A DNA stretch of 64,000 nucleotides from an uncultured Chloroflexia bacterium (GTDB lineage: Bacteria > Chloroflexota > Limnocylindria > Limnocylindrales > CSP1-4). The stretch spans positions 32,477 through 96,476 of the forward strand of contig CAVQPG010000003.1 in assembly GCA_963714675.1 (NCBI GenBank), read 5' to 3'. A program made the translations under genes and the position numbers. Below, one piece after another: positions 1 to 64,000 of the stretch (its first letter is position 1; each line of letters opens with the position of its first letter). The notes beneath the pieces are model-generated. The model was not told where the DNA came from. It did no database searches and saw only the letters and a list, made by a program, of their open reading frames with translations.

Positions 1-113
1 AGGCCTATGTCGCCCCAGAGGTCGAGCAGTTGATCGGCGACGTGACCATCGACGCCCATCAGAAGGATGGGAGCATGGGACTGGTGGTCAAGCGCGCCTC
101 GAACGAAGACTGA
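1..113 (+). CDS. 3' end of a small protein, possibly HesB/IscA-like (partial)
   Basis: Open frame from the window edge, AYVAPEVEQLIGDVTIDAHQKDGSMGLVVKRASNED, ending at TGA 111-113. Resembles the C-termini of HesB-like proteins. Confidence 0.4.
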   Translation, partial: AYVAPEVEQLIGDVTIDAHQKDGSMGLVVKRASNED

Positions 114-142
114 TCGAGCGTACGTCCGGAACGCTCGATGGT

Positions 143-1966
143 TCACGGCCCGATGATGAGTCGCACCTGACCGGAGATGGCGAAGCGCACCGGACCGTGG
201 CTACGCTCCGGCAACCCGTCGATGTTGACCGTCAGCGGCCGACGCGAGCCACGGGCGTGGGTCGGCGTCCGCACGACCATCACGCGGACGTCACGGACCA
301 CCGAGTCGTAGCGGGCAGGCGCGTCGAAGATGGCACCGCTGCGTGCCGCGGCCAGCTGGCGCAACGCTGCCGGCAAGCCACGGTCGCGCAGCGCCACGAC
401 CCGGAAGTCACCGCTCGCGAAGGACACGCCACGCCCGAGGGGGAAGTCAGGTCCCAGGTCAGCCCCCACGACGATGACCGCGATCCAGCGATCCGGACCG
501 ACGGCCTCGCCATCCAACTCGAGGACCAGCGGCGCGACGTGGCCCCAGAGACGAAGCCAGGACCACTGAGCCGTGGCGAGGGCGAGTCCGACGTAGAACG
601 GCCCGTAGTCACCCGCGATGGACCCGATGATGCCCTTGTAGAACTTGACCCAACGGGCCTCGGTGAAGCGCGGGACGTCGCCGAAGATGCCCAGGCCGCC
701 GAATCCGATCAGGTGGCGAGTCCTGGCCTCACCGTGTGGACCGACCGTGTCCACCGCGATGACATCGGCCCGCAGGCGGCGATCGTGCTCGATGCCGTCG
801 ACGATGGCTGAGACGGCAGCCGGCAACTCGTCGGAGATGCGCAGCGTCTTGCCGATGAGATCGGCCGATCCCTTGCGCAGGAAGGCCAGCCGCACCTCCG
901 ATGGGATGGTCCCGGCTTGGTGGGAACCTTCGAGCACGGCGTTGAAGGTGCCGCCCCCGCCGGCGGAGACGATGACTCGCCCTCCCCTCGCGACGATGTC
1001 ATTCGTCGTGGCCTCCGCCTCGGCATGGCTGTCGACGGCATGGAGGCGCACGGGCTGTCGCGTGACGGCCGCGAACTGCGGGACGATGCGATGGATCTTG
1101 CGCTGATCCGCGAGCGAGCCCGAGATGGTGGTGGCGACGACCTCGATCGGTGCCGCCTCAGGATCTCCGACCCTGAGGTCCGGGCGTGCCTCGATGGCGT
1201 CGAGCACAGCCTCGGTCACAAGCGCGGCTACCTCCTCCTGCCCGGTCCGCGTCGCCGCGACACGCACCACACGAACGCCGTGGCATGACTCGATGAGCCC
1301 GCAGATGCGTTCGTAGCCCGCCGCCAGGTCATCGAGAGCAGGCACCGTCTCATGGGCCTGCCGAACCTGGCCTCTGCGACCGATCCGTTCCATCGCCGAG
1401 GTCCCGTCGATCTGGAGCAACACCACCAGGTCCGGCATGGCGAAGCGCAGCCCGACACGGTTGACGGCGGCCAGCTGCCACGCATGCCGAAGGTAGAAGC
1501 GCAGCTCCGAGCGCGGGATCCGCGCCTGACCGGAGAGATACCTCAGGGCATCGAGGACACGCTCGTCGTCTCTACCGAGCTGGTCTCGGTAGAGACGGGC
1601 CGCCGACCATGCCATCGTGTTCAGCAGCGGATCGCCGTCGGTCAGGAGCACGTCTGGACGCTCATCGCGGACGACCTGCTCACGGGTGCGCGAGCGCCCG
1701 ATGAGGTCGAGCGTCTTGAGCTGGCGGTAGGCCCAGACGTGCCTCGTCGCCTTGGCCGAACGCAGGACGGCTCGCGACAGGCGCCGGAGTGGCACGTCTC
1801 TTCGAACGTGGACCGGCACCCCCGGCGCACCGGCCAGGCACTCGTCCCCGATGCCCACCACGTCCACGCTCAAGGCCAGCTGTTCGAGTGCACCGCGGCA
1901 GGCCGACGACTTGCCACTCCCGTCGATACCGACCACCGCTGCGACGTACGTCTCCCTGCCGGTCAT
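143..1966 (-). CDS. Fusion of a thymidylate-kinase-like P-loop domain and a diacylglycerol-kinase-family domain with degenerate motifs
   Basis: N-terminal VVGIDGSGKS Walker A, PDLVVLL and AMERIGRRG..HET lid (TMPK-like). C-terminal VSAGGGGTFNAV, FLRKGSADL, GFGGLG and VNIDGL (DAGK-like). Confidence 0.7.
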   Translation of the reverse strand: MTGRETYVAAVVGIDGSGKSSACRGALEQLALSVDVVGIGDECLAGAPGVPVHVRRDVPLRRLSRAVLRSAKATRHVWAYRQLKTLDLIGRSRTREQVVRDERPDVLLTDGDPLLNTMAWSAARLYRDQLGRDDERVLDALRYLSGQARIPRSELRFYLRHAWQLAAVNRVGLRFAMPDLVVLLQIDGTSAMERIGRRGQVRQAHETVPALDDLAAGYERICGLIESCHGVRVVRVAATRTGQEEVAALVTEAVLDAIEARPDLRVGDPEAAPIEVVATTISGSLADQRKIHRIVPQFAAVTRQPVRLHAVDSHAEAEATTNDIVARGGRVIVSAGGGGTFNAVLEGSHQAGTIPSEVRLAFLRKGSADLIGKTLRISDELPAAVSAIVDGIEHDRRLRADVIAVDTVGPHGEARTRHLIGFGGLGIFGDVPRFTEARWVKFYKGIIGSIAGDYGPFYVGLALATAQWSWLRLWGHVAPLVLELDGEAVGPDRWIAVIVVGADLGPDFPLGRGVSFASGDFRVVALRDRGLPAALRQLAAARSGAIFDAPARYDSVVRDVRVMVVRTPTHARGSRRPLTVNIDGLPERSHGPVRFAISGQVRLIIGP

Positions 1967-2138
1967 GACGATCGTCGTGGCACCCCCGATGCGTTCCGAC
2001 GCGTGGCTTCGGGGTCCATGATGGACGCCCGCTCCACCTCGTCAAGAGCACTTCGGCTTCCTCTGCAGGATGCCTGTCCTATGGCACTTGGCAGGTGTCG
2101 GAGCGAGCACGGACGATGGTGGGGCTTGGAGGCATGAC

Positions 2139-4736
2139 ATGCCCGATCTCGTGACGGTCAGCGGGCCACCACTCGAGGCTCGCGTCAAGGACCTCAGCGG
2201 CGAAACGCTCACCGAGCTTCTCGGGCGAGCGGTCGCGCGCACCCCCGACAGCATCGCACTGGTCATCCGCCGAGACATGCTCGACGAGCGCTGGAGCTAC
2301 CGGCGACTGGCGGAGGTCGCCGAACGCGTGGCGACGAAGCTGCAGGCCGAAGGCATCGACCACGGCGACCGCGTGCTGACGTGGTCGCAGAACGACCCCT
2401 GGCTGGTGGCCGCCTACTTCGCCGTCTGGCGCCTGGGCGCCGTCATCGTGCCACTCGACCCGCGCATGCAAACGGACGTGGCCATCCGTATCGGACGCCA
2501 GGCCCGGGCGTCGATGTTGCTCGCCGGCCGCGATGTCGACCCTGAAGCGGCCGCCGCGCTGGAGCTGCCCATCCTCGATGTCGATGAGGCAGACCTATGC
2601 CCTTCGCGAACGCACAGCGAAGTCGTGGCCGCGTTCCCGTCGGTCTCGCCTGACGACCTGGCCGAAGTCATCTTCACCAGCGGAACCACATCCGACCCCA
2701 AGGGCGTGATGCTGACGCACGGTCAGATCGTGCATACGGCGCGAGCCATCGCTCAGACAGCGATGGGGTCGCATCCCGATCGGGCCCTCGCCGTCATCCC
2801 GCTCTCACACATGTACGGGCAGACGGTGCCGCTGCTGATGGGCCTCATGAGCGGCTCCACGCTCGTGTTCCTGCATGCGCTCACCCCCAAAGCCATGAGC
2901 GTCACCATGCAGCGTGAGCACATCACCGCCCTGACGCTCGTCCCGCACCTGATGAGCATCTTGCTGGAGGGCATCGAGAACGAGGCCAGGCGCACTGGTC
3001 GCGAGGCGCGTCTGGCGCGTCTTCGCAGGGTCGGCCGCTGGTTGCCTCTCCGGCTGCGGCGCCTGCTCTTCCGCTCCGTGCTGACTCGGTTGGGTGGTGC
3101 CCTGGAGGTCATCGGCAGTGGCGGAGCGGCACTCGACGAGGAACTGCAGCGAGCCTGGGAGTGCTTCGGGCTACGCGTCACGCAGGGCTACGGCACGACC
3201 GAGGTCGCGGCCATCTGCGGTCACTCCCGCACACGGCAACGCCACGGCACGGTCGGTCCACCGCTCGCGGGCATCGAGGTACGGATCGCCGAGGACGGTG
3301 AGCTGCTCGCCCGCGGCCCCAGCGTCATGCACGGCTACTGGGAGGCTCCAGAGGCCACGGCCGAGGTGCTCGACGAGGACGGCTGGTTCCACACTGGTGA
3401 CGCCGCTCGCGTCGACGAACACGGGGAGCTGGTGATCCTGGGTCGCACGCGCGACCGTATCGCGTTGCCCAGCGGTCTGAACGTGTACCCCGAAGACGTC
3501 GAAGGCGCGCTGGTGGCGACCGGGTCCGTGCGTGCCGCTGTCGTCTTCGAGTCCTCGCCCGGCAAGCTCGCGGCCGTCCTGGTCCCAGCCGCCGGTGCCA
3601 GCGACGAGGACCTCGGGCCCGCAGTGAAGTCGGCCAACGCGACGCTCACCCCACACCAACGGGTCGGTGCGTGGCGTCGCTGGCCCCAGGAGGACTTCCC
3701 GCGCACACACACGTCGAAGCTCCGTCGAGCCCCGGTGCAGGCCTGGTTCGCGGGTACGGACGTCGCCGGAACGCCCGGCTCGGCGGTCTCGTCGGGGCGA
3801 CCGGTCACGACCGCGGCAGCCGCCGTCACGGAGCTGGCGGTCGCGAAGGCGGTCGCAGATACCCTGGTCGAGGCCCGGGGCGTGGTTCCGCCGACGCTCA
3901 CCGGCGGGACGACGCTCGAGTCGCTCGACCTCGACTCGCTGACCGTCGTGTCGCTGACCTTGCGGATCGAATCAACCTTCGACGCGCCACTGTCCGATGA
4001 CGACGTGCTCGGCGCTCCCGACATCGCGGCGCTTCACGCCCTCGTGCTGGAGCGACAGGGCAAGCGACCCGCGCCACCACCATCGGATTGGGCCTTCTCC
4101 GGACCGGCACGCGGGCTGCGTCGGATGCTCGACGTCACGCTCGTCGGCTGGGCCGTCGGCATCGTCAGCGACCTCCGGGTCGAGGGTCTCGAGCAGCTCC
4201 TGGCCCTCTCCGGACCGGCGCTCATCTGCCCCAACCACACCAGCCACCTCGACGCGCCCGTCGTGCGCGCTGCCCTGCCACCGGCCATGCGCGATCACAG
4301 TGCCATCGCTGCCGCGGCGGATGTCTGGTTCCGCAGAGGCATCGTGGGTCCCGTGGCTGAGCTCGCCCTGGGCGCGATCGCGTTCGGGCGCACGTCAGAC
4401 GTCCGTGCGTCGCTCGAGCGGGTGGCGAATCTGGTGAACGACGGCTACACGGTCATCATCTTCCCGGAGGGGACGCGTTCGGCGGACGGGCGACTGGGGC
4501 CGATGCGTCAAGGCATCGGACTGCTGGCCACGCAGCTGCACGTGCCCATCGTTCCGGTGCACATCGATGGTGCCCATGACATCCTGCCCAAGGGCGCCTC
4601 GCTTCCGAGCCACCGTGAGCGAGCGCATGTCGTCGTCCGCTTCGGCGAGCCGATGCGGCTGGAGCCCGGGACCACGGTCCTCGAGGCCACCGCCCAGGTA
4701 CGCCGAGCCATCTTGGCACTCGCGCCGGCGAGCTGA
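2139..4736 (+). CDS. Long-chain acyl-CoA/ACP ligase + acyl carrier domain + PlsC-type acyltransferase fusion
   Basis: FTSGTTSDPKG, QGYGTTE and GWFHTGD (AMP-binding); LDLDSL (phosphopantetheine Ser); NHTSHLD and FPEGTRS (LPLAT). GGAGG RBS 6 nt before ATG 2139. Confidence 0.88.
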   Translation: MPDLVTVSGPPLEARVKDLSGETLTELLGRAVARTPDSIALVIRRDMLDERWSYRRLAEVAERVATKLQAEGIDHGDRVLTWSQNDPWLVAAYFAVWRLGAVIVPLDPRMQTDVAIRIGRQARASMLLAGRDVDPEAAAALELPILDVDEADLCPSRTHSEVVAAFPSVSPDDLAEVIFTSGTTSDPKGVMLTHGQIVHTARAIAQTAMGSHPDRALAVIPLSHMYGQTVPLLMGLMSGSTLVFLHALTPKAMSVTMQREHITALTLVPHLMSILLEGIENEARRTGREARLARLRRVGRWLPLRLRRLLFRSVLTRLGGALEVIGSGGAALDEELQRAWECFGLRVTQGYGTTEVAAICGHSRTRQRHGTVGPPLAGIEVRIAEDGELLARGPSVMHGYWEAPEATAEVLDEDGWFHTGDAARVDEHGELVILGRTRDRIALPSGLNVYPEDVEGALVATGSVRAAVVFESSPGKLAAVLVPAAGASDEDLGPAVKSANATLTPHQRVGAWRRWPQEDFPRTHTSKLRRAPVQAWFAGTDVAGTPGSAVSSGRPVTTAAAAVTELAVAKAVADTLVEARGVVPPTLTGGTTLESLDLDSLTVVSLTLRIESTFDAPLSDDDVLGAPDIAALHALVLERQGKRPAPPPSDWAFSGPARGLRRMLDVTLVGWAVGIVSDLRVEGLEQLLALSGPALICPNHTSHLDAPVVRAALPPAMRDHSAIAAAADVWFRRGIVGPVAELALGAIAFGRTSDVRASLERVANLVNDGYTVIIFPEGTRSADGRLGPMRQGIGLLATQLHVPIVPVHIDGAHDILPKGASLPSHRERAHVVVRFGEPMRLEPGTTVLEATAQVRRAILALAPAS

Positions 4737-4830
4737 GTCGACCTCGGCTTGAAGGCCACCCGTGGGACTTCGTCCACTCGGCCCGCGAGCCGCGGTCCAC
4801 GACAGGCCCAAGACACCTACCATGCACGCC

Positions 4831-5874
4831 ATGCCCCCCTTCGAGCTTGGTCTGTACACCTTCGGCGATATCACCCCTGAGCTGGGCGGTAGCATCACGC
4901 CCCAACAGCGGCTCCGCGACGTGGTCGACGAGGCGCGCCTGGCCGATGAGGTCGGGCTCGACGTCTTCGCGGTCGGCGAGCACCACCGCGCCGACTTCCC
5001 CATCTCCGTGCCCGCCGTGGTGCTCGCCGCGATCGCCGAGCGGACCAGGCACATCCGCCTGTCGAGCTCCGTGAACGTGCTCTCGTCGGATGATCCGGTG
5101 CGCGTCTTCCAGCAGTTCGCGACGCTCGATCTCCTGTCCGACGGTCGTGCCGAGATCATGGCTGGTCGCGGCTCGTTCACCGAGTCGTTCCCGCTCTTCG
5201 GCTACGACCTCCGCGATTACGACAGCCTCTTCGCCGAGAAGCTGGAGATGCTGCTCGCCCTACGGGCCTCGGAGCGCATCACCTGGTCCGGCCAGCACCG
5301 CGCGCCGATCGACGACCGCGGCGTGTACCCACGCCCGATCCAGGATCCCCTCCCGGTATGGGTCGCCATCGGCGGGACGCCAGAGTCGGCCGTCCGTGCG
5401 GGTGTCTTGGGCCTGCCCTTGGCCCTCGCTATCATCGGTGGTCAGCCCGCACGCTTCGCGCCCTTCGCCGAGCTGCACCGTCGCGCCGCGGCGGAGGCAG
5501 GCCATACTCGACTGCCGTTCAGCATCAACTCCCACGGGTTCCTCGCTGACGACTCGCAGGAGGCGTCGGATGCCGCCTGGCCTGCGGCGCAGCTGCTGAT
5601 GAACCGCATCGGCAAGGAGCGCGGGTTCACGCCGGTCACCCGAGAGGCGTACGAGGCCGGCCACGAGCTCCACGGTCACACCTTCACCGGCAGCCCGGCC
5701 CAGGTCATCGAGAAGATCCTGTACCAGTACGAGATCTTTGGGCACGACCGGTTCCTGCTGCAGTTCATCGTCGGCTCGCTGGAGCACGCCAAGGTCATGC
5801 GCGCCATCGAGCTCTTTGGGACGGAGGTCGCCCCCGTGGTCCGCGCGGAGATCGGCAAGCGCACGGCAGCTTGA
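4831..5874 (+). CDS. LLM-class flavin-dependent oxidoreductase (luciferase-like)
   Basis: [26 protein letters not shown] and [19 protein letters not shown] -10 box 7 nt upstream supports a leaderless start at 4831. Confidence 0.9.
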
Positions 5875-5898
5875 GTCGCAGGGCGCGATCCCTGTCGC

Positions 5899-6156
5899 CT
5901 GGCCAGCGCGCTCGATGTCGCCCTCGACCTGCTTGGCCCTGCCCTTGACCTCGGTCTCCTTGTCGTCGGTGACGTCGCCCCAGGTCTCCTGCACCTTGCC
6001 GACACCCTTGCCCACCGTACCTTCGGCCTCGCTCTTCGCCTTCGCTTCGGTCGCCTGGGCTTCGCCGTCGCGCTTCGTGTCCTCGCTACCGGTCAGGCTG
6101 CCGATGCTGTGCTTGGCCGTGCCCAGGATCTCGCCGACGCGGTTGCTGACGCTCGT
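5899..6156 (-). CDS. CsbD-family stress protein with two CsbD repeats; start reads ACG and stop reads CAG as sequenced
   Basis: VSNRVGEILGTAKHSIGSLTGSEDTKRDGEAQ...GVGKVQETWGDVTDDKETEVKGRAKQVEG lies inside ORF 5260..6327. The rest of that ORF is antisense to the LLM gene. Confidence 0.65.
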
Positions 6157-6339
6157 GGGCTCGACTCCGGACAGCTCCTCCGGGAGGCTGGGGACATCCG
6201 GGCGCCCAGGCTGGGACCGACGCCCCCCGCGGCGCGGGATGGTCAGCGTTGCCGCCGTCTCCATCCCAGCGGACCTCGGTGGGCCCACAGAACGGGGCGG
6301 TGGGGAAACCGATGGCGCCCTCCGCATCGGGGTCCGTGC

Positions 6340-6978
6340 TCAGTCGTCGGCACCGAGCGGCGGTATGGCCTCGACCATGCGGGCGGTCGCGGCGAGTGCC
6401 ACGGCCTCTTCGCTGATGTCCTCGACCCACCCGATGGGCACCGCGCGGCGCTCGGATGAGAGCCCCTCCGCCGCGATGACGAAGTGAGTCGGGAGGCCGT
6501 CGTCCGTGGTCACCACCCGCTCCAGTCGGCCGACGACCTCGTGATCGGAGGCGAAGACCCGCACACCGGGCTGCAACGCGGTCAGACGGTCAGGGATGTT
6601 CCGCTCGCTGACCGCCAGCAGCGTGTCCGCGTGCATGGGTGCGGCAACCCCAAGCGGTCCGTACCAGGTCGAGACGAACCCGGCACGGCCGTCGATGAGG
6701 CGGGCGGGCCGGTCGACCTCGTCGACCGGAACGTAGTGCTGCTCGACGAAGGGCAGCAGATCGTCCAGCGCGACGTTCTGACGCAGGTTGATGCGCTCCG
6801 GCGTAGCGGTGGCGATGTCCTCCATCCGGATCAGCTTGTCCTCGGGGAAGAAGCGCCCCTTGCGCACCACTACGTGCGACAGGCGCCTGGTGACCGGATC
6901 GATGACGATCCGATCGACGCTGCCGACGTGTTCATCACGCGCCGTGTAGACGTTCGTGTCCTGTGTGACCTCCAGCAT
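6340..6978 (-). CDS. PRC-barrel domain protein (two barrels)
   Basis: VYTARDEHVGSVDRIVIDPVTRRLSHVVV and VFASDHEVVGRLERVV repeats. Confidence 0.8.
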   Translation of the reverse strand: MLEVTQDTNVYTARDEHVGSVDRIVIDPVTRRLSHVVVRKGRFFPEDKLIRMEDIATATPERINLRQNVALDDLLPFVEQHYVPVDEVDRPARLIDGRAGFVSTWYGPLGVAAPMHADTLLAVSERNIPDRLTALQPGVRVFASDHEVVGRLERVVTTDDGLPTHFVIAAEGLSSERRAVPIGWVEDISEEAVALAATARMVEAIPPLGADD

Positions 6979-7142
6979 GCGACCACCCTTCCCTTCTGGT
7001 GCGGGGAACCCTGAACGTCCATTGTCCGCCTGCCGCCGGTACAGATGCGCCGGAGCGAGGGACGGCCGGGTGACGACCGCCTATCGATAGAGCGAACGCC
7101 ACGCGAGGCCCACGGGCCGGGCCTGTGGCAGGCTATCGGCCC

Positions 7143-8618
7143 ATGCCTCCCCTGCTCGGTGGTCTCATCGTCTTCGGTACCAGCGCGGCGGTGCTCGCGC
7201 TGGAGATCCTCGCGGTGCGCTTGCTGGCGCCACACCTGGGCATCACCATCGAGGTCACCACGGGTGTCATCGGCACGGTCCTGGCGGGTATCGCCCTCGG
7301 CACCTGGCTGGGAGGGCGGCTCGCCGATCAGGTCGATCCTCGGCGCCTGCTCGGCCCGATCCTCGTGCTTGGCGGCGTGCTGGCCCTGGCGGTCGTCCCG
7401 ATGGTCTCGCTCGCCGCTCGCACCGGGGTCGGCTCCAGCCCGCAGGGCATCCTCATCTATGCCGGCACAGCCTTCCTGCTGCCGGCCGCGGTGCTGTCGG
7501 CCGCCGGCCCCACGGTCGTAAAGCTGCAGCTCCAGCATCTCGGCCAGACGGGCGCCATCGTCGGCAGCTACTCCGCCATCGGCACTAGTGGCGCCATCTT
7601 CGGCTCGTTCCTCACCGGCTTCGTGCTGGTGGCCGCGCTGCCGACGCGCCCCACGGTCATGGCCATCGGTGTCGGTCTCATCCTGGCTGGGCTCCTCATC
7701 GCTGCGCGACTGGGCCGAGCCCGCCCGTCGGGTCTGCTGGCCCTGGCCCTCGCGCTGGCCGGCGGCACCATCGCCTGGTCGCTCTTCTCGCCCGATCCGT
7801 GCGAGCACGAGAGCGCCTACTTCTGCATCCGCGTGGAAGCCGCATCGCCCGATGGCCGCGAGCGCCTCCTGCTGATGGACACACTCCGGCACGCCTACGT
7901 CGACCTCGACGACCCCGCGCGGCTCGAGTTCGCCTACACGCGCCTGTTCGGGGACGCGGCCGACGCGGTCGCACCGGCCGGCGAGGCGGTCATGGCCCTG
8001 CACATCGGCGGTGGAGGGTTCACGTTGCCGCGCTACCTCGACACGACCCGGCCCGGCTCGCGACACCACGTCCTCGAACTGGACCCCGTGGTCCTGGCGG
8101 TGGCCGAGGAGGAACTCGGCCTCGAGCGCTCCCCTGACCTCGAGGTCGTCCTCGGCGACGCTCGCATGAGCATGCGCGAGGAGCCCAGCGGGCGCTACGA
8201 CCTCGTCTTCGGTGACGCGTTCGCCGGACCGGCCGTGCCCTGGCATCTGACCACCGTCGAATTCGTGTCCGAGGTCCGCCGCACGCTGCGGCCGGGCGGC
8301 ATCTATGCGCTCAACATCATCGACTACCCGCCGCTGGACCTGGCCCGCGCACAGCTCGCGACGCTGGCCGAGGTCTTCGAGCACACCGGTGTCTATGGAC
8401 CAGCATCGCGTTTCGAGGGCACCAGTGGCGGCAATGTGATCCTGCTCGCGTCGGACGCTGCGCTGCCTCGCGATGCTCTGCTGCGGGCGAACCGGTCGCG
8501 AGGTGGGAGCGACGAGCTGCTCGATGACGCGGCCGGAGTCTCGCGCTTCATCGACCGTGCCCCGGTGCTGCGCGACGATCACGCGCCCACCGACCAGCTG
8601 CTCACGCGCTACCCGTAG
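7143..8618 (+). CDS. Fused membrane (MFS-like)/spermidine synthase-type SAM-dependent protein
   Basis: About 7 N-terminal TM helices (LALEILAVRLLAPHLG); HIGGGGFTLPRY, LELDP, GDAR and DAF in the C-terminal domain. Confidence 0.88.
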   Translation: MPPLLGGLIVFGTSAAVLALEILAVRLLAPHLGITIEVTTGVIGTVLAGIALGTWLGGRLADQVDPRRLLGPILVLGGVLALAVVPMVSLAARTGVGSSPQGILIYAGTAFLLPAAVLSAAGPTVVKLQLQHLGQTGAIVGSYSAIGTSGAIFGSFLTGFVLVAALPTRPTVMAIGVGLILAGLLIAARLGRARPSGLLALALALAGGTIAWSLFSPDPCEHESAYFCIRVEAASPDGRERLLLMDTLRHAYVDLDDPARLEFAYTRLFGDAADAVAPAGEAVMALHIGGGGFTLPRYLDTTRPGSRHHVLELDPVVLAVAEEELGLERSPDLEVVLGDARMSMREEPSGRYDLVFGDAFAGPAVPWHLTTVEFVSEVRRTLRPGGIYALNIIDYPPLDLARAQLATLAEVFEHTGVYGPASRFEGTSGGNVILLASDAALPRDALLRANRSRGGSDELLDDAAGVSRFIDRAPVLRDDHAPTDQLLTRYP

Positions 8619-8708
8619 CTCGCCCCGCGGTCAGGCGCTGCTGATGGTCGTGGGCGCGACCCGCGAGGGTATGGTGGCAACCCCACGACCCGAACCGAGG
8701 AGGAACGA

Positions 8709-9368
8709 TTGATCAGGGCAGTCATCTTCGACATGGACGGCCTGCTGGTCGATTCCGAGCCCGTCTGGGACGGCGCCCGCAAGTGGCTGGCGGACGACGC
8801 CGGCAAGCCATGGAACGCGCTGGACCATGACGCGGTGATGGGCGTCAGCACCAGCGAGTGGGCCGACTACATGATCGAGCACCTGGAGCTGACCATGTCA
8901 GCGCAGGAGGTCATCGACGCGGTCATCGGGCGGATGATCGAGATGTACCGAGCCGGTGTGCCCTACTTCCCGGGCGCGGTGGAGCTGGTCGACCTGGCCG
9001 CCTCCAACTACCGGACGGCGCTGGCCTCCGGTTCGCATCCCACGCTCATCGAGACGGTCATCGCGGATCCGCCGATGCAGGGCAGGTTCGAGGTCGTCGT
9101 GGCGGCCGACGAGGTCGGCGTGGGCAAGCCGGCACCCGATGTCTACCTCGCGGCTGCCGATCGACTGGGCATCGAACCACAGGACTGCGTCTGTCTCGAG
9201 GACTCCGGCAACGGCATCCTGTCGGGGGTTGCGGCAGGCATGAAGGTGATCGCCGTGCCCGATCCCCGGTTCCCGCCCTCGGCCGACAAGCTCGATCGCG
9301 CCGACGTGATCGTGGCGTCCCTGCCCGAGATCTCGCTCGAACTCATCGATCGACTCGGACGAGCATAG
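8709..9368 (+). CDS. HAD-IA family phosphatase
   Basis: FDMDGLLVDSE motif I, GKPAPDVY and LEDSGNG. GAGGAGG RBS before TTG. Confidence 0.9.
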   Translation: MIRAVIFDMDGLLVDSEPVWDGARKWLADDAGKPWNALDHDAVMGVSTSEWADYMIEHLELTMSAQEVIDAVIGRMIEMYRAGVPYFPGAVELVDLAASNYRTALASGSHPTLIETVIADPPMQGRFEVVVAADEVGVGKPAPDVYLAAADRLGIEPQDCVCLEDSGNGILSGVAAGMKVIAVPDPRFPPSADKLDRADVIVASLPEISLELIDRLGRA

Positions 9369-9392
9369 GGGCAACAACCCCCGGAGCACGGC

Positions 9393-9980
9393 TCACGGGC
9401 CGGATCGATCGTCGGCAGCTCCGCCTTCCGCGGCCGCCGCCTGGTAGATGTCCATCCAGTCGGCCGGCAGCTCCGGCATCTCGTCGGGCAGGATCACCCC
9501 GACGAAGGTCTCGTCCGCATCAGCGATGAGCAGGTACGCGGTCAGGCCTTCGTACGCGCCCGAGCCATCGAGGACGACCCGCTCGTCCGCATTGATCGGG
9601 TCGTCGTCCGCCATCGAGGCCACGAAGTGGCTCGAGCCGCTCCATGATCCTTCGGCGTCCTCCATCACCCAATCGGTATCGACCACGAAGACGAGGGCAG
9701 GCGGGTACCAGCCGCTCATGCTGCTGGTGGCGGTCGCCACACCGCCGAGTCGCACATCGTCGGACGTGATGGCATATGACGATACGGCACCGGTCCTGGT
9801 CATCGTGAACTCGCCCGATCGCTCGACGCGCCCCTCCGAGCCCGTGCCCTGGTAGATCCAGGTGCCGCTCACGCGAGCGGGCGTCATGGGGCCGAAGAGC
9901 GGCTCATCCTGGGCCGCGACCCCGGCACTCGCTGCCAGCAGCATGGCGGCCGTGAGGATCAGGAAGCAGGGCTTGCACAT
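9393..9980 (-). CDS. Secreted hypothetical protein
   Basis: Signal peptide MCKPCFLILTAAMLLAASAGVAA-QD; beta-rich body with GSGAYEGL; GAGG before ATG 9980. Confidence 0.7.
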   Translation of the reverse strand: MCKPCFLILTAAMLLAASAGVAAQDEPLFGPMTPARVSGTWIYQGTGSEGRVERSGEFTMTRTGAVSSYAITSDDVRLGGVATATSSMSGWYPPALVFVVDTDWVMEDAEGSWSGSSHFVASMADDDPINADERVVLDGSGAYEGLTAYLLIADADETFVGVILPDEMPELPADWMDIYQAAAAEGGAADDRSGP

Positions 9981-10110
9981 CGGGAACCCTCGTCGCGTAT
10001 CCGGGTCGGCAGTCAGGAGCCTCCAGCCAAGGGCATCTGACTCCCGCTCCGAGGCGAGGTCAAGTGGCGAATGGCCCGTGTCGCTCCACGGGTCCCAAGA
10101 GTGGGCTGTC

Positions 10111-10938
10111 TCAGTCCTGCATCCAGGGACGCTCGTCACTCGGTGGGTCCCAACTGTCGATGGGTGCCTGGAGCGGCCCGTCGATCCAGCAGAACATGCC
10201 GTTCGTGTCGCGGCCGGCCTCCGAAGTCAGGCGCAGGACGAGGTCGACGGCCTTCCCGGGCGGGTCTCCACCGGTCTCCTCGACCCAGGCCACCCACTCG
10301 ATGTAGTTCTCTCCGGCCGGGCCCGCGCCCGCCACACGCTGCTTGATATCCGCCCACATCTCCGTCTTGACATCGCCGGGATGGATGACATTGGCGGTAA
10401 CGCCGGTGCCCGCGATCTCGGCGGCCAGGTGCCGGGTCATCTGGTTGAGTGCGGCCTTGGCCGTGCCATAGGCGCTGTTGAGCGGCCCGGGAGGGTGGAG
10501 CGACGCGGCCGAGGTAACGTTGATGATCCGGCCCCAGCCCTGGTCGAGCATCCCGCCCAGGAAGGCGTGCGTCGTGAACAATGGAGCCACGGCGTCGACC
10601 ATGATCGTGCGCTGCCACTCGAGCGGATCGACGTCGCGGATGAGCGCGATCGGACCGAAGATCCCGGCCGCGTTCACGAGGATGGACGCCGCACCCATGC
10701 GCTCTTCGACCACGGCCTGCAGGGACTCGACCGCGGCCGCGTCAGAGACGTCGCAGCGGACGTCGACGATGTCCGTACCGGCAGCCTTCCCGAGGGCAAC
10801 GGTCTCAGCCAGCTGCTCCCTGTCACGGGCCACCACTACGACCTTGGCTCCTGCGCCGGCGAGTCCGAGGGCGATGGCCCGGCCAAGCCCTCGTCCTCCA
10901 CCGGTCACCACCGCGACGCGCCCATGCTGGTCACCCAT
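10111..10938 (-). CDS. SDR-family NAD(P)-dependent oxidoreductase
   Basis: TGGGRGLG, LVNAAG and YGTAK catalytic motif. GGGAGGT RBS before ATG 10938. Confidence 0.92.
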   Translation of the reverse strand: MGDQHGRVAVVTGGGRGLGRAIALGLAGAGAKVVVVARDREQLAETVALGKAAGTDIVDVRCDVSDAAAVESLQAVVEERMGAASILVNAAGIFGPIALIRDVDPLEWQRTIMVDAVAPLFTTHAFLGGMLDQGWGRIINVTSAASLHPPGPLNSAYGTAKAALNQMTRHLAAEIAGTGVTANVIHPGDVKTEMWADIKQRVAGAGPAGENYIEWVAWVEETGGDPPGKAVDLVLRLTSEAGRDTNGMFCWIDGPLQAPIDSWDPPSDERPWMQD

Positions 10939-11062
10939 GGTCCACCTCCCACGCTTCGTCGATGGCCGGTCTGCCGGTCTGCCTCGGCGTACCATCGCAC
11001 GTAGACGATGACACCGGATGGCAACGCCGCCGGTTCGCTCCGCCGGCCGAAAGGATGACCTC

Positions 11063-11626
11063 ATGAAGACCGCCAAGGACAAGCACGTGGTGATGGCCGC
11101 CGACTTCGCGGGCTACCCGCTGAAGGAGGCCGTCAAGCAGCACCTGCTCGACAAGGGCTGGACCGTCGAGGACCTCACGCCGGTCCAGGCAGAGACGCCC
11201 ATGTACCACCGCGCCGGTTTCCTGCTCGGTGCCAAGATCACCGAGCGCGAGTACGAGAAGGGGCTGGCCTTCTGCGGCACGGGCATGGGCATCCACATCG
11301 CGGCCGGCAAGTGCCCACACGTGCACGCCGCCGTCTGCGAGAGCGTCTCGTCCGCCAAGCGCGCCGCGACCGGCAACAAGTGCAATGTCCTGGCCATGGG
11401 CGCTTTGTTCACCGCGCCGCACCTGGGCATGGCCATGGCCGACGCCTTCCTCGAGAGCTCCTTCGGCGAGGGCTACGAGGACTGGGAGGGCTTCGACGAG
11501 TTCCACGAGGTCGGCTATGAAGAGACCGACGGCTTCGACTACGAGGCCTACAAGGCCAACGGCTTCAAGCTCGCCGATGAGACCGAGCCGTACCTCGCAC
11601 CCTGGCCCAAGGACCTGCCCTTCTAG
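11063..11626 (+). CDS. rpiB: RpiB/LacA/LacB family sugar-phosphate isomerase
   Basis: AADFAGYPLK, FCGTGMG and NKCNVLAMG, plus an acidic C-terminal extension. Confidence 0.8.
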   Translation: MKTAKDKHVVMAADFAGYPLKEAVKQHLLDKGWTVEDLTPVQAETPMYHRAGFLLGAKITEREYEKGLAFCGTGMGIHIAAGKCPHVHAAVCESVSSAKRAATGNKCNVLAMGALFTAPHLGMAMADAFLESSFGEGYEDWEGFDEFHEVGYEETDGFDYEAYKANGFKLADETEPYLAPWPKDLPF

Positions 11627-11665
11627 CGGGTCGAGAGCGGCGATCGACGCACAAGGAGGAACGGG

Positions 11666-12073
11666 ATGCCCATTCGTCGGGAGATCGGATATACCGAAGC
11701 GCGAGAGCTCGTCGGCGCCGTTGCCGACCGTCTGGAGGCCGATGGCCTGGGTGCGGCCGTGGCCGTGGTGGATGCACATGGTGAGCTCGTCGCCCTGTTG
11801 CGCACCGATGGCTGTCCGCTGCCCTCGGTCAAGATCGCGATCCAGAAGGCATTCACGGCCGCCCGTGAGCGGAAGGAGTCCCGCGCCCTTGGAGACGCGG
11901 CACGTGAGGGGGGCTTCCCGCTCACCAACTTCGGCGAGATCGGCTACGTGGGTTGGGGCGGTGGTGTCCCGCTCGTCGCCGACGACGAGATCATCGGAGC
12001 CATCGGCATCAGCGGCCTGCCCGAGGAGGAGGACATGAAGCTGGCCCGCTGGGCCGCGGGAACGATCAGCTAG
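11666..12073 (+). CDS. GlcG/HbpS family heme-binding protein
   Basis: VAVVDAHGEL, AIQKAFTA, GGGVPL, GAIGISG..EEED. Confidence 0.88.
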   Translation: MPIRREIGYTEARELVGAVADRLEADGLGAAVAVVDAHGELVALLRTDGCPLPSVKIAIQKAFTAARERKESRALGDAAREGGFPLTNFGEIGYVGWGGGVPLVADDEIIGAIGISGLPEEEDMKLARWAAGTIS

Positions 12074-12137
12074 GCGGGCGCGACCTGAAACGGCCAGGCA
12101 GACCGATGAGGATCCGGAGCACCAGAAAGCGGCCCAG

Positions 12138-13022
12138 GTGAGTGCACTACTCGACAGGATCGCCGGTGGTCCCATCACGTGGGGTGTGACCGGAGAACCC
12201 GATTCCAGTCACCAGATGGATCGCGAGCGTGTGCTACAGGAGATGGCGGGAATCGGCCTGACCGCCACCGAGCTCGGCCCTGATGGCTTCCTCCCCTCCC
12301 AGCCCGATGAGCTGCGCGACTTCGTGGGTGCCCATGGCCTGCGGATCGCCGGTGGGTTCGTACCCGCGGTGCTCCATCGACAGGATCGCTTCGACGCCGG
12401 TCTCGACTACTTCGAGCGGGCCTCGCGCCAGCTCGCCGCGGTCGATGGCCAAGTGTTGGTGCTGGGGCCGGACACGCACCTTGATGGCCTCGATACCTCG
12501 ATCGAGATGGACGAGGATGAGTGGGCCACGTTCGGGCGCAATCTTCGTGTCCTCGAAGATCTGGCCGCCGCACACGGGCTGCGCACCGCGCTCCATCCCC
12601 ACTGGGGCATGGCTATCGAGCAGGCCGCGCAGGTAGACCGTCTGATGGACTCTGCAGCGATCGGCCTCTGCCTCGACACGGGCCACCTGTTCCTCGGTGG
12701 CGCGGACCCTGCGGAGATCGCTCGCCGTGCTCCCGGGCGTGTGCTGCACGTCCATCTCAAGGATGTCGATGCCCCGATCGCCCAGCAGCTCCGGTCGGGC
12801 ACGCTGACCTTCGACCAGGCGGTACGGCGCGGCCTCTTCCTGCCACTGGGCCAGGGAGCCGTGGACATCGCCGGGGTCATCGAGGTGCTGGAGCGGAACG
12901 GCTTCGAGGGCTGGTACGTGCTCGAGCAAGACGCCGCCTTCGACGCCCCGCCACCGGTCGGTGAGGGCCCGCTGCTCGATGCCCGCCAGAGCGTGGAGTT
13001 CCTGCGGTCGCTGGCGACCTGA
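12138..13022 (+). CDS. Sugar-phosphate isomerase/epimerase TIM barrel, IolE (inosose dehydratase)-like
   Basis: GGPITWG, TELGP, LHPHWG, CLDTGH, HVHLKD and VLEQD. Confidence 0.82.
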   Translation: MSALLDRIAGGPITWGVTGEPDSSHQMDRERVLQEMAGIGLTATELGPDGFLPSQPDELRDFVGAHGLRIAGGFVPAVLHRQDRFDAGLDYFERASRQLAAVDGQVLVLGPDTHLDGLDTSIEMDEDEWATFGRNLRVLEDLAAAHGLRTALHPHWGMAIEQAAQVDRLMDSAAIGLCLDTGHLFLGGADPAEIARRAPGRVLHVHLKDVDAPIAQQLRSGTLTFDQAVRRGLFLPLGQGAVDIAGVIEVLERNGFEGWYVLEQDAAFDAPPPVGEGPLLDARQSVEFLRSLAT

Positions 13023-13030
13023 CGACCCGG

Positions 13031-13627
13031 CTACCCGTCGAGGCGCAGGCCCATGAGGAGACCGCCGGGCTCGGAATCGACCTCGCGGAAGCCGAGGTGC
13101 GCGTAGAAGCCGATGGCGTTGGGGTTGTCAGACGCGACGCCCAGGTGCACGCCGGCGACGCCACGCGAGCCCAGGTCAGCGAGCAGCCGCTCGATGAGCG
13201 TGCGGCCCAGGCCGGTTCCTCGAGCCCGCTCCTGCAGGTCGATGTGGAGATGCGCCGGGAACGCCTGGGCCAGCTGCGGCGGCGTTCGCTCTGGCGCATG
13301 GATCAGCCTGACCATCTGGGCATCGTGGGAGCCATCCTCGAGGACAGGATAGCGAGCGCGCAGCGGCGGCCACCACTCGCGCTCGGCCCATACCTCGAAG
13401 CCGAGCGTGTCGTCGGCCGAGAGCAGGTAGCCGGCCGAACCCTCCCCATCGACCACCACCAGCTGCGTGCCACTCCCGTAGGCCAGGTAGGAACCCACGT
13501 AGACGTGGCCGAGCAGGTCGGGATCGCGGTAGAGCGACGTCGCATCCTTTCCGGCGTCGCCGGTCAGGAGGCAGGTGCGATAGGCGCCTGGCAGGTCACC
13601 CAGGCCAGCTGGTTCGATCCTGAGCAT
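13031..13627 (-). CDS. GNAT-family acetyltransferase resembling the O-GlcNAcase C-terminal pseudo-HAT domain
   Basis: PDLLGHVYVG..., WWPPLRARYP, FPAHLHIDL, RGTGLG (acetyl-CoA loop) and NPNAIGFYAHLGF. Confidence 0.85.
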   Translation of the reverse strand: MLRIEPAGLGDLPGAYRTCLLTGDAGKDATSLYRDPDLLGHVYVGSYLAYGSGTQLVVVDGEGSAGYLLSADDTLGFEVWAEREWWPPLRARYPVLEDGSHDAQMVRLIHAPERTPPQLAQAFPAHLHIDLQERARGTGLGRTLIERLLADLGSRGVAGVHLGVASDNPNAIGFYAHLGFREVDSEPGGLLMGLRLDG

Positions 13628-13671
13628 GCCGCAAGACTAGCGCCTCCAACGTCAGAGCGAGCGAGCTCAGG

Positions 13672-13800
13672 AGTGGTATACATCGAGTGATCTGGAACGG
13701 CACCTCACTGGTCTATCGCGCGCAACGCCTCACGCTTGGAACGTGGCAGCATGTGGTCTATCTGCCGTGTCCGGCAGGCCACGTGAAGTGGTCTACTGGC
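13672..13800. promoter_or_regulatory. Four DasR/NagR (dre)-like operator half-sites
   Basis: AGTGGTATA (13672), ACTGGTCTA (13707), TGTGGTCTA (13752) and AGTGGTCTA (13787), lying between the divergent GNAT and GntR-UTRA genes. They match the left arm of the dre consensus A(G/C)TGGTCTAGACCA. Confidence 0.65.
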
Positions 13801-13804
13801 GGGC

Positions 13805-13833
13805 TTGCCGTCCTGGTTCGGCTCGGCTACTCT
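13805..13833 (+). promoter_or_regulatory. Sigma70-type promoter of the GntR/GH84 operon (leaderless)
   Basis: TTGCCG (13805-13810), 17-nt spacer, TACTCT (13828-13833), then 7 nt to GTG 13841. Confidence 0.65.
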
Positions 13834-13840
13834 ACCGCTC

Positions 13841-14599
13841 GTGTCTACCGGCAGTGAGATCACCCGGCATGAGGTGCGTGCCCGGCTTCGGGAGCTGATC
13901 GCCACCTCGCAGGCCGGCGACCGGCTGCCCGGTGAGCGCGAGCTGAGCATCCGCTGGGATGCAGCCCGCATGACAGTGCGACACGCCACTGACGCACTCA
14001 TCGACGAAGGCCTGGTGGTGCGCCGACACGGCTCAGGCACCTACGTACTCCCGCCACCGGTGGTGCGCTTCCTGGGCATGACCTCCTTCAGCCAGGACAT
14101 GCGCGACCGGGGCCTGATCCCCAGCAGCAGGCTGCTGGCCTTCGAGGTCAGGGCCGCGGACGGGGTCCTGTCACGTCGGCTGCGCGTCACGGAGGGCGAA
14201 GCCCTGATGCGCTTCACACGGCTGCGCCTGGGGAGCGGTGAGCCCATGGCCATCGAGACCGTCTGGATCCGCTCCGTGCTGGTGCCCGGGCTCGAGCCGC
14301 CGGATCTCGACGGCTCGCTCTACGAGTTGCTCGCGAACCGGTACGGACTGGTGCCCGGCTCTGCGGACGTCACCATCGAGCCGTTGCTGCCCGATGACGA
14401 GACGCGACAGCTGCTGGAGCTCCCACCCCAGCAGGCCACGCTGTTCATGCGCATGACGGATGCGGACGCCCACGGCGAGGTGATGATGATCGCGGACTGC
14501 ATCTATCGCGGTGACCGCTATCAGTTGAGCGCCCACGTTCCAGGGCGTGCCTTCGCCACAGCCCGGACGTCGCTCCAGACGACAGGAAAGGCTGGATGA
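13841..14599 (+). CDS. GntR/HutC (UTRA) transcriptional regulator, DasR/NagR-like
   Basis: GDRLPGEREL..AARMTVRHA..DEGLVVRRHGSGTYV HTH; SFSQDM and YRGDRY UTRA domain. Confidence 0.9.
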   Translation: MSTGSEITRHEVRARLRELIATSQAGDRLPGERELSIRWDAARMTVRHATDALIDEGLVVRRHGSGTYVLPPPVVRFLGMTSFSQDMRDRGLIPSSRLLAFEVRAADGVLSRRLRVTEGEALMRFTRLRLGSGEPMAIETVWIRSVLVPGLEPPDLDGSLYELLANRYGLVPGSADVTIEPLLPDDETRQLLELPPQQATLFMRMTDADAHGEVMMIADCIYRGDRYQLSAHVPGRAFATARTSLQTTGKAG

Positions 14600-15525
14600 G
14601 GCGCGTGCTGGCGGTCGACGGCGGTCAGTCGGCGATCCGGGTTCGCCACTCGGACCTGCCCGAGACCGTGGAGCTCGAGGGTGTCAGCCGACTGGAGGGT
14701 GACACGGTGGGCGCCGTGGCCGCAGCCGTGGTCCAGGGCTGGCGCCGAAGCGGCGCGCTCAGCGCGGATCGGGTCGTGCTCGGGCTCAGCACGGCCCCGA
14801 CCGACGCGTCCTCGCGGTGGCAGCTCTGTGAGATGGTGGCCACGGGCCTGCGAGCGAGCGAGGTCTGGCTCGCCGATGACGCGGTGACCAGCCACGCCGG
14901 CGCCCTCTCGACCGACTGGGGCATCAGCATCACCGTTGGCACGGGCGTCGCTTGCCTGGCCGCGCCTCGTGAGGGCACGCCGGCCATCATCGGCGGTCAC
15001 GGGTATCTCATCGGCGATGAGGGCGGCGCGTTCTGGATCGGCAGCGCAGGGCTGAGGGCCGTGCTCAAGGCCCTCGATGGCCGCGGACCTTCGACCGCGC
15101 TCGTGGGACCAGCGGAACGCCACTTCGACGGGCTCGACGACCTTGGCGTCCGGCTCCACGACACTGAGCGGCCGGTGGATAGCATCGCCCGCTTCGCGCC
15201 CGACGTGCTGGCGGCGGCAGGCGCCGGCGACGCGGTCGCTGGGGCCATCACTGACACCGCGGCTGACGAGCTGGCAGCACTGGCGCGGGCGGCCGCCCAC
15301 CGAGTGTCGCCCCACGACGGACCGATGCCGCTGGCCCTGGGCGGCCGCTTGATGGAGCCCGGCCTGCTGCGAGCGCGCGTCGAACAGCGGCTCGCCGGGA
15401 CCGCGCCGACCTTCGCTGTCCGCAGCGCGGACGGGTCGCCACTCGAGGGCGCGCTGATGCTGGGCGCCGCGGATGACCCCGGTCGCTATCGCGACTTCGT
15501 CTATATCTGGGAGGGGCCAGCATGA
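14596..15525 (+). CDS. BadF/BadG/BcrA/BcrD-type sugar kinase (N-acetylglucosamine kinase-like)
   Basis: VDGGQS, GTGV and GGHGYLIGDEGGAFWIG. ATGA overlap with the GntR gene. Confidence 0.88.
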   Translation: MRRVLAVDGGQSAIRVRHSDLPETVELEGVSRLEGDTVGAVAAAVVQGWRRSGALSADRVVLGLSTAPTDASSRWQLCEMVATGLRASEVWLADDAVTSHAGALSTDWGISITVGTGVACLAAPREGTPAIIGGHGYLIGDEGGAFWIGSAGLRAVLKALDGRGPSTALVGPAERHFDGLDDLGVRLHDTERPVDSIARFAPDVLAAAGAGDAVAGAITDTAADELAALARAAAHRVSPHDGPMPLALGGRLMEPGLLRARVEQRLAGTAPTFAVRSADGSPLEGALMLGAADDPGRYRDFVYIWEGPA

Positions 15526-16277
15526 CCGATGATCGCACCGCCACTGCCGGAACGACCGCCGGGCGGCGCTACCTCCGGACAGCCGCGGCCCTGGTCGAGC
15601 GGCTCGAGACGTCAGAGTGGTCGCACATCGATGCCGCCGCCGAGCTCATGACGCTGGCCATGGCAGAGGGCGGTTCGATCCATGCCTTCGGCTCGGGCCA
15701 TTCCCACATGTTCGCGGAGGAGCTGTTCTACCGGGCTGGCGGCTTGGTGCGTATCGAGCCCATCTTCTTCGAGGGGCTGATGCTGCACGCCAGCGCGCCG
15801 CTGAGCACCGCCCTCGAGCGGGTGTCAGGCCTGGCGGCTGCGATCCTCGATGACCACCCCACGAAGGCCGGCGACGTGCTGCTCATCGCCTCCAACTCGG
15901 GCAGCAACCCGGTGATCACCGAGATGGCCCGCGAGGGCCGCATGCGTGGTCTGCGCACCATCGCCATCACCAGCATCGGACATGCCACATCTGACACGGC
16001 GCGACAGCGCAGCGAGCCGCGGCTGCACGAGCTCGTCGACGTGGTCATCGACAACGGAGGCGTGGTGGGTGACGCCGCCGTGGAGATCGCGGGTCTGCCC
16101 TTGCGCGTGGCACCGACCTCGACGGTGGTGGTGGCCGCCATCGCCAACGCCCTGGTGGCAGAGGTCGCACAGCGCCTGCTGGCGCGTGGCGTGAAGCCCG
16201 AGGTCTTCAGCAGCAGCAACGTCGCCGGTGGGGATGCCGTCAACCAGGACCACCTGCGGCGAGCGAGCCGCCGATGA
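15522..16277 (+). CDS. SIS-domain protein, UPF0309 family
   Basis: HAFGSGHSHMFAEELFYRAGGL, SNSGSN, IDNGG..GDA and VFSSSN. Confidence 0.88.
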   Translation: MTDDRTATAGTTAGRRYLRTAAALVERLETSEWSHIDAAAELMTLAMAEGGSIHAFGSGHSHMFAEELFYRAGGLVRIEPIFFEGLMLHASAPLSTALERVSGLAAAILDDHPTKAGDVLLIASNSGSNPVITEMAREGRMRGLRTIAITSIGHATSDTARQRSEPRLHELVDVVIDNGGVVGDAAVEIAGLPLRVAPTSTVVVAAIANALVAEVAQRLLARGVKPEVFSSSNVAGGDAVNQDHLRRASRR

Positions 16278-17611
16278 ACGACGCACCCTTCGAGATCCGC
16301 GGCGTCATCGAGGGCTTCTACGGCCACCCCTGGAGCCACCAGCAGCGGCTCGAGATCATCGATTTCCTGGGCGCCCGCGGCATGAACGAATTCATGTACT
16401 CGCCCAAGGACGACCCACTGCTGCGCGAGCAATGGCGCGACCCGTATGACGGCGCGGAGCTGGAGCGCCTGACGGAGTTGGTGCAGCGCTGCCAGGCGAA
16501 CGGCATGGAGATGACCTGGTGTATCTCGCCGGGACTGTCCATCCGCTACTCGGACGCCGCCGACCTCGAGGCCCTCAAGGCCAAGATCGTGAGCGTGCTG
16601 ACGCCGGGCCTGACACGTATCGGCCTCTTTCTCGACGACATCCCACGCGAGTTGCAGTATCCCCAGGATCGCGCCGCCTTCCCGGACCTGGAGGCTGCCC
16701 ACATCGCACTCTGCAACGAGGTCCTGGGTGCCTTGCCTGCGGACGTGAGCCTCGTCGTCTGCCCCACCGAGTACCGAGGCCGCGGGACCGAGCCCAGCCT
16801 GGCCAGGCTGGGCTCCAGCCTCGACCCACGTATCGACCTGCTGTGGACCGGTCGCGCCATCTGCTCGGCGACACTGGACCTTGAAGACGCCATCACCTTC
16901 GAGCGCACCGCGCGACGGCGACCGGTCTACTGGGACAACTACCCGGTCAACGATGTGGCCATGGGCTACGAGCTGCACATCGGCCCGTATCGCGGACGCG
17001 ACCCACAGCTATGGCAAGCCTCGCGGGGGATCGTGGCCAACGGCATGGAGCTGTTCGAAGCCTCCAAGATCCCCTTCGCCACCATCGCGGACTATGTGCG
17101 TGATCCCGTAGGCTACGAACCCGAGTCCAGCTGGCGCCGGGCCATGCTCGACGTCGTGGGCGAGGCCGACTTCGAGGCGTTCGCGCTCTTCGCCGATAAC
17201 GTGCGCACGTCCTGCCTGAGCGCTGATGATGCGCCCATCCTGGACGGTGAGATGGGTCGGGCGCTGTTCGAGCTGGAGTACGGCGACGCCGACGCAGGCT
17301 CCGCACGCCTGCGCGCCCTGGCCGATCGCCTGCTGGCCGCGGCCGATCACCTGCTGCGCGGACCCATGGTGAACCAGGTGCTCGTGTCCGAGATCCGTCC
17401 CTGGCTGGCGGCGTTCGAGACCGGGGCACAAGCGGTCAGCAGGATCGCCGACCTGGCTGCGGCCGGGAGATTGGACGAGGACGGGCCGGCTGAGCTGGCG
17501 CCGTTCCTGATCAGGCTGCGTCGAGCGCGCGTGCGCGTGTTCGGCGACGCCATGGAGATGACCTTGTCCGTCCTGTCCGGGACGATGTTCCGGCCGGGCG
17601 AGGTGCCGTAG
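16274..17611 (+). CDS. GH84 beta-N-acetylglucosaminidase (O-GlcNAcase-like), cytoplasmic
   Basis: RGVIEGFYG, YSPKDDP, ISPG, LFLDDI (catalytic Asp-Asp), CPTEY, WTG and WDNYPVND. No signal peptide. Confidence 0.92.
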   Translation: MNDAPFEIRGVIEGFYGHPWSHQQRLEIIDFLGARGMNEFMYSPKDDPLLREQWRDPYDGAELERLTELVQRCQANGMEMTWCISPGLSIRYSDAADLEALKAKIVSVLTPGLTRIGLFLDDIPRELQYPQDRAAFPDLEAAHIALCNEVLGALPADVSLVVCPTEYRGRGTEPSLARLGSSLDPRIDLLWTGRAICSATLDLEDAITFERTARRRPVYWDNYPVNDVAMGYELHIGPYRGRDPQLWQASRGIVANGMELFEASKIPFATIADYVRDPVGYEPESSWRRAMLDVVGEADFEAFALFADNVRTSCLSADDAPILDGEMGRALFELEYGDADAGSARLRALADRLLAAADHLLRGPMVNQVLVSEIRPWLAAFETGAQAVSRIADLAAAGRLDEDGPAELAPFLIRLRRARVRVFGDAMEMTLSVLSGTMFRPGEVP

Positions 17612-17629
17612 GTATTAGGAGGACGCTCG

Positions 17630-18895
17630 ATGAGAAGAGGACAGCGCGCGCTCGTCGCGGTCTCGGCCGCGCTCGCGCTTGGGATCGTGAGCACCGGTGG
17701 TGTCGCTTTGGCACAGGACACCACGCTGCGCGTGGCCATGGGCTCGCCGGGCGAGGCCGGCATCCGCGTCTGGGACGACATCGCCGCGCAGTTCGAAGCG
17801 ACGCATCCCGGTGTCGAGGTCGAGATGAACTACCAGGACGATGACCTGTACCAGACCATCGGCCTGCCCAATCTGCTCGCGGGCCGCAACGCTCCCGACA
17901 TCTACTTCGAGTGGACCGGCGCGCGCATGGCGCAGCGCTACGCAGACGGCTACGGCGCGGACCTGACCGAGGCTGTGACCTCCGGACCGTTGGCGGGCAT
18001 CTACAACGAGGGCGTGTTCCCGGAAGCCTCGGTCGACGGCAAGGTCGTGCTCGTCCCGCACACCGCCGACGTCACCAACGTCCTCTGGTACAACCGCGCC
18101 ATCCTCGATGAGTACGGCATCGCCCCGCCCACCAGTTGGGAGGAGCTGCTGGCTGCCTGCGACACGCTCGCCGCGGCCGACGTCATCCCCATCGCCTCGG
18201 GCAACAAGGACCTCTGGGCGGCAGGCAACTGGCTCAGCCACATCGCCTCGCGCGTGGTAGGTGAGGATGTCTACGACGCCACGCTGTCAGGCGAGGGCAA
18301 GTTCTCGACGCCGGAGTGGGAGCAGGCGTTCGGCTACATCGAGGAGCTGGCTGCCCACGGCTGTGTCAACGAGAGCGTCAACGCGGTCGATGACAACGCC
18401 GGCGCGCAGCTCTTCTTCCAGGGCCAGGCCGCCATGCACCCCATCGGTTCGTGGCTGGTCAGCTGGGCCATCGACGAGAACCCCGACCTTGACTTCGACT
18501 TCGTGAACCTGCCCGCCATGCCCGAGGGCTCGGCCGGGAGCCAGGACAGCGTGATCGGTGTCTCGACCGGGCACATGGTCAACCCCAACAGCGAGAACAT
18601 CGATCTGGCCATCGAGTTCCTGGCGCTGGTCAACAGTCCTGAGAACGTGCTGGCCTTCATCGACGAGGCCGAGCTGTCTCCGCTCGCGGAGTCGGCATCG
18701 GCGGCCGATGTGGACGACCGGACCGCGCGTCTGACCGGCCTGCTCAAGGCGGGTGCGCCGGTGGTGCTTCCGCCAGATACCGGCTATGACGTCGAGATGG
18801 CGCTGCAGTTGTACGAAGCAGAGGCAGCAGTGCTCGGCGGCCAGGCCACGCCCGCCGAGGCCCTCGCGACGCTCGACGAGCGCCTCGGGCGCTAG
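17630..18895 (+). CDS. Carbohydrate ABC transporter substrate-binding protein
   Basis: Signal peptide ending ALA-QD; APDIYF, LWYNR, PPTSWEEL and FFQGQAAM. Confidence 0.92.
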   Translation: MRRGQRALVAVSAALALGIVSTGGVALAQDTTLRVAMGSPGEAGIRVWDDIAAQFEATHPGVEVEMNYQDDDLYQTIGLPNLLAGRNAPDIYFEWTGARMAQRYADGYGADLTEAVTSGPLAGIYNEGVFPEASVDGKVVLVPHTADVTNVLWYNRAILDEYGIAPPTSWEELLAACDTLAAADVIPIASGNKDLWAAGNWLSHIASRVVGEDVYDATLSGEGKFSTPEWEQAFGYIEELAAHGCVNESVNAVDDNAGAQLFFQGQAAMHPIGSWLVSWAIDENPDLDFDFVNLPAMPEGSAGSQDSVIGVSTGHMVNPNSENIDLAIEFLALVNSPENVLAFIDEAELSPLAESASAADVDDRTARLTGLLKAGAPVVLPPDTGYDVEMALQLYEAEAAVLGGQATPAEALATLDERLGR

Positions 18896-18910
18896 CCCGA
18901 CCCGGACCAT

Positions 18911-18945
18911 GATGACGGGGCGCCCCAGACGGGCGCCCCGTCATC
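18911..18945 (+). terminator. Perfect 15-bp stem-loop after the binding-protein gene (mRNA stabiliser or attenuator)
   Basis: GATGACGGGGCGCCC-cagac-GGGCGCCCCGTCATC; no U-tract. Confidence 0.75.
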
Positions 18946-18972
18946 GCATCCGACGATCCGACGAGGGGACCC

Positions 18973-19839
18973 GTGAAGCCGACCCGTCGCCTCACACCAT
19001 GGCTGTTCCTGGCACCGGGACTGGCCGTGTTCGGCGCTGCGGTGCTGCTGCCGATGGTGCTGACCGTCGGCTACAGCTTCACCGAGTGGGACGGCTTCGG
19101 GCCGATGACCTTCGTCGGTCTCGACAACTACACGCGGGCCATCGGCGACGACCTCTTCCGGGACTCGTTCGTACACGTCGTCATCTACATCGCGGCCACC
19201 ATCGTGCTGGAGGTCGGAGTCGGCCTGGCGCTGGCCGGACTGATCACCATGCGGCGCGCCGGCATGTGGTTCCGGGTGGCCATCTTCGTGCCGGTGATGC
19301 TGCCGCTGGTGGTGGTGGCCGTGCTCTGGTCATTCGTCTACAACCCGGATTTCGGACTCATCAACGGAGCGCTCGAGGCGCTCGGGCTGGAGGATCTGCA
19401 ACGCATCTGGCTGGGTGATCCTGCCACCGCGCTGCTGGCCATCAGTGTCGTCTCGGGCTGGGTGTACGCCGGCTTCTACATGGTCATCTTCTATGCCGCC
19501 TTCCGCCAGATCCCGGCCGAGATCGAGGAGGCCGCCAAGCTCGACGGTGCCGGCGAGTGGGCTCTGTTCCGGCATATCAAGGTGCCCATGATCCGTGGCG
19601 CGGTGGGCGTCGCCATCCTGCTCTGTGTGACCGGCGGGTTCCAGGGCTTCGACCTGTTCTTCGTGCTCACCAACGGCGGGCCGTACGGTGCCACGGAGAT
19701 CCCCACGACCCTGCTGGTCAAGACCGTCTTCCGAGCGTCCGACGTCGGCTACGGCTCGGCGATGGCGGTGCTGCTCACGGTCATCGTGGTAGGTGTCGGC
19801 CTGCTGTACGGGCAGGCTCGACGCCGGAGCGAGCGATGA
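18973..19839 (+). CDS. Carbohydrate ABC transporter permease (MalF-like)
   Basis: FVGLDNY, NPDFGLIN, EAAKLDGA and TNGGP. Confidence 0.93.
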   Translation: MKPTRRLTPWLFLAPGLAVFGAAVLLPMVLTVGYSFTEWDGFGPMTFVGLDNYTRAIGDDLFRDSFVHVVIYIAATIVLEVGVGLALAGLITMRRAGMWFRVAIFVPVMLPLVVVAVLWSFVYNPDFGLINGALEALGLEDLQRIWLGDPATALLAISVVSGWVYAGFYMVIFYAAFRQIPAEIEEAAKLDGAGEWALFRHIKVPMIRGAVGVAILLCVTGGFQGFDLFFVLTNGGPYGATEIPTTLLVKTVFRASDVGYGSAMAVLLTVIVVGVGLLYGQARRRSER

Positions 19840-20687
19840 GCAGCCGACCCGTCGGGCGGCAGCCGCTCGGCCCGCGCGTCGCCGATTGGCTGGTCAGGGC
19901 CGCGATGTCGGTGCTCGCGATCGCGTTCTTCTTCCCCCTGGTGTGGATGGTGCTGTCGAGCTTCAAGAGCAACGGCGCCATCTTCCAGTCGCCCTTCGCG
20001 CTGCCGGAGTCGATCGACCTCTCGCGCTGGGCCAACGCCTGGGAGGTCGGCCACCTGGGCAAGTACGCGGTCAACAGCGCCATCGTGACAGGCACCTCGG
20101 TCTTCCTCATCCTGCTCATCGCCTCGCTGGCCGCGTTCGCCTTCAGTCGCTACCGCTTCCGGGGTCGGAGCCTGGCCCTGGGGATCTTCGCGCTGGGCCT
20201 GCTGCTACCGCTGCAGTCGTACTTCATCGCCCAGTCGAACCTCTTCACCCAGCTGGAGATCACCGACACGCGCTGGGCCCTCATCATCCCCTACACCGCC
20301 ATGGGCCTGCCGCTCGCCACGTTCCTGCTGAAGGTCTTCATGGATGGCTTGCCCGACGAGCTCTTCGACGCCGCGCGCATCGACGGCGCCAGCGATCTGC
20401 GCACGTATAGCCGCGTGGCACTGCCGCTGCTGCGCCCCGGGCTCGCGACCGTCGCCATCTTCTCGGCGCTGGCGGCCTGGAACGAGTTCCTGCTGGCGCT
20501 GCTCTACATCCAGGACGACGACCTCAAGACCATCCCGACGGGCCTGCTAGCCTTTTCGAGTCGATACCAGACCGACTACTCGATGCTCTTCTCGGCGCTG
20601 GCCATCGTGACCATCCCCATGGTCGTCATCTACATCGTCTTCAACCGTCATATCGTCGACGGCATCACGGCCGGAAGCGTCAAGTAG
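19836..20687 (+). CDS. Carbohydrate ABC transporter permease (MalG-like)
   Basis: PLVWMVLSSFK, DAARIDGA and WNEFLLAL. ATGA overlap at 19836. Confidence 0.93.
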   Translation: MSSRPVGRQPLGPRVADWLVRAAMSVLAIAFFFPLVWMVLSSFKSNGAIFQSPFALPESIDLSRWANAWEVGHLGKYAVNSAIVTGTSVFLILLIASLAAFAFSRYRFRGRSLALGIFALGLLLPLQSYFIAQSNLFTQLEITDTRWALIIPYTAMGLPLATFLLKVFMDGLPDELFDAARIDGASDLRTYSRVALPLLRPGLATVAIFSALAAWNEFLLALLYIQDDDLKTIPTGLLAFSSRYQTDYSMLFSALAIVTIPMVVIYIVFNRHIVDGITAGSVK

Positions 20688-20708
20688 GCCTGGGCAAAGG
20701 GGGGGACC

Positions 20709-21941
20709 ATGACTCGCACACCCATCGAGGGCCTGCCGCCGATGTTTCCTGGTGGACTTCGCATCGGCGCCGAGGAAGAGGCCGCGGTACTGGAAGTCCT
20801 GCACTCGAAACGGCTCTTTCGGTACTACGGCGCGGTCGACGGGCCATCCGCGGTGGAGGCCTTCGAGACGGACTTCGCCGAACGACTGGCGGCGACCCAC
20901 GCGGTCGCGGTCGCATCCGGCACCACCGCGCTGACTGCCGCCCTCGCGGCCGCCGGCATCGGACCCGGGGACCAGGTCATCGTGCCCGCCTATACCTGGG
21001 TATCGACACCGGCCGCGGTGGTAGCGGTCGGTGCCGTTCCGGTCATCGCCGAGATCGATGACTCGCTGACCATCGACGTGACCGACGCAGAGACCCTCAT
21101 CAACGAGCGGACTCGAGCGATCATCCCCGTCCACATGCGTGGCGCTGCCGCGGACATGGCCTCGGTGATGGACCTGGCACGACGCCATGGGCTCCTTGTC
21201 ATCGAGGACACGGCCCAGGCCATGGGTGGCCAGTTCGGTGGCCGATCGCTGGGGACCATCGGTGATCTCGGCTGCTTCAGCCTGCAGTACAACAAGATCA
21301 TCACCTGCGGCGAAGGTGGGGTCGTCACCACCCACGACCCGGATCTCCATACCCGGGTGCAGATGTATCACGATGTCGCCGCCGGCCTGCGGCGGGAGAG
21401 CGCCGGGTCACCTGCCTTCTACGGCATCACCTGCCGCATGTCCGAGCTGCAGGGAGCGGTCGCTGGCGCCCAGCTTCGGAAGCTCGACGGGATCATCGCA
21501 GACTGCCGAGCCAGCCGCGCCACGATCCTTGATCTCGTCGCTGACGAGGTAGAGCGGCTTGGCATCCGTCTGCGAGCCGACCATGACCCCGACGGTGACA
21601 CCGCCATCGCCATGATCCTGCTCTGTCCCGAGTCGCAGACAGCCGGCGCCCTCGCGCGCAGCCTGCAGGAGTGCGGCATCGAGGCCGATGTCATCTACGA
21701 CCCGGAGGTCGTCGACCTGCACATGGCACCGTTCTGGCATCCGATCCTGGAGGCTCGCACCTGGTCGACTCGCAGTCCCTGGTCCGAGCAGGCCGGCGCA
21801 TTCGCCTATGGGCCTGAACGCTGGTCCGGCACGATCGATCGCCTCGGTCGTGCCGTCCACATCGACATCAGCCCGGACCTCACGTCCGAGCAGGTCGAGT
21901 CGGTCGCAGGTGCGCTACGCGAGGCACTCGCACAGATGTGA
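20709..21941 (+). CDS. DegT/DnrJ/EryC1/StrS PLP-dependent sugar aminotransferase
   Basis: SGTTAL, GDQVIVP, PVHMRG, IEDTAQA and SLQYNKIITCGEGG (PLP Lys). Confidence 0.9.
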   Translation: MTRTPIEGLPPMFPGGLRIGAEEEAAVLEVLHSKRLFRYYGAVDGPSAVEAFETDFAERLAATHAVAVASGTTALTAALAAAGIGPGDQVIVPAYTWVSTPAAVVAVGAVPVIAEIDDSLTIDVTDAETLINERTRAIIPVHMRGAAADMASVMDLARRHGLLVIEDTAQAMGGQFGGRSLGTIGDLGCFSLQYNKIITCGEGGVVTTHDPDLHTRVQMYHDVAAGLRRESAGSPAFYGITCRMSELQGAVAGAQLRKLDGIIADCRASRATILDLVADEVERLGIRLRADHDPDGDTAIAMILLCPESQTAGALARSLQECGIEADVIYDPEVVDLHMAPFWHPILEARTWSTRSPWSEQAGAFAYGPERWSGTIDRLGRAVHIDISPDLTSEQVESVAGALREALAQM

Positions 21942-22012
21942 CGGCGCGCGGCGGCCGGGATGCATGGCGTTCCGGGCTACTGTTGTCGCGCGCAGCCAAC
22001 AGGAGGACAGAC

Positions 22013-22954
22013 GTGCCCGAGCCCACCATGCGCGCCAAGGTCGGCGTGCTCATCTGGAATCAGTACACCGATTGGCCGGCCATGCGCGATGTCGGCGTGC
22101 GCGCCGACACCCTTGGCTACGACTCACTGTGGACATGGGACCATCTCTACCCGATCCTGGGCGACCCTCGCGGGCCTTTCCTCGAGGGCTACATGGTCAT
22201 GGCCGCCTGGAGCCAGCACACCGTGCGCGCCACGATCGGGTTGATGGTCGGGGCCAACACCTTCCGCAACCCCGGGCTGGTGGTCAAGATGATCACCGCC
22301 CTCGACCACCTCAGCGAAGGTCGGGCGGTGCTCGGTATCGGCGGCGCCTGGTTCGAGACCGAGCACACCGCCTTTGGTATCGAGTTCGGGCGTGGCTTCG
22401 GCGAACGCCTCGACTGGCTCGACGAGTCGGCCCAGCTGATGCGCGACATGCTGCGCGACGGCGTGGCCACGGCCCGTGGCGAGCGCTATCACGCAGTCGA
22501 GGTGCGCAACGATCCGGCTCCGTTGCAGCCGCGCCTGCCCATCCTCATCGGTGGTGGCGGCGAGCAGAAGACGCTGCAGACGGTGGCGCGCTACGCAGAC
22601 GCCTGGAACATCGCCCAGGTCACGCCCGAGCAGGCAGCGCACAAGGACGCCGTGCTGCGCCGTTGGTGCGACGAGGTCGGTCGTGACAGCGACGAGATCG
22701 AACGCACGCTGAGCCTGGGTCCGACGGTCATCCGCGACCATCCGGCGGAGGCGCAGGCGGAGGTCACGAAGATCAAGGAGGCGAACCCCGCCATCGAGCG
22801 GGAGGTGCTCACCGGTTCAGCGGCTGAGATCGCCGACCTGTGTCGGCGCTACGCCAAGGTGGGCTTCCGGCACTTCATCTACCACTCCCCATCTCCGCAC
22901 GATGAGGAGACGCTCGAGCGCTTCGTCACCGAGGTACGCCCGAGCATCGACTGA
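22013..22954 (+). CDS. LLM-class (probably F420-dependent) oxidoreductase
   Basis: GYDSLWTWDHL, FRNP, LDHLSEGR, GIGGAW and IGGGGEQKTL. AGGAGG RBS before GTG 22013. Confidence 0.88.
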   Translation: MPEPTMRAKVGVLIWNQYTDWPAMRDVGVRADTLGYDSLWTWDHLYPILGDPRGPFLEGYMVMAAWSQHTVRATIGLMVGANTFRNPGLVVKMITALDHLSEGRAVLGIGGAWFETEHTAFGIEFGRGFGERLDWLDESAQLMRDMLRDGVATARGERYHAVEVRNDPAPLQPRLPILIGGGGEQKTLQTVARYADAWNIAQVTPEQAAHKDAVLRRWCDEVGRDSDEIERTLSLGPTVIRDHPAEAQAEVTKIKEANPAIEREVLTGSAAEIADLCRRYAKVGFRHFIYHSPSPHDEETLERFVTEVRPSID

Positions 22955-22959
22955 GGCGG

Positions 22960-23906
22960 CTATGGAGTGGTCTCGTCCACCGGCTGCTCCTCCATCATCC
23001 CCGACTCGACGATGAGCCAGCTGAAGGGCGTGGCACGCTTGCGCGTCTCTGACATGCGGATGGTGAAGGTGTCGTTCTCGATGTCCCTGGTCACCCAGTA
23101 GTCGGCACCCCGCAGGTTCGCGAAGGGCGTGACCACCACGACCGAGCCGAACTGCAGATCGGTGCCCGCCTCGACGACCACGGAGCGGCTGTTGCGCGGC
23201 AGGCGGACGTAGCCGCTGGCGCTCTCGATCGGCGGCCCCTGCTGGCCCTGCGCTCCGACCTCTCCCTGTGGGCCCTGTGGGCCTGGCTCGCCCTGGGGTC
23301 CCGGCTCGCCCTGGGGTCCCGGCTCGCCCTGGGGTCCCGTTTCACCTCGCGGACCGGGGTCGCCCTGCGTTCCCTGTGGGCCTGGTTCACCCTGGGACCC
23401 TGTTCACCCTGGGGTCCCTGCGGACCGAGATCGCCGGGAGCACCTGGTTCACCCTGTGGCCCTGCAGGCCCAGCTTCGCCGGCCGGGCCGGGCTCGCCAG
23501 CGGGGCCTGGGTCGCCAGGATCGCCTTGCGGGCCGGGGTCACCGGCGGGGCCGGGATCACCGGCGGGGCCGGGGTCGCCCGCGGGGCCGGGATCGCCCGC
23601 GGGGCCGGGATCGCCCGCGGGGCCGGGATCGCCCGTGGCGCCCTTGGGCCCTGCATCACCCTGGGGTCCGGCCGGACCCGCTGGGCCGACGGCGTTCCAG
23701 CTGACCAGGGTGTCGGGGTCGGCGCAGTGGCCATCCGGCGCTTCGCCGATCGCGACGTCCACGAGTAGTGCTTCGGGCGTCAGGCACCCGTAGTAGGCCT
23801 GGTCGTCCTGAGCGACGACACCAGATGGGATCATCCCTGCCGCGAGCATCGCGGCCATGGCCAGGGCCGCCGTTCGCCGCCTCGAACCGATCATCCTGAG
23901 CACCAT
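22960..23906 (-). CDS. Secreted collagen-like (Gly-X-Y) protein; 1-nt frameshift near 23395
   Basis: Signal peptide, two-Cys N-domain and [12 protein letters not shown] repeats. Adding one C in GGTCCC(C)AG continues the Gly-X-Y run into the C-terminal beta domain (ORF 22960..23181). Confidence 0.82.
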
Positions 23907-23996
23907 CGTTGCCTCCTCCGCAGACGGTCTGAGGTGGCCATGCTACAGCCGGGTGGACAGCCGCGGGACCCGGTTCAGCGCTGGTATGCTCGGCCG

Positions 23997-24473
23997 ATGG
24001 CTACCGCCACCGCGAGCGCCTCCAGCGGCGCCGAGCTGCGCGCCCTCATCGCCCCTCTCGTGAACGAGATCGGGGGCCCGATCACCGCGCTCCGCGCCAT
24101 CCAGGACCATGACGGCTGGATCGATCGCGAGGCGGTCGACGTGGTAGCCGATGTCTTCAACCTGAGCCGGGCGGAAGTCCGCGGCCTGGTCGCCTTCTAC
24201 GCAGACTTCCGGACCCAGCCTCCGGCCGACCACGTCGTGCGCATCTGCCAGGCGGAAGCCTGCCAGGCGGCCGGCTCCCGGACGCTGACCGCGAGCCTGG
24301 CCGAGCGCCTGGGCACGACCCTGGGCCAGGCCACCATCGATCGGAGCGTGGAGCTCGACGCCGTCTACTGCCTGGGTCTGTGCGCCCGGGCCCCGGCCAT
24401 GATGGTCGATGGTGAGCTCATCGCCGATGCCGATCGCGCCGTCGAGCGCGTGATCGAGCAGGTGCGCGGGTGA
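23997..24473 (+). CDS. fdsG: NAD-dependent formate dehydrogenase gamma subunit (NuoE-like, 2Fe-2S)
   Basis: FNLSRAEV..FYADF, CQAEAC and VYCLGLC. TGnTATGCT extended -10 lies 6 nt upstream. Confidence 0.9.
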   Translation: MATATASASSGAELRALIAPLVNEIGGPITALRAIQDHDGWIDREAVDVVADVFNLSRAEVRGLVAFYADFRTQPPADHVVRICQAEACQAAGSRTLTASLAERLGTTLGQATIDRSVELDAVYCLGLCARAPAMMVDGELIADADRAVERVIEQVRG

Positions 24474-25930
24474 CCGATCGGACCTTCGTCCCGCTCGACT
24501 CGGTGGCCGTGGCTCTGGGGGCCGCCGATGTGGCCGGCGCGCTGCGCGCCGCCGGTGCCTCCGTCGCCCGCAATGGCTCGCGTGGCCTGCTCTGGGCGGA
24601 GCCCATGGTGGAGCTCGAGCGCGATGGGCGCCGCACCGCCTTCGGGCCTGTGGACCCCGGCACTGCCGACCAGCTCGCGAGCGCGGAGCTGGGGCCGGTC
24701 GAGGAGTTGCTCGCCGGCCAGACCCGCGTCATCTTCGGCAACTGCGGTGCATACGAGCCGACCGACCTCGACGCCTACCTGGTCGCCGGTGGCTTCAGCA
24801 CCCGCGACGCCGAGCCACAGGCGATCCTCGACGAGGTCATCACCTCTGGGCTGCGCGGTTACGGCGGCGCCGGATTCCCGGCCGGACGCAAGTGGCAGAC
24901 CGCGGCGGACACCGAAGCCGACCAGAAGTACATCGTGGCCAACGCCGATGAAGGCGACTCGGGCACCTTCGCGGACCGGGTGATCATGGAGGGCGATCCC
25001 TTCCTGCTCATCGAGGGCATGCAGCTCGCCGGACGTGCCTTCGGGGCCACGCGCGGCGTCATCTACCTGCGCTCCGAGTACCCGGTCGCCGCCCGGGTCC
25101 TCCGTGACGCCATCGCCGTCGCCCGCGCACGCGGGATCCTCGGGCCGGACTTCGACGTGGAGCTGTTCGTCGGAGCGGGCGCTTACATCTGCGGTGAGGC
25201 CACCTCGCTGCTCGAGTCGCTCGAGGGCAAGCGCGGTGAGGTACGGGCCAAGCCACCGCCCATGGCGGTCCGCGGCCTCTATGGCAAGCCCACCGTCGTC
25301 AACAACGTGCTGACGCTGTGCGCGGTGCCCTGGATCGTGCGCAACGGCGGTGCCGCCTACGCTCAGCTCGGCGTGGCGCCCTCGACCGGCACCATGCCCT
25401 TCCAGCTCGCAGGCAACGTGGCGCGAGGTGGGCTCTACGAGCTGGAGTTCGGGGTGACCCTCGGCGAGCTCGTCGAGGGTTGGGGCGGCGGCACGCGCAG
25501 CGGGCGTCCGGTGCGCGCGGTGCAGGTCGGCGGCCCGCTCGGCGCATACCTGACACCGAAGCACTTCGACACGCCCATGACCTACGAGGCCCTGCGCGAG
25601 GTCGGTGCCGAGATCGGACACGGTGGCGTGGTCGTCTTCGATGACACCGTCGACATGGCTGAGCAGGCCCGTTACGCCTTCGAGTTCTGCGCCGAAGAGT
25701 CGTGCGGCAAGTGCACGCCCTGCCGCATCGGCTCCGTGCGCGGCGTGGAGCTGATGGAGCAGATCCAGGCCGGTGCCGGCCCTGATCGCTTCGTCCTGCT
25801 TGACGACTTGTGCACCGTGCTTGAAGGTTCCAGCCTGTGCGCGATGGGCAGCATGACGCCCAAGCCCGTGCGCAGCGCGCTTGAGCACTTCCCCGAGGAC
25901 TTCGGGCAACTGGGGGCGGAGGACCGCTGA
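24470..25930 (+). CDS. fdsB: NAD-dependent formate dehydrogenase beta subunit (NuoF-like, FMN)
   Basis: RNGSRGLLWAEP, SGLRGYGGAGFP, NADEGDSGTFADR, GAGAYICGE and ESCGKCTPCRIG. Confidence 0.92.
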   Translation: MTDRTFVPLDSVAVALGAADVAGALRAAGASVARNGSRGLLWAEPMVELERDGRRTAFGPVDPGTADQLASAELGPVEELLAGQTRVIFGNCGAYEPTDLDAYLVAGGFSTRDAEPQAILDEVITSGLRGYGGAGFPAGRKWQTAADTEADQKYIVANADEGDSGTFADRVIMEGDPFLLIEGMQLAGRAFGATRGVIYLRSEYPVAARVLRDAIAVARARGILGPDFDVELFVGAGAYICGEATSLLESLEGKRGEVRAKPPPMAVRGLYGKPTVVNNVLTLCAVPWIVRNGGAAYAQLGVAPSTGTMPFQLAGNVARGGLYELEFGVTLGELVEGWGGGTRSGRPVRAVQVGGPLGAYLTPKHFDTPMTYEALREVGAEIGHGGVVVFDDTVDMAEQARYAFEFCAEESCGKCTPCRIGSVRGVELMEQIQAGAGPDRFVLLDDLCTVLEGSSLCAMGSMTPKPVRSALEHFPEDFGQLGAEDR

Positions 25931-25931
25931 C

Positions 25932-28767
25932 ATGCGACTGATCGAGCTCGACCACGGAACGCCAGCGCCCGCGACGAACGGCGCCGCTCCGGTGCGCCTG
26001 GAGATCGATGGCGTAGCCGTGGAGGCCGCCGCGGGCACGTCGATCATGCGTGCCGCATCGGAAGCCGGGGTCAGCATCCCACGGCTGTGCGCCACCGATA
26101 GCGTCAAGGCCTTCGGCTCGTGCCGCCTGTGCATGGTCGAGGTCGAGGGGCGGCCCGGCTTCAAGGCCTCCTGCACCGAGCCCGTTCGGGAGGGCATGCA
26201 GGTGCGCACCCAGACCCCGGCGCTGGCCAGGATACGCAAGGGCGTGATGGAGCTGTACATCTCCGACCATCCGCTCGACTGCCTGACCTGCTCGGCGAAT
26301 GGCGACTGCGAACTGCAGGACCAGGCCGGTGCGGTCGGCCTGCGCGACGTGCGCTACGAGGCGGTCAGCACCCATCTCGACCTGCCCACGGACCACTCCA
26401 ACCCCTACTTCGACTTCGACCCATCCAAGTGCATCCTCTGCTCCCGTTGCGTGCGCGCCTGCAACGAGGTCCAGGGCACGTTCGCGCTGACGGTCCTCGA
26501 CCGCGGCTTCGACTCACAGATCGCCACCGGCGCAGCCGACTTCATGTCCTCGGACTGCGTCTCCTGCGGCGCCTGTGTGGCAGCCTGCCCCACGGCCACG
26601 CTGCAGGAGAAGTCGGTCGTGGAGCACGGCGTGCCCGATCGCACGGTGCTGACCACCTGCGCCTACTGCGGCGTCGGCTGCTCGCTCAAGGCGGAGCTCA
26701 AGGGTGACCAGGTCATCCGCATGGTGCCCTTCAAGGACGGCAAGGCCAACCACGGCCACGCCTGTGTGAAGGGCCGCTTCGCGTGGGGCTACGCCAACCA
26801 CAAGGACCGCGTGACCAGCCCGCTGATCCGCGATGCCATCGACCAGCCCTGGCGGGAGGTCTCCTGGGAGGAGGCCATCTCGTTCGCGGCCGCGCGCCTC
26901 AAGGCCATCCAGGCCGAGCACGGCAGGTTCGCGGTCGGCGGCATCACCTCCTCGCGCTGCACCAATGAAGAGGTGTGGCTGGTGATGAAGCTGGTGCGGG
27001 CAGCCTTCGGCAACAACAACGTCGACACCTGCGCACGCGTGTGTCACTCCCCCACCGGCTATGGCCTGAAGCAGACCTACGGCACGTCGGCCGGCACGCA
27101 GCACTTCGATTCGGTGGCCGGGGCGGACGTGATCATGGTCATCGGTGCCAACCCCACCGAGGCCCATCCGGTCTTCGCCTCGCAGATGAAGCGGCGGCTG
27201 CGCGAGGGCGCCAAGCTCATCGTGGTCGACCCGCGACAGACAGAGCTGGTGCGTTCGCCGCACACCGAGGCCGATGTGCACCTGCCGCTGCGTCCGGGCA
27301 CCAACGTCCCGCTCATGAACGCCATCGCCCACGTCATCGTGACCGAGGGCCTGCTCGATGACGACTTCATCGAGGCGCGCTGTGACATCGTCTCGTTCCG
27401 TGAGTGGACCGAGTTCGCGGCACGCTCCCGAGCACGCACCGGAGGCGGTGGCTGACGAGATCGGCGTGCCTGCCGAGGACATCCGGACCGCTGCCCGGCT
27501 GTACGCCACCGGCGGCAACGCAGCCATCTACTACGGGCTCGGCGTGACCGAGCACAGCCAGGGCTCGACGATGGTCATGGCCATGGCCAACGTGGCCATG
27601 GCCACCGGCAACATCGGCCGCTTCGGCGTCGGCGTGAACCCGCTGCGCGGCCAGAACAACGTGCAGGGCTCCTGTGACATGGGCTCGTTCCCGCACGAGC
27701 TGCCGGGCTACCGACCGGTCGGCGATGACGCGGTGCGCGCCACCTTCGATGCGCACTGGGGCGTGCAGCTGCACGACAAGCCAGGCTTCCGCATCCCCAA
27801 CATGCTGGACAAGGCGGTCGCGGGCGAGTTCAAGGGCATCTACATCCAGGGTGAGGACATCGCTCAGTCGGACCCCAACACCCAACACGTGGAAGCGGCA
27901 CTCCTGAACATGGAGTGCGTCATCGTCCAGGACCTCTTCCTCAACGAGACGGCCAAGTTCGCCCACGTGTTCCTGCCGGGCACGAGCTTCCTGGAGAAGG
28001 ACGGCACGTTCATCAACGCCGAGCGGCGCATCAACCGCGTGCGCCCGGTGAGCAAGCCGCTCACGGGCATGGCCGAGTGGGAGGTCACCCAGGCCCTGGC
28101 CAACGCGCTCGGCTACCCCATGAAGTACGAGGCCGCGTCAGAGATCATGGATGAGATCGCCGAGCTGACCCCGACCTTCTCGGGCGTCTCCTTCGACTTC
28201 CTCGACGAGCACGGCAGCGTCCAGTGGCCCTGCAACGAGAGTGCACCCGAGGGCACGCCGATCATGCACGTGGACGAGTTCGTGCGTGGCAAGGGCATGT
28301 TCATCCTGACCGACTACCAGCCCACCGAGGAACGCGCCAACCGCAAGTTCCCGCTGTTGCTCACGACCGGCCGCATCCTCAGCCAGTACAACGTCGGCGC
28401 CCAGACGCGGCGCACCGACAACATCCAGTGGCTGGAGCAGGACGTGCTCGAGATCCACCCGGCCGACGCCGAGCTGCGTGGTGTCCACGACGGTGACCTC
28501 GTCGCGGTCCAGAGCCGCATCGGTGAGATCACGCTACCTGCGCAGATCACCGAGCGCGTCGCACCGGGCGTGGTCTACACCACCTTCCACCACCCCGATA
28601 CGGGCACCAACGTCATCACCACCGAGCTCTCGGACTGGGCCACGAACTGCCCCGAGTACAAGGTGACCGCGGTCGAGGTCCGGCCGGCCAACCATCGTTC
28701 GACCTGGCAGGAGGGGTTCGTCGCGCGAGCGGCGGAACAGGCAGCGCTGGCACCCGCTGACCGCTAG
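25932..28767 (+). CDS. fdsA: Formate dehydrogenase alpha subunit (Mo-bis-MGD); 1-nt frameshift near 27426
   Basis: GSCRLC, HPLDCLTC, CILCSRC, TTCAYCGVGC and DTCARVCH (Cys ligand) in ORF 25881..27455. RGQNNVQG and PEYK follow in ORF 27358..28767. Confidence 0.92.
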
Positions 28768-28768
28768 C

Positions 28769-29620
28769 GTGCAGCTCGCCCGGCCTGACGCAGAGTCATC
28801 GGCGGGGTCGCCCGCGTCGCAGGTCGATGTCGTGACCGAGGGTGTCTCGGCTCGTGCCAGCGACGCGGTCTCGATCGAAGAACCGCTGCAGATCCGGCTG
28901 CGCCACGGCCCAGCCGACGCGCGGCACGAGACGGACGTGGCCGTGACCATGCGCACGCCCGGTGACGACGCGGCGCTGGCGCTCGGGTTCCTCCACACCG
29001 AGGGCATCATCGACTCGATGGCTGCGGTGACTTCGCTCGAGGAGGCCGATAACGTGGTCACGGTCTCGCTGGCGCCGTCAGCCGGGTTCGACTCGGAGGC
29101 TCTGCGGCGCAATACCTACGCGACGTCGAGTTGTGGCATCTGCGGCAAGGCCTCGATCGAGGCCGTTCGCGTGGCCATCCCCGACCGAGCCGGGGCCGAT
29201 CGCTTCGTCATCGAGGCGGGAACGCTGGAGACGTTGCCGGCCTCGCTGCGCGCTCGCCAGGCGGGGTTCGAGCAAACGGGCGGGATCCATGCCACGGCCA
29301 CGTTCGGGGTCGACGGAGCGATCGACCGGGTGGCCGAGGACGTCGGCCGCCACAACGCGCTCGACAAGCTCATCGGTGGCTACCTGGCCGACGACGCCCT
29401 GCCGCTCACCGGCTTCGGTTTGCTCTTCAGCGGCCGCGCCAGCTTCGAGCTGGTGCAGAAGGCGGCCGTCGCAGGCTGCCCGTTCGTGGCCGCCATCGGT
29501 CCCCCCTCGAGCCTGGCGGTCGAACTGGCCGCCGAGCAGCGCATGACGCTCGTGGGCTTCCTGCGCAGTGGGCGCTTCAACATCTATACCCTCCCCCATC
29601 GCGTGCACATCGGAGCCTGA
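28769..29620 (+). CDS. fdhD: Formate dehydrogenase accessory sulfurtransferase FdhD/FdsC
   Basis: EEPL, TMRTPG, SSCGICG, EDVGRHNALDK and SGRASFELVQKA. Confidence 0.94.
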   Translation: MQLARPDAESSAGSPASQVDVVTEGVSARASDAVSIEEPLQIRLRHGPADARHETDVAVTMRTPGDDAALALGFLHTEGIIDSMAAVTSLEEADNVVTVSLAPSAGFDSEALRRNTYATSSCGICGKASIEAVRVAIPDRAGADRFVIEAGTLETLPASLRARQAGFEQTGGIHATATFGVDGAIDRVAEDVGRHNALDKLIGGYLADDALPLTGFGLLFSGRASFELVQKAAVAGCPFVAAIGPPSSLAVELAAEQRMTLVGFLRSGRFNIYTLPHRVHIGA

Positions 29621-29623
29621 GCG

Positions 29624-30215
29624 TTGCGGCTGGAGGACATCACCGCCATCGTGCTTTGTGGCGGGGCCGGCATCCGCCTGGGTACCGAGGACAAGACATC
29701 CGCGCTACTGCGGGGCCGACCCCTGGTGAGCTACACCGCGGAGGCGCTGGCGCCGCAGGTGGGCCGGATCGTGCTCGGTTGCGGCCGCGATCCCGGCCCC
29801 TACGAGGCACTCGGCCACTCCGTGGTCGTGGATCTGCAGATGGGCGATGGCCCGGTGGGCGGCATCGTCAGCGCGCTGCCGGCGGTCGAGTCCGACTGGA
29901 TCCTCGTGCATCCGGGTGACACACCCTTCCCGGACCCCGGGCTCGTGGCGCGGCTCGGCCCGGTCGCCGATGGCCGCGGAATCGCCGTTCCGCGGACCGG
30001 CGACCAGCGCCAACACCTGGTGCTGCTGCTGTCCCGCGCCATGGCCAGCGAGCTGATCGGCTTTCTACGATGCCGGCGGACGCGCGATGCGGCGGTGGCT
30101 CGACGAGCTGCAGGTCCAGGGTGTCGACATGAGCGATATCGCCGACTCGTTCTTCAACGTCAACACGCCCGACGACCTGGCCGAGGCGGAGCGCCGACTG
30201 TCCGAGCACGCGTGA
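29624..30215 (+). CDS. mobA: Molybdenum cofactor guanylyltransferase; 1-nt frameshift near 30062
   Basis: LCGGAGIRLG..DK, GPVGGI and GDTPF. Removing one T from CTTT gives ...DSFFNVNTPDDL... with TGA at 30213-30215. Confidence 0.85.
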
Positions 30216-30339
30216 TGCACGACCGGCAGGTCTGCCGGAGCTCCTGACATCGGCACTCGGGTAGCCGGGGCCGACCGGCACTTCCCCCTGGGTGGCTCGG
30301 GGTCTAGCCTTGGATATCGCTCGCGAGGGAGGGAACGTC

Positions 30340-32212
30340 ATGTCTCGGGCGCCGCGCTACCATCGAACCCCGGCAGCTTGGACCCTGGCCGTCGCGCTGT
30401 TGGCCGTGATGCTCACGGGGTCAGTGCCAGGGGCGAGGACACTGGCCGGAGAGGCGTTCCCGGAGGCGACCGCGGAGAACGTGGGCATGTCCTCGGAGGC
30501 GCTGGCGGCCCTCGCCGACACGGTCCAGGGCTACATCGATCGGGACATGGCCGTCGGAGCCGAGCTGCTCGTGATCAAGGACCGTCAGACCGTGCTCCAC
30601 GAGGCCTTCGGTTGGCGCGATCGCGAGGCGGAGATCCCGATGGAGCGCGACACGCTGTTCAACATCCGCTCCATGACCAAGCCCGTCACCGGTGCCGCAG
30701 CGCAGGCCCTCATCGACGACGGCGTCCTCGCGCTCGACGATCGCGTATCGGACTACGTGCCGGGCTTCGACAACGACCGATCAGGATGACATCACCATCG
30801 AGCAGCTGCTCACCCATCAGAGCGGTCTTCCGTTGACGACACTGAAGGGAACCGACGACTACGAGAGCCTCGAGGCCATGGCCAACGCCATCGGCGAGGG
30901 CGGGCCGGAGTTCGAGCCGGGCAGCAAGTTCTGGTATAGCGACGCGGGCGCCGACACGCTCGGCGCCGTCATCGAGCAGGCCAGCGGATCGTCGCTGGCA
31001 GATTTCGTGAGCGAGCGGCTCCTGGGCCCTCTGGGGATGGAGGAGACCGTGTACCTCGGTGGGCTCGATGAGTATCGGCTCGGTCGCGTCGCCAGCCTGT
31101 ACGTCGGCCGCGTGGGCGAGTGGGTTCGGTTCTGGGGACCGGAAGAGCGACCCTTCTACCCGTTCGCCTGGGGTTCGCAAAGCCTGTACAGCACGCCTCG
31201 GGACTATGCTCGCTTCCTGGCCATGTGGATGGACGGCGGCACAGCAGGTGGTGCCGAAGTCTTGTCTCCGGAGGCGGTAAGCCGGACGCTCACGCCGGTG
31301 ACGGCCATGCGTGGTCTGGGCTCGGATGCTCCGTACCCCACGCGTTTCGACGACCTCGCGGTCTATCACGGTCAGATGGCGCTGTTGCACGTGAACGGGG
31401 ACCCGGCGGACGGCGCACCACCACCCGGCGCGGTGCCATCGATCATCGGCTACAGCGGCTCGGACGGCACCATCGCCTGGGCTTGGCCGCAGCGCGACCT
31501 GATCATCCTCTACTTCACTCAGTCGAGAGGTGGCTCGACCGCCATCCGGCTCGAGGCTGAGATCCAGCGGCTGTTGCTCGAACCAAGGAACGGTATGGCC
31601 GTTGCGGTTCCGGCGGCGTACGGTGAGCTCCTCGGCACGTACGTCGCGGATTTCGGGCCGTTCCGCGATGAACCCTTCGAGGTCCTCTGGCGAGACCAGG
31701 ACCTGGCGCTGGACATCCCCAGCCAACTCGTCTTCTCCTTGGATCCGGTCGGTGCGGACGATGAACGCTGGACGCTCCGCGATGCGCCGGACGTGACGGT
31801 CTCGTTCGCGCGCGATGAGGCGGGGCGGGTGACGGATCTCCTCATCGACCAGGGCGGCCAGACCTTCACGCTGCCGAAGGGCGAACCCGTGATCGAGGTG
31901 GAGACGTCGCTCCTGCCCGAGGAGGCCGCACGCTACCTCGGCTGGTATCGCGAGGACGGCACCAGCCGTGACGTCGAGGTCCTGCTGCAGGCGGGCCGCC
32001 TGGCGCTGCGTATCCCCGAGGCGACCGAACCACTCGACCTCTTCCCGCCCGATGCCCAGGGCAGCTGGCGCCTGCGCCTGGACCCGACGGTCGAGATCCG
32101 ATTCGCCGAGGAGGCTGGGGAGATCGTCGGATACACCGCCCGAGGACCGGGCGGCGAAGCCGAGTTCACGCGGATCGATGAGGCCGGCCCCACCGCCGCG
32201 GGCACGAGCTAG
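30340..32212 (+). CDS. Secreted serine hydrolase (beta-lactamase/AmpC-like) with C-terminal beta domains; frameshift near 30785
   Basis: Signal peptide and SMTK (SxxK) in ORF 30292..30789. ITIEQLLTHQSG, FEPGSKFWYS and GYSG in ORF 30692..32212. Confidence 0.85.
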
Positions 32213-32274
32213 GGTGGCGGTGCCATCGCATGCTCGGTACCATGCCCACTTGGGGGCGCTCGGAGGACTCCTGC

Positions 32275-32583
32275 ATGGCCGGCATCACCGACTCGATACG
32301 CGACCTTGCCGCACGCCTCACTGGTGAAGACCCCGGCTGTCAGCACCTCGGAGATGGCCCCGATCCCCTGCCGAGCACGACCGGCTGTGAGGAGTGCCTC
32401 GCAGCCGGAATGCGCTGGGTACATCTGCGACTGTGCCTGACCTGCGGCCACGTCGGCTGCTGCAACGCCTCGGAGGGCAAGCACGCGACGGCCCACTTCG
32501 AGGAAACCGGCCACCCGGTCATCCGCTCCCACGAACCTGACGAGACCTGGTGCTGGTGCTACCAGGACGAGCTCCAGCTCTGA
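32275..32583 (+). CDS. UBP-type zinc finger protein
   Basis: CQH..GCEEC..WVHLRLCLTCGHVGCC..KHATAH..W.WCY.D; GGAGG RBS. Confidence 0.92.
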   Translation: MAGITDSIRDLAARLTGEDPGCQHLGDGPDPLPSTTGCEECLAAGMRWVHLRLCLTCGHVGCCNASEGKHATAHFEETGHPVIRSHEPDETWCWCYQDELQL

Positions 32584-32605
32584 CGGCCGCCGTGAACCGG
32601 AGGCA

Positions 32606-33283
32606 GTGATGTCGGATCGCGACTGCGACTGCGATAGCGAACGCATCGACCTCAAGTTCGACGAGGCCTACGCGGCCGGCAAGCTCGAGGCCTACCGCAG
32701 CCGTGGTCCTGACCCTGGCACACGCGCACTGCTCGAGGCCATCTGCACGGAGGCGGTGGCGGGTCAGACCCTGCTGGACATCGGCGGCGGCGTGGGCGCG
32801 CTGCAGCACGAGTTGCTCGAGCGCGGCGTGTCCTCGGCCCAGGAGGTCGAAGCGTCGGCTGCCTATGTGGTGGCCTGCCAGGCAGAGGCTGAGGCGCGCG
32901 GCCACGCGGACCGTGTCTCGCACGTGATCGGCGACTTCGCGTCGGTCGCCGAGACGCTCACTCCGGCCGATATCGTGACTCTCGACCGAGTGGTCTGTTG
33001 CTGGTCCGAGCCACTCGCGCTCATCGATGGCTCGGCCCGCATGGCCCGGCGGCTGTATGGCCTGGTCTACCCCAGGGACACCTGGTGGGTCCGCTACGGC
33101 TGGCGCACGTGGGGCAACCTTCGCCAGCTGATCAAGCGAAGCGGCCTGCGCCTGATGACCCCGCGGTCGGCTGACGTCGAGGCCATCCTCGCGCAGCAGG
33201 GCCTGCACCTGCGGCACCACACCACGGTCGGTGTGTGGCAGGTCGCGCTGTTCGTGCGAGAGGCTCCACCGGCGGTCGCGTAG
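32606..33283 (+). CDS. Class I SAM-dependent methyltransferase (BchM-like family)
   Basis: LLDIGGGVG, GDF and DIVTLDRVVCC. Confidence 0.85.
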   Translation: MMSDRDCDCDSERIDLKFDEAYAAGKLEAYRSRGPDPGTRALLEAICTEAVAGQTLLDIGGGVGALQHELLERGVSSAQEVEASAAYVVACQAEAEARGHADRVSHVIGDFASVAETLTPADIVTLDRVVCCWSEPLALIDGSARMARRLYGLVYPRDTWWVRYGWRTWGNLRQLIKRSGLRLMTPRSADVEAILAQQGLHLRHHTTVGVWQVALFVREAPPAVA

Positions 33284-33330
33284 ATGCGCCACCCTCGCAT
33301 TTCGAGGATGCGGGGTACGCTGCGACGGCG

Positions 33331-34410
33331 ATGATCGACCACCCGGGTTTCGATCCGTATGAGGTCCTCGGTGTAGGGCTCGACGCGGACGAGATCGTCA
33401 TCCAGCTCGCCTATCGTGCACGCATCCGTGAGGCGCATCCGGATGTCGCCGGTGCGGCCGGCCTGGAGCTCTCCAAGCAGCTCAACGTGGCGCGTGACTG
33501 GCTCATCGATCCAGAGCGACGAGCGCTCCTCAGGGGGCCTCGGCCGACCCAGCCGCAGGCGGAGCCGAGCGGCAGTCGGCCTGTCGGGCGACGGGGACCG
33601 CGAGTCCATCCCTCCGACCTCGGTCGCCACACCGCCGAGATCCACGCGTTCCTGCAGGCGATCAGTGGCCTCTCCCCGGACGAACGGGCACGCATCAACT
33701 ACAGCCTCGGCGATTCACCGCCCCCGAATCTCGAGCTCTACCGCGACTACCTCGGGCCCGGGCTGTGGGCTCGCTCGCAAGCCCTCCGCGACGAGGTCGA
33801 GCGCGTGTGGGAACACGGCCTCGACGAGCCGGCGCCGAACCTGCCCCGGCTGGGACGATTGCTGCCGACCGGCCTGCTCGTGGCGAACCTCTATGCCCAG
33901 TGGATCCTGCTCGAAGACTTCTTCCGGGAGGCACTCGCGGGACTCATGATCCGTGGCGTGCGCGTGGTCGATTCGCTCGCGGTGCGCTGCACGGCCCCGT
34001 GGCTGGGGTCGGTGGGACACGCGCGCTATGGTCCCCGCCAAAGCGAGGTGATGGCCTTCTTCCTCGCCGCCGGCGACCTCACCGAGGACGCCGCCGAACG
34101 GCTGGCCCGCTCGTGGCGGGAACACCTCGGCCGTGACGGGATGGGGCACCGATCGGAGCACATCGGGCCGGGCGTGTGGCTGCCCTCGCCGCCGGACATC
34201 CCCGATGTCTTCAAGATCAGCGGCTACCTCGCCGCAGTCGACGCCACCCGCATCTCACCGCCCGGCGAGCTCGAGGAGTGGCTGCGCCCGGCGTTCCACT
34301 ACGGGCTACGCCTGACGGCGTACGTCTCGGCCACGGGGCTGCTGAGCGAGCCCGGTCGCGACTATGTCCAGCCGTGGCGGGACGCGGTCATGCCTGGGTC
34401 TACACCGTAG
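33331..34410 (+). CDS. J-domain (DnaJ type III) protein with an uncharacterised C-terminal region
   Basis: DPYEVLGV..AYRARIREAHPD..LNVARDWL.DPERR. Confidence 0.82.
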   Translation: MIDHPGFDPYEVLGVGLDADEIVIQLAYRARIREAHPDVAGAAGLELSKQLNVARDWLIDPERRALLRGPRPTQPQAEPSGSRPVGRRGPRVHPSDLGRHTAEIHAFLQAISGLSPDERARINYSLGDSPPPNLELYRDYLGPGLWARSQALRDEVERVWEHGLDEPAPNLPRLGRLLPTGLLVANLYAQWILLEDFFREALAGLMIRGVRVVDSLAVRCTAPWLGSVGHARYGPRQSEVMAFFLAAGDLTEDAAERLARSWREHLGRDGMGHRSEHIGPGVWLPSPPDIPDVFKISGYLAAVDATRISPPGELEEWLRPAFHYGLRLTAYVSATGLLSEPGRDYVQPWRDAVMPGSTP

Positions 34411-34434
34411 AGCGGCGGCCCCGGCGCGGCACCA

Positions 34435-34644
34435 TCAGGACAACTCCAGGAACACGAACAGGCCGACCACGGCGCCGACCACGACCACGAGGCCGACGGC
34501 GAGCCACAGCGGGGCACCGATCGAAGTCGCCAGCCAGCCCACCCCAAGCGCCAGCACCGCGATGACCGCGGCGGTGATGAGGATGATCGACCGCGCACGC
34601 TTCTGATCGCTCGTCAGCGGCCGCTTCTGCTTTTCGGGAGCCAC
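34435..34644 (-). CDS. Small two-TM membrane protein
   Basis: AGGAGG RBS before GTG; two hydrophobic helices. Confidence 0.7.
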   Translation of the reverse strand: MAPEKQKRPLTSDQKRARSIILITAAVIAVLALGVGWLATSIGAPLWLAVGLVVVVGAVVGLFVFLELS

Positions 34645-34705
34645 GACCCCACCTCCTGTCGCCATCAGAGTAGCGACTGGCGAGACGGGCGATAGACTCG
34701 CGACC

Positions 34706-35467
34706 GTGCGGTTCGAACGCGAGCAGGACCTCTATGCCCCATTGAAGGTCTTCCTCGAGGCCCAGGGCTACGAGGTCAAGGCCGAGGTGCGGGGGTGTGA
34801 CCTCGTCGCCCAACGGGGCGAGGAGCCACCGGTGATCGTTGAGCTCAAGACCGGGTTCACGCTGCCCCTCGTGCTGCAGGGGATCGACCGGCTGGCGCTG
34901 TCCGAGCGGGTCTACCTCGCGGTCGCGGTACCGCTCAAACCCACGCCGGGATCGCTCTGGCGTCGCGAGCGCCGGGGCATCCTCAAGCTGTGCCGGCGCC
35001 TCGGCCTGGGGCTGCTCGCGGTGCACGAGACGCCGGGAGCACGAGCACCGCTGGTGGAGCCGCTGGTCGACCCGGTGCCCTACCGCCCGCGGCCGGACAA
35101 GCGACGGCAGGGGATTGCTGCTCAAGGAGTTCGCCCACCGGGTCGGTGATCCCAACACCGGCGGCACCAACAGGCGTCCTATCGTCACCGCCTATCGCCA
35201 GGACGCCCTGCGTTGTGCGAGCGGTGCTCGCCGTGAACGGACCGACCAGGGCGGCCGAGGTCGGCCAGGGCAGCAGGTGTGCCGACGGCCACGGGGATCA
35301 TGTATCGCGACGCGTACGGCTGGTTCGGACGCGTCGATCGCGGCATCTACGCGCTATCGCCGAAGGGCCAGCAGGCCCTCGAGACGTACGCGGACGAGCT
35401 CGAACGCCTGGGCGAGGACCGGGCCTCATCGTCAGAATGGGACGCCCAAGCCCACGGAGACCGATGA
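34706..35467 (+). CDS. DUF2161 putative PD-(D/E)XK-fold protein; about 3 frameshifts
   Basis: EQDLY.P.K.FLE.QGYEVKAEV..CD, IVELK and LCRRLGLG, then GDPN.GG..IVTAYRQDAL, then YGWFGRVDRGIY.L, in successive frames. Confidence 0.8.
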
Positions 35468-36060
35468 CCGACCACCCGCACCACGACCACCAGCACACCC
35501 ACGATGACCAGGCCGAAGCCGCCGACTACCGGACCTGGGTGAAGTCACAGCGCCTCGGCAAGGACGACTACTTCAAGCGCTCGGCGCACAGTCCCATCCC
35601 GGCTGACGAGCGGGCCGGCTTCGGTGGACTGCACTACTACGCTGTGGACCCAGCGTTCCGCTTCGAGTACCTCGCGCTGGGACCGGTCCCCGACGGTCTC
35701 GAGGAAGAGGTCCACGTGCAGACATCCGACGGCGCGGTGCGTCACGGACGACGGGCCGGCAGCTTCGGGTTCACGCTCGATGACGTGAGCTACCAGCTGG
35801 TGGCGCTGCAGCTGGTGGGCGCTCCCGAGGACGAGCTGTTCGTACCCTTCCGCGACGCCACCAACGCAGATGAGACCTACGAGGCCGGCCGCTACCTCGA
35901 CCTCGCAGCGCAGGACGATGGCACCTACGACCTCGACTTCAACCTCGCCTACGCCCCGCTCTGTGCCTACTCCCCGGCCTACTCCTGCCCGCTGCCGCCG
36001 AGGGAGAACTGGCTGAACGCGCGCATCACCGCGGGCGAACGAAACCCGCTCGGAGGCTGA
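35464..36060 (+). CDS. DUF1684 family protein with His-rich N-terminus
   Basis: LFVPFRDATNADETYEAGRYL, LDFNLAYAPLCAY..SCPLPP.ENWL..ITAGE. Confidence 0.9.
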   Translation: MTDHPHHDHQHTHDDQAEAADYRTWVKSQRLGKDDYFKRSAHSPIPADERAGFGGLHYYAVDPAFRFEYLALGPVPDGLEEEVHVQTSDGAVRHGRRAGSFGFTLDDVSYQLVALQLVGAPEDELFVPFRDATNADETYEAGRYLDLAAQDDGTYDLDFNLAYAPLCAYSPAYSCPLPPRENWLNARITAGERNPLGG

Positions 36061-36066
36061 GCTCGT

Positions 36067-36524
36067 ATGACCCACGAGTACGTCATCGCCTATCACGGCA
36101 GCATCGAGCCGCGAGGAGATGCCCTGACCACGGCCATCGGCTGGGCCGACGAGGCCGTGCTGGCGGTCGGCTCGGATGAAGTGGTGCGCTCGATCTCGCG
36201 CGGCGACTCCACGTTCATCGACCTCGATGGCTGCGTGGTGACAGCGATGCCCACCGACCTCGATCGCGCCGGCGAGCTGGTCCGGGCCACGACCGACCGA
36301 GGGCTCGACGTGGGCAGGCTGCTCGTGAGCGCAGGACTGCTGGACCCCACCTCGACGCTGGGGCCGGGATCGCCCGCCGACCTCGCGATCTGGGGGCCGG
36401 GCCTCGACTCTGCCGGCCCTGAGGGCACCGATCGCGCTGGCAGCTGGTGGCGACGGTCCGCGGAGGCCACTTCACCGAGGGCGACGACCACCGCGGTCCC
36501 TTCCCGGTGCCCGCCAAGCCCTGA
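36067..36524 (+). CDS. Small protein made of only the amidohydrolase beta-sandwich (N- and C-terminal strands); frameshift near 36435
   Basis: AIGW..AVLAVGSD..FIDLDGCVV, then LGPGSPADLAIW, then in a shifted frame LVATVRGG with TGA at 36522-36524. Confidence 0.6.
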
Positions 36525-36570
36525 TCGCGTCGGTGACCGAGCGGCCGGTCGGCAGTCCTCGGACGGGACG

Positions 36571-37407
36571 CTAGGACACCCGCGTCACGTCGACGGTGAC
36601 GGTGAGCTCGCTGTTGGCACCGGTGAAGATGCCCTTGACCGGCATCACGTCGGCGTACTCTCGGGCGCGGGCCACGACCACGTGGTGGTCGGCCACGACC
36701 GAGTCGTTGGTGGGGTCGTAGCCCAGCCAGTCGCCCGCCCACCACTCGACCCAGGCGTGCGACTCGCCGCTGACGGTCTCGCCGATGGCGGAGCTGCGGC
36801 TGGGATGGAGGTAGCCCGACACGTAGCGGGCCGGGATGCCCACCGCACGCAAGGCGCCGATGGCGAGATGGGCGAAGTCCTGGCAGACCCCCGAACGTTC
36901 GGACCAGGCGTGGGTCGCGGGTGTGTGCACGGTCGTCGCCCCGGGCACGTACTTGACGGTGTCGTGGAGGAAGGAACAGATGCGGCGCGCGGTCTCGCCA
37001 GGTTCGTGCCGAGCGGCCGTCTCCCGAGCGAATTCGGCCAGTTCCTCGTCGGGCTCGGTCGCAGGCGTGTTGCCCAGGTACTCGATCAGGCGATCGGTCA
37101 GCTCCGGGCTGTGTAGCTCACCCCAGCCGGGCGCCTGCCAGGGGGTGTACTCGGGCATGACCTCCACGCGTGACGTCGCGGTCACGGTCAGCGAGCGATG
37201 CGGGCGCAGCACCTCGAAGGCCGTCACGCGCGTGTCCCAGTAGTCGATGTAGTTGGTCCGCCAGGTGACCGGTGAGATCTCCACATCGGAGGTCAGCACT
37301 CGTTGCCGCGGCAGGTGCGCCGGCGTCACGCGGGCCTCGTTGTAGGAGGTCGGGATCTCGACCTCGTATTGGAAGCGTGTGCGATGGCGGATCTCGATGG
37401 TGGTCAC
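36571..37407 (-). CDS. Transglutaminase-like protein (Bact_transglu_N + core)
   Basis: IRHRTRFQY..SYNEARVTP; triad GVCQDFAH, SHAWVE, YDPTN; ARYVSGY. Confidence 0.92.
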   Translation of the reverse strand: MTTIEIRHRTRFQYEVEIPTSYNEARVTPAHLPRQRVLTSDVEISPVTWRTNYIDYWDTRVTAFEVLRPHRSLTVTATSRVEVMPEYTPWQAPGWGELHSPELTDRLIEYLGNTPATEPDEELAEFARETAARHEPGETARRICSFLHDTVKYVPGATTVHTPATHAWSERSGVCQDFAHLAIGALRAVGIPARYVSGYLHPSRSSAIGETVSGESHAWVEWWAGDWLGYDPTNDSVVADHHVVVARAREYADVMPVKGIFTGANSELTVTVDVTRVS

Positions 37408-37409
37408 GC

Positions 37410-38330
37410 CTACACCGCTTCCTGTGTCCAGACCGTGACGGCCGGCTGGAAGAAACGTTCGCTGATGAGGTCCGAGGCCTCGGCGCAGGCGACCTGCACC
37501 TCCTTCATCCGCTCCGGCAGGTCGTCGAGGATCTCGCGCACCTGGCGGTACTCGAGGTCGCTGCGAGCCCGGCCCAGGGCAAAGCGAGCCTGGGCGGCCG
37601 GCGAGCGGCGCTGTGCATCGGGATCGAGCTCGGTGAGGATGCGCTCGGCGCGGCCGAGGTTGTAGGCGATCGAACGGGGGAACATGCGGTCGATGAGCAG
37701 GAACTCTGCGGCCCGCTCTTCCGACACCAGCGAACGCACGCGACGCAGGTAGGCCTCGTGGGCCGCGCACGAACGCAGCAGCGTGGTCCAGTTGGCGCCG
37801 ATGGTGCCGGCCAGCGAACGGGTCATGAGCAAGCGCGCGATCATGTCGGCCCGTTCGAGGGAACGCCCCAGGTCCATGAACAGCCAGGTGTCGTCGCGCG
37901 AGGTCGTGGCACCCGAGAGCCCCCAGACCACCGCTGCCCGCTCGCGCACCCACTCGAAGTAGATGTGCGGCCGGCGCGTGCGGGCACGCGATGGGAGCTG
38001 TTGCCGGGTGGAGTTGAGCGACTCCCAGACCTCGGTGCTGATGACCTCACGCGCACGACGCGCGTTCTCCCGGGCGGCGGTCAGTGTGCCTGCGATGGAC
38101 GACGAGCGGTCCGGGTCGTAGGCGAGGTAGTCGAGCACCGTGTCGCGAGTGACCTCGCCGTCGTGTCGGCAATGCATGACCTGCAGCAGTGAGGCGTTGG
38201 CCGTGGGCTCGTCCACCCACGGATCCTCGAGCAGCACGTTGAAGTGCAGGTCCAGCAGGCGCGCGGTGTTGTCGGCGCGGTCGACGTAGCGGCCGATCCA
38301 GAAAAGGGACTCGGCGATACGGCTCAGCAT
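37410..38330 (-). CDS. Alpha-E domain protein (DUF403)
   Basis: MLSRIAESLFWIGRYVDRA, ARENARRAREVISTE.W, GRSLERAD and FPRSI. Confidence 0.93.
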   Translation of the reverse strand: MLSRIAESLFWIGRYVDRADNTARLLDLHFNVLLEDPWVDEPTANASLLQVMHCRHDGEVTRDTVLDYLAYDPDRSSSIAGTLTAARENARRAREVISTEVWESLNSTRQQLPSRARTRRPHIYFEWVRERAAVVWGLSGATTSRDDTWLFMDLGRSLERADMIARLLMTRSLAGTIGANWTTLLRSCAAHEAYLRRVRSLVSEERAAEFLLIDRMFPRSIAYNLGRAERILTELDPDAQRRSPAAQARFALGRARSDLEYRQVREILDDLPERMKEVQVACAEASDLISERFFQPAVTVWTQEAV

Positions 38331-39949
38331 GGCTCGACCATGCCGGCGTTCCCCGCCTGCTGCTGCTGGGCCTGCTGCTGACCCTGGACCTGGTCCTCGG
38401 GATGGTTCGTCTGCGGGACCGCGTGGATGCCCCCGATGTCGGCATGCTCCTCGCGTACCTCATCGATGCGCCGGCCGCCACGGTAGCGGCGCGGGAAGTC
38501 GACCGGACCCAGCACCCAGGTGTCCTTGGAGCCGCCGCCCTGGCTGGAGTTGACGACCAGCTGCCCGCGCTGGAGGGCGACCCGCGTGAGACCGCCGGGC
38601 AGCACCCAGATGTCGTCCCCACCACTGTTGACCGCAAAGGGCCGCAGGTCCACGTGGCGTGGCTCGAGCCCGTCCTCGGTCAGCGTGGGCACGGTCGAGA
38701 GCTGCACGACCGGCTGGGCGATCCAGCCGCGCGGGTCGAGGTCGAGGAGCCTGCGCGCGGTCGCCAGCTCGGACTTGCTGGCTGCCGGGCCGATGAGCAC
38801 ACCCTTGCCGCCGGACCCGTCGACGGGCTTGACCACCAGCTCGTCGAGGCGTTCGATGACCTCGTCGCGCGCCGCTTTCTCCTCCAGGCGCCAGGTGTCC
38901 ACGTTGGGCAGGATCTGGTCCTCGCCGAGGTAGTAGCGACACAGCTCGGGCATGTAGGTGTAGACGAGCTTGTCGTCGGCCACGCCGTTGCCCACGGCGT
39001 TGGCCAGGGTCACGTTGCCGAGGCGCGCCACGTTGATGAGCCCCGGCGCGCCCAGGGCCGAGTCGGGCCGGAACTGGACCGGGTCGAGATACTCGTCATC
39101 GACGCGGCGGTAGATGACATCCACGCGCTGGCGGCCGGCGGTGGTGCGCATGTAGACACGTCCGCCCACGACTTCGAGATCGCGACCCTCGACGAGCTCG
39201 ACGCCCATGGTGCGGGCCAACAGCGAATGCTCGTAGTAGGCCGAGTTGTAGACGCCCGGCGTGAGCACCACGATGGTCGGCTCCTCGATGCCCTCAGGCG
39301 CCACCTTGGCCAGCGCCTTGCGCAGCCGCTGCGAATACTCGAGCACCGGCCGGATGCCCATGGTCGCGAAGAGCTCGGAGAACATCTGCGACATCGCCCG
39401 CCGATTCGAGAGCACGTAGGAGACGCCCGAGGGCACGCGCACGTTGTCCTCGAGCACGCGATGGATGCCGTTCTGGTCGCGCACGATGTCGATGCCGCTG
39501 ACATGCACCCGCACGCCTCCGGGCGGATGGATGCCCACGGCGGCTCGATGGAAGTGCTGCGAGGAGGTGATCAGGCTGCGCGGCACGACGCCGTCGGCGA
39601 CGCAGCGTTGGGCGCTGTAGACGTCCGCGAGGAAGGCCTCCATCACGCGCACGCGCTGGATCACACCCGGCTCGAGGATGTCCCAGTCCTGGGAGCTCAC
39701 CACGCGCGGCACGATGTCCAACGGGAACGGTCGCTCCTCACCGGCGTGATCGAAGGTGACACCCTGGGCGAGATAGGCGCTGGCCACCGCCTCGGCCCGC
39801 TGCTGCAGGTCGTCCTGCGACATCCCCTCGATCTCCTGGTACACGGCCTCGTATGGCCCGCGCACCTGGCCTTCGACGTCCATGGCCTCGTCCCAGGCAC
39901 GGCCGGGCGCGTACCGTAGCCAGGGCGTGGTCATCTCGGGGCCGCTCAT
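38324..39949 (-). CDS. Circularly permuted type 2 ATP-grasp protein
   Basis: PFPLD.VPR, LEDNVRVPSGVSY, LTPG.YNSAYYEH, YRRVDD, NAVGNGVADDK, GGLTRVAL and VNSSQGGGSKDTW. Confidence 0.94.
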   Translation of the reverse strand: MSGPEMTTPWLRYAPGRAWDEAMDVEGQVRGPYEAVYQEIEGMSQDDLQQRAEAVASAYLAQGVTFDHAGEERPFPLDIVPRVVSSQDWDILEPGVIQRVRVMEAFLADVYSAQRCVADGVVPRSLITSSQHFHRAAVGIHPPGGVRVHVSGIDIVRDQNGIHRVLEDNVRVPSGVSYVLSNRRAMSQMFSELFATMGIRPVLEYSQRLRKALAKVAPEGIEEPTIVVLTPGVYNSAYYEHSLLARTMGVELVEGRDLEVVGGRVYMRTTAGRQRVDVIYRRVDDEYLDPVQFRPDSALGAPGLINVARLGNVTLANAVGNGVADDKLVYTYMPELCRYYLGEDQILPNVDTWRLEEKAARDEVIERLDELVVKPVDGSGGKGVLIGPAASKSELATARRLLDLDPRGWIAQPVVQLSTVPTLTEDGLEPRHVDLRPFAVNSGGDDIWVLPGGLTRVALQRGQLVVNSSQGGGSKDTWVLGPVDFPRRYRGGRRIDEVREEHADIGGIHAVPQTNHPEDQVQGQQQAQQQQAGNAGMVEPC

Positions 39950-40080
39950 GCCCACAGGGTAGTGCGAGCGCCGATCACTCGGCGTGACGACGGCGGTGCG
40001 ATTGCGTCGTCTTGTGGTATCAGGCGTATGGTGGGACGGATCGCACGGGGGCATCCAGCTGGGGGACGAATAGGAGCCCC

Positions 40081-41457
40081 TTGCCCATACCCAAGAACGA
40101 CCTCGCCCGTCTGCGCCAACAGGTCCACGGCTCTGTCATCACACCAGCGGATGATGACTACGACGAGGCACGCGCCGTCTACAACGCCATGATCGACCGG
40201 CGGCCGGCCGTGATCGTGCGTGCGCAGGATGCCGCCGATGTGGCTGCTGCCGTCGACTACGCCCGCGAGAACGAGCTGCCGCTGGCGGTACGTGGAGGCG
40301 GTCACAGCGTGCCCGGCTTCGGCACCCTCGACGATGGCGTCGTGGCCGACCTGTGGGGGATGCGCTCGGTCAGCGTGGATCCGGCCCGGCGAGTCGCCCG
40401 GGCGGCCGGTGGCGCTACCTGGGGGGACTTCAACCAAGCCACGCACGAGCACAGCCTGGCGACCACCGGCGGCATCATCTCGACGACCGGTGTGGCAGGG
40501 CTCACGCTGGGCGGTGGGATCGGCTACCTCACGCGCGGCCACGGGCTGGCCTGCGACAACCTCGTGGGCGCGGAAGTCGTGACCGCGGACGGCCGCACCG
40601 TGCACACCAGTGCTGACGAGAACCCCGACCTGCTGTGGGCGCTCAAGGGCGGCTCGGGCAACTTCGGGGTGGCCACGGCGCTCGACTTCGGGCTGCATCC
40701 CCTGTCTGAGGTCTACGGCGGCCCCATGTTCTTCGAGCTGGAGCATGCCCGGGCGCTGCTGGAGTGGTACCGCGACTACATCGTCGATGCCCCCGAGCAG
40801 TTCGGTGGCTTCCCGGCCTTCCAGATCGCGCCGCCCCTGCCTTTCATCCCGGAGGACCGGCACGGCGAGCCGTTCGTCATCTTCGTGACCTGCTGGGCCG
40901 GCCCACTCGACGAGGGTGAGGCCATCGTCGGACGCATCAGGGAGGTGGCCCCGGTCGTCGCCGAACACGTCGGACCGATGCCGTACCCCGCGCTCAACAG
41001 TGCCTTCGACGGGCTGGTGCCCGCGGGGCTCCAGCACTACTGGAAATCCAACTTCGTGCGTGAGCTGACCGACGAAGCGATCGACGCCCACCTGGAGCAC
41101 GGTCCGCGAGTGCCGGCCGTCAATTCCACGGTGCACATCTACCCCATCAACGGAGCCGCCCAGCGCGTCGGCCCTGGCGAGGCGGCCTTCGGCCATCGCG
41201 ACGCCACGTTCGCCCCGGTCATCGCTGGCATGTGGCCCGATCCGGCGCAGAACGAAGCCAACATCGCGTGGGTGAAGGACTACTACGCGGCGACCGCCCC
41301 GCACTCGGAGGAGGGCGGCTACGTCAACTTCGCGGCCTCGGACGACCAAGACCGCGTGCGGGCCAACTACGGGGTCAACTACGACCGGCTGGTCGAGGTC
41401 AAGCGTCGCTACGACCCGGACAACCTCTTCCGCAGCAACCAGAACATCAAGCCCTGA
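40081..41457 (+). CDS. FAD-binding oxidoreductase (berberine-bridge family, covalent His-FAD)
   Basis: RGGGHS, TGVAGLTLGGG.G, GGSGNFGV, YVNF and K..YDPDNLF. Confidence 0.93.
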   Translation: MPIPKNDLARLRQQVHGSVITPADDDYDEARAVYNAMIDRRPAVIVRAQDAADVAAAVDYARENELPLAVRGGGHSVPGFGTLDDGVVADLWGMRSVSVDPARRVARAAGGATWGDFNQATHEHSLATTGGIISTTGVAGLTLGGGIGYLTRGHGLACDNLVGAEVVTADGRTVHTSADENPDLLWALKGGSGNFGVATALDFGLHPLSEVYGGPMFFELEHARALLEWYRDYIVDAPEQFGGFPAFQIAPPLPFIPEDRHGEPFVIFVTCWAGPLDEGEAIVGRIREVAPVVAEHVGPMPYPALNSAFDGLVPAGLQHYWKSNFVRELTDEAIDAHLEHGPRVPAVNSTVHIYPINGAAQRVGPGEAAFGHRDATFAPVIAGMWPDPAQNEANIAWVKDYYAATAPHSEEGGYVNFAASDDQDRVRANYGVNYDRLVEVKRRYDPDNLFRSNQNIKP

Positions 41458-41513
41458 CGCACCCCCCAACGCCGGCTGACTCACATGCTGCCGCCGGCCT
41501 TCGGCACTCGGGC

Positions 41514-42773
41514 GTGACAGCACCATCCCCGGGCTCGGACGGCACCGCGCCCGACGAGGCTGGACGATGGGGCCAGCTGGCGATCATCGGCCTGGCCGAG
41601 CTACTGGCGCTGGCGCCGTGGTTCGGGGCGTCGGCCGTGGCCCCCAACCTCGTGACCTCCTGGTCGTTGGGTGGGCTGGATCTGCCGGTCCTCACCGTCG
41701 CGGTCCAGCTCGGCTTCGTGGCCGGAGCGCTGCTGCTGGCCCTGACCGGAGCGGCAGATGCCCTCTCCTCGACGCGCCTCTTCTTCGTCGGCGCCGTACT
41801 GGCCGCGGTCGCCAACCTCGGCTTTGCCTTGGCTGGCGACTTCATCGGCGCCCTGCCCTTCCGCTTCCTCACCGGGTTCGCCCTGGCGGCCGTCTACCCC
41901 GTGGGCATGAAGCTCATCGTGGGCTGGTTCCGGCGCGACCGCGGCCTGGCCGTGGGCACGCTCATCGGAGCGCTGACCGTGGGTTCGGCGCTGCCGTACC
42001 TGTTTCGCTCAGCCGGTTCGCTCGCGGCGGTCGACTGGCGCGTGGTCGTGGCCGTCTCGAGCGCATCGGCGCTTGCGGGAGGGGTGCTCGTGCTGGCCGC
42101 TGGACGCGTTGGGCCGTACGACACCCGCTCCGCCGGCCTGAGCCTCGACGCAGCACGACAGGCCTTCGCCGAGCGGGGTGTACGCCTGGCCAACGTCGGC
42201 TACCTGGGGCACATGTGGGAGCTGTACGCGATGTGGACCTGGATCCCGGTCTTCCTGCTGGCCAGCTTCGCCGCGGCCGGCTACGACGACCCGGCGCTGG
42301 CCAGCCTCGTGGCGTTCCTGGTGGTGGCCATCGGTGGGATCGGAAGCGTCGCCGCCGGGGTGCTGGCCGACCGGCTGGGACGCACCACGCTGACCATGGC
42401 AGCCATGGCGGCCAGTGGCACCGCAGCCGTGGTGACGGCCCTCAGCTTCGGGGCTGAGCCGTGGGTGACGACGGTGGTGGCGGCGATCTGGGGACTGACC
42501 GTGGTGGCTGACTCGGCCCAGTTCTCCACCGCGGTCACCGAGCTGACACCGCCCGGTACCGCCGGTACGGCCCTGACGCTCCAGACGGCGGCTGGCTTCA
42601 CCCTCACGAGCGTGACCATCCTCCTCGTCGGTTGGTTCGCATCCGATGGCGACGAGAACGCCTGGCGCCTGGCCTTCGTGGCGCTGGCCCTGGGTCCCCT
42701 GGTCGGGATCGTGGCCATGGCACGGCTGCGACGGCTGCCCGTGGCGCGCCGCATGGCCAGCGGGAACCGCTAG
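41514..42773 (+). CDS. MFS transporter
   Basis: About 12 TM helices; VQLGFVAG, YP.GMK, GYLGHMWELYAMW, ADRLGR and VADSAQFS. Confidence 0.9.
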   Translation: MTAPSPGSDGTAPDEAGRWGQLAIIGLAELLALAPWFGASAVAPNLVTSWSLGGLDLPVLTVAVQLGFVAGALLLALTGAADALSSTRLFFVGAVLAAVANLGFALAGDFIGALPFRFLTGFALAAVYPVGMKLIVGWFRRDRGLAVGTLIGALTVGSALPYLFRSAGSLAAVDWRVVVAVSSASALAGGVLVLAAGRVGPYDTRSAGLSLDAARQAFAERGVRLANVGYLGHMWELYAMWTWIPVFLLASFAAAGYDDPALASLVAFLVVAIGGIGSVAAGVLADRLGRTTLTMAAMAASGTAAVVTALSFGAEPWVTTVVAAIWGLTVVADSAQFSTAVTELTPPGTAGTALTLQTAAGFTLTSVTILLVGWFASDGDENAWRLAFVALALGPLVGIVAMARLRRLPVARRMASGNR

Positions 42774-44218
42774 CCGAACAGCGGCAGGCTCGACTCCTCG
42801 GCGCAGATGGCCTCGACCGCATCCGGCTCGACTGGCGAGAGGGCCGACAGGTTCTCGTGACCGTCCGGGGTGATGAGCAGGTCGTCCTCGATGCGCACGC
42901 CGATCCCGAGGTACTCGGCGGGTACCTCGAACTCGAACGTGCCCGCTTCGGCATCTCGCCGCTCGATCTCCGCCCGGGCGCCGGCGGCACCCAGCTCGAA
43001 AGCCAGCCGCAACCGCTCGTCAGGGTCGTAGGCTGCGTTCGAGAGGGTCAGCGTGGCCTTCTCGCGCCCGATGTAGATCCCCGGTTCCACGGTGAAGGCC
43101 ATGCCCGGCTCGAGTGGCCGCCCGGCACCATCGATGCGCGAGGCGCCCGCGTCGTGGACGTCGCTGCCCAGCCAGTGGCCGGTGCCATGGAAGAAGAACC
43201 GGCGGTACCAGCCCCTGGCCACGACCTCGTCGGCTGAGCCGGGCAGGAGCCCCAGCTCCACCAGGCCGGCAGAGAGTACCCCGACCGCTGTCTGGTGCAT
43301 GGCGGTCCAGGCCAGACCCGGCCGGCACCTCGCGATGACCGCCTGCTGGGCACGCAGGACCAACTCGTAGATCGCCCGCTGTGGCGCGCTGAAGCGGCCG
43401 TTGACCGGGAAGGTGCGCGTGATGTCGGAGGTCAGGTGGCGATACTCGGCCGCGGCGTCGACCAGCAGCAGCTCGCCCTCGCGCAGCGGCTGGTCGTTCT
43501 CGACGTAGTGGAGGATGCAGGCGTTGTCGCCGCCGGCCACGATCGAGCCGTAGCCCACCCGCTCGGCACCCATCACGCCGAAGACGTACTCGAGCACGGC
43601 CTGCACCTGACGCTCGCTGCGACCGGGTGCCGCGAAGCGCATGGCCTCGTTGTGGGCCACCGCGCTGATGCGACAGGCCTCACGGAGCGCTTCGATCTCC
43701 GGGGGCGACTTGATCACGCGCAGCTCGTGCAGGAGCGCGCGGATGTCGACGATCTCGACGGGCACCGCGACACCTGATCGCGCGGCGTAGCTACGCACCG
43801 AACGCACCGCCCGCAGGACCTCGTCGTCGAGCGGGCCGCCGAGCGCGTAACCGAGCGAGCGACGGCCAGCCAGCCGGCGCCGCAGCCAGTCACCGAAGTC
43901 GGCGGTCGGGTGGGCCGCATCGGCCCCGAACCGCTCGATGGCCCCCTCGATGCCGGCGCGTCGGCCGGTCCACGCTTCGGCCTCGCGGTCGCGGGCACGC
44001 ACGAACAGCGTGAAGGGTTCATCCGAGGTGGCATCGAGCACCGCGATCGCGTCGGGCTCGGTGAAGCCGGTGAGGAAGTGGAAGTCGGAATCCTGTCGGA
44101 ATGGATGCGCGACATCGTCGTTGCGGGTCTGCTCTCGCGCGGCCGGGATGACCGCGATGGTCTCGCCCAGTTGGCCCAGCAGCGCCGCTCGTCGGTCGGC
44201 GAATCGATCGGTGCTCAT
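42770..44218 (-). CDS. pepP: Xaa-Pro aminopeptidase P (M24)
   Basis: FRQDSDFHFLTGF.EPD, LHY, DAAAEY..SDITRTFP, HGTGHWLG.DVHD, TVEPG and GVRIEDD. Confidence 0.92.
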   Translation of the reverse strand: MSTDRFADRRAALLGQLGETIAVIPAAREQTRNDDVAHPFRQDSDFHFLTGFTEPDAIAVLDATSDEPFTLFVRARDREAEAWTGRRAGIEGAIERFGADAAHPTADFGDWLRRRLAGRRSLGYALGGPLDDEVLRAVRSVRSYAARSGVAVPVEIVDIRALLHELRVIKSPPEIEALREACRISAVAHNEAMRFAAPGRSERQVQAVLEYVFGVMGAERVGYGSIVAGGDNACILHYVENDQPLREGELLLVDAAAEYRHLTSDITRTFPVNGRFSAPQRAIYELVLRAQQAVIARCRPGLAWTAMHQTAVGVLSAGLVELGLLPGSADEVVARGWYRRFFFHGTGHWLGSDVHDAGASRIDGAGRPLEPGMAFTVEPGIYIGREKATLTLSNAAYDPDERLRLAFELGAAGARAEIERRDAEAGTFEFEVPAEYLGIGVRIEDDLLITPDGHENLSALSPVEPDAVEAICAEESSLPLFG

Positions 44219-44341
44219 GACCATGAGCGTAGCGGGCTGTGGGATCGGGCACAGACCGTGGCGCTGACCACCTCCGAGGAGTGACCGGCCGCAGGCCCTA
44301 TCCTGAGGGCTGGTCCGAATGACCGCTGAAGGAGGGGAAGC

Positions 44342-45994
44342 TTGCGAACCGCGGAAGCACTGCTGGGTGCGCTGCGTGATGCCGGCGCGAGGGAGATCTT
44401 CGGCATTCCCGGCGACTTTGCGCTGCCACTGTTCGAGGTCATCGAGCGCACGCAGGTGCTGCCCCTCTATACGCTCAGTCACGAGCCGGCGGTCGGCTTC
44501 GCGGCCGACGCCGCGGTGCGCTTCCACGGCGGGCTCGGCGTCGCGGCCATCACCTATGGCGCGGGTGCCTTCAACCTCGTCAACCCCATCGCTGGCGCCT
44601 ACGCCGAGCGCTCACCGGTCGTCGTGCTCTCGGGCGCACCTTCGCTGGCGGAACGGTCTCGCGGTCTGCTCGTGCATCACCAGGCGCGGACCATCGAATC
44701 ACAGCTCAACGTCTACCGCGAGATCACCTGCGACCAGGCCGTGCTCGACGATCCGGCCAGCGCAGCCGGGTCTATCGCCCGCGTCCTGCGCTCCGCCCGC
44801 GAGCACTCCCAGCCGGTCTACCTCGAGATCCCGCGCGACATGGTCGCAGCCGAGATCGGCGAGGTCCCGGTGCTGCCACCCTCCCCGGTCGATCCCGAGG
44901 CGGTCGCGGCCGCCGCCGAGGAAGTGCTGGGGCGCCTGGCAGCGGCCCGCTCACCGGTGCTGGTGGTGGACGCCGAGGTGCGACGCTACGGCGTGGAAGC
45001 GGAGGTGGCGGAGCTGGCCGAGCGCCTGGCGATCCCGGTCGTCACGACGTTCATGGGCCGCGGCCTGCTGGCCGATGCGCCGCATCCCCCGATGGGCACC
45101 TACATCGGCGTGGCCGGCCAGCGCGAGATCACCGAGCTGGTGGAGTCGTCCGACGCCCTGTTCCTGCTGGGCGTGATCCTGAGCGACACGAATTTCAGTG
45201 CAGCCATGCGCGAGATCGACATGCGCCACGCGATCATCGCCGCGGAACGAAAGGTGCGCCTCGGCTTCCATACCTATTCGGAGGTACCGCTGCGCGACCT
45301 CGTGGAAGCCATGGCCGTGGCCGCCCGCCCGAGCGGCACTCGCCCGCAGCTGCCGCAACCACCGGCCCTGCCCTACGGCCTGGCAGCTGACGAGTCACCC
45401 ATCACACCTACCGATATCGCCACCGCTGTCAACGACATGATGCGCGACCACGGCCCGATGCCCATGGCCTCGGACATGGGCGACTGCCTGTTCACGGCCA
45501 TGGATATCGACCAGCACTCGCTGGCCGCTCCCGGCTACTACGCGGGCATGGGCTTCGGCGTACCGGGCGGGCTCGGAGTGCAGGTCGCGACCGGCGAGCG
45601 GCCGCTCATCCTGGTCGGTGACGGCGCCTTCCAGATGACCGGCTGGGAGCTGGGCAACTGCCGCCGCTACGGCTGGGATCCGATCGTCATCGTCTTCAAC
45701 AACGCCTCGTGGGAGATGCTCCGCGCGTTCCAACCCGAGGCCGGCTACAACGACCTGCCCCAGTGGCCATTCCATGAGTTGGCCGACTCGCTGGGCGGCG
45801 TGGGCATCCGCGTGCGCACCCGGCGAGAGCTGGCCGAAGCGCTCGAGCACGCGGTCGCGGACGTCGGACGTTTCGTGCTCATCGACGTGATCATGGAGCG
45901 CGGGCAGGTCTCGAAGACGCTCACTCGTTTCGTCGAGGGCTTCCAGCGGCGGCGAGCACTGGGCCCGGCAGCCGCATCGGTCAAGGAACGGTGA
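44342..45994 (+). CDS. ipdC: Indolepyruvate/phenylpyruvate decarboxylase (TPP-dependent)
   Basis: FGIPGDFALP, HEPAVGFAADA, LLVHHQ, DMGDCLF, GDGAFQMTGWELG and NN.SWEML. Confidence 0.88.
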   Translation: MRTAEALLGALRDAGAREIFGIPGDFALPLFEVIERTQVLPLYTLSHEPAVGFAADAAVRFHGGLGVAAITYGAGAFNLVNPIAGAYAERSPVVVLSGAPSLAERSRGLLVHHQARTIESQLNVYREITCDQAVLDDPASAAGSIARVLRSAREHSQPVYLEIPRDMVAAEIGEVPVLPPSPVDPEAVAAAAEEVLGRLAAARSPVLVVDAEVRRYGVEAEVAELAERLAIPVVTTFMGRGLLADAPHPPMGTYIGVAGQREITELVESSDALFLLGVILSDTNFSAAMREIDMRHAIIAAERKVRLGFHTYSEVPLRDLVEAMAVAARPSGTRPQLPQPPALPYGLAADESPITPTDIATAVNDMMRDHGPMPMASDMGDCLFTAMDIDQHSLAAPGYYAGMGFGVPGGLGVQVATGERPLILVGDGAFQMTGWELGNCRRYGWDPIVIVFNNASWEMLRAFQPEAGYNDLPQWPFHELADSLGGVGIRVRTRRELAEALEHAVADVGRFVLIDVIMERGQVSKTLTRFVEGFQRRRALGPAAASVKER

Positions 45995-46103
45995 CTGCAG
46001 CTACGTCGGCCCGACGGTCGAGGTGCGCGGGAGCGTCGATGACGAATGCTGGCTAAGGTCGAGCAGCCACAAGCTCTCGACAACGACGGAGGTCCCGCTC
46101 GCC

Positions 46104-47330
46104 GTGCCGCCATCCTCTCGCACCATCGATCACCTGCTGCGCTCGTGTGGGGGCCTGGCCATGGTGGCCGCGCTCTGTATCGCCATCCCCGGAACCGCTG
46201 TCGGCGACCCCGGCGAGAGCCCGCAGCCAGGCGCGGCCTCGGCGTGTCTCGCAGGTCCGGACTGGCAGGCTGAGCCGATCGCGCCGGGCATCGACCGGGT
46301 CATCGCCGACGGAGAGGGGCATCGGTTCGACCGCGGACGCGTGCGCGAGGTCGAGATCGGGGCCGACGGCCGTCCGCTGGTTGCCCAGGGCGCTCGCGTG
46401 GCGGTCGTCGGGACCACGGACACCATCGAGCCTCGCTCGAACGATCCGCAGGCGTTCCCTCGACGTCTGAGCCTGGCGCCGACCGGGGAGCTCTGGGCAG
46501 CCGAGGATGGCGGAGCGGCTGTCACTCTCGTCGACGGGCAGTGGCGGGACCGTTCAGCCGCGTTGCGCGGTGTGGGTGCCTCCCTGTCGGTGCTCGACGA
46601 TGGGACCGTGTGGTGGGTCGTGCGAGACGACGACGGCCTGCACCGGGTGGTGTGGCTCGGAGACTCGACCTGGCAGGATGCCAGCGACGAGCGACCGAGC
46701 GTGCTCGCCCGCCAGGGCGCAGCCAGCTACACGTTCGCCAGGACATCCGATGGACGCGTGTGGCTGGGGGTCGACCGCGGAACGCGGCGGGGTGGCCTGG
46801 CCTCGCTCGAGGACGGCGTCTGGACCACGATGGACGACCTCGAAGCCTACGGCGTGGAGCGCGCGCTGAACCTGAGCGTCGGCCCTGATGGCTCACTCTG
46901 GGTGCTGGGAGCAGACCTCGCGGCTCGCCCCGACGGTGCGCTGCTGGCACACCAGGTCGACGACGGTTGGGCCATCCATCCGGTGCCGGTGGACGTGCCC
47001 GACGACGGTTCTGGCGCCTGGATCGGCTGGTCGCCGATGGCCGGCGCGCCGCTGCTGGCTGACGACCAGGAGCGCGTGTGGGCTTCTCCCCCCGGCGCAG
47101 GGCTGTACCTGCTCGAAGGTGAGACGCTCCGACGAATCGAGGCGCGCGGGCTGGGCCTTGGCGCCCAGGACCTCGCGGTCGATGGGCGCGGCTGCCTGTG
47201 GGTCGCGACGCGTCGTGGAGCGCTCTACACCATCGATGCGTTGCTCCTTGACCCTCCCGCCAGCGCAGCCGCATCGCTGCTCGGGCACTACCATGCGGTC
47301 CCGCCATCCACGACCGGAGCGACGCGATGA
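46104..47330 (+). CDS. Secreted beta-propeller-like hypothetical protein (start uncertain)
   Basis: Repeated DG.VW/LW blades; signal-like hydrophobic segment; ATGA overlap with mgtE. Confidence 0.65.
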   Translation: MPPSSRTIDHLLRSCGGLAMVAALCIAIPGTAVGDPGESPQPGAASACLAGPDWQAEPIAPGIDRVIADGEGHRFDRGRVREVEIGADGRPLVAQGARVAVVGTTDTIEPRSNDPQAFPRRLSLAPTGELWAAEDGGAAVTLVDGQWRDRSAALRGVGASLSVLDDGTVWWVVRDDDGLHRVVWLGDSTWQDASDERPSVLARQGAASYTFARTSDGRVWLGVDRGTRRGGLASLEDGVWTTMDDLEAYGVERALNLSVGPDGSLWVLGADLAARPDGALLAHQVDDGWAIHPVPVDVPDDGSGAWIGWSPMAGAPLLADDQERVWASPPGAGLYLLEGETLRRIEARGLGLGAQDLAVDGRGCLWVATRRGALYTIDALLLDPPASAAASLLGHYHAVPPSTTGATR

Positions 47331-48688
47331 CCATCGAAACGGACCGACGATCATGGGAGCACCTGCGTGAGCTGGCGGCCGCCGACGACCGCGCCGGTCT
47401 CGACGCTGTCATCAGCTCGATGGAGCCCAGCGAGGCCATCCGCGCCATCCTGCGACTGGAGCCGGAAGACCAGGAGGCGGTCCTGACCACGCTCTCCCCG
47501 CCCGAGGCTGCCGACATCATCGAGGACGCTCCGGACGAGCAGGCGGCTGACCTCATCGAACACCTGGCCCCGACCGATGCGGCGGCCATCCTCACCGCGA
47601 TGCAGAGCGATGAGCAGGCCGACCTCATCGCCGACCTGGGCAGCGATGAGGCGGCCGCCATCCTCCACGAGATGGACCCGGAGAAGGCCACCGAAGTACG
47701 GGCCATGGCCGACTACGATGACGACATCGCGGGCGGCCTGATGATCACCGAGTTCTCGCAGGTGAGCGAGAACCAGACCGTCGGCGACACGCTGGACCAG
47801 CTCGTGGAGAACGCCGAGGACAGCGACGATCACTTCAGCCGCTACGTCTACGTGCTCTCCCCGCTCGGCCGGCTGGTGGGCGTGGCCGCCGCCAGCACCC
47901 TCGCGGCCGCGCCCCGTTCCTCGCGCGTCGCCGATGTCATGGTGCCCCCGCTGTTCACGGCGCCGACCACGGAGCTTGACGACCTGCGTGAGTTCTTCGA
48001 GGCCCACCCGATCGCGGCGGTGCCGGTCGTCGACCAACGCGGCCGGCTGCTGGGCGTGACCCGCCGCACCGCCGTGCTCGATGCCATCGCCGAGCGTTCG
48101 GAGCGCGAGATGTTGCGGATGCGGGGCATCGTCGGCGGTGACGAAGTGCGTTCGTTGCCCACCTCCACACGCGCCCGCCGTCGGCTCTCGTGGCTGAGCA
48201 TCAACATCGTGCTCAACGTCATCGCCGCCAGCGTCATCGCGCTCTTCATCGACACCCTGGACCAGGTCATCGCGCTGGCGGTCTTCCTGCCCATCATCAG
48301 CGACATGTCGGGCGCCAGCGGCAACCAGGCGGTGGCGGTGAGCATGCGCGAGCTCTCGCTCGGCCTGGTCAAGCCCTACGAGTTGGGGCGGGTCTGGCTC
48401 AAGGAGATCAGCGTCGGCTTCATCAACGGCGTGGCGCTGGGCGTGCTCATCGGCGCGGTGGCCATCCTTTGGGATGGCAGCCCCTGGCTGGGACTCGTCG
48501 TCGGCGTGACCCTGGCGCTCAACACGCTCATCGCGGTCTCCATCGGCGGCACGGTGCCGCTCGCGCTCAAGCGCTTCGGCGTGGATCCGGCGGTAGCTTC
48601 AGGTCCCATCCTCACGACCGCGACGGATATCTGCGGCTTCTTCCTGGCCTTGAGCATGGCCACTATCCTGCTCGCGCAGTTGACCTAG
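47327..48688 (+). CDS. mgtE: Magnesium transporter MgtE
   Basis: Acidic N-domain repeats, AGGLM plus CBS pair, RRRLSWL, P...DMSG..G.Q and DPAVASGP.LTT..D. Confidence 0.94.
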   Translation: MTIETDRRSWEHLRELAAADDRAGLDAVISSMEPSEAIRAILRLEPEDQEAVLTTLSPPEAADIIEDAPDEQAADLIEHLAPTDAAAILTAMQSDEQADLIADLGSDEAAAILHEMDPEKATEVRAMADYDDDIAGGLMITEFSQVSENQTVGDTLDQLVENAEDSDDHFSRYVYVLSPLGRLVGVAAASTLAAAPRSSRVADVMVPPLFTAPTTELDDLREFFEAHPIAAVPVVDQRGRLLGVTRRTAVLDAIAERSEREMLRMRGIVGGDEVRSLPTSTRARRRLSWLSINIVLNVIAASVIALFIDTLDQVIALAVFLPIISDMSGASGNQAVAVSMRELSLGLVKPYELGRVWLKEISVGFINGVALGVLIGAVAILWDGSPWLGLVVGVTLALNTLIAVSIGGTVPLALKRFGVDPAVASGPILTTATDICGFFLALSMATILLAQLT

Positions 48689-48805
48689 CAACGCGAGCGC
48701 GCGCGATAGCGACGCGAGGCCCATGATGGGCCGGACGAGCGCGGCTCACCGCTCACCGGTCGCGGGCCCATCGACGCCTGCCCATGAAGCAAGGAACGAA
48801 TAGAG

Positions 48806-49601
48806 ATGTCATCGCTCATCGCTGAGTTCGCTCAGATCGACCGAGGGCCAGGAGCCCATCGTGGCCACGGCCATCCACGACGGACACGGACTGCGGCCGG
48901 AGGTCAAGGACCTGATGGCGCTCGAGGAGTCGAACCGACTCCGCGAGGAGGATCCGTTCACCGGCATCTGGACCAGCGTGGTCACGACGCAGATGGTGGC
49001 CCTGCGGTCACGCTTCGAGGTCGATCTCAACCGTCCACGCGAAGGCGCGATCTACCGCACGCCTGCTGATGCCTGGGGTCTGCAGGTCTGGCGCGAGGAG
49101 CTGCCTGCCGACGTCATCGAGCGGTCGCTCGAGGAGTACGACGCGTTCTACGCCGAGGCGGAACGGATCTGCTCCGAGCTGGAGCGACGGTATGGGCGCT
49201 TCGTGGTGCTCGACCTGCACACCTACAACTACCGTAGGGGTGGCCCGGATGCGCCTCCGGAGGACCCCAAGGCCAACCCGGAGGTCAATGTCGGCACCGC
49301 CTCGCTCGACCGCGAGCGATGGGGCGGCCTGGTGGATCGATTCATGGGCGACCTGCGCGACCACGAGTTCCTGGGCCGCCATCTCGACGTGCGTGAGAAC
49401 GTCCGCTTCCAGGGTGGCTACCTGTCGCGCTGGGTCCACGAGCGCTACCCCGAATCCGGCTGCTGCCTGGCCATCGAGTTCAAGAAGTTCTTCATGGACG
49501 AGTGGACCGGCAAGCTCTCGCCCGAGGAATACGAGGCCATCCCGCAGGCACTCAAGGCCACGCTGCCCGGCCTGCTCGAGTCCCTCGGCCCTATCGAGTG
49601 A
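48806..49601 (+). CDS. N-formylglutamate amidohydrolase-family protein; 1-nt frameshift near 48846
   Basis: ATAIHDGH, REEDPFT, SRFEVDLNR, LDLHTYN, NVGT, F.GG and AIEFKK. Removing one G joins MSSLIAEFAQIDRG to QEPIVATAIH. Confidence 0.88.
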
Positions 49602-51562
49602 TACGCCCCGGTTCCGCTGTCGGCAGCGCTATCATCGCGCCGCCGACCGAGACGCTCGAGGCGGTCCCGTCTGACCGGGTGGTCGATGCCTTCGTCGAGG
49701 CTGCCTGCGAGCGTGTTCGCGAGGGCAAGCCGCTGCGCCGCAAGCTCAGCCCATGGGGCCGGGTGCACGTCGACCGGCCCCTGCCCTTCGTCATCGTCTA
49801 TCGCAAGCCCGTGCGGCGCGCCGACGATGGCACCGAATCGCTTATCGTGGGTGAAGCCTCCTACGTCATCGGCTTGGGTGCCCGCCGCGCACGAGCCGGC
49901 CTGGCCGCGCTGGTCGAGGGCATCGCCAAGGCCCAGGTGGAGAACTTCGGCTCGTTCCTCATCATCGAGCTGTGGTCCGCGCCCGATTCGGCCCTGCCCG
50001 TCGAGGACGACGCCTGGTCGCCCGGGTTCCGTATCCTGCGCGCGCGGCGAAGCAAGCTCTCGGCCACCATCTCGTCGCTCGAGAACGCGCTCAAGGAGGT
50101 GCGCGTGAAGGGCGCCTTCGCGACGGTCGAGACCCATACCGTGGCCAATATCCGCCCGCCGGGGCTGCCATCGATCATGACCGCCAGCCGCGCGGCCGCG
50201 CTCGGGGTCCATGTCATCGGACTGGAGCTCCAGCCGGCCTTCCGCAACCCCGGCGGGACCGAGGTCTACCCGCTGGTCCACCGCACGCTCCATCGCGGTA
50301 TCTCGCGCGCCTTGAAGCGCGCCGTCTATGACTTCACCCGGCTGCGTACGTCGCACAAGCCGCCGAACTACCTCGCGCTCGGTCGCCACAGCGTGGTCAA
50401 GGCCGTGTGGGACGTGGACCGACGCCTGGCCGGGGTCAGCAGTGCCTTCGATTTCATCCTGCAGGTGACCCCCACCAACGCGGACGCAGCCTGGGCGGAG
50501 TTCCGGCGCAGGCGCTTCGAGGTCGCGCCCGAGTTCACCTCGCGACCATTGCAGATGGATACGGCGCTGGCCAAGCGCGAGCTCTTCAGGATCCCCATCG
50601 AACGCGTCGAGGATCCGACCCTGGCCCAGCTGTTCCGCGAGCAGCAGGTCTCGCTCGACCGCAAGTTGACCATGCTCGGAGATCGCGGCCGCCGCGAGTT
50701 CCTCTACGGCAGCCTGCAGGTCTTCGGCGGCGTGGACGAGCCCTTGCTCAACCTCGCCTACGAGGTGCTCAACCGCGTGCCGTCCCGTACGCGTGGCGAG
50801 TCCAGCCGGGGGGCAGCAGACGCCAAGACGCTGGCCGCGCTGGCCAACAAGGAGCTGGAGTACTACCGGGCGCGATACCCCGACATGACGGGCGGCGTGG
50901 ACATCCGCAACGACGTGGTCGGCGCGATGGTCTCGCGTGGGCGGCTGCTCATCGGCGCGCGCATGAAGGTCCCGACCGCCCGCATCGAGGCCCTGCTGGC
51001 ACACGAGGTGGGCACCCATGTCGTGACCTACGTCAACGGCAAGTCCCAGCCGTTCCGCCAGCTGGCCATCGGCCTGCCCGAGTATGACGAGCTCCAGGAG
51101 GGCCTGGCGGTGTTCTCGGAGTACCTGGTCGGCGGTTTCAGCCGGCCCCGGGTCCGACTCCTGGCAGCTCGGGTCCTGGCCGTTCGCCGCATGCTGGACG
51201 GAGCCGACTTCGTCGAGGTCTTCCGTGAGCTCGACCGAGCCCACGACTTCGAGCAGCGCGTGGCCTTCGGCGTGACCATGCGCGTCTTCCGTGGTGGCGG
51301 ACTGACCAAGGATCTCGTCTATCTGCGAGGCCTCGTGCAGTTGCTGGCGTACCTGCGCGAGGGTGGATCGTTGGACACGCTCTTGGTGGGCAAGCTCGGA
51401 GCCAACCATGTGCCCATCATCGAGGAGTTACAGTGGCGCAAGATCCTGCGTCCCCCACCGCTTCGACCGCGGCATCTTGACGACCCCGAACCGCAAGCAC
51501 GATTACAGGCCGCCCGACAGGGCATGACCGTACTGGACCTGGTCAAGAAAGGAGCAAGATGA
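49598..51562 (+). CDS. DUF1704/'QEGLA motif' zincin metallopeptidase (MATCAP/TMCP-like)
   Basis: HEVGTH zinc motif, LQEGLA..SE, RVFRGG..TKD.VYL.G and GK. GTGA overlap with the upstream gene. Confidence 0.88.
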   Translation: MIRPGSAVGSAIIAPPTETLEAVPSDRVVDAFVEAACERVREGKPLRRKLSPWGRVHVDRPLPFVIVYRKPVRRADDGTESLIVGEASYVIGLGARRARAGLAALVEGIAKAQVENFGSFLIIELWSAPDSALPVEDDAWSPGFRILRARRSKLSATISSLENALKEVRVKGAFATVETHTVANIRPPGLPSIMTASRAAALGVHVIGLELQPAFRNPGGTEVYPLVHRTLHRGISRALKRAVYDFTRLRTSHKPPNYLALGRHSVVKAVWDVDRRLAGVSSAFDFILQVTPTNADAAWAEFRRRRFEVAPEFTSRPLQMDTALAKRELFRIPIERVEDPTLAQLFREQQVSLDRKLTMLGDRGRREFLYGSLQVFGGVDEPLLNLAYEVLNRVPSRTRGESSRGAADAKTLAALANKELEYYRARYPDMTGGVDIRNDVVGAMVSRGRLLIGARMKVPTARIEALLAHEVGTHVVTYVNGKSQPFRQLAIGLPEYDELQEGLAVFSEYLVGGFSRPRVRLLAARVLAVRRMLDGADFVEVFRELDRAHDFEQRVAFGVTMRVFRGGGLTKDLVYLRGLVQLLAYLREGGSLDTLLVGKLGANHVPIIEELQWRKILRPPPLRPRHLDDPEPQARLQAARQGMTVLDLVKKGAR

Positions 51563-52605
51563 AGATCGGCCTCATGGTCAACGACATCGCCACCGAAGAG
51601 CCGGGTTACACCACGACGCGCCTGGGCATGGCTGCCATCAACCGGGGCCACGAGGCCTGGGTCATCGGGGCCGGCGACTTCGCCTACGACGCGGACGAGA
51701 CCGTCCGGGCCCGCGCGACCTCAGCGCCGAAGAAGACGTACAAGTCCTCGGATACGTACGTCAACGACCTCAGGAGCAGGCGGGCAAAGCAGGAACGGAT
51801 CCACGTCGACGAGCTGGACGTGCTGCTCCTGCGCAACGACCCCTCGACCGACCAGGGTGCTCGAGCCTGGGCCCAGTCGTCGGGCATCATCTTCGGGCGC
51901 GTGGCCATGCGCACCGGCCTCATCGTGCTCAACGACCCCAATGGCCTGGCCAAGGCCATGAACAAGATGTACTTCCAGTTCTACCCCGAAGAGGTTCGGC
52001 CGCGCACGATCATCACGCGAGATCGCGACGAGATCAAGGCGTTCTGGAAGGAAGAGGGCGGTCAGATCGTGCTCAAGCCGCTGCAGGGCTCGGGCGGCTC
52101 CGGCGTGTTCCTCGTGCGCAAGGACGACGGGTCCAACCTGAACCAGATGGTCGACGCGGTGAGCCGCGACGGCTACGTCATCGCCCAGGAGTACCTGCCG
52201 GCAGCAGAGGAAGGCGACACCCGCTTGTTCCTCATGAACGGGCAGCCCCTGCGCTACCGCGGCAAGTACGCGGCCTTCCGACGCGTTCGCTCGGGCGACG
52301 ACATGCGCAGCAACATCCATGCCGGGGGCAAGCTGCGGGAGGCGGTCATCACCGATGCACATCTGCGCATCGCCGAGATCGTGCGTCCCAAGGTCGTCCA
52401 GGACGGCATGTTCCTGGTCGGTCTCGACATCGTCGGCGACAAGCTCATGGAGATCAACGTCTTCAGCCCGGGCGGGCTGGGCAGCGCGCAGCGCTTCGAG
52501 AAGGTCAACTTCGCTCACGCCGTCATCGAAGCCCTGGAGCGCAAGGTCGACTACATGAGCTTCTACCGCCGCAACTTCGACAACGTGGACATGGCCACGC
52601 TCTAG
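51559..52605 (+). CDS. gshB: Glutathione synthetase-like (GshB-family) ATP-grasp ligase
   Basis: LLRNDP, VLNDP.GL..A.NK.Y, LKPLQGSGG..VF, QEYLP..GD.R, RSNIHAGG and GLDIVGDKLMEINVFSP.G. ATGA overlap. Confidence 0.8.
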   Translation: MKIGLMVNDIATEEPGYTTTRLGMAAINRGHEAWVIGAGDFAYDADETVRARATSAPKKTYKSSDTYVNDLRSRRAKQERIHVDELDVLLLRNDPSTDQGARAWAQSSGIIFGRVAMRTGLIVLNDPNGLAKAMNKMYFQFYPEEVRPRTIITRDRDEIKAFWKEEGGQIVLKPLQGSGGSGVFLVRKDDGSNLNQMVDAVSRDGYVIAQEYLPAAEEGDTRLFLMNGQPLRYRGKYAAFRRVRSGDDMRSNIHAGGKLREAVITDAHLRIAEIVRPKVVQDGMFLVGLDIVGDKLMEINVFSPGGLGSAQRFEKVNFAHAVIEALERKVDYMSFYRRNFDNVDMATL

Positions 52606-52608
52606 GAC

Positions 52609-53487
52609 ATGCGCTTCGGGATCTGCATCCCCAACTTCCGGCCAGGTACCGACCCCGAGACGATGCTGGCCGCGACCCAGACGTCCGAACGGCTGGGCTG
52701 GCACTCGGCCTTCGCCACCGACCACGTCCTCGTCGACGGTGCGGAGCGCGGGAAGGACTACCGTCATATCTACGAGGCGCTCGCGAGCGTGGCCTGGCTG
52801 GCGGGGCAGACCACCTCGATCCGCCTGGGTATGAGCGTGCTGGTGGTGCCGATGCGGAACGCGCTCGTGCTGGCCAAGGAACTGGCCACCATCGACGCCC
52901 TCTCCGGGGGCCGGCTCATCGCCGGGGTCGGCATCGGCTGGAACCGTGTCGAGTTCGAGAGCCTGGGCGTGGGCGACCGGTTCGCCCATCGTGGCGTGTA
53001 CCTGGAGGAGACCATCGCCCTCTGGCGTCATCTCTGGGCCGGAGGTGAGGGACCGTACGACGGTCGGTTCGACAGCTTCGAGGAGGCCTACTTCTCCCCG
53101 CTCCCGCCACAGGGCGCCGACCTGCCCATCTGGATCGGGGCCACGGCTGAGCCGGCACTGATCCGCAGCGGACGGATCGCGGACGGCTACCACGCCACCG
53201 GTGCCGATGCTGCGACCATGCGCGAACGTGTGCGGGTGGTGGGCGAGGCAGCGACCGCCGCAGGTCGGCCCATGCCTACCGTCTCGGCTCGCCTGCGTGT
53301 CGACTTCGCCGGCAAGCGCAAGGGCCCCTCGATCCTCAGCGGCACGCCCGCCGAGATGGGGGCCGCCGTCCGCGACTTCGCAACGGCTGGCACCGACCAC
53401 CTGGCGCTCGACTTCGGCGAAACCGATCCGGATATGGCAGCCAGGGCCATCGAGCGCTTCGACCGCGAGGTCCTGCCTGCGATCTAG
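52609..53487 (+). CDS. LLM-class F420-dependent oxidoreductase (Rv2161c-like)
   Basis: TDHV, LAKELATIDALSGGR..GVGIGW..EF and PIWIG. Confidence 0.88.
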   Translation: MRFGICIPNFRPGTDPETMLAATQTSERLGWHSAFATDHVLVDGAERGKDYRHIYEALASVAWLAGQTTSIRLGMSVLVVPMRNALVLAKELATIDALSGGRLIAGVGIGWNRVEFESLGVGDRFAHRGVYLEETIALWRHLWAGGEGPYDGRFDSFEEAYFSPLPPQGADLPIWIGATAEPALIRSGRIADGYHATGADAATMRERVRVVGEAATAAGRPMPTVSARLRVDFAGKRKGPSILSGTPAEMGAAVRDFATAGTDHLALDFGETDPDMAARAIERFDREVLPAI

Positions 53488-53527
53488 CGGGCTCGCATGC
53501 CGGTCGTGCTCCGCCACCTGCCTGTCA

Positions 53528-53710
53528 GGCACGTAGGCACGTGGCTGCCGGGCACGTAAGCACAGGCCGCCGGGCACCTAAGCACAAGGCTGCCGGGCGC
53601 GGAGGCACGAGGCTGCCGGGCGCGGAGGCACGAGGCTGCCGGGCACGTAGGCACGTGGCTGCCGGGCACGTAGGCACTTGCCCCCCAGGCACGTATCGCA
53701 CGTGCTAGAC
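53528..53710. repeat. About 8 degenerate tandem 23-bp repeats, consensus GGCACGTAGGCACGNGGCTGCCG
   Basis: Units start at 53528, 53551, 53573, 53596, 53619, 53642, 53665 and 53688. No spacers. Confidence 0.85.
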
Positions 53711-53801
53711 GAACCAGAGCGCACTGCCATGCGTGTCAGTCATGTCTCCGGTGCTGAGGGCAGGTCCTATGACTGCGAAGCACGAGGAAGACCGAACCGG
53801 T

Positions 53802-53826
53802 CCCGGCACGTCCACTACGTGCCGGG
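53802..53826. other. Perfect 10-bp hairpin; its left arm and loop are repeated at 53863-53877
   Basis: CCCGGCACGT-ccact-ACGTGCCGGG; second copy CCCGGCACGTCCACT. Confidence 0.7.
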
Positions 53827-53955
53827 CAGACAAGTCCGCGGCCAAGGTGCGGCGGCGCACGCCCCGGCACGTCCACTCGCGCCTGCCACGTTCGCAACGG
53901 CGGTCGCCGTACACTGCGGGAGGCCGGCGACGACGGGTAGCGAACGGAGGGGTCG

Positions 53956-56412
53956 ATGAGGTTCGGACGGTTCGATGACGCACGGCGGGAATATGTCATC
54001 ACGCGGCCGGACACGCCCCTGCCCTGGATCAACTATCTCGGCTCGGAAGACTATCTCGGGCTCATCTCCAACACCGCCGGGGGCTACTCGTTCTACCAGG
54101 ACGCGCGCCTTCGCCGCCTGACCCGCTACCGCTACAACAACGCCCCCCTCGATATCGGCGGCCGCTACGTCTACGTACGTGACGACGACTCCGGTGTCTA
54201 CTGGAGTCCCAGCTGGCAACCAGTGGGCCGCGAGGTGGACGACTACGAGTGCCGACACGGTATGGGCTACACCACGATCGGCTCAGGCACCGCGGGAATC
54301 CACACCGAGACCACGTACTTCGTGCCGGTCGGCGAGAACCTCGAGGTCTGGCGCTCCCGAGTGACCAACGAGCGCCGAGCCGCGGCCAGCCTCTCGCTCT
54401 TCAGCGCGATCGAATGGTGCCTCTGGGACGCCAACGACGATGCCACCAACTTCCAGCGCAACTACTCCATCGGCGAGGTCGAGGTCGAAGACGGCGTGAT
54501 CTTCCACAAGACCGAGTACCGCGAACGCCGGGACCACTTCGCCTGGTTCGCCTGCAGCGAGGAGCTCGCCGGCTTCGACACCGGGCGCGACGACTTCCTG
54601 GGTCCATACCGAGGCTGGGACCGCCCCCTCGCGGTGGCAGAGGGACGTGCCCGTGACTCCATCGCCCACGGCTGGCAGCCCATCGGCTCGCATCACGTCC
54701 GTTTCGAGCTGGCGCCGGGCGAGACGCGCGAGCTGATCTTCGTCCTTGGCTACGCCGAGAACCCGGCCGCCGCCAAGTTCGACCCGCCGGGATCGCAGAC
54801 CATCGACAAGACACGCGTTCGGCCGCTGATCGCGAAGTACACCTCCAGCAGTGCTGTCGAGGAAGCTCTCGCGGACCTCCGCGGGCACTGGGACGAGCTG
54901 CTCGGCAGGTTCCAGGCGCAGACCCCCAACGAGCACCTCGATCGCATGGTCAACACCTGGAACGCCTACCAGTGCATGGTCACCTTCAACCTCAGTCGCT
55001 CGGCCTCGATGTTCGAGTCGGGCATCGGCCGGGGCATGGGCTTCCGCGACTCCAACCAGGACCTGCTCGGCTTCGTGCACATGATCCCCGAGCGTGCTCG
55101 GCAGCGGATCCTCGACATCAGCGCGACCCAGCTGCCCTCCGGTGGCGCCTACCACCAGTACCAGCCGCTGACCAAACGCGGCAATGACGCGGTCGGCAGC
55201 GGCTTCAACGACGATCCCGCCTGGCTGGTCCTCGGCGTGGCCGCCTATCTGCGAGAGACAGGCGACACGTCCATCCTCGATGAGCCGGTTCCGTTCGACA
55301 ACGAGCCAGGCTCGGAAGCGCCGCTGTACCAGCATCTCGTGCGTGCGATCGAGTACACGCTCGACCGCCTGGGCCCCCATGGGCTGCCGCTCATCGGCCG
55401 GGCCGACTGGAACGACTGTCTCAACCTCAACTGCTTCAGTGAGACCCCCGGCGAGGCCTTCCAGACCACCGAGAACAAGGCGGGGGGCGTGGCCGAATCG
55501 GTCTTCATCGCCGCACTCTTCACGCTGGCCGTACAGGAGATGCGGGAGATCGCCGCGTTGCGGCGCGACAGCGTCTTCGGGCTGCGCTGCGGCCAGGCCC
55601 ACGATGACATGGTGGCCGCGGTCGATGCCCACGGCTGGGACGGGGCCTGGTTCCGCCGCGCCTACGACTTCTACGGGAACGTGATCGGCTCCGCGGAGAA
55701 CCAGGAGGGCCAGATCTTCATCGAACCGCAGGGCATCGCCATCATGGCCGGGCTCGGCACCGGCGATGGACGCGCGGAAACGACCCTCGCCTCTGTCCGC
55801 GAACGCCTGGCCACCGAGCACGGACTCGTGCTCCTGCAGCCGGCGTTCAGCCGCTACTACCCCGAGCTCGGCGAGATCTCCTCGTACCCGCCCGGCTACA
55901 AGGAGAACGGGGGCATCTTCTGTCACACCAACCCCTGGCTGATGCTGGCCGAGGCGACCGTGGGCAACGGGGACGGCGCGCTCGACTACTACCTGCGCAT
56001 CAACCCTTCGGCACGCGAGGATATCTCCGAGATCCATCGCTGCGAGCCCTACGTCTATGCCCAGATGATCGCGGGCATGGACGCTCCGAAACACGGCGAG
56101 GCCAAGAATTCATGGCTGACTGGCACCGCCGCCTGGAATTTCGTGGCAGCCACACAGGGCATCCTCGGCATCCGGCCCGAGCACGACGGCTTGCGCGTAG
56201 ATCCGGCGCTCCCGGCCGACTGGGATGGGTTCGGCGTCACCCGCCGCTTCCGGGGCACGACCTACCGCATCACCGTCGAGAAGCCGGTCGGCGCGACGGG
56301 ACGGGTGACCGCGCTCGAGGTCGACGGGACGATGGTCTCGGGCAACCTGATCCCGCTGCCGTCCCGGGCGGGCCGTATCGTCGAGGTCAGGGCACGCATC
56401 GGGGGTGACTGA
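53956..56412 (+). CDS. GH94 glycoside phosphorylase, cellobiose phosphorylase-like
   Basis: MRFGRFDD..REYVI..P.TP.PWINYLG, RLTRYRYN, GRGMGFRDSNQD, ADWNDCLNL (catalytic Asp), KENGGIFCH and NSWLTGTA. Confidence 0.92.
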   Translation: MRFGRFDDARREYVITRPDTPLPWINYLGSEDYLGLISNTAGGYSFYQDARLRRLTRYRYNNAPLDIGGRYVYVRDDDSGVYWSPSWQPVGREVDDYECRHGMGYTTIGSGTAGIHTETTYFVPVGENLEVWRSRVTNERRAAASLSLFSAIEWCLWDANDDATNFQRNYSIGEVEVEDGVIFHKTEYRERRDHFAWFACSEELAGFDTGRDDFLGPYRGWDRPLAVAEGRARDSIAHGWQPIGSHHVRFELAPGETRELIFVLGYAENPAAAKFDPPGSQTIDKTRVRPLIAKYTSSSAVEEALADLRGHWDELLGRFQAQTPNEHLDRMVNTWNAYQCMVTFNLSRSASMFESGIGRGMGFRDSNQDLLGFVHMIPERARQRILDISATQLPSGGAYHQYQPLTKRGNDAVGSGFNDDPAWLVLGVAAYLRETGDTSILDEPVPFDNEPGSEAPLYQHLVRAIEYTLDRLGPHGLPLIGRADWNDCLNLNCFSETPGEAFQTTENKAGGVAESVFIAALFTLAVQEMREIAALRRDSVFGLRCGQAHDDMVAAVDAHGWDGAWFRRAYDFYGNVIGSAENQEGQIFIEPQGIAIMAGLGTGDGRAETTLASVRERLATEHGLVLLQPAFSRYYPELGEISSYPPGYKENGGIFCHTNPWLMLAEATVGNGDGALDYYLRINPSAREDISEIHRCEPYVYAQMIAGMDAPKHGEAKNSWLTGTAAWNFVAATQGILGIRPEHDGLRVDPALPADWDGFGVTRRFRGTTYRITVEKPVGATGRVTALEVDGTMVSGNLIPLPSRAGRIVEVRARIGGD

Positions 56413-56536
56413 GATCCTCTCGCGGCGACGCGCACCATCCGACTGAGGCTGCCAGCAGCTCGTCGGTGACGCGTCGATGCGGGTCACGATGGCCGGGTCT
56501 GCCGGATACCATCGAGGGAAACAGGAGGGGAGCCGC

Positions 56537-57115
56537 GTGTCACAGAACCAGGGTTGGGGACAGCCGCCAGGACAGGCACCGTACGGGCAGCGGCCACCCG
56601 ACCAACCCGGCTGGTCACAGCCGCCCCCAAGCGGGCCGCCTGGCCAGCTGCCGCCACAGTGGTCGCCACCTCCGCAAGCCGGCCCGAGTGGCCCCACCAA
56701 GTACTGCGCAACCTGTGGCTCGGTCATCGACGCACGGGCCGTGGACTGTCCGCGCTGCGGCGCGCGTCAGCCCGATGTCGTCTACCAGGAGCCCAAGAAC
56801 CGGCCGATCGCCATCCTGCTGGCGCTGCTCCTGGGCAGCTTCGGTATCCACCGGTTCTATGTCGGCCCCATCGCGTGGGGCATCGCCTATCTCGTCTTCT
56901 TCTGGACAGGGATCCCCGGGCTCCTTGCCTGGCTGGAGGCCATCTACTGGCTCACCCGCAGCGACGTCGAGTGGGCACAGAAGTACGGCGGGCCGGCCAC
57001 GGAGGCCAACGGCTGCGCCATCGGCTGCCTGTGGGCGCTGGCGGTACTACCGCTGATCGGCCTCATCCTCACCGGCGCGGTGATCCTGCTGGCCATCCCG
57101 GTCGCCGTCCTCTAG
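56537..57115 (+). CDS. TM2 (NINE) domain membrane protein with Pro/Gln-rich N-terminus and zinc ribbon
   Basis: KYCATCG..CPRCG; AILLALLLGSFGIHRFYVG; AGGAGG RBS. Confidence 0.88.
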   Translation: MSQNQGWGQPPGQAPYGQRPPDQPGWSQPPPSGPPGQLPPQWSPPPQAGPSGPTKYCATCGSVIDARAVDCPRCGARQPDVVYQEPKNRPIAILLALLLGSFGIHRFYVGPIAWGIAYLVFFWTGIPGLLAWLEAIYWLTRSDVEWAQKYGGPATEANGCAIGCLWALAVLPLIGLILTGAVILLAIPVAVL

Positions 57116-57134
57116 GCCGACGCCGGCACGTCGG

Positions 57135-58406
57135 TCAGGCGCTGGCTGCCGGGAACCCGTCCTGGCGCCAGCGTTCGAGGCGCTCACGCCCCTCGGCCAC
57201 GGCCTCGATGACCAGGCCCACCTCGTCGGGATCGAGGCCATCGGGCCAGCCGGCGCGAAGCAGGTCGGCGTCGTAGCCGTGGTCGGCACCGCCGGCGCGC
57301 AGGACATCGAGGCCTGCCGCCACGCCCATGGCATAGCGCGGCGTCGGTACGTCCTCCGCCAGGCCCAGCCGGACCAGTCCGACCAGCCGATCATCCCAGC
57401 CCAGCTTGCGACGCGGGTCGCGGGCGGCACGCTCGATGGTGTCGGCAAGATGCGGGTTGACCATCCGCTCGAGCAAGTCATCGGCGAAGGCGTCGAAGCC
57501 GTGCTCGGTGAAGAGCTCGTCGGCGCCCACCCAGCGACGACGGAGCGTGGCGCCTGACTCCTCGAGGAAGGCCGAGCGCAGGAAGCCCATCGCGCCCGCG
57601 ACCTCGCGCAGGTCGGCCACCAGCGTCAGCCCCAGCAGCGAGCCCAGGAAACCAGCCAGGGCGTGGGTCGCGTTGTGGCCCAGGAGCTTGGCATCCTCGA
57701 ACGGCGCAAGGTCATCGACCTCGCGCAGCACTGGCATCCCCGGATGGTGCCCCGGGCCGACGCGCGAGATGAGGATGCGATCGAACGCCTCGACGAGGAA
57801 GGCCGCCCGCAAAGCGGGGGTGATGGCGGCGAGGCCGTGCCCTTGCAGCTCGGACTCATCGGTGATGACGCCGCTCATCTTGCCGATGACGGTGTCCACA
57901 TAGCGGCCCCGACCACGCACCGCGTCGCGCTCCCCGAACGGCACCGCCTCCAGCACAGCCGCCTCGAGGAGCGCTGCGGCAGAACGGTGGTTCTCGGCAC
58001 AGAAGATGATCAGCGGGTCGGTGCGGGTCCGCCGACGCAACCCCTCTGCGAGTAGACGATGGGGACTGTTGGCGTCATCGGTCCGGTAGAAAGCGACCGA
58101 CGGCAATGCGGAGGCGAACTCGTCAGCACCAGCGATGGCCTCGACGATCAGGTCTGCCTCGGAGGCCACCGTCGAGTCGGCGACGTTCACCGGCCCGACG
58201 TCCACCACATCCACCCGATCGCTTCGGGCGATGTTGATCCGGAAGTGCCCGCCGTCAGCGCGCAGACCAGCCACCAGGTCGGCCCGCACGTCGATGACCA
58301 GCGGTGGCGAGTAGTCATCGGTGCGATATGCCTCGTAGACGAAGAGGCCCGCTTGGATCGCGCCGAAGCCCAGGCCCACGAGTCGTCGCGAGCCGCTGAA
58401 GGTCAC
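57135..58406 (-). CDS. Mannitol-1-phosphate dehydrogenase-like (polyol-phosphate dehydrogenase)
   Basis: GFGAIQAGL, CAENH, DTVIGKM, KLLGHNATHA and RMVNP.L.D..ER..RDP.RKL..DRL. Confidence 0.82.
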   Translation of the reverse strand: MTFSGSRRLVGLGFGAIQAGLFVYEAYRTDDYSPPLVIDVRADLVAGLRADGGHFRINIARSDRVDVVDVGPVNVADSTVASEADLIVEAIAGADEFASALPSVAFYRTDDANSPHRLLAEGLRRRTRTDPLIIFCAENHRSAAALLEAAVLEAVPFGERDAVRGRGRYVDTVIGKMSGVITDESELQGHGLAAITPALRAAFLVEAFDRILISRVGPGHHPGMPVLREVDDLAPFEDAKLLGHNATHALAGFLGSLLGLTLVADLREVAGAMGFLRSAFLEESGATLRRRWVGADELFTEHGFDAFADDLLERMVNPHLADTIERAARDPRRKLGWDDRLVGLVRLGLAEDVPTPRYAMGVAAGLDVLRAGGADHGYDADLLRAGWPDGLDPDEVGLVIEAVAEGRERLERWRQDGFPAASA

Positions 58407-59677
58407 GCCTGCTCGTCCACGAGATAGCGCCGTTCGTCGGCCGCCGTCCAGCGATCGACGTCGGTGATGACCGCACTCCGTCGATGCGGGTACACGATGG
58501 CCTTGCCTTGCACGCGACCGTCGCGGGCCATGGCCAGCAGCTCGGGCGCATGGTCGAGGTCGCCGACATGGCCGATGTGCGCAGCGGCGTCGATCTGACT
58601 GGTCGCCATCAGCCGCAGCGCCTCGATGACGTCCCAGGGCCCGCCACCCGATGAGCCGGTGATGTTGATCTCCTGGTAGTGCACGAAACGCTCGTCGATG
58701 CCGATGATCTCGTGGCCTGGCTTGAGCCCGGCGAAGAGGTCGAGCACCCCGTAGCGCGCCACCGAGTGTTGGACCTGCTCCATCAGCGCCCCGTCGGCAG
58801 CGGTGACGATGAGGTCGTCGGCTCCGGATCCGCCGCTGACCCGACGTATGACCGAGGCGAGGTCCTCGCCCGTGGTGTTGACGGTCACGAGCTCGACCCC
58901 GGCCGCGCTGGCCCGCGCCCCGAACGTCTCCCGGATTCAGGCCAGACGCTCGTCGCGACGTGCGCTGGCGACGATCACGCGCGGCCGGGCGGCGATGGCC
59001 AGGTCGACGTGGATGCGGCCCATCGGGCCTACCCCGATGACGACGGTGACGCCGTCGGGCTTCAATCCGGCCGTCGCCGTGCGCGGACCGGTGCGATCGG
59101 GCTGCGAGAGGTGCAGGTGGTGGGCATGTGAGCTGATGATGCAACTGATGGGCTCCGCGATGGCCGCATGCCCCGCCGGCAGCGAGTCATCGGGCAGCGG
59201 CAGCAGGCAACCGGCCTCGAGGACCTCCTCGGGGAGCAGGATGTACTCGGCGAGCAGGCCCGGCAGCGAGTAGCCGACCGCGATCTTGGCCACACCGCGA
59301 CCCCCGTCGCCGTAGCGCCCGAGGTGGTTGATGGGGGCGATGTCCACCGCCGGCTGCACCGCACAGCGCTGCCCGACCGTCCACGCTTCCGCCAACTCGG
59401 TGCCGACCTCCACGATCGTGACCACGCCTTCATCGCCGACGATGACTGGGTATCGCGCAGGATCCCAGCCGTGCATCAGCGGGTGGTCGGCGCCCTGGTC
59501 GACGAGCTTGTTGACCGAGGTGCAGATACCCGCCGCGTCGACGCGCGCCAGCAGCTGACGTGGACCCGGATGCCGAATCGGGATGGTTCGTACGCCTAGC
59601 GACTCAGCCCCGCGTCCGTCCAGCACGGTGGCTCGCATCTCGGTCGGGACCGTCCCGACCTCCCCCGGGCGGATCAC
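58403..59677 (-). CDS. Zinc-type/MDR alcohol dehydrogenase (L-sorbose-1-phosphate reductase-like); in-frame TGA at 58937-58939
   Basis: GICTS..K, GDEG, IAEPISC and GVGPMG, then FAG, VHY and GSSGG. The two ORFs lie in the same frame. Confidence 0.8.
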
Positions 59678-60610
59678 CGAGGAGGCTCGAGTCCGGCCAT
59701 CCGCCAAGCATCGTCTGGATCGGCCGGCCCGCTGAAGGTGTCGATCGTGGTCGTGCACAGTGCACCGAGGGCCGCGCCCATGCGGGCCGCGTCCTCGGCC
59801 CCGAAGCCATGGATCAGCGCGGTCAGCACGCCCCCGGTGAACGAATCGCCGGCACCGGTCGTGTCGATGGTGTCCACCCTGAAGGCTGGGACATGACCGA
59901 TGAAGTCATCGTGGTCGACCCACGCCCCGTTGGGCCCGTCAGTGACGATGGCGAAACGCACGCCCAGCTGGCGCAGTCGCGCGGCGGCAGCGGCCGGCTC
60001 AGCGATGCCCGTGATGCCCTCGGCCTCAGGGACGCTGGGGATGAACAGATCCGTGTACGGCAAGGCGGCCAGCACACGACCCCACTGGGCCGTGGAGTCA
60101 TGGACCACGTCGAGGCTGGTGTGCATGCCCCTGGCCTTGGCTCGCGCGAAGAGACTCGCCAGGGGCGCGCCGTCTGGATCGTCGAGCCCCGGCAGGATGA
60201 GTGCCCCGCCAACGTGGAGGAAGTCACTCTCCAGCCGCGGTTCGATGGTCTCGACGGTGATGGCGCCGTCTGCGCCGATGTTGTGCAGCATCGTGCGCTC
60301 GCCATCCTGGTCGACCGCCACCAACGACGTCGAGGTGGGTTGGTCCGAGGCCACGAACTCGACCTGCAGATGAGGCGCCGGCACGGTCTCGCGGAGCGAG
60401 CGACCGAAGACATCGTCCCCTACGGGGATGATCAAGCGCGTCTCGATACCCATCCCCGCAAGCACACGTCCGGTGCGCAGAGCGGGTCCGCCCGCCGCGG
60501 TCGAGAAGGTGTCCACGAGTCCGAGCACTCCGATGGGCAGCGGCCCGGCTGCCTTGGCGAGGACGTCGAAGGTGGCACTGCCGGCACAGGTCAGTCTGGA
60601 TCTCGCTCAT
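59674..60610 (-). CDS. PfkB-family carbohydrate kinase; 1-nt frameshift near 60598
   Basis: GG.A, VGDD.FG, GERT and DTTGAGDSFTGG. Removing one C gives MSEIRLTCAGSATFDV. Confidence 0.87.
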
Positions 60611-60803
60611 CGCTCGATGATAGGGCCGTGGCATCGACGGATGCGCGATCCCCGTGGCATGTCCGTAACGGGACGGACTAGTACTGATGGGCCCCTGCCA
60701 ACCGCACTCGACTACACCCAACATGGGCGCAGCCAGTCCGCCGTACGGGACCTGAACCGATTCCCATGCACCCTGAACGCCACACGCATGCCGAGTCCGC
60801 GCG

Positions 60804-63332
60804 ATGACCGAACCCCGTCTCTGTCAGGGCTGCGGTCGGGAGAACGCGCCCGACGCGTTGTTCTGTGCGGCCTGTGAGGCGTTGCTGCCGCTCGACAGCG
60901 CGACATTGGGCGCTGAGGCGACCGGCTCCGCGATCGAGCCTGCGGAAGTCCTGCGCTGCCCGAGCTGCCTGACCCGCAACACGGCCGACCAGGTCTACTG
61001 CTGGCGCTGTCTGCACGAGCTGCACGCCGCCGACGTCATCGACGATGCCGCGCCACGCCCGCTCACAGCGGCCCTGGCCAAGGCCGAGAACATGGCCGCG
61101 CCGGACCTCGGTCCGGAGGAGTCGCCCTTCGAGCCAGAGCCGCAACCTGGGGCTGAAGCCGAACCCTATCTCGACCCTGGCGCCAGGGCCGAACCAGAAC
61201 CGGAAGCCGAACCAGAACCGGAAGCCGAACCAGAACCGGAAGCCGAACCAGCGCTGGCAGCGTCGGTGCGGTTCGAGGAGGGATCGGCACCGGCCGCGCC
61301 GGTCGAGACTGTGGTCATCCCGGCTCCTGTCGAGCGACCGCGAGACGTCTCACTCATGCCGACGTTCGCCGCGGCTACGGCCATCGAACGCGACCGAGAG
61401 CAGCAGCGACGTGTGCGGTTCGGGGCCATCGCCGCGGTCGTCGCGCTCACCGCGATGGGCGCCTTCGCCGCTGCCTGGGTGTTCGGGTCTGGGGATGACG
61501 GTGCTCCGGTGACCGCCGCGGCAACCGCGACACCACGCGTCGAGACCACGCTTGCGTCGGAGCCGCCGACGGTGCCGGTAGCGGCCAAGCTCGATCCAGA
61601 GCCGACGCCTACTCCAACGCCGGAGCCGACACCGACTCCGACACCCGAGCCCACGCCAGCGCCCACGCCTACGCCCACGCCGGAGCCGACGCCTACGCCC
61701 ACGCCCGAGCCGACGCCTACGCCCACGCCCGAGCCGACGCCTACGCCCACGCCGGAGCCGACGCCTACGCCCACGCCGGAGCCGACGCCTACGCCCACGC
61801 CGGAGCCGACGCCTACGCCCACGCCCGAGCCGACGCCTACGCCCACGCCGGAGCCGACGCCTACGCCCACGCCGGAGCCGACGCCTACGCCCACGCCCGA
61901 GCCGACGCCTACGCCCACGCCCGAGCCGACGCCTACGCCCACGCCCGAGCCGACGCCCACGCCTACGCCCGAGCCGACGCCCACGCCTACGCCCGAGCCG
62001 ACGCCTACGCCCACACCAGCGCCGACACCGACACCCACGCCCGAGCCCACGCCCGAGCCGACACCCACGGCCTCACCAGCACCGACACCCACGCCCACGC
62101 CCACGCCTGAGCCGACACCGACTCCGACGCCTGAACCCACGCCAGCGCCGACACTGACGCCCACGCCTGAGCCGACACCGACTCCGACGCCTGAACCCAC
62201 GCCAGCGCCGACACTGACGCCCACGCCGGTACCAGCGCCTACGCCCACACCCGAGCCCACACCCGAGCCGACGCCGGTACCAACGCCTACACCCACACCC
62301 GAGCCGACACCCGAGCCCACACCAACGCCCGCGACGGATATCACGCCGACGGCCGTGACTACCGAGCCCACGGCCGCGCTCGCCTGCGGTGACGAGCAGA
62401 TCTCCACCGGCGACGAGCGTGCCGGCGTCGTCGTGGCACAAGCTTGCGAACCGGCCGACGAGGCGATCGGAACACTCACCCTGCAGACCTACCAGGCCGC
62501 CGCTGACCTCCGTGATGCCTGGCAGGAAGTCGCCGTGACGACACCGGAGCTCATCGCTGCCGACGAGGTCTGCGCGAACGAGACGCCCGGTTCAGACAAG
62601 TGGGGCTTCGGCAACATCGTTTGTGGCACCGCGGACGGAAGGGCCCAGATCCGCTGGACCGACGCTCGCTCCGACTCGCTTGGTGTCGTCGAAAGCACCA
62701 ACGATGATGTCGCGGCACTCTACGAATGGTGGCGGACCAACGCGCGCACGCTTGGGCGCGATGTCAATAAGCCCGAAACCAAGACGACCGAGCCGAGGAA
62801 GTCGGCCAAGCCCAAGCCAACTCCGGTGCCCCGCAAGCTCGTGCGCGTGCCAGGCAAGCCCAGCAGCGCGACGTGCGCGGCGACGATCCCGCCGATCCCT
62901 GATGAGTGGGACCGAACCTGGAACATCTCCCGGGTCAACTTCAAGAACGAGAGTGGCTACGAGCGAGTCGTGCTCCAACTCGAGCGCACCGGCAAGAACC
63001 GCTCCAGGACGCCCACTCGGGCAACCGTCTCACGCACGAGCGTCAACAAGCTGCGGAGGGCCGTGCCCAGGGCACCCACACCCACCCGCGGCAAGGTCGC
63101 CATCGCAGTCGAGATCGACGGCATCGACGACGCACCCAGCCTCTACAACTTCAAGCCCAGCAGTCTCGACTACGTGAAGCAGATCTCCATCGTGAAGACC
63201 AACGGCAGCTGGACCGTGGTGATCGCCGCCCCGCAGGCCACCTGCTACCAGGTGCGGATCCCGATCTGGAGCGCGGCCGCCACGGGCAGGGAGAGTAGCG
63301 CCGAGATCTACATCGATCTCAAGCCGCGCTAG
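60804..63332 (+). CDS. Double zinc-ribbon, single-TM protein with very long Pro/Thr linker and two extracellular domains
   Basis: CQGC/CAAC and CPSC/CWRC; EPEAEP repeats; TM helix; (PEPTPTPT)n; Cys-containing domain ending LYEWW; AMIN-like YERVVLQL domain. Confidence 0.8.
61597..62330 (+). repeat. Coding 24-bp tandem repeat (PEPTPTPT), roughly 30 units
   Basis: GAGCCGACGCCTACGCCCACGCC(G/C), near-perfect from about 61680 to 62010 and degenerate at the flanks. Confidence 0.9.
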
Positions 63333-63335
63333 CGG

Positions 63336-64000
63336 TCAGAGCCGATGGGAGATCGGCGCGACCGCCGGATAGACCTCCCGATAGCGCTCGTACAGCTCCG
63401 TGTAGGCCGCGTGTCTCGCCGGATCGGGCTCATACGTGTCGGTCAACTCGAGGAACCGCTCCGCTCCCTCGACCGCTGAGGGCCAGAGGCCGGCGCCGGT
63501 GCCGGCCAGCAGCGCCGCCCCGAAGGCTGCCGCTTCGGTGATGCGCGGGGTGATGACCGAGATCCCGGTGATGTCCGCTTTCAACTGCAGCCACAGCTGT
63601 GACCTGGCTCCACCCCCGATCGCCCGCAGCACATCGATGGCCACTCCCCCATCGCGCAGCAGGTCAAGGTTGACGCGCAGCTCGTAGGTCAGGCCCTCGA
63701 GGATGGCCTTGGCCAGGTCGGTCCTCGAGGTCGAGAAGGTGAGCCCCAGGATGGCGCCCCTCGAGGCGGTGTCGAAGGTGGGTGTACCGGCACCGGCCAG
63801 ATGCGGCAGCACCAGCAGGCCCGACGGGTCGGCCGAGGCACCTTCGAGGATGAAGTCGTAGGCATCGGCGCCAGACGCGGCCGCGCGGGCGAGCTGCGGC
63901 TCACAGAAGCCATCGCGGAACCAGCGCAGCGCCAGCCCACCGCTGTGATTCAAGGTCATGGCCAGGAACAGCCCGGGCACCGTCGACCGGTAGACGCTGA
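63336..64000 (-). CDS. FGGY-family carbohydrate kinase (xylulokinase-like), C-terminal part
   Basis: GLALRWFRD, LPHLAG, RGAILGL, AILEG, GGGARS.LWLQLKAD and EAAAFGAALLA. Runs off the window end. Confidence 0.88.
   Translation of the reverse strand, partial: SVYRSTVPGLFLAMTLNHSGGLALRWFRDGFCEPQLARAAASGADAYDFILEGASADPSGLLVLPHLAGAGTPTFDTASRGAILGLTFSTSRTDLAKAILEGLTYELRVNLDLLRDGGVAIDVLRAIGGGARSQLWLQLKADITGISVITPRITEAAAFGAALLAGTGAGLWPSAVEGAERFLELTDTYEPDPARHAAYTELYERYREVYPAVAPISHRL

Follow-up and report, generated by a model that had tools for sequence, protein, structure and literature searches.

The window analysed here, a 64,000-nucleotide stretch from an uncultured Chloroflexia bacterium, encodes a 607-aa protein (P0001) in which a P-loop domain with a TMPK/dNK fold, here called KIN, is joined to a DAG/sphingosine-kinase fold without the GGDG aspartate, here called DGK*. 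We observed these two folds, conserved residue changes in both, a near-obligate pairing of KIN and DGK* in two clades, and neighbouring genes identifiable as lipid enzymes. Tentatively, and with somewhat less than even confidence, we propose that KIN-DGK* is a two-part non-canonical kinase making G3P-type or lyso-PA acceptors, with KIN predicted to be catalytic and DGK* predicted to bind lipid. The features of the locus are as follows.

143 to 1966, minus strand: KIN-DGK* fusion gene, P0001, 607 aa (ORF, Pfam, AlphaFold model)
1184 to 1954, minus strand: predicted KIN, residues 5-261, a TMPK/dNK-fold P-loop domain with beta-hairpin and basic amphipathic helical inserts (structure comparison of the model)
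1907 to 1930, minus strand: Walker A GIDGSGKS, G13-S20; K19 in all 116 rows with a residue (of 120)
1634 to 1639, minus strand: D110-G111, end of core strand 3, putative site of the dTMP-kinase Asp-Arg (strand order in the model)
1349 to 1360, minus strand: QxHE lid motif, Q203/H205/E206, conserved as QxHE or DxHE in both clades
146 to 1156, minus strand: predicted DGK*, a DAG/sphingosine-kinase fold, residues 271-607 (structure comparison of the model)
947 to 961, minus strand: GGGGT, residues 336-340, GGDG aspartate missing (alignment)
857 to 877, minus strand: RKGSADL, residues 364-370 (GSADL, 366-370); R364 and K365 in 120/120 aligned proteins
212 to 220, minus strand: DGL, residues 583-585; Asp kept in 119/120, Glu lost
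1967 to 2138: intergenic region between divergent genes, 172 bp if ATG 2139 starts P0002
2139 to 4736, plus strand: acyl ligase-ACP-PlsC gene, P0002, 865 aa (Pfam AMP-binding, PP-binding, Acyltransferase)
2226 to 3341, plus strand: AMP-binding domain, TSGTTxxPK and GYGxTE intact (Pfam, motif scan)
3852 to 4037, plus strand: carrier domain, predicted phosphopantetheine Ser600 in LDSL, codon 3936-3938 (Pfam, motif scan)
4173 to 4565, plus strand: PlsC-type acyltransferase, NHxSxxD and FPEGTR intact (Pfam, motif scan)

The first-pass annotation had described P0001 as a Walker A TMPK-like domain joined to a DAGK-family domain, and the motifs of the translated frame, Pfam and the AlphaFold model agree with it. 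Pfam placed DAGK_cat at residues 281-394 above its cut-off (E 3.7e-8) and Thymidylate_kin at 173-214 below it (E 5.7e-5). The full-length model had a pLDDT of 87.6 and a pTM of 0.64, and KIN alone a pTM of 0.91. Neither domain has a predicted transmembrane helix. The 172-bp gap to a three-domain ligase-carrier-PlsC gene was likewise described correctly for a start at ATG 2139, which has GGAGG just upstream; the alternative start in the open frame is ATG 2070.

DGK* has the DAGK/NADK two-lobe fold of active soluble DAG/sphingosine kinases, shared over about 300 residues with members of PF00781 (S. aureus DgkB, YegS, SphK1 and AGK; Z 21-27). In the AlphaFold model, residues 269-607 aligned with SphK1 (Z 26.9, rmsd 3.3, 299 aligned) and DgkB (Z 25.7, rmsd 2.9, 279 aligned). 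The glycine-rich nucleotide loops are common to both, and D583 and D401 are kept. What sets DGK* apart from the family is the absence of three acidic residues, together with a new invariant R364/K365 and a TMPK-fold partner. Among 120 aligned proteins, query included, the position of the GGDG Asp (SK1 D81) holds Ala in 97, Gly in 22, Thr in one and Asp in none, and Asp was also absent from all 80 locus segments with a residue there (84 segments in all); ordinary DAGK-family controls kept GGDGT in 9/9. The Glu of GGDGTxxE (SK1 Glu86, DgkB GGDGTLNE) is Ala in 119 and Ser in one. At the DGE Glu (SK1 E343), in a register taken from the DgkB alignment, we found Leu in 93, Gly in 25, His in one, a gap in one and Glu in none, although this is the weaker criterion because some ordinary DAGK controls also lack this Glu. 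At the R364/K365 sites, canonical enzymes carry a Pro and a residue that varies.

This conservation across homologues, with GGDGT in none of the 120, rules out sequencing error behind the altered motifs. Of the three changes pointed out earlier, GTxND to GSADL cannot mark an enzyme as dead: in our alignment human AGK reads GETSS there, so has no ND motif, and it is active according to the accessible part of PMC2171605. In SK1, alanine replacement of ATP-site residues left little or no activity, and D341A/E343A left none (PMC4466670, accessible text). Judged from sequence, the DGK* domain is likely catalytically dead. The "dead DAGK" of the first-pass annotation is likely rather than certain, because the nucleotide loops, including those around the missing Asp, are invariant and the sister clade described below is acidic at the DGE site.

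For KIN, residues 5-261 of the model aligned with TMPK (Z 19.5, rmsd 2.6, 188 aligned), and the fold spans 188 of the 194 residues of Aquifex Tmk, with Walker A and lid arginines in common. With KIN modelled alone, the best structural matches were TMPKs (Z 18.2, rmsd 3.4, 190 aligned) and then deoxynucleoside kinases (Z 16.5). KIN therefore has the fold and Walker A of a dTMP kinase, but differs from these enzymes in having DG for DR, IGD for TREP, a QxHE lid, about 60 inserted residues and a lipid-gene context. D110 is followed by Gly in 118/120 aligned proteins, whereas DR is invariant in 6/6 TMPK-like controls. This register follows the order of strands in the AlphaFold model, as sequence aligners are unreliable around DR; two of them place the site further downstream, where there is no conserved Arg either. 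The DRX arginine is essential in dTMPKs (PMC12995831, accessible part). KIN retains the P-loop Lys, D110, lid R194/R198 and QxHE, and has D/E41 in 114/120. Helix 60-74 is basic and amphipathic (mean moment 0.50, net charge +3.4, n=45), whereas the predicted acceptor pocket, with the basic residues R91, K72 and K84, could hold an anionic ligand just as readily as a neutral alcohol, a point against the kinase proposed here. The earlier suggestion that the P-loop domain does the phosphoryl transfer thus has the Walker A Lys in its favor and the missing arginine against it; transfer by KIN can only be inferred, since the P-loop domain is itself degenerate, a caveat absent from the first-pass annotation, and catalysis may reside in one of the two domains, in both or in none.

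The neighbouring P0002 has the adenylation motifs and ACP serine of an acyl-ACP synthetase together with the HxxxxD and PEGxR motifs of PlsC. Across loci, NHxSxxD is present in 54/56 PlsC segments, the two misses being cut by contig ends, and a DS[LV] motif lies in the linker of 27/27 loci plus the window. An ACPS-family gene adjoins ligase-ACP-PlsC in one locus (L047).

The fusion is widespread, and the two domains are found together in many unrelated bacteria; carriers of the system include uncultured Chloroflexota, Actinomycetota and CPR bacteria, and also one Nanoarchaeota bin. The three-gene form is present in the complete genome of a named strain, Amphritea sp. HPY (L061). KIN accompanies DGK* in 78/80 loci; of the two others, L038 is at a contig edge and L045 has a CdsA-like gene and PlsC-KIN about 10 kb upstream on the same contig. 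A PlsC domain, from either of two lineages, lies within 5 kb in 55/80 loci and in 33/39 of those flanked on each side by 3 kb or more. A direct KIN-PlsC fusion occurs in 28 loci, and 26 of these fusions follow a motif-less CdsA homologue. Six well-flanked loci have no PlsC; for four of these (L012, L015, L017 and L029), and likewise for L030 and L046, a search with a P0002-type query found no full-length ligase-ACP-PlsC elsewhere, which counts against the proposed kinase. PlsY is beside the pair once (L048). The lipid-module idea is strengthened by this linkage. Of the three outcomes named beforehand as refuting the first-pass annotation (GGDGT kept in homologues, no fusion elsewhere, no conserved link to the acyltransferase), none came about. 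The compact two-gene unit once envisaged does not hold as a fixed arrangement, as KIN and DGK* occur split and re-fused, a sister form has other partners, and the divergent orientation is not conserved.

Of 36 genomes from the host genus, the same four have KIN and DGK*; all four are among the seven with an ACP-PlsC orthologue, which in three is on another contig. The idea that the module stands in for the housekeeping glycerol kinase or Tmk was rejected because the host carries both, although 3/5 genomes searched lacked an over-cut-off GlpK. As the host glycerol kinase is canonical, plain glycerol is a poor candidate substrate. A separate CdsA-CAPT-methyltransferase operon on host contig C2 was considered as the rest of the pathway. 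This idea was weakened because its ynb-type methyltransferase, found in 4/36 genomes of the genus, is in none of the four KIN-DGK* carriers. We found no carriage in the viral contigs searched and no plasmid record covering 80% of PlsC-KIN. In a PADLOC scan of seven proteins, P0001 and P0002 matched no anti-phage model and two relatives gave partial kinase-type matches. In Atlas searches the clusters named were all hypothetical or generic.

The KIN-fused PlsC groups with ynb-type PlsC (support 99), which lay in ynb operons in 3/3 records read. We take the E. coli ynbABCD-like operon to comprise a CDP-alcohol transferase, the CdsA paralogue YnbB, PlsC and the hydrolase/methyltransferase YnbC. 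The motif-less CdsA homologue scored best on YnbB-like proteins (E 1e-51 to 1e-29; E. coli CdsA 5e-7; the CdsA tree is a quick version). It lacks SPxKT and HGG in 26/26 and has the KD or DR..S motifs in none, whereas 12 comparison sequences keep KD and DR..S. Unlike KIN-DGK* loci, the ynb operons read have no kinase pair. A full ynb set (intact YnbB-type CdsA, CAPT and YnbC) accompanies the module in 1/80 loci: L041 has, in a row, ligase-ACP-PlsC, CAPT, CdsA, KIN-DGK* and methyltransferase.

A sister system, about 22% identical to the first clade, consists of another Asp-less DAGK (DGK2) and KIN2, which is fused to a YnbC-like methyltransferase (a remote homologue, probability 93.8; no solved relative of this domain at E <0.39). 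DGK2 is directly upstream of KIN2 in 67/68 loci with enough upstream DNA, and both are present in the same 16/121 genomes. In DGK2 the N of GSGN is kept, and the DGE site reads DED. In an unrooted tree with nine controls, which carries a long-branch warning, both Asp-less clades fell on one side (support 97), so that a single origin is no more than possible. A G3P-oxidase/dehydrogenase-like gene, often after KIN2-methyltransferase, is present in 38/80 sister loci; five aligned proteins retain E. coli GlpD R317, R332 and K354, the phosphate-binding residues. This gene is missing beside the pair in all nine sister-clade genomes read, in which the minimal system is DGK2 plus KIN2-methyltransferase only.

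The neighbouring PlsC, PlsY, CdsA with CDP-alcohol transferase, and G3P-oxidase-like enzymes act on G3P-type substrates, which we count in favor of a kinase. The substrate is predicted to be a glycerol-backbone alcohol, most likely monoacyl- or alkylglycerol, whose product would be acylated by the neighbouring ligase-ACP-acyltransferase. ATP would bind the intact KIN P-loop and phosphate would pass to the hydroxyl, with D41/H205/E206 replacing the missing arginine clamp. DGK*, no longer catalytic, would bind lipid or anionic product at the membrane and present it to KIN or gate KIN; such a hand-over is conjecture, as the two active sites lie apart and the full-length model does not place the domains confidently relative to each other. 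The ligase would load a fatty acid onto its own ACP and PlsC would acylate the lyso-PA or G3P-type product, which in some genomes CdsA and CDP-alcohol transferase would carry on to phospholipid and in the sister clade the G3P-oxidase-like enzyme would oxidise. Overall, the system would salvage or remodel glycerolipids that have been partly hydrolysed. A bolder version is possible but doubtful: a TMPK-clan protein turned membrane lipid-alcohol kinase that needs the Asp-less DAGK fold as lipid-binding subunit, an ancient two-component enzyme with at least two deep clades, opening a new route to G3P-type/lyso-PA intermediates and anchored to the membrane by dead CdsA in one branch. If the kinase reading is true, phospholipid salvage in bacteria would have an entry route not recognised so far, and the nucleotide-kinase clan would gain a lipid substrate.

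Three degenerate partners (DGK*, KIN and the CdsA homologue) could instead mean that both domains are pseudo-enzymes, which with motif-less CdsA form a sensor or scaffold binding ATP and PA/G3P-type ligands and regulating the intact acyltransferase or, in the sister clade, the methyltransferase. The minimal sister system is consistent with this, as is archaeal rPPK3, which like KIN lacks the DRX arginine and in the accessible part of PMC12995831 is a TMPK-fold regulatory subunit whose inactivity is put down to the replacement of that arginine. The PPK3 catalytic/regulatory pair sits in a polyphosphate operon, an arrangement that KIN-DGK* loci do not match: the 40 largest neighbour clusters of the 80 loci include no second TMPK-fold or polyphosphate gene. 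The CdsA homologue shows no constraint at its catalytic columns, but residues around both the KIN and DGK* sites are invariant across phyla, which fits catalysis or tight binding, and the neighbours of the 80 loci show no recurrent DNA-binding or signalling output domain. We consider this explanation unlikely; an assembly of dead DAGK, TMPK and CdsA folds around an acyltransferase would also be unusual. Quite unlikely, in our judgment, is catalysis by DGK* through altered chemistry, with the invariant Arg/Lys and second-lobe carboxylates replacing the lost Asp/Glu and KIN serving as activator or second phosphorylation step. A lipid-kinase fold fits a lipid acceptor, TTxSGS, GGxGT, RKGSA, D583, E436, D453 and R438 vary little or not at all, and the GSGN and DED of DGK2 and the activity of AGK point the same way. 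Against it stand the controls that all keep GGDGT, the requirement in SK1 for the residues lost here, and the GGDG kept as ATP-binding motif even by divergent CpgB (10.1101/2023.05.01.538943, accessible text).

The lipid neighbours could also reflect a nucleotide kinase (dTMP, CMP or nucleoside) recycling CMP from CDP-lipid synthesis or regenerating nucleotides. The structural ranking of KIN would suit this, as would R91, which matches E. coli Tmk R78 in the alignment and so sits where TMPKs have their base-binding arginine, and the four loci with intact CdsA and CDP-alcohol transferase. We regard it as highly improbable: KIN lacks the DR arginine, TIGR00041 (DTMP_kinase) scores P0001 at 27.4 bits against a cut-off of 83.25, cytidylate kinase matches weakly (Z 11.5), and 4/5 carriers searched have a separate over-cut-off Tmk. 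With CdsA motif-less in 26 loci and missing from most of the rest, little CMP would arise. Whichever of the kinase or pseudo-enzyme readings applies, hundreds of proteins labelled 'diacylglycerol kinase' or 'thymidylate kinase' would carry the wrong name.

The two-part kinase we propose resembles other lipid systems in part. Aas (2-acyl-GPE acyltransferase/acyl-ACP synthetase) re-acylates lysolipids without a kinase and, like P0002, joins an acyl ligase to a PlsC-type domain in one chain. LpxK, whose substrate is lipid A, is in the accessible descriptions a P-loop kinase at the membrane interface, as proposed for KIN; it was not among the 50 structural matches of KIN listed, which does not exclude likeness. 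Caulobacter CpgB is a DAGK-family ceramide kinase that starts the CPG lipid pathway alongside head-group transfer genes; it differs from DGK* in keeping GGDG and being active alone, and the accessible parts of its descriptions mention neither a P-loop partner nor an acyltransferase (10.1101/2023.05.01.538943, PMC12275187). P0002 itself matches PRK08633 below cut-off, and compared with Aas has the reverse domain order and a built-in ACP.

The first-pass annotation had described two genes 172 bp apart, and our analysis bore out both the genes and the spacing:

143..1966, minus strand: P0001, open reading frame of 607 aa
2139..4736, plus strand: P0002, acyl ligase-ACP-PlsC gene, 865 aa

The ligase, ACP and PlsC motifs of P0002 are all intact. 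An AlphaFold model of P0001, built on a 92-sequence alignment (pLDDT 87.6), showed a thymidylate kinase (TMPK) fold at residues 5-261 and a DAG/sphingosine-kinase fold at residues 269-607, which we call KIN and DGK*. When KIN modelled by itself (pLDDT 94.5) was compared with 48,161 chains, TMPKs matched best (Z 18.2), with deoxynucleoside kinases in second place (Z 16.5). The closest named relatives are Chloroflexota bins with 68-75% identity, and the host probably belongs to this phylum as well. A luciferase-like monooxygenase gene lies 3' of the ligase gene (window 4819-5874) and was non-recurrent among the 40 largest neighbour clusters. Host contig C4 carries a second long-chain acyl ligase (L082:5548-7656; 39.5% identity over 506 columns), and its open frame gave no carrier or PlsC match.

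The annotation had also reported altered DAG kinase motifs in DGK*. From 7,995 candidates we took a homologue set of 200 proteins, of which the 120 listed, with the query among them, were aligned. The Asp-less GGGGT-type loop proved to be conserved: the Asp of GGDG was found in 0 of 120, its place being taken by A, G or T throughout, and in loci from other phyla the position is often S. Within the same alignment, the Glu three residues past GT is replaced by A or S and the Glu of DGE by L, G or H. In a control set, all nine ordinary DAGK-family genes kept GGDGT. Sphingosine kinase 1 (SK1) requires these residues: mutants of ATP-site residues lost all or much of their activity, and D341A/E343A abolished it (PMC4466670). 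The GSADL sequence, previously taken as a sign of a dead enzyme, proves nothing alone, because human acylglycerol kinase differs at the same site. The invariant or near-invariant motifs of DGK* are TTxSGS, SAGGxGT, RKGSA[DN]L, GDxGPF and NxD.

KIN keeps the Walker A motif, D110 and the lid residues R194 and R198, and gains a QxHE motif. The residue after D110, which we equated with the DR site by strand order in the model, is Gly rather than Arg in 118 of 120 proteins; two sequence aligners put the DR position elsewhere, where Arg is not conserved either. According to PMC12995831, the DR-site arginine is essential in dTMPKs and its loss is linked to an inactive subunit. The earlier assignment of catalysis to KIN is thus weakened, at least for nucleotide acceptors, because this arginine is absent. 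Hydroxyl kinases of the wider superfamily function without it. A separate Tmk scoring over the cut-off was present in four of five carriers searched. The canonical tmk of the host is split over two frames (L108/L111, G000:C18:15014-15617), probably by an assembly frameshift. Another genome has a tandem pair of TMPK-like genes (L110/L114, G073:C2:1136414-1137777), a candidate likeness to the PPK3 pair of PMC12995831.

Of the 105 loci of the window's own type (clade 1) confirmed in GTDB genomes, we examined the neighbourhoods of the best 80. KIN was present in 78 of these 80; 38 have it fused to DGK* and 28 have it joined to PlsC. The proposed acyltransferase linkage held, with PlsC within 5 kb in 55 of 80 loci (27 as ligase-ACP-PlsC, 28 fused to KIN) and in 33 of the 39 having at least 3 kb on both flanks; in four further loci the ligase was truncated by the contig end. 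Divergent orientation was not constant, as gene orientation varied across loci. Among the six well-flanked loci with no PlsC nearby, L001 carries a full-length orthologue (68%) on a different contig, and the partners of L045 lie 10 kb off. A P0002-type query found no full-length orthologue elsewhere for L012, L015, L017 and L029, nor for L030 and L046; the bins concerned are incomplete. Because several of these orthologue-less bins are Anaerolineae, this class may dispense with ligase-ACP-PlsC.

Several single loci have other neighbours. A putative peptide-modification gene and a putative ABC transporter lie between DGK* and PlsC-KIN in L045:4516-8774. Two CPR genomes have the pair in divergent orientation to PlsY (L048:7196-7801) or to an ACPS-family gene and ligase-ACP-PlsC (L047:3095-3484). 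Three of the 80 loci have a ceramidase-family gene downstream (L061:12880-13632, scored as PF05875; L062:3826-4659; L066:5682-6626).

The PlsC-KIN loci start with a YnbB-like CdsA homologue in 26 of 28 cases, and the remaining two are truncated. These 26 homologues lack the catalytic cytidylyltransferase motifs that 12 comparison sequences keep, and they retain the membrane scaffold (for example L042, L049, L061 and L067). Judged by sequence, this clade is likely a pseudo-enzyme. Intact CdsA with a CDP-alcohol transferase occurred in four clade 1 loci, leaving out as housekeeping a cdsA 7 kb distant in L037. One 3.2-kb contig binned as Nanoarchaeota (L044) holds KIN, DGK*, intact CdsA and a CDP-alcohol transferase. 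In a FastTree tree omitting seven near-duplicate, cut or frameshifted rows, the two PlsC types fell in separate parts, the KIN-fused type with PlsC of ynb operons.

Distant matches led to a sister clade, with 20 KIN2 and 346 DGK2 proteins. KIN2 matched KIN at 23% over their length (probability 99.9) and DGK2 matched DGK* at 22% (probability 99.4). DGK2 has GGGG[TS] in 116 of 120 and GGNGT in three, and carries DED where DGE stands; in 79 of 80 cases KIN2 has SDGN or something close to it, without Arg. Of 267 confirmed metagenome loci, the best 80 were analysed (67 clusters at 95%, 10 at 65%): DGK2 was immediately upstream of KIN2 in 68, a methyltransferase-like (YnbC-like) domain was fused to KIN2 in 73, and PlsC occurred in one. 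A gene resembling G3P oxidase/dehydrogenase came next in 38 of 80, or 32 of the 48 with enough DNA; it scores under family cut-offs and retains GlpD R317, R332 and K354. In one order, DGK2 and KIN2 co-occurred in the same 16 of 121 genomes, as neighbours in 15, and the adjoining oxidase gene was absent from all nine of these 16 that were examined. Sister-system loci are L119-L198, L201 and L226-L233.

The constant unit across loci is the KIN and DGK* pair. Its partners differ from locus to locus and either acylate, activate or oxidise molecules of the glycerol-3-phosphate type; this pattern points to such a molecule as the product of the pair. Plain glycerol is a less likely acceptor because the host has GlpK. 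Our leading reading, held tentatively at a little under an even chance, is a two-part kinase in which KIN would be the catalytic part and DGK* the predicted lipid-binding part. We consider a pseudo-enzyme sensor unlikely but a serious contender. Catalysis by DGK* through new chemistry, with its conserved motifs on one side and its lost acidic residues on the other, is a shade more doubtful. A nucleotide kinase has the TMPK fold in its favour and the missing arginine against it, and we regard it as improbable. The remaining readings taken together are given very little weight.

By the features tested, KIN-DGK* falls outside both active DAG kinases and dTMP kinases. We conclude that the system is real, conserved and assembled from known folds, and we group it with dedicated lipid cassettes of the kind represented by ynb, Aas and Cpg. 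It is apparently uncharacterised so far. Our literature searches, which never combined both kinase names, found no paper on the KIN/DGK* pair, and we provisionally regard the pair as undescribed.

Within the host genus, where counts cover related and hence not independent genomes, DGK* and KIN were confined to the same 4 of 36 genomes. The ACP-PlsC orthologue occurred in 7 of 36, including all four carriers, and a ynb-type methyltransferase in four of the 36, all different from the carriers. Outside the window, host contig C2 has a separate operon (L081:5586-8562) encoding a YnbB-like CdsA, a CDP-alcohol transferase, a Methyltransf_20 protein and a short-chain dehydrogenase.

Follow-up and report, generated by a model that had tools for sequence, protein, structure and literature searches.

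We found that the window, a 64,000-nucleotide stretch of DNA from an uncultured Chloroflexia bacterium, carries a single copy of a three-enzyme unit, mobile by horizontal transfer and conserved in many bacteria, that combines an FGase-family (N-formylglutamate-amidohydrolase-like) hydrolase, a MATCAP-family zincin and a GshB-like ATP-grasp ligase. Public annotation casts these genes as parts of glutathione and histidine metabolism. We tentatively propose instead, at a probability of roughly 45%, that these enzymes make and shorten a small acidic peptide linked to the ion or osmotic balance of the cell.

Three overlapping genes make up the module

The module occupies positions 48806–52605. A first-pass annotation, made by a model from the sequence alone, had described the trio as translationally coupled, and we located both overlaps: GTGA at 49598–49601 holds the stop of gene 1 and the GTG start of gene 2, and ATGA at 51559–51562 the stop of gene 2 and the ATG start of gene 3. 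An AAGGAA motif lies 8 nt before the ATG at 48806 of gene 1. Both GTG 49598 and GTG 49679 are start candidates for gene 2; the former is favored because conservation begins at residue 6 in two congeners. An MgtE-type Mg2+ transporter gene (47327–48688; Pfam MgtE, MgtE_N and CBS) lies 117 nt upstream of gene 1 on the same, plus strand. Three nucleotides downstream of the ligase lies a gene for an F420-type LLM oxidoreductase, which we rejected as a fourth module gene: it is found upstream of mgtE in one congeneric locus (L015) and is absent from the others.

An Rfam search of the whole window returned no family at its gathering score, and we therefore assign no M-box or other riboswitch to it. 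No sigma-70 promoter or terminator was found in a scan of 47000–54000, and no strict sigma-54 motif in the window. Contigs from two RNA libraries (X16 and X18) match parts of mgtE, the zincin gene and the ligase gene exactly or almost exactly, over small shares of the stretch; since DNA carry-over is possible, we do not take them as proof of transcription, and we read nothing into the parts that lack RNA coverage.

Gene 1 (48806–49601, plus strand) is interrupted in the sequence as given: its frame is open over 48861–49601 (246 aa), and the ATG at 48806 is out of frame with the FGase reading frame. The break is a frameshift 11 codons into the gene, caused by 1 nt at 48839 that is surplus relative to congeners and metagenome contigs. 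The frame is uninterrupted in four congeners (L015, L020, L021 and L022), and the base is missing from every covering contig of two DNA runs from different studies (two contigs in X1, one in X5). Because short-read contigs of two studies lack the extra base, the break is most likely an assembly error. With that base discounted, the product is ~264 aa long.

Gene 1 encodes a stand-alone FGase-family hydrolase

The product of gene 1 matched PF05013 (FGase) with an E-value of 2.3e-17 and 64.3 bits, above the gathering cut-off of 28.9, in line with its initial assignment as a metal hydrolase of the N-formylglutamate amidohydrolase fold. Across 58 homologues, 32 columns are invariant, among them H6, E29-E30-D31, D55, N57, R58, D118 and H120. 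None of the NCBIfam models matched it. Against PDB sequences, the single sequence found no match, and the profile of the stand-alone family reached an E-value of 0.83 at best, to 2odf. Elsewhere the genome encodes another FGase, closer to the canonical type (174.6 bits). The first reading had seen no hut genes in the window; likewise, urocanase (PF01175) was not found in the whole genome, which is 80.7% complete, so that the histidine-utilization context of HutG was not found for gene 1.

Gene 2 is predicted to join a MATCAP-fold peptidase to a degenerate FGase-fold domain

The 654-aa product of gene 2 carries HEVGTH at residues 469–474 (nt 51002–51019) and QEGLA at residues 500–504 (nt 51095–51109); H469, E470, H474 and E501 do not vary among 54 homologues of the long form. 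It matched PF08014 (MATCAP) with an E-value of 2.2e-87 (293.9 bits, cut-off 27) and TIGR02421 with 344 bits (cut-off 338.65), the latter match starting at residue 274. The motifs and the scores agree with the DUF1704 zincin recognized at first pass. A model of the C-terminal domain (50417–51562, plus strand), predicted by AF2 with a pLDDT of 94.2, was then compared with known structures, as had been advised. The top Foldseek match was human MATCAP 7z5g (E 6e-8; TM 0.61 normalized to the query and 0.69 to the target), with the next family at E 4e-4. Identity to MATCAP is only ~19%; phmmer against 7z5g gave an E-value of 1.3e-4 and aligned both the HExxxH motif and the EGLA glutamate. Judged by motif, profile and model, the C-terminal domain is a MATCAP-fold peptidase domain of the DUF1704 / TIGR02421 'QEGLA' gluzincins with an intact HExxxH...E site. 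To our knowledge, tubulin, the substrate of eukaryotic MATCAP / DUF1704 proteins, is absent from bacteria.

The first-pass annotation had also pointed to an extra N-terminal region of ~250 aa. Such a region is present (residues 1–273; 49598–50416, plus strand), but it need not be left as an unexplained extra. Although Pfam gave no match to these residues at E ≤ 10, their AF2 model (pLDDT 88.5, pTM 0.81) aligned best in VIA-align with the FGase 2q7s (Z 14.1, 186 aligned residues, rmsd 4.1), followed by a second FGase, 2odf (Z 12.1), and by M14 carboxypeptidases (Z 10–11). HHalign against the stand-alone FGase family gave a probability of 88.6% (E 2.6e-6). In the zincin, E124 and W126 take the places of the FGase invariants D118 and H120. 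Predicted structure and profile comparison agree that the N-terminal 273 aa are a degenerate domain of the FGase/M14 fold, an assignment new in this analysis, and this domain is probably non-catalytic. An in-frame fusion of FGase and zincin occurs at one locus (L067), and a sister variant (L114) encodes a 665-aa protein with Pfam-recognizable FGase and MATCAP domains, adjoining a GshB-like ligase. Complex prediction for the zincin N-terminal domain and the stand-alone FGase gave a score of 0.01 (mark, 0.32).

Sequence comparison separates the module ligase from glutathione synthase

Gene 3 (51559–52605, plus strand) encodes a 348-aa protein with both Pfam domains of GshB, PF02955 (E 3.8e-50) and PF02951 (E 2.6e-11), and it matched E. 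coli GshB 1gsa with an E-value of 7.4e-39. It aligns with R86, K125, K160, R210, R225, R233, N235, D273, E281 and N283 of E. coli GshB, which we take to be nucleotide-, Mg- and carboxylate-binding positions; K136, K173, D290, E298 and N300 of the ligase correspond to K125, K160, D273, E281 and N283. In 65 family members the aligned positions are invariant or at least 90% conserved, and the enzyme is thus an intact ATP-grasp ligase, as first described. Mean column identity of the 65 members is 70%, and identity between phyla reaches 78%.

Gene 3 belongs to the NF009110 (PRK12458) subfamily, exceeding its cut-off of 408 with 486.5 bits over positions 1–348 of 349. By contrast, gene 3 fell below both GshB equivalog cut-offs (TIGR01380, 199.7 versus 299.05; NF003573, 215.6 versus 272). 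It lies further still from RimK: the RimK model PF08443 was matched with an E-value of 2.8e-13, TIGR00768 gave 71.6 against a cut-off of 143.4 and NF007764 33 against 331, and among PDB sequences GshB scored 137 bits and RimK 34 (E 1e-7). Matches to the MptN and LysX models were weak.

No gshA had been seen in the window, and in the search of the whole genome neither type (PF04262 or PF04107) was found; as the genome is 80.7% complete, this absence is not proven. The same genome holds only one GSH-S_ATP gene. True GshB (456 and 454 bits) is encoded elsewhere in two of five module-carrying genomes, and the other three have module-type ligases only. In the phylogeny that the first reading had called for, 70 module ligases formed a clade of their own (SH-aLRT 99), apart from two true GshB and two variant-B ligases; the tree was built rapidly, with a small outgroup, and contains long branches. 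It is discordant with phylogeny, and ligase paralogues that lie in tandem belong to separate, old subclades, an observation that we counted toward a small substrate. The model cut-offs, the phylogeny and the absence of gshA together argue that the module ligase is not a glutathione synthase, in agreement with the first-pass annotation.

The three genes are co-conserved in many phyla

The idea of a linked system had been made to depend on the three genes staying together, and they do: among 80 loci with about 16 phylum labels, the ligase is present at 75, the FGase at 66 and all three genes at 64. The order FGase>zincin>ligase is found at 54 loci, and three other gene orders also keep the linkage. 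At two loci with full flanks (L046 and L072), the zincin has neither partner. Within the genus of the window, the trio occurs in 5 of 25 genomes, including that of the window itself. No conserved substrate ORF was found in the module across the 80 loci, and no recurrent tailoring or further biosynthetic genes were found beside it. Cultured carriers among the loci are Pontibacter and a Colwelliaceae isolate, to which published annotation adds Vibrionaceae. Our search of the literature on bacterial relatives of DUF1704/QEGLA/MATCAP and on PRK12458 found no paper assigning a function to the bacterial module.

Ion-transport genes recur beside the module

A Mg2+ transporter or an MscS channel flanks the module at 22 of 81 loci, and both classes at 10; by chance ~2/81 would be expected, given how densely such genes occur in one genome, that of the window. 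Mg2+ transporters (any family, 17/81) are of the MgtE (8 loci), CNNM/CorC (7) and CorA (5) types, and MscS-type channels occur at 15/81. K+ channels with an RCK domain and SLC12-type carriers were each found at 3 loci and CitMHS/TrkA-C at 5, and ABC systems are also among the neighbors. The mgtE gene is directly upstream in three of the five congeneric carriers (the window, L015 and L021), and at L038 an MgtE gene lies between zincin and ligase. MgtE is thus a recurrent neighbor of the module and not a core part of it.

A study of Photobacterium damselae reports that in 1% NaCl an adjacent pair of genes, homologous by annotation to those of the module or of its fused variant, was induced: the 'GshB' gene RS17020 rose 38.4-fold and the QEGLA gene RS17025 27.5-fold (PMC10308900).

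Discussion

In the mechanism that we propose, the ligase would spend ATP on joining an acidic amino acid that is abundant in the cell, most likely glutamate, to a small carboxylate acceptor, and the two or three paralogous ligases found at some loci could build a short peptide stepwise. The MATCAP-like enzyme would shorten the product from its C-terminus, one residue per step, and the FGase-like enzyme would cleave the last bond, of the N-acyl-glutamate type. The trio may in this way control how much of a small acidic peptide is present when ionic conditions shift or osmolarity drops, and with it the number of osmotically active anions that pair with Mg2+ and K+. This chemistry is deduced from family resemblance. 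We lean toward a small solute over a tubulin-like protein tail because the ligase keeps the arginines and the closing loop of GshB, because the module has no conserved substrate gene, and because Mg2+ transporters and channels of the mechanosensitive or K+ type recur next to it. Several observations run counter to the small-peptide reading. The association with ion genes, at 22 of 81 loci, does not reach a majority. Synthesis and hydrolysis in one operon imply regulation, and none was found. The high conservation of the ligase could just as well stem from a macromolecular partner that is itself conserved. Finally, the known action of MATCAP-family enzymes is confined to protein tails (PMC10499314).

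A rival reading, raised in the first-pass annotation, is protein tailing, in which the ligase would extend a widely conserved protein at its acidic C-terminus and the MATCAP-like peptidase would erase the added residues. The zincin has the fold and catalytic motif of MATCAP, whose characterized relatives strip single residues sequentially from protein C-termini (PMC10499314), and the ligase has its weak RimK matches and a 70% mean column identity, as expected for docking on a conserved macromolecule. We nevertheless consider protein tailing unlikely: the ligase is far nearer to GshB than to RimK and retains the GshB loop region, the 80 loci offer no conserved candidate substrate gene, the family of the third enzyme is named for a small N-acyl-amino-acid substrate, and the neighbors are transporters and channels rather than ribosomal or cytoskeletal genes. 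A doubtful alternative is that the module handles a small molecule without a part in ion balance. Candidates are a metabolite of the N-acyl-glutamate type, the tail of a cofactor, or a dipeptide natural product accompanied by hydrolases for recycling or self-protection; the channel and transporter neighbors would then serve import or export or lie there by coincidence. ATP-grasp enzymes include dipeptide and cofactor-tail ligases, as the MptN and LysX matches recall; the CitMHS/TrkA-C and ABC neighbors could move a product; and patchiness within the genus and a discordant tree are as expected for accessory metabolism. Yet recurrent tailoring or biosynthetic genes are missing, Mg2+ transporters of three unrelated families together with MscS channels would be odd for metabolite export, and the related Photobacterium pair is induced at low salt (PMC10308900).

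The database default, in which gene 3 is the glutathione synthase GshB, gene 1 is HutG and the neighborhood is coincidental, is largely refuted and very improbable. It draws on the names of NF009110 ('glutathione synthetase') and PF05013, and at least two papers take the annotation at face value, counting PRK12458 as GshB or calling the Photobacterium gene GshB (PMC3462692, PMC10308900). Against it stand the missed equivalog cut-offs and separate clade of the ligase, the failure to find gshA or urocanase in the 80.7%-complete genome, the coexistence of true GshB with the module elsewhere, and the recurrence of the trio.

Several known systems resemble the module in part. In the tubulin tail cycle, in which TTL/TTLL ligases are opposed by MATCAP/TMCP1-2 (KIAA0895L and KIAA0895; PDB 7z5g, 7z6s), an ATP-grasp ligase is likewise paired with a PF08014 HExxxH...E gluzincin. 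From the C-terminus, the TMCPs remove residues singly and in sequence, glutamates included (PMC10499314). The module differs in that its ligase is GshB-like rather than TTL-like, in having neither tubulin nor a conserved protein substrate gene, in its additional FGase hydrolase and FGase-fold N-terminal domain, and in its operon with ion-transport neighbors. E. coli GshB (PDB 1gsa/2glt) shares the two Pfam domains and the conserved nucleotide, Mg and arginine positions and flexible-loop region, whereas the module ligase has an N-domain insertion of ~20–30 aa (about residues 47–80), no gshA partner, a separate clade and linkage to two hydrolases. On ribosomal protein S6 of Pseudomonas and E. 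coli, the peptidase RimB opposes RimK. There too a bacterial ATP-grasp enzyme, the alpha-L-glutamate ligase RimK, which polymerizes glutamate, is co-encoded with an opposing peptidase; in contrast, RimK models match the module ligase weakly, its opposing peptidase has another fold, and no link to rpsF was seen. The cyanophycin (CphA, cyanophycinase, CphZ) and poly-gamma-glutamate (PghP, YndL) systems also combine an ATP-dependent ligase, a chain shortener and a last-bond enzyme. The dipeptidase CphZ (8ein, Z 8.7) and the poly-gamma-glutamate hydrolases PghP (3a9l, Z 9.8) and YndL (5onj, Z 9.5) have the same FGase/M14-like fold as the zincin N-terminal domain, in matches that are generic to the clan, and the module ligase lacks the Mur-ligase domain of the cyanophycin systems.

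A broader and improbable extension of our proposal is that a build-and-trim cycle of an oligo-glutamate-type peptide might serve many phyla as a fast osmolyte and Mg2+/K+ counter-ion buffer, that the MATCAP-family peptidase and its ATP-grasp partner might be forerunners of the tubulin tail 'code', and that the dead FGase domain might be a relic of an ancestral double hydrolase. With its partners defined and cultured carriers in existence, the function of the module is now directly testable, and the neighboring genes and low-salt induction point to conditions to try. If its product proves to be either a protein tail or a small peptide of acidic character, the module would represent a new and widespread bacterial physiology and would give the prokaryotic relatives of MATCAP their first function.

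Organization of the three-gene module

The window has a G+C content of 67-71% over its whole length and comes from contig C3 of genome G000 (3.16 Mb in 25 contigs, 80.7% complete); the record of the congeneric locus L034 carries the label uncultured Chloroflexia MAG. The first-pass annotation described three overlapping genes, and this arrangement was confirmed: all three lie on the same strand at 48806-52605, with overlaps at 49598-49601 (GTGA) and 51559-51562 (ATGA). Gene 1 (48806-49601, forward strand) matches PF05013 (FGase; E 2.3e-17). Gene 2 (forward strand) encodes 654 aa from GTG 49598 and matches both PF08014 (MATCAP; E 2.2e-87) and TIGR02421 ('QEGLA'; 344 bits, cut-off 338.65). Gene 3, also on the forward strand and ending at 52605, encodes 348 aa with both GshB domains and scores 486.5 bits against NF009110/PRK12458 (cut-off 408). 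By these profile matches, the ligase is assigned to the PRK12458 subfamily, the peptidase to PF08014/TIGR02421 and the third enzyme to PF05013. The zincin bears HEVGTH at residues 469-474 and QEGLA at 500-504, and its H469, E470, H474 and E501 are invariant across 54 homologues. An alternative start of gene 2 lies at GTG 49679, but conservation begins at residue 6 in two congeners, which favors 49598.

In gene 1, a good AAGGAA precedes ATG 48806 by 8 nt, yet this ATG is out of frame with the FGase ORF, which in the window as given first opens at GTG 48861. The segment MSSLI...EGQEPIVATAIH is one unbroken frame in four congeneric loci. When contigs from two public DNA sequencing runs of different studies were aligned onto the window, base 48839 was missing from every covering contig in both X1 (two contigs) and X5 (one contig), indicating that the extra base is most likely an assembly error. 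Accordingly, gene 1 in the population most likely starts at 48806 and is intact, with a product of about 264 aa. This contig evidence that the frameshift is most likely an artefact is a contribution of the present analysis.

An F420-dependent LLM-class oxidoreductase gene (52609-53487, forward strand; TIGR03619, 179.4 bits, cut-off 166.9) starts 3 nt past the ligase stop. Since its homologue in the congeneric locus L015 (76% identical) sits upstream of mgtE, this tight spacing is a local feature. A GH94 cellobiose/chitobiose-phosphorylase-type gene (53956-56412) and a thiamine-diphosphate enzyme gene (44342-45994), both on the forward strand, are ordinary neighbors with no relation to the module. 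A perfect palindrome, GGCCCATGATGGGCC, at 48718-48732 immediately follows the stop codon of mgtE, with 74 nt between it and gene 1; the same sequence occurs in L015, and it is degraded in the congener L021. A small hairpin and an operator are both conceivable, and no Rfam family or terminator-like site was called there.

The module is co-conserved and widespread

A library-wide phmmer search returned 2902 zincin relatives at E<=1e-3, 626 of them at E<=1e-30. Among the 150 top-scoring ones almost every protein measures 600-660 aa, which makes the long form a large family and no oddity. Scanning one genome per species gave at least 581 encoding stretches. The 80 best-scoring loci were analyzed further; about 16 phylum-level names are found in their record titles and tree labels. 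Co-conservation of the three genes, one of the claims under examination, was borne out in these 80: 75 have the ligase, 66 have the FGase and 64 have the complete trio. Gene order and strand are as in the window at 54 of the 80; four have the order zincin>ligase>FGase, in five, all from Actinomycetota, the zincin gene converges on those of FGase and ligase, and one has the ligase on the opposite strand, 3.4 kb off. At two of the five ligase-less loci the contig stops less than 140 nt from the zincin, and a third has just 127 nt of upstream flank and 1.7 kb of downstream flank; at L046 and L072 the flanks are complete and the zincin has neither partner.

PF08014 occurs in 9 of the 25 genomes of the window's genus, G000 counted (8 of the other 24). 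In five of them (G000, G012, G013, G020 and G021) the long form is accompanied by both partners. The other four (G023, G009, G008 and G001; loci L016-L019) encode a short DUF1704 paralogue of about 430-440 aa with a higher PF08014 score (350-361 bits) and neither an FGase nor a ligase gene in the surrounding 9 kb, and these short forms represent a second, partner-less subfamily.

The ligase is the best-conserved part, with tblastn identity to the window of 47-78% and a mean column identity of 70%, as compared with 45-60% for the zincin C-domain and 30-45% for its N-domain (residues 1-273). The nearest relative of the window's ligase in the tree is from an Acidobacteriota MAG (78% identity). 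The tree is discordant with taxonomy, and the module is therefore horizontally mobile. Six loci (L030, L040, L058, L061, L029 and L032) have two or three tandem ligase paralogues, L040 and L058 with a second long zincin between the copies; the paralogues fall into three distinct old subclades common to Planctomycetota genera. Many metagenome and metatranscriptome contigs of other organisms stack at 49467-49515 (the FGase EFKKFFMDEWTG motif) and at 52271-52606 (the ligase C-terminal core), with a summed depth of 74-123 versus 5-10 elsewhere, which shows near-identical DNA for these motifs across many sediment organisms.

The ligase is distinct from glutathione synthase

The ligase scores below the cut-offs of both GshB equivalogs (215.6 bits versus 272, and 199.7 versus 299.05). 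A genome-wide search found neither type of gshA in G000, nor was a second GSH-S_ATP gene or urocanase found; as the genome is 80.7% complete, these genes are reported as not found rather than absent. The genome also has another FGase-family gene of more canonical type (L116, G000:C11:97818-98480; 174.6 bits), although urocanase was not found. In a quick maximum-likelihood tree of 75 ligases, with few outgroup rows and long branches, all 70 module ligases made up a single clade with SH-aLRT 99, separate from the variant-B ligases described below, from true GshB and from a RimK-like outgroup. The proposal that the operon does not serve glutathione synthesis thus held on all three counts: cut-offs, gshA and phylogeny. 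As a further test introduced here, we looked for coexistence with true GshB in five other module-carrying genomes: two gammaproteobacteria encode it at a separate site (456 and 454 bits), and the remaining three have module-type ligases only (about 200 bits).

Positions aligned to E. coli GshB R86, K125, K160, R210, R225, R233, N235, D273, E281 and N283, which we take to be catalytic or binding residues, show either invariance or conservation of 90% or more across 65 members. The catalytic apparatus of the ligase is, as judged from this alignment, intact.

The zincin N-domain resembles FGase

Foldseek of the zincin, as suggested earlier, returned human MATCAP as the top PDB match for the C-domain (E 6e-8; TM 0.61 by query and 0.69 by target, 19% identity; model pLDDT 94.2), with DUF885 and M32 carboxypeptidases well below. 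The 'extra' N-terminal region of about 250 aa noted at first pass is indeed present, and fold and profile matches now explain it as a cryptic FGase homologue, which is new here. Searching Pfam at thresholds up to E 10 gave no hit in residues 1-273. Their model (pLDDT 88.5, pTM 0.81; 67-row alignment) retrieved FGase-family 2q7s first in a VIA-align full search (Z 14.1, 186 residues, rmsd 4.1 A), then 2odf (Z 12.1), M14 carboxypeptidases (Z 10-11) and, lower, other clan members including the poly-gamma-glutamate hydrolase PghP (Z 9.8); the Foldseek E value against 2q7s was 6e-5. When its profile was compared with that of the stand-alone FGases encoded in the same operons, the probability was 88.6% (E 2.6e-6, 167 columns). 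In this alignment, the invariant FGase residues D118 and H120 stand opposite E124 and W126, and nothing in the N-domain corresponds to the FGase N-terminal motifs H6/H9 and E29-E30-D31; these FGase positions presumably include the metal-binding residues. We infer that the N-domain is an FGase paralogue, catalytically dead or re-purposed.

Two fusions support this history. In variant B, found in a Colwelliaceae isolate genome (L114, 5771-8789, reverse strand), a 345-aa GshB-like ligase is followed by a 665-aa FGase+MATCAP fusion (Pfam FGase E 1.1e-17, MATCAP E 9.6e-94), the whole preceded by genes for a tandem-CBS protein and a peroxiredoxin-like protein; the same genome has a true gshB and, at L084, a pair of the window type that lacks the FGase. 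In an uncultured-bacterium MAG (L067, 7134-9809, forward strand; one of the 80 loci), FGase and long zincin form an 891-aa in-frame fusion, which could be real or reflect a stop codon lost in assembly.

Neighboring genes and expression

Flanking ORFs of the 80 loci and the window were clustered, and recurrent clusters were annotated with Pfam. MgtE is near 8 of the 81 loci, including the window (117 nt upstream of the module) and L038, where it separates the zincin gene from the ligase gene; CNNM/CorC is near 7, CorA near 5 and MscS-family channels near 15. At least one Mg2+ transporter occurs at 17 loci, and both classes at 10; a Mg2+ transporter or MscS is found at 22, versus a chance expectation of about 2 of 81 (flanks of about 10 kb; about 5 Mg2+/MscS genes per 3.16 Mb in G000), a single-genome base rate that makes the enrichment rough. 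Also recurrent are K+ channels with an RCK domain (3 loci), SLC12-type carriers (3), CitMHS/TrkA-C anion carriers (5), HSP20 (3), isoaspartyl methyltransferase (4), Ddl-like ATP-grasp proteins (3) and PAS-sigma54 activators (8). These neighbors point to a likely role in ion and osmotic balance.

We scanned 300 nt upstream of 55 of the 80 loci, those opening with FGase or zincin. At 7 of these 55, versus about 0.8 expected, a sigma-54-like -24/-12 site precedes the first module gene by 41-274 nt, mostly in Planctomycetota and Myxococcota (for example, L038 2828 and L097 6838); none was found in the window. For Photobacterium damselae in 1% NaCl, a published study gives 38.4-fold induction of 'GshB' (RS17020) and 27.5-fold of the adjoining 'QEGLA motif protein' (RS17025) (PMC10308900). 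This low-salt induction fits the ion/osmotic theme, the module there being of the window type or fused. In Vibrio vulnificus, PMC3091676 places a COG3930 gene beside 'glutathione synthetase', both clade-specific.

Discussion

No published function for the bacterial module was found in the literature searched. ATP-grasp ligase, MATCAP-type zinc site and FGase-family enzyme are all intact, and their genes are tightly linked and at times fused. The ligase would convert a carboxylate to an acyl phosphate and then add an amino acid, as in GshB; where two or three paralogues are present, a short peptide might be built stepwise. TMCPs remove C-terminal residues one at a time (PMC10499314). The MATCAP-like enzyme would likewise take off C-terminal residues singly, and the FGase-like enzyme would cut the last N-acyl-glutamate-type bond, a division of labor similar to that between chain-shortening and last-residue hydrolases of other systems.

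What is built and trimmed can be read in several ways. The database names, GshB plus HutG, agree with the domain content of the ligase and the FGase family of gene 1; with the ligase in a clade of its own and neither gshA nor urocanase found in the 80.7%-complete G000, this reading is nearly excluded. A protein C-terminal tail as the target is a serious rival, albeit a rather improbable one: the module resembles the ligase/peptidase writer-eraser logic of TTL/TTLL and MATCAP, and of RimK and RimB, yet it is a member of neither system, and the recurrent genes around it include those of ion transport. Some other small metabolite is also conceivable, at a slightly lower probability.

In the cytoplasm glutamate is the predominant anion, and the neighbors handle Mg2+, K+ and hypo-osmotic release. 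For these reasons we tentatively favor, at a probability of roughly 45% and by analogy, a small acidic peptide whose assembly and trimming may alter the number of free anions in the cell during ionic shifts.
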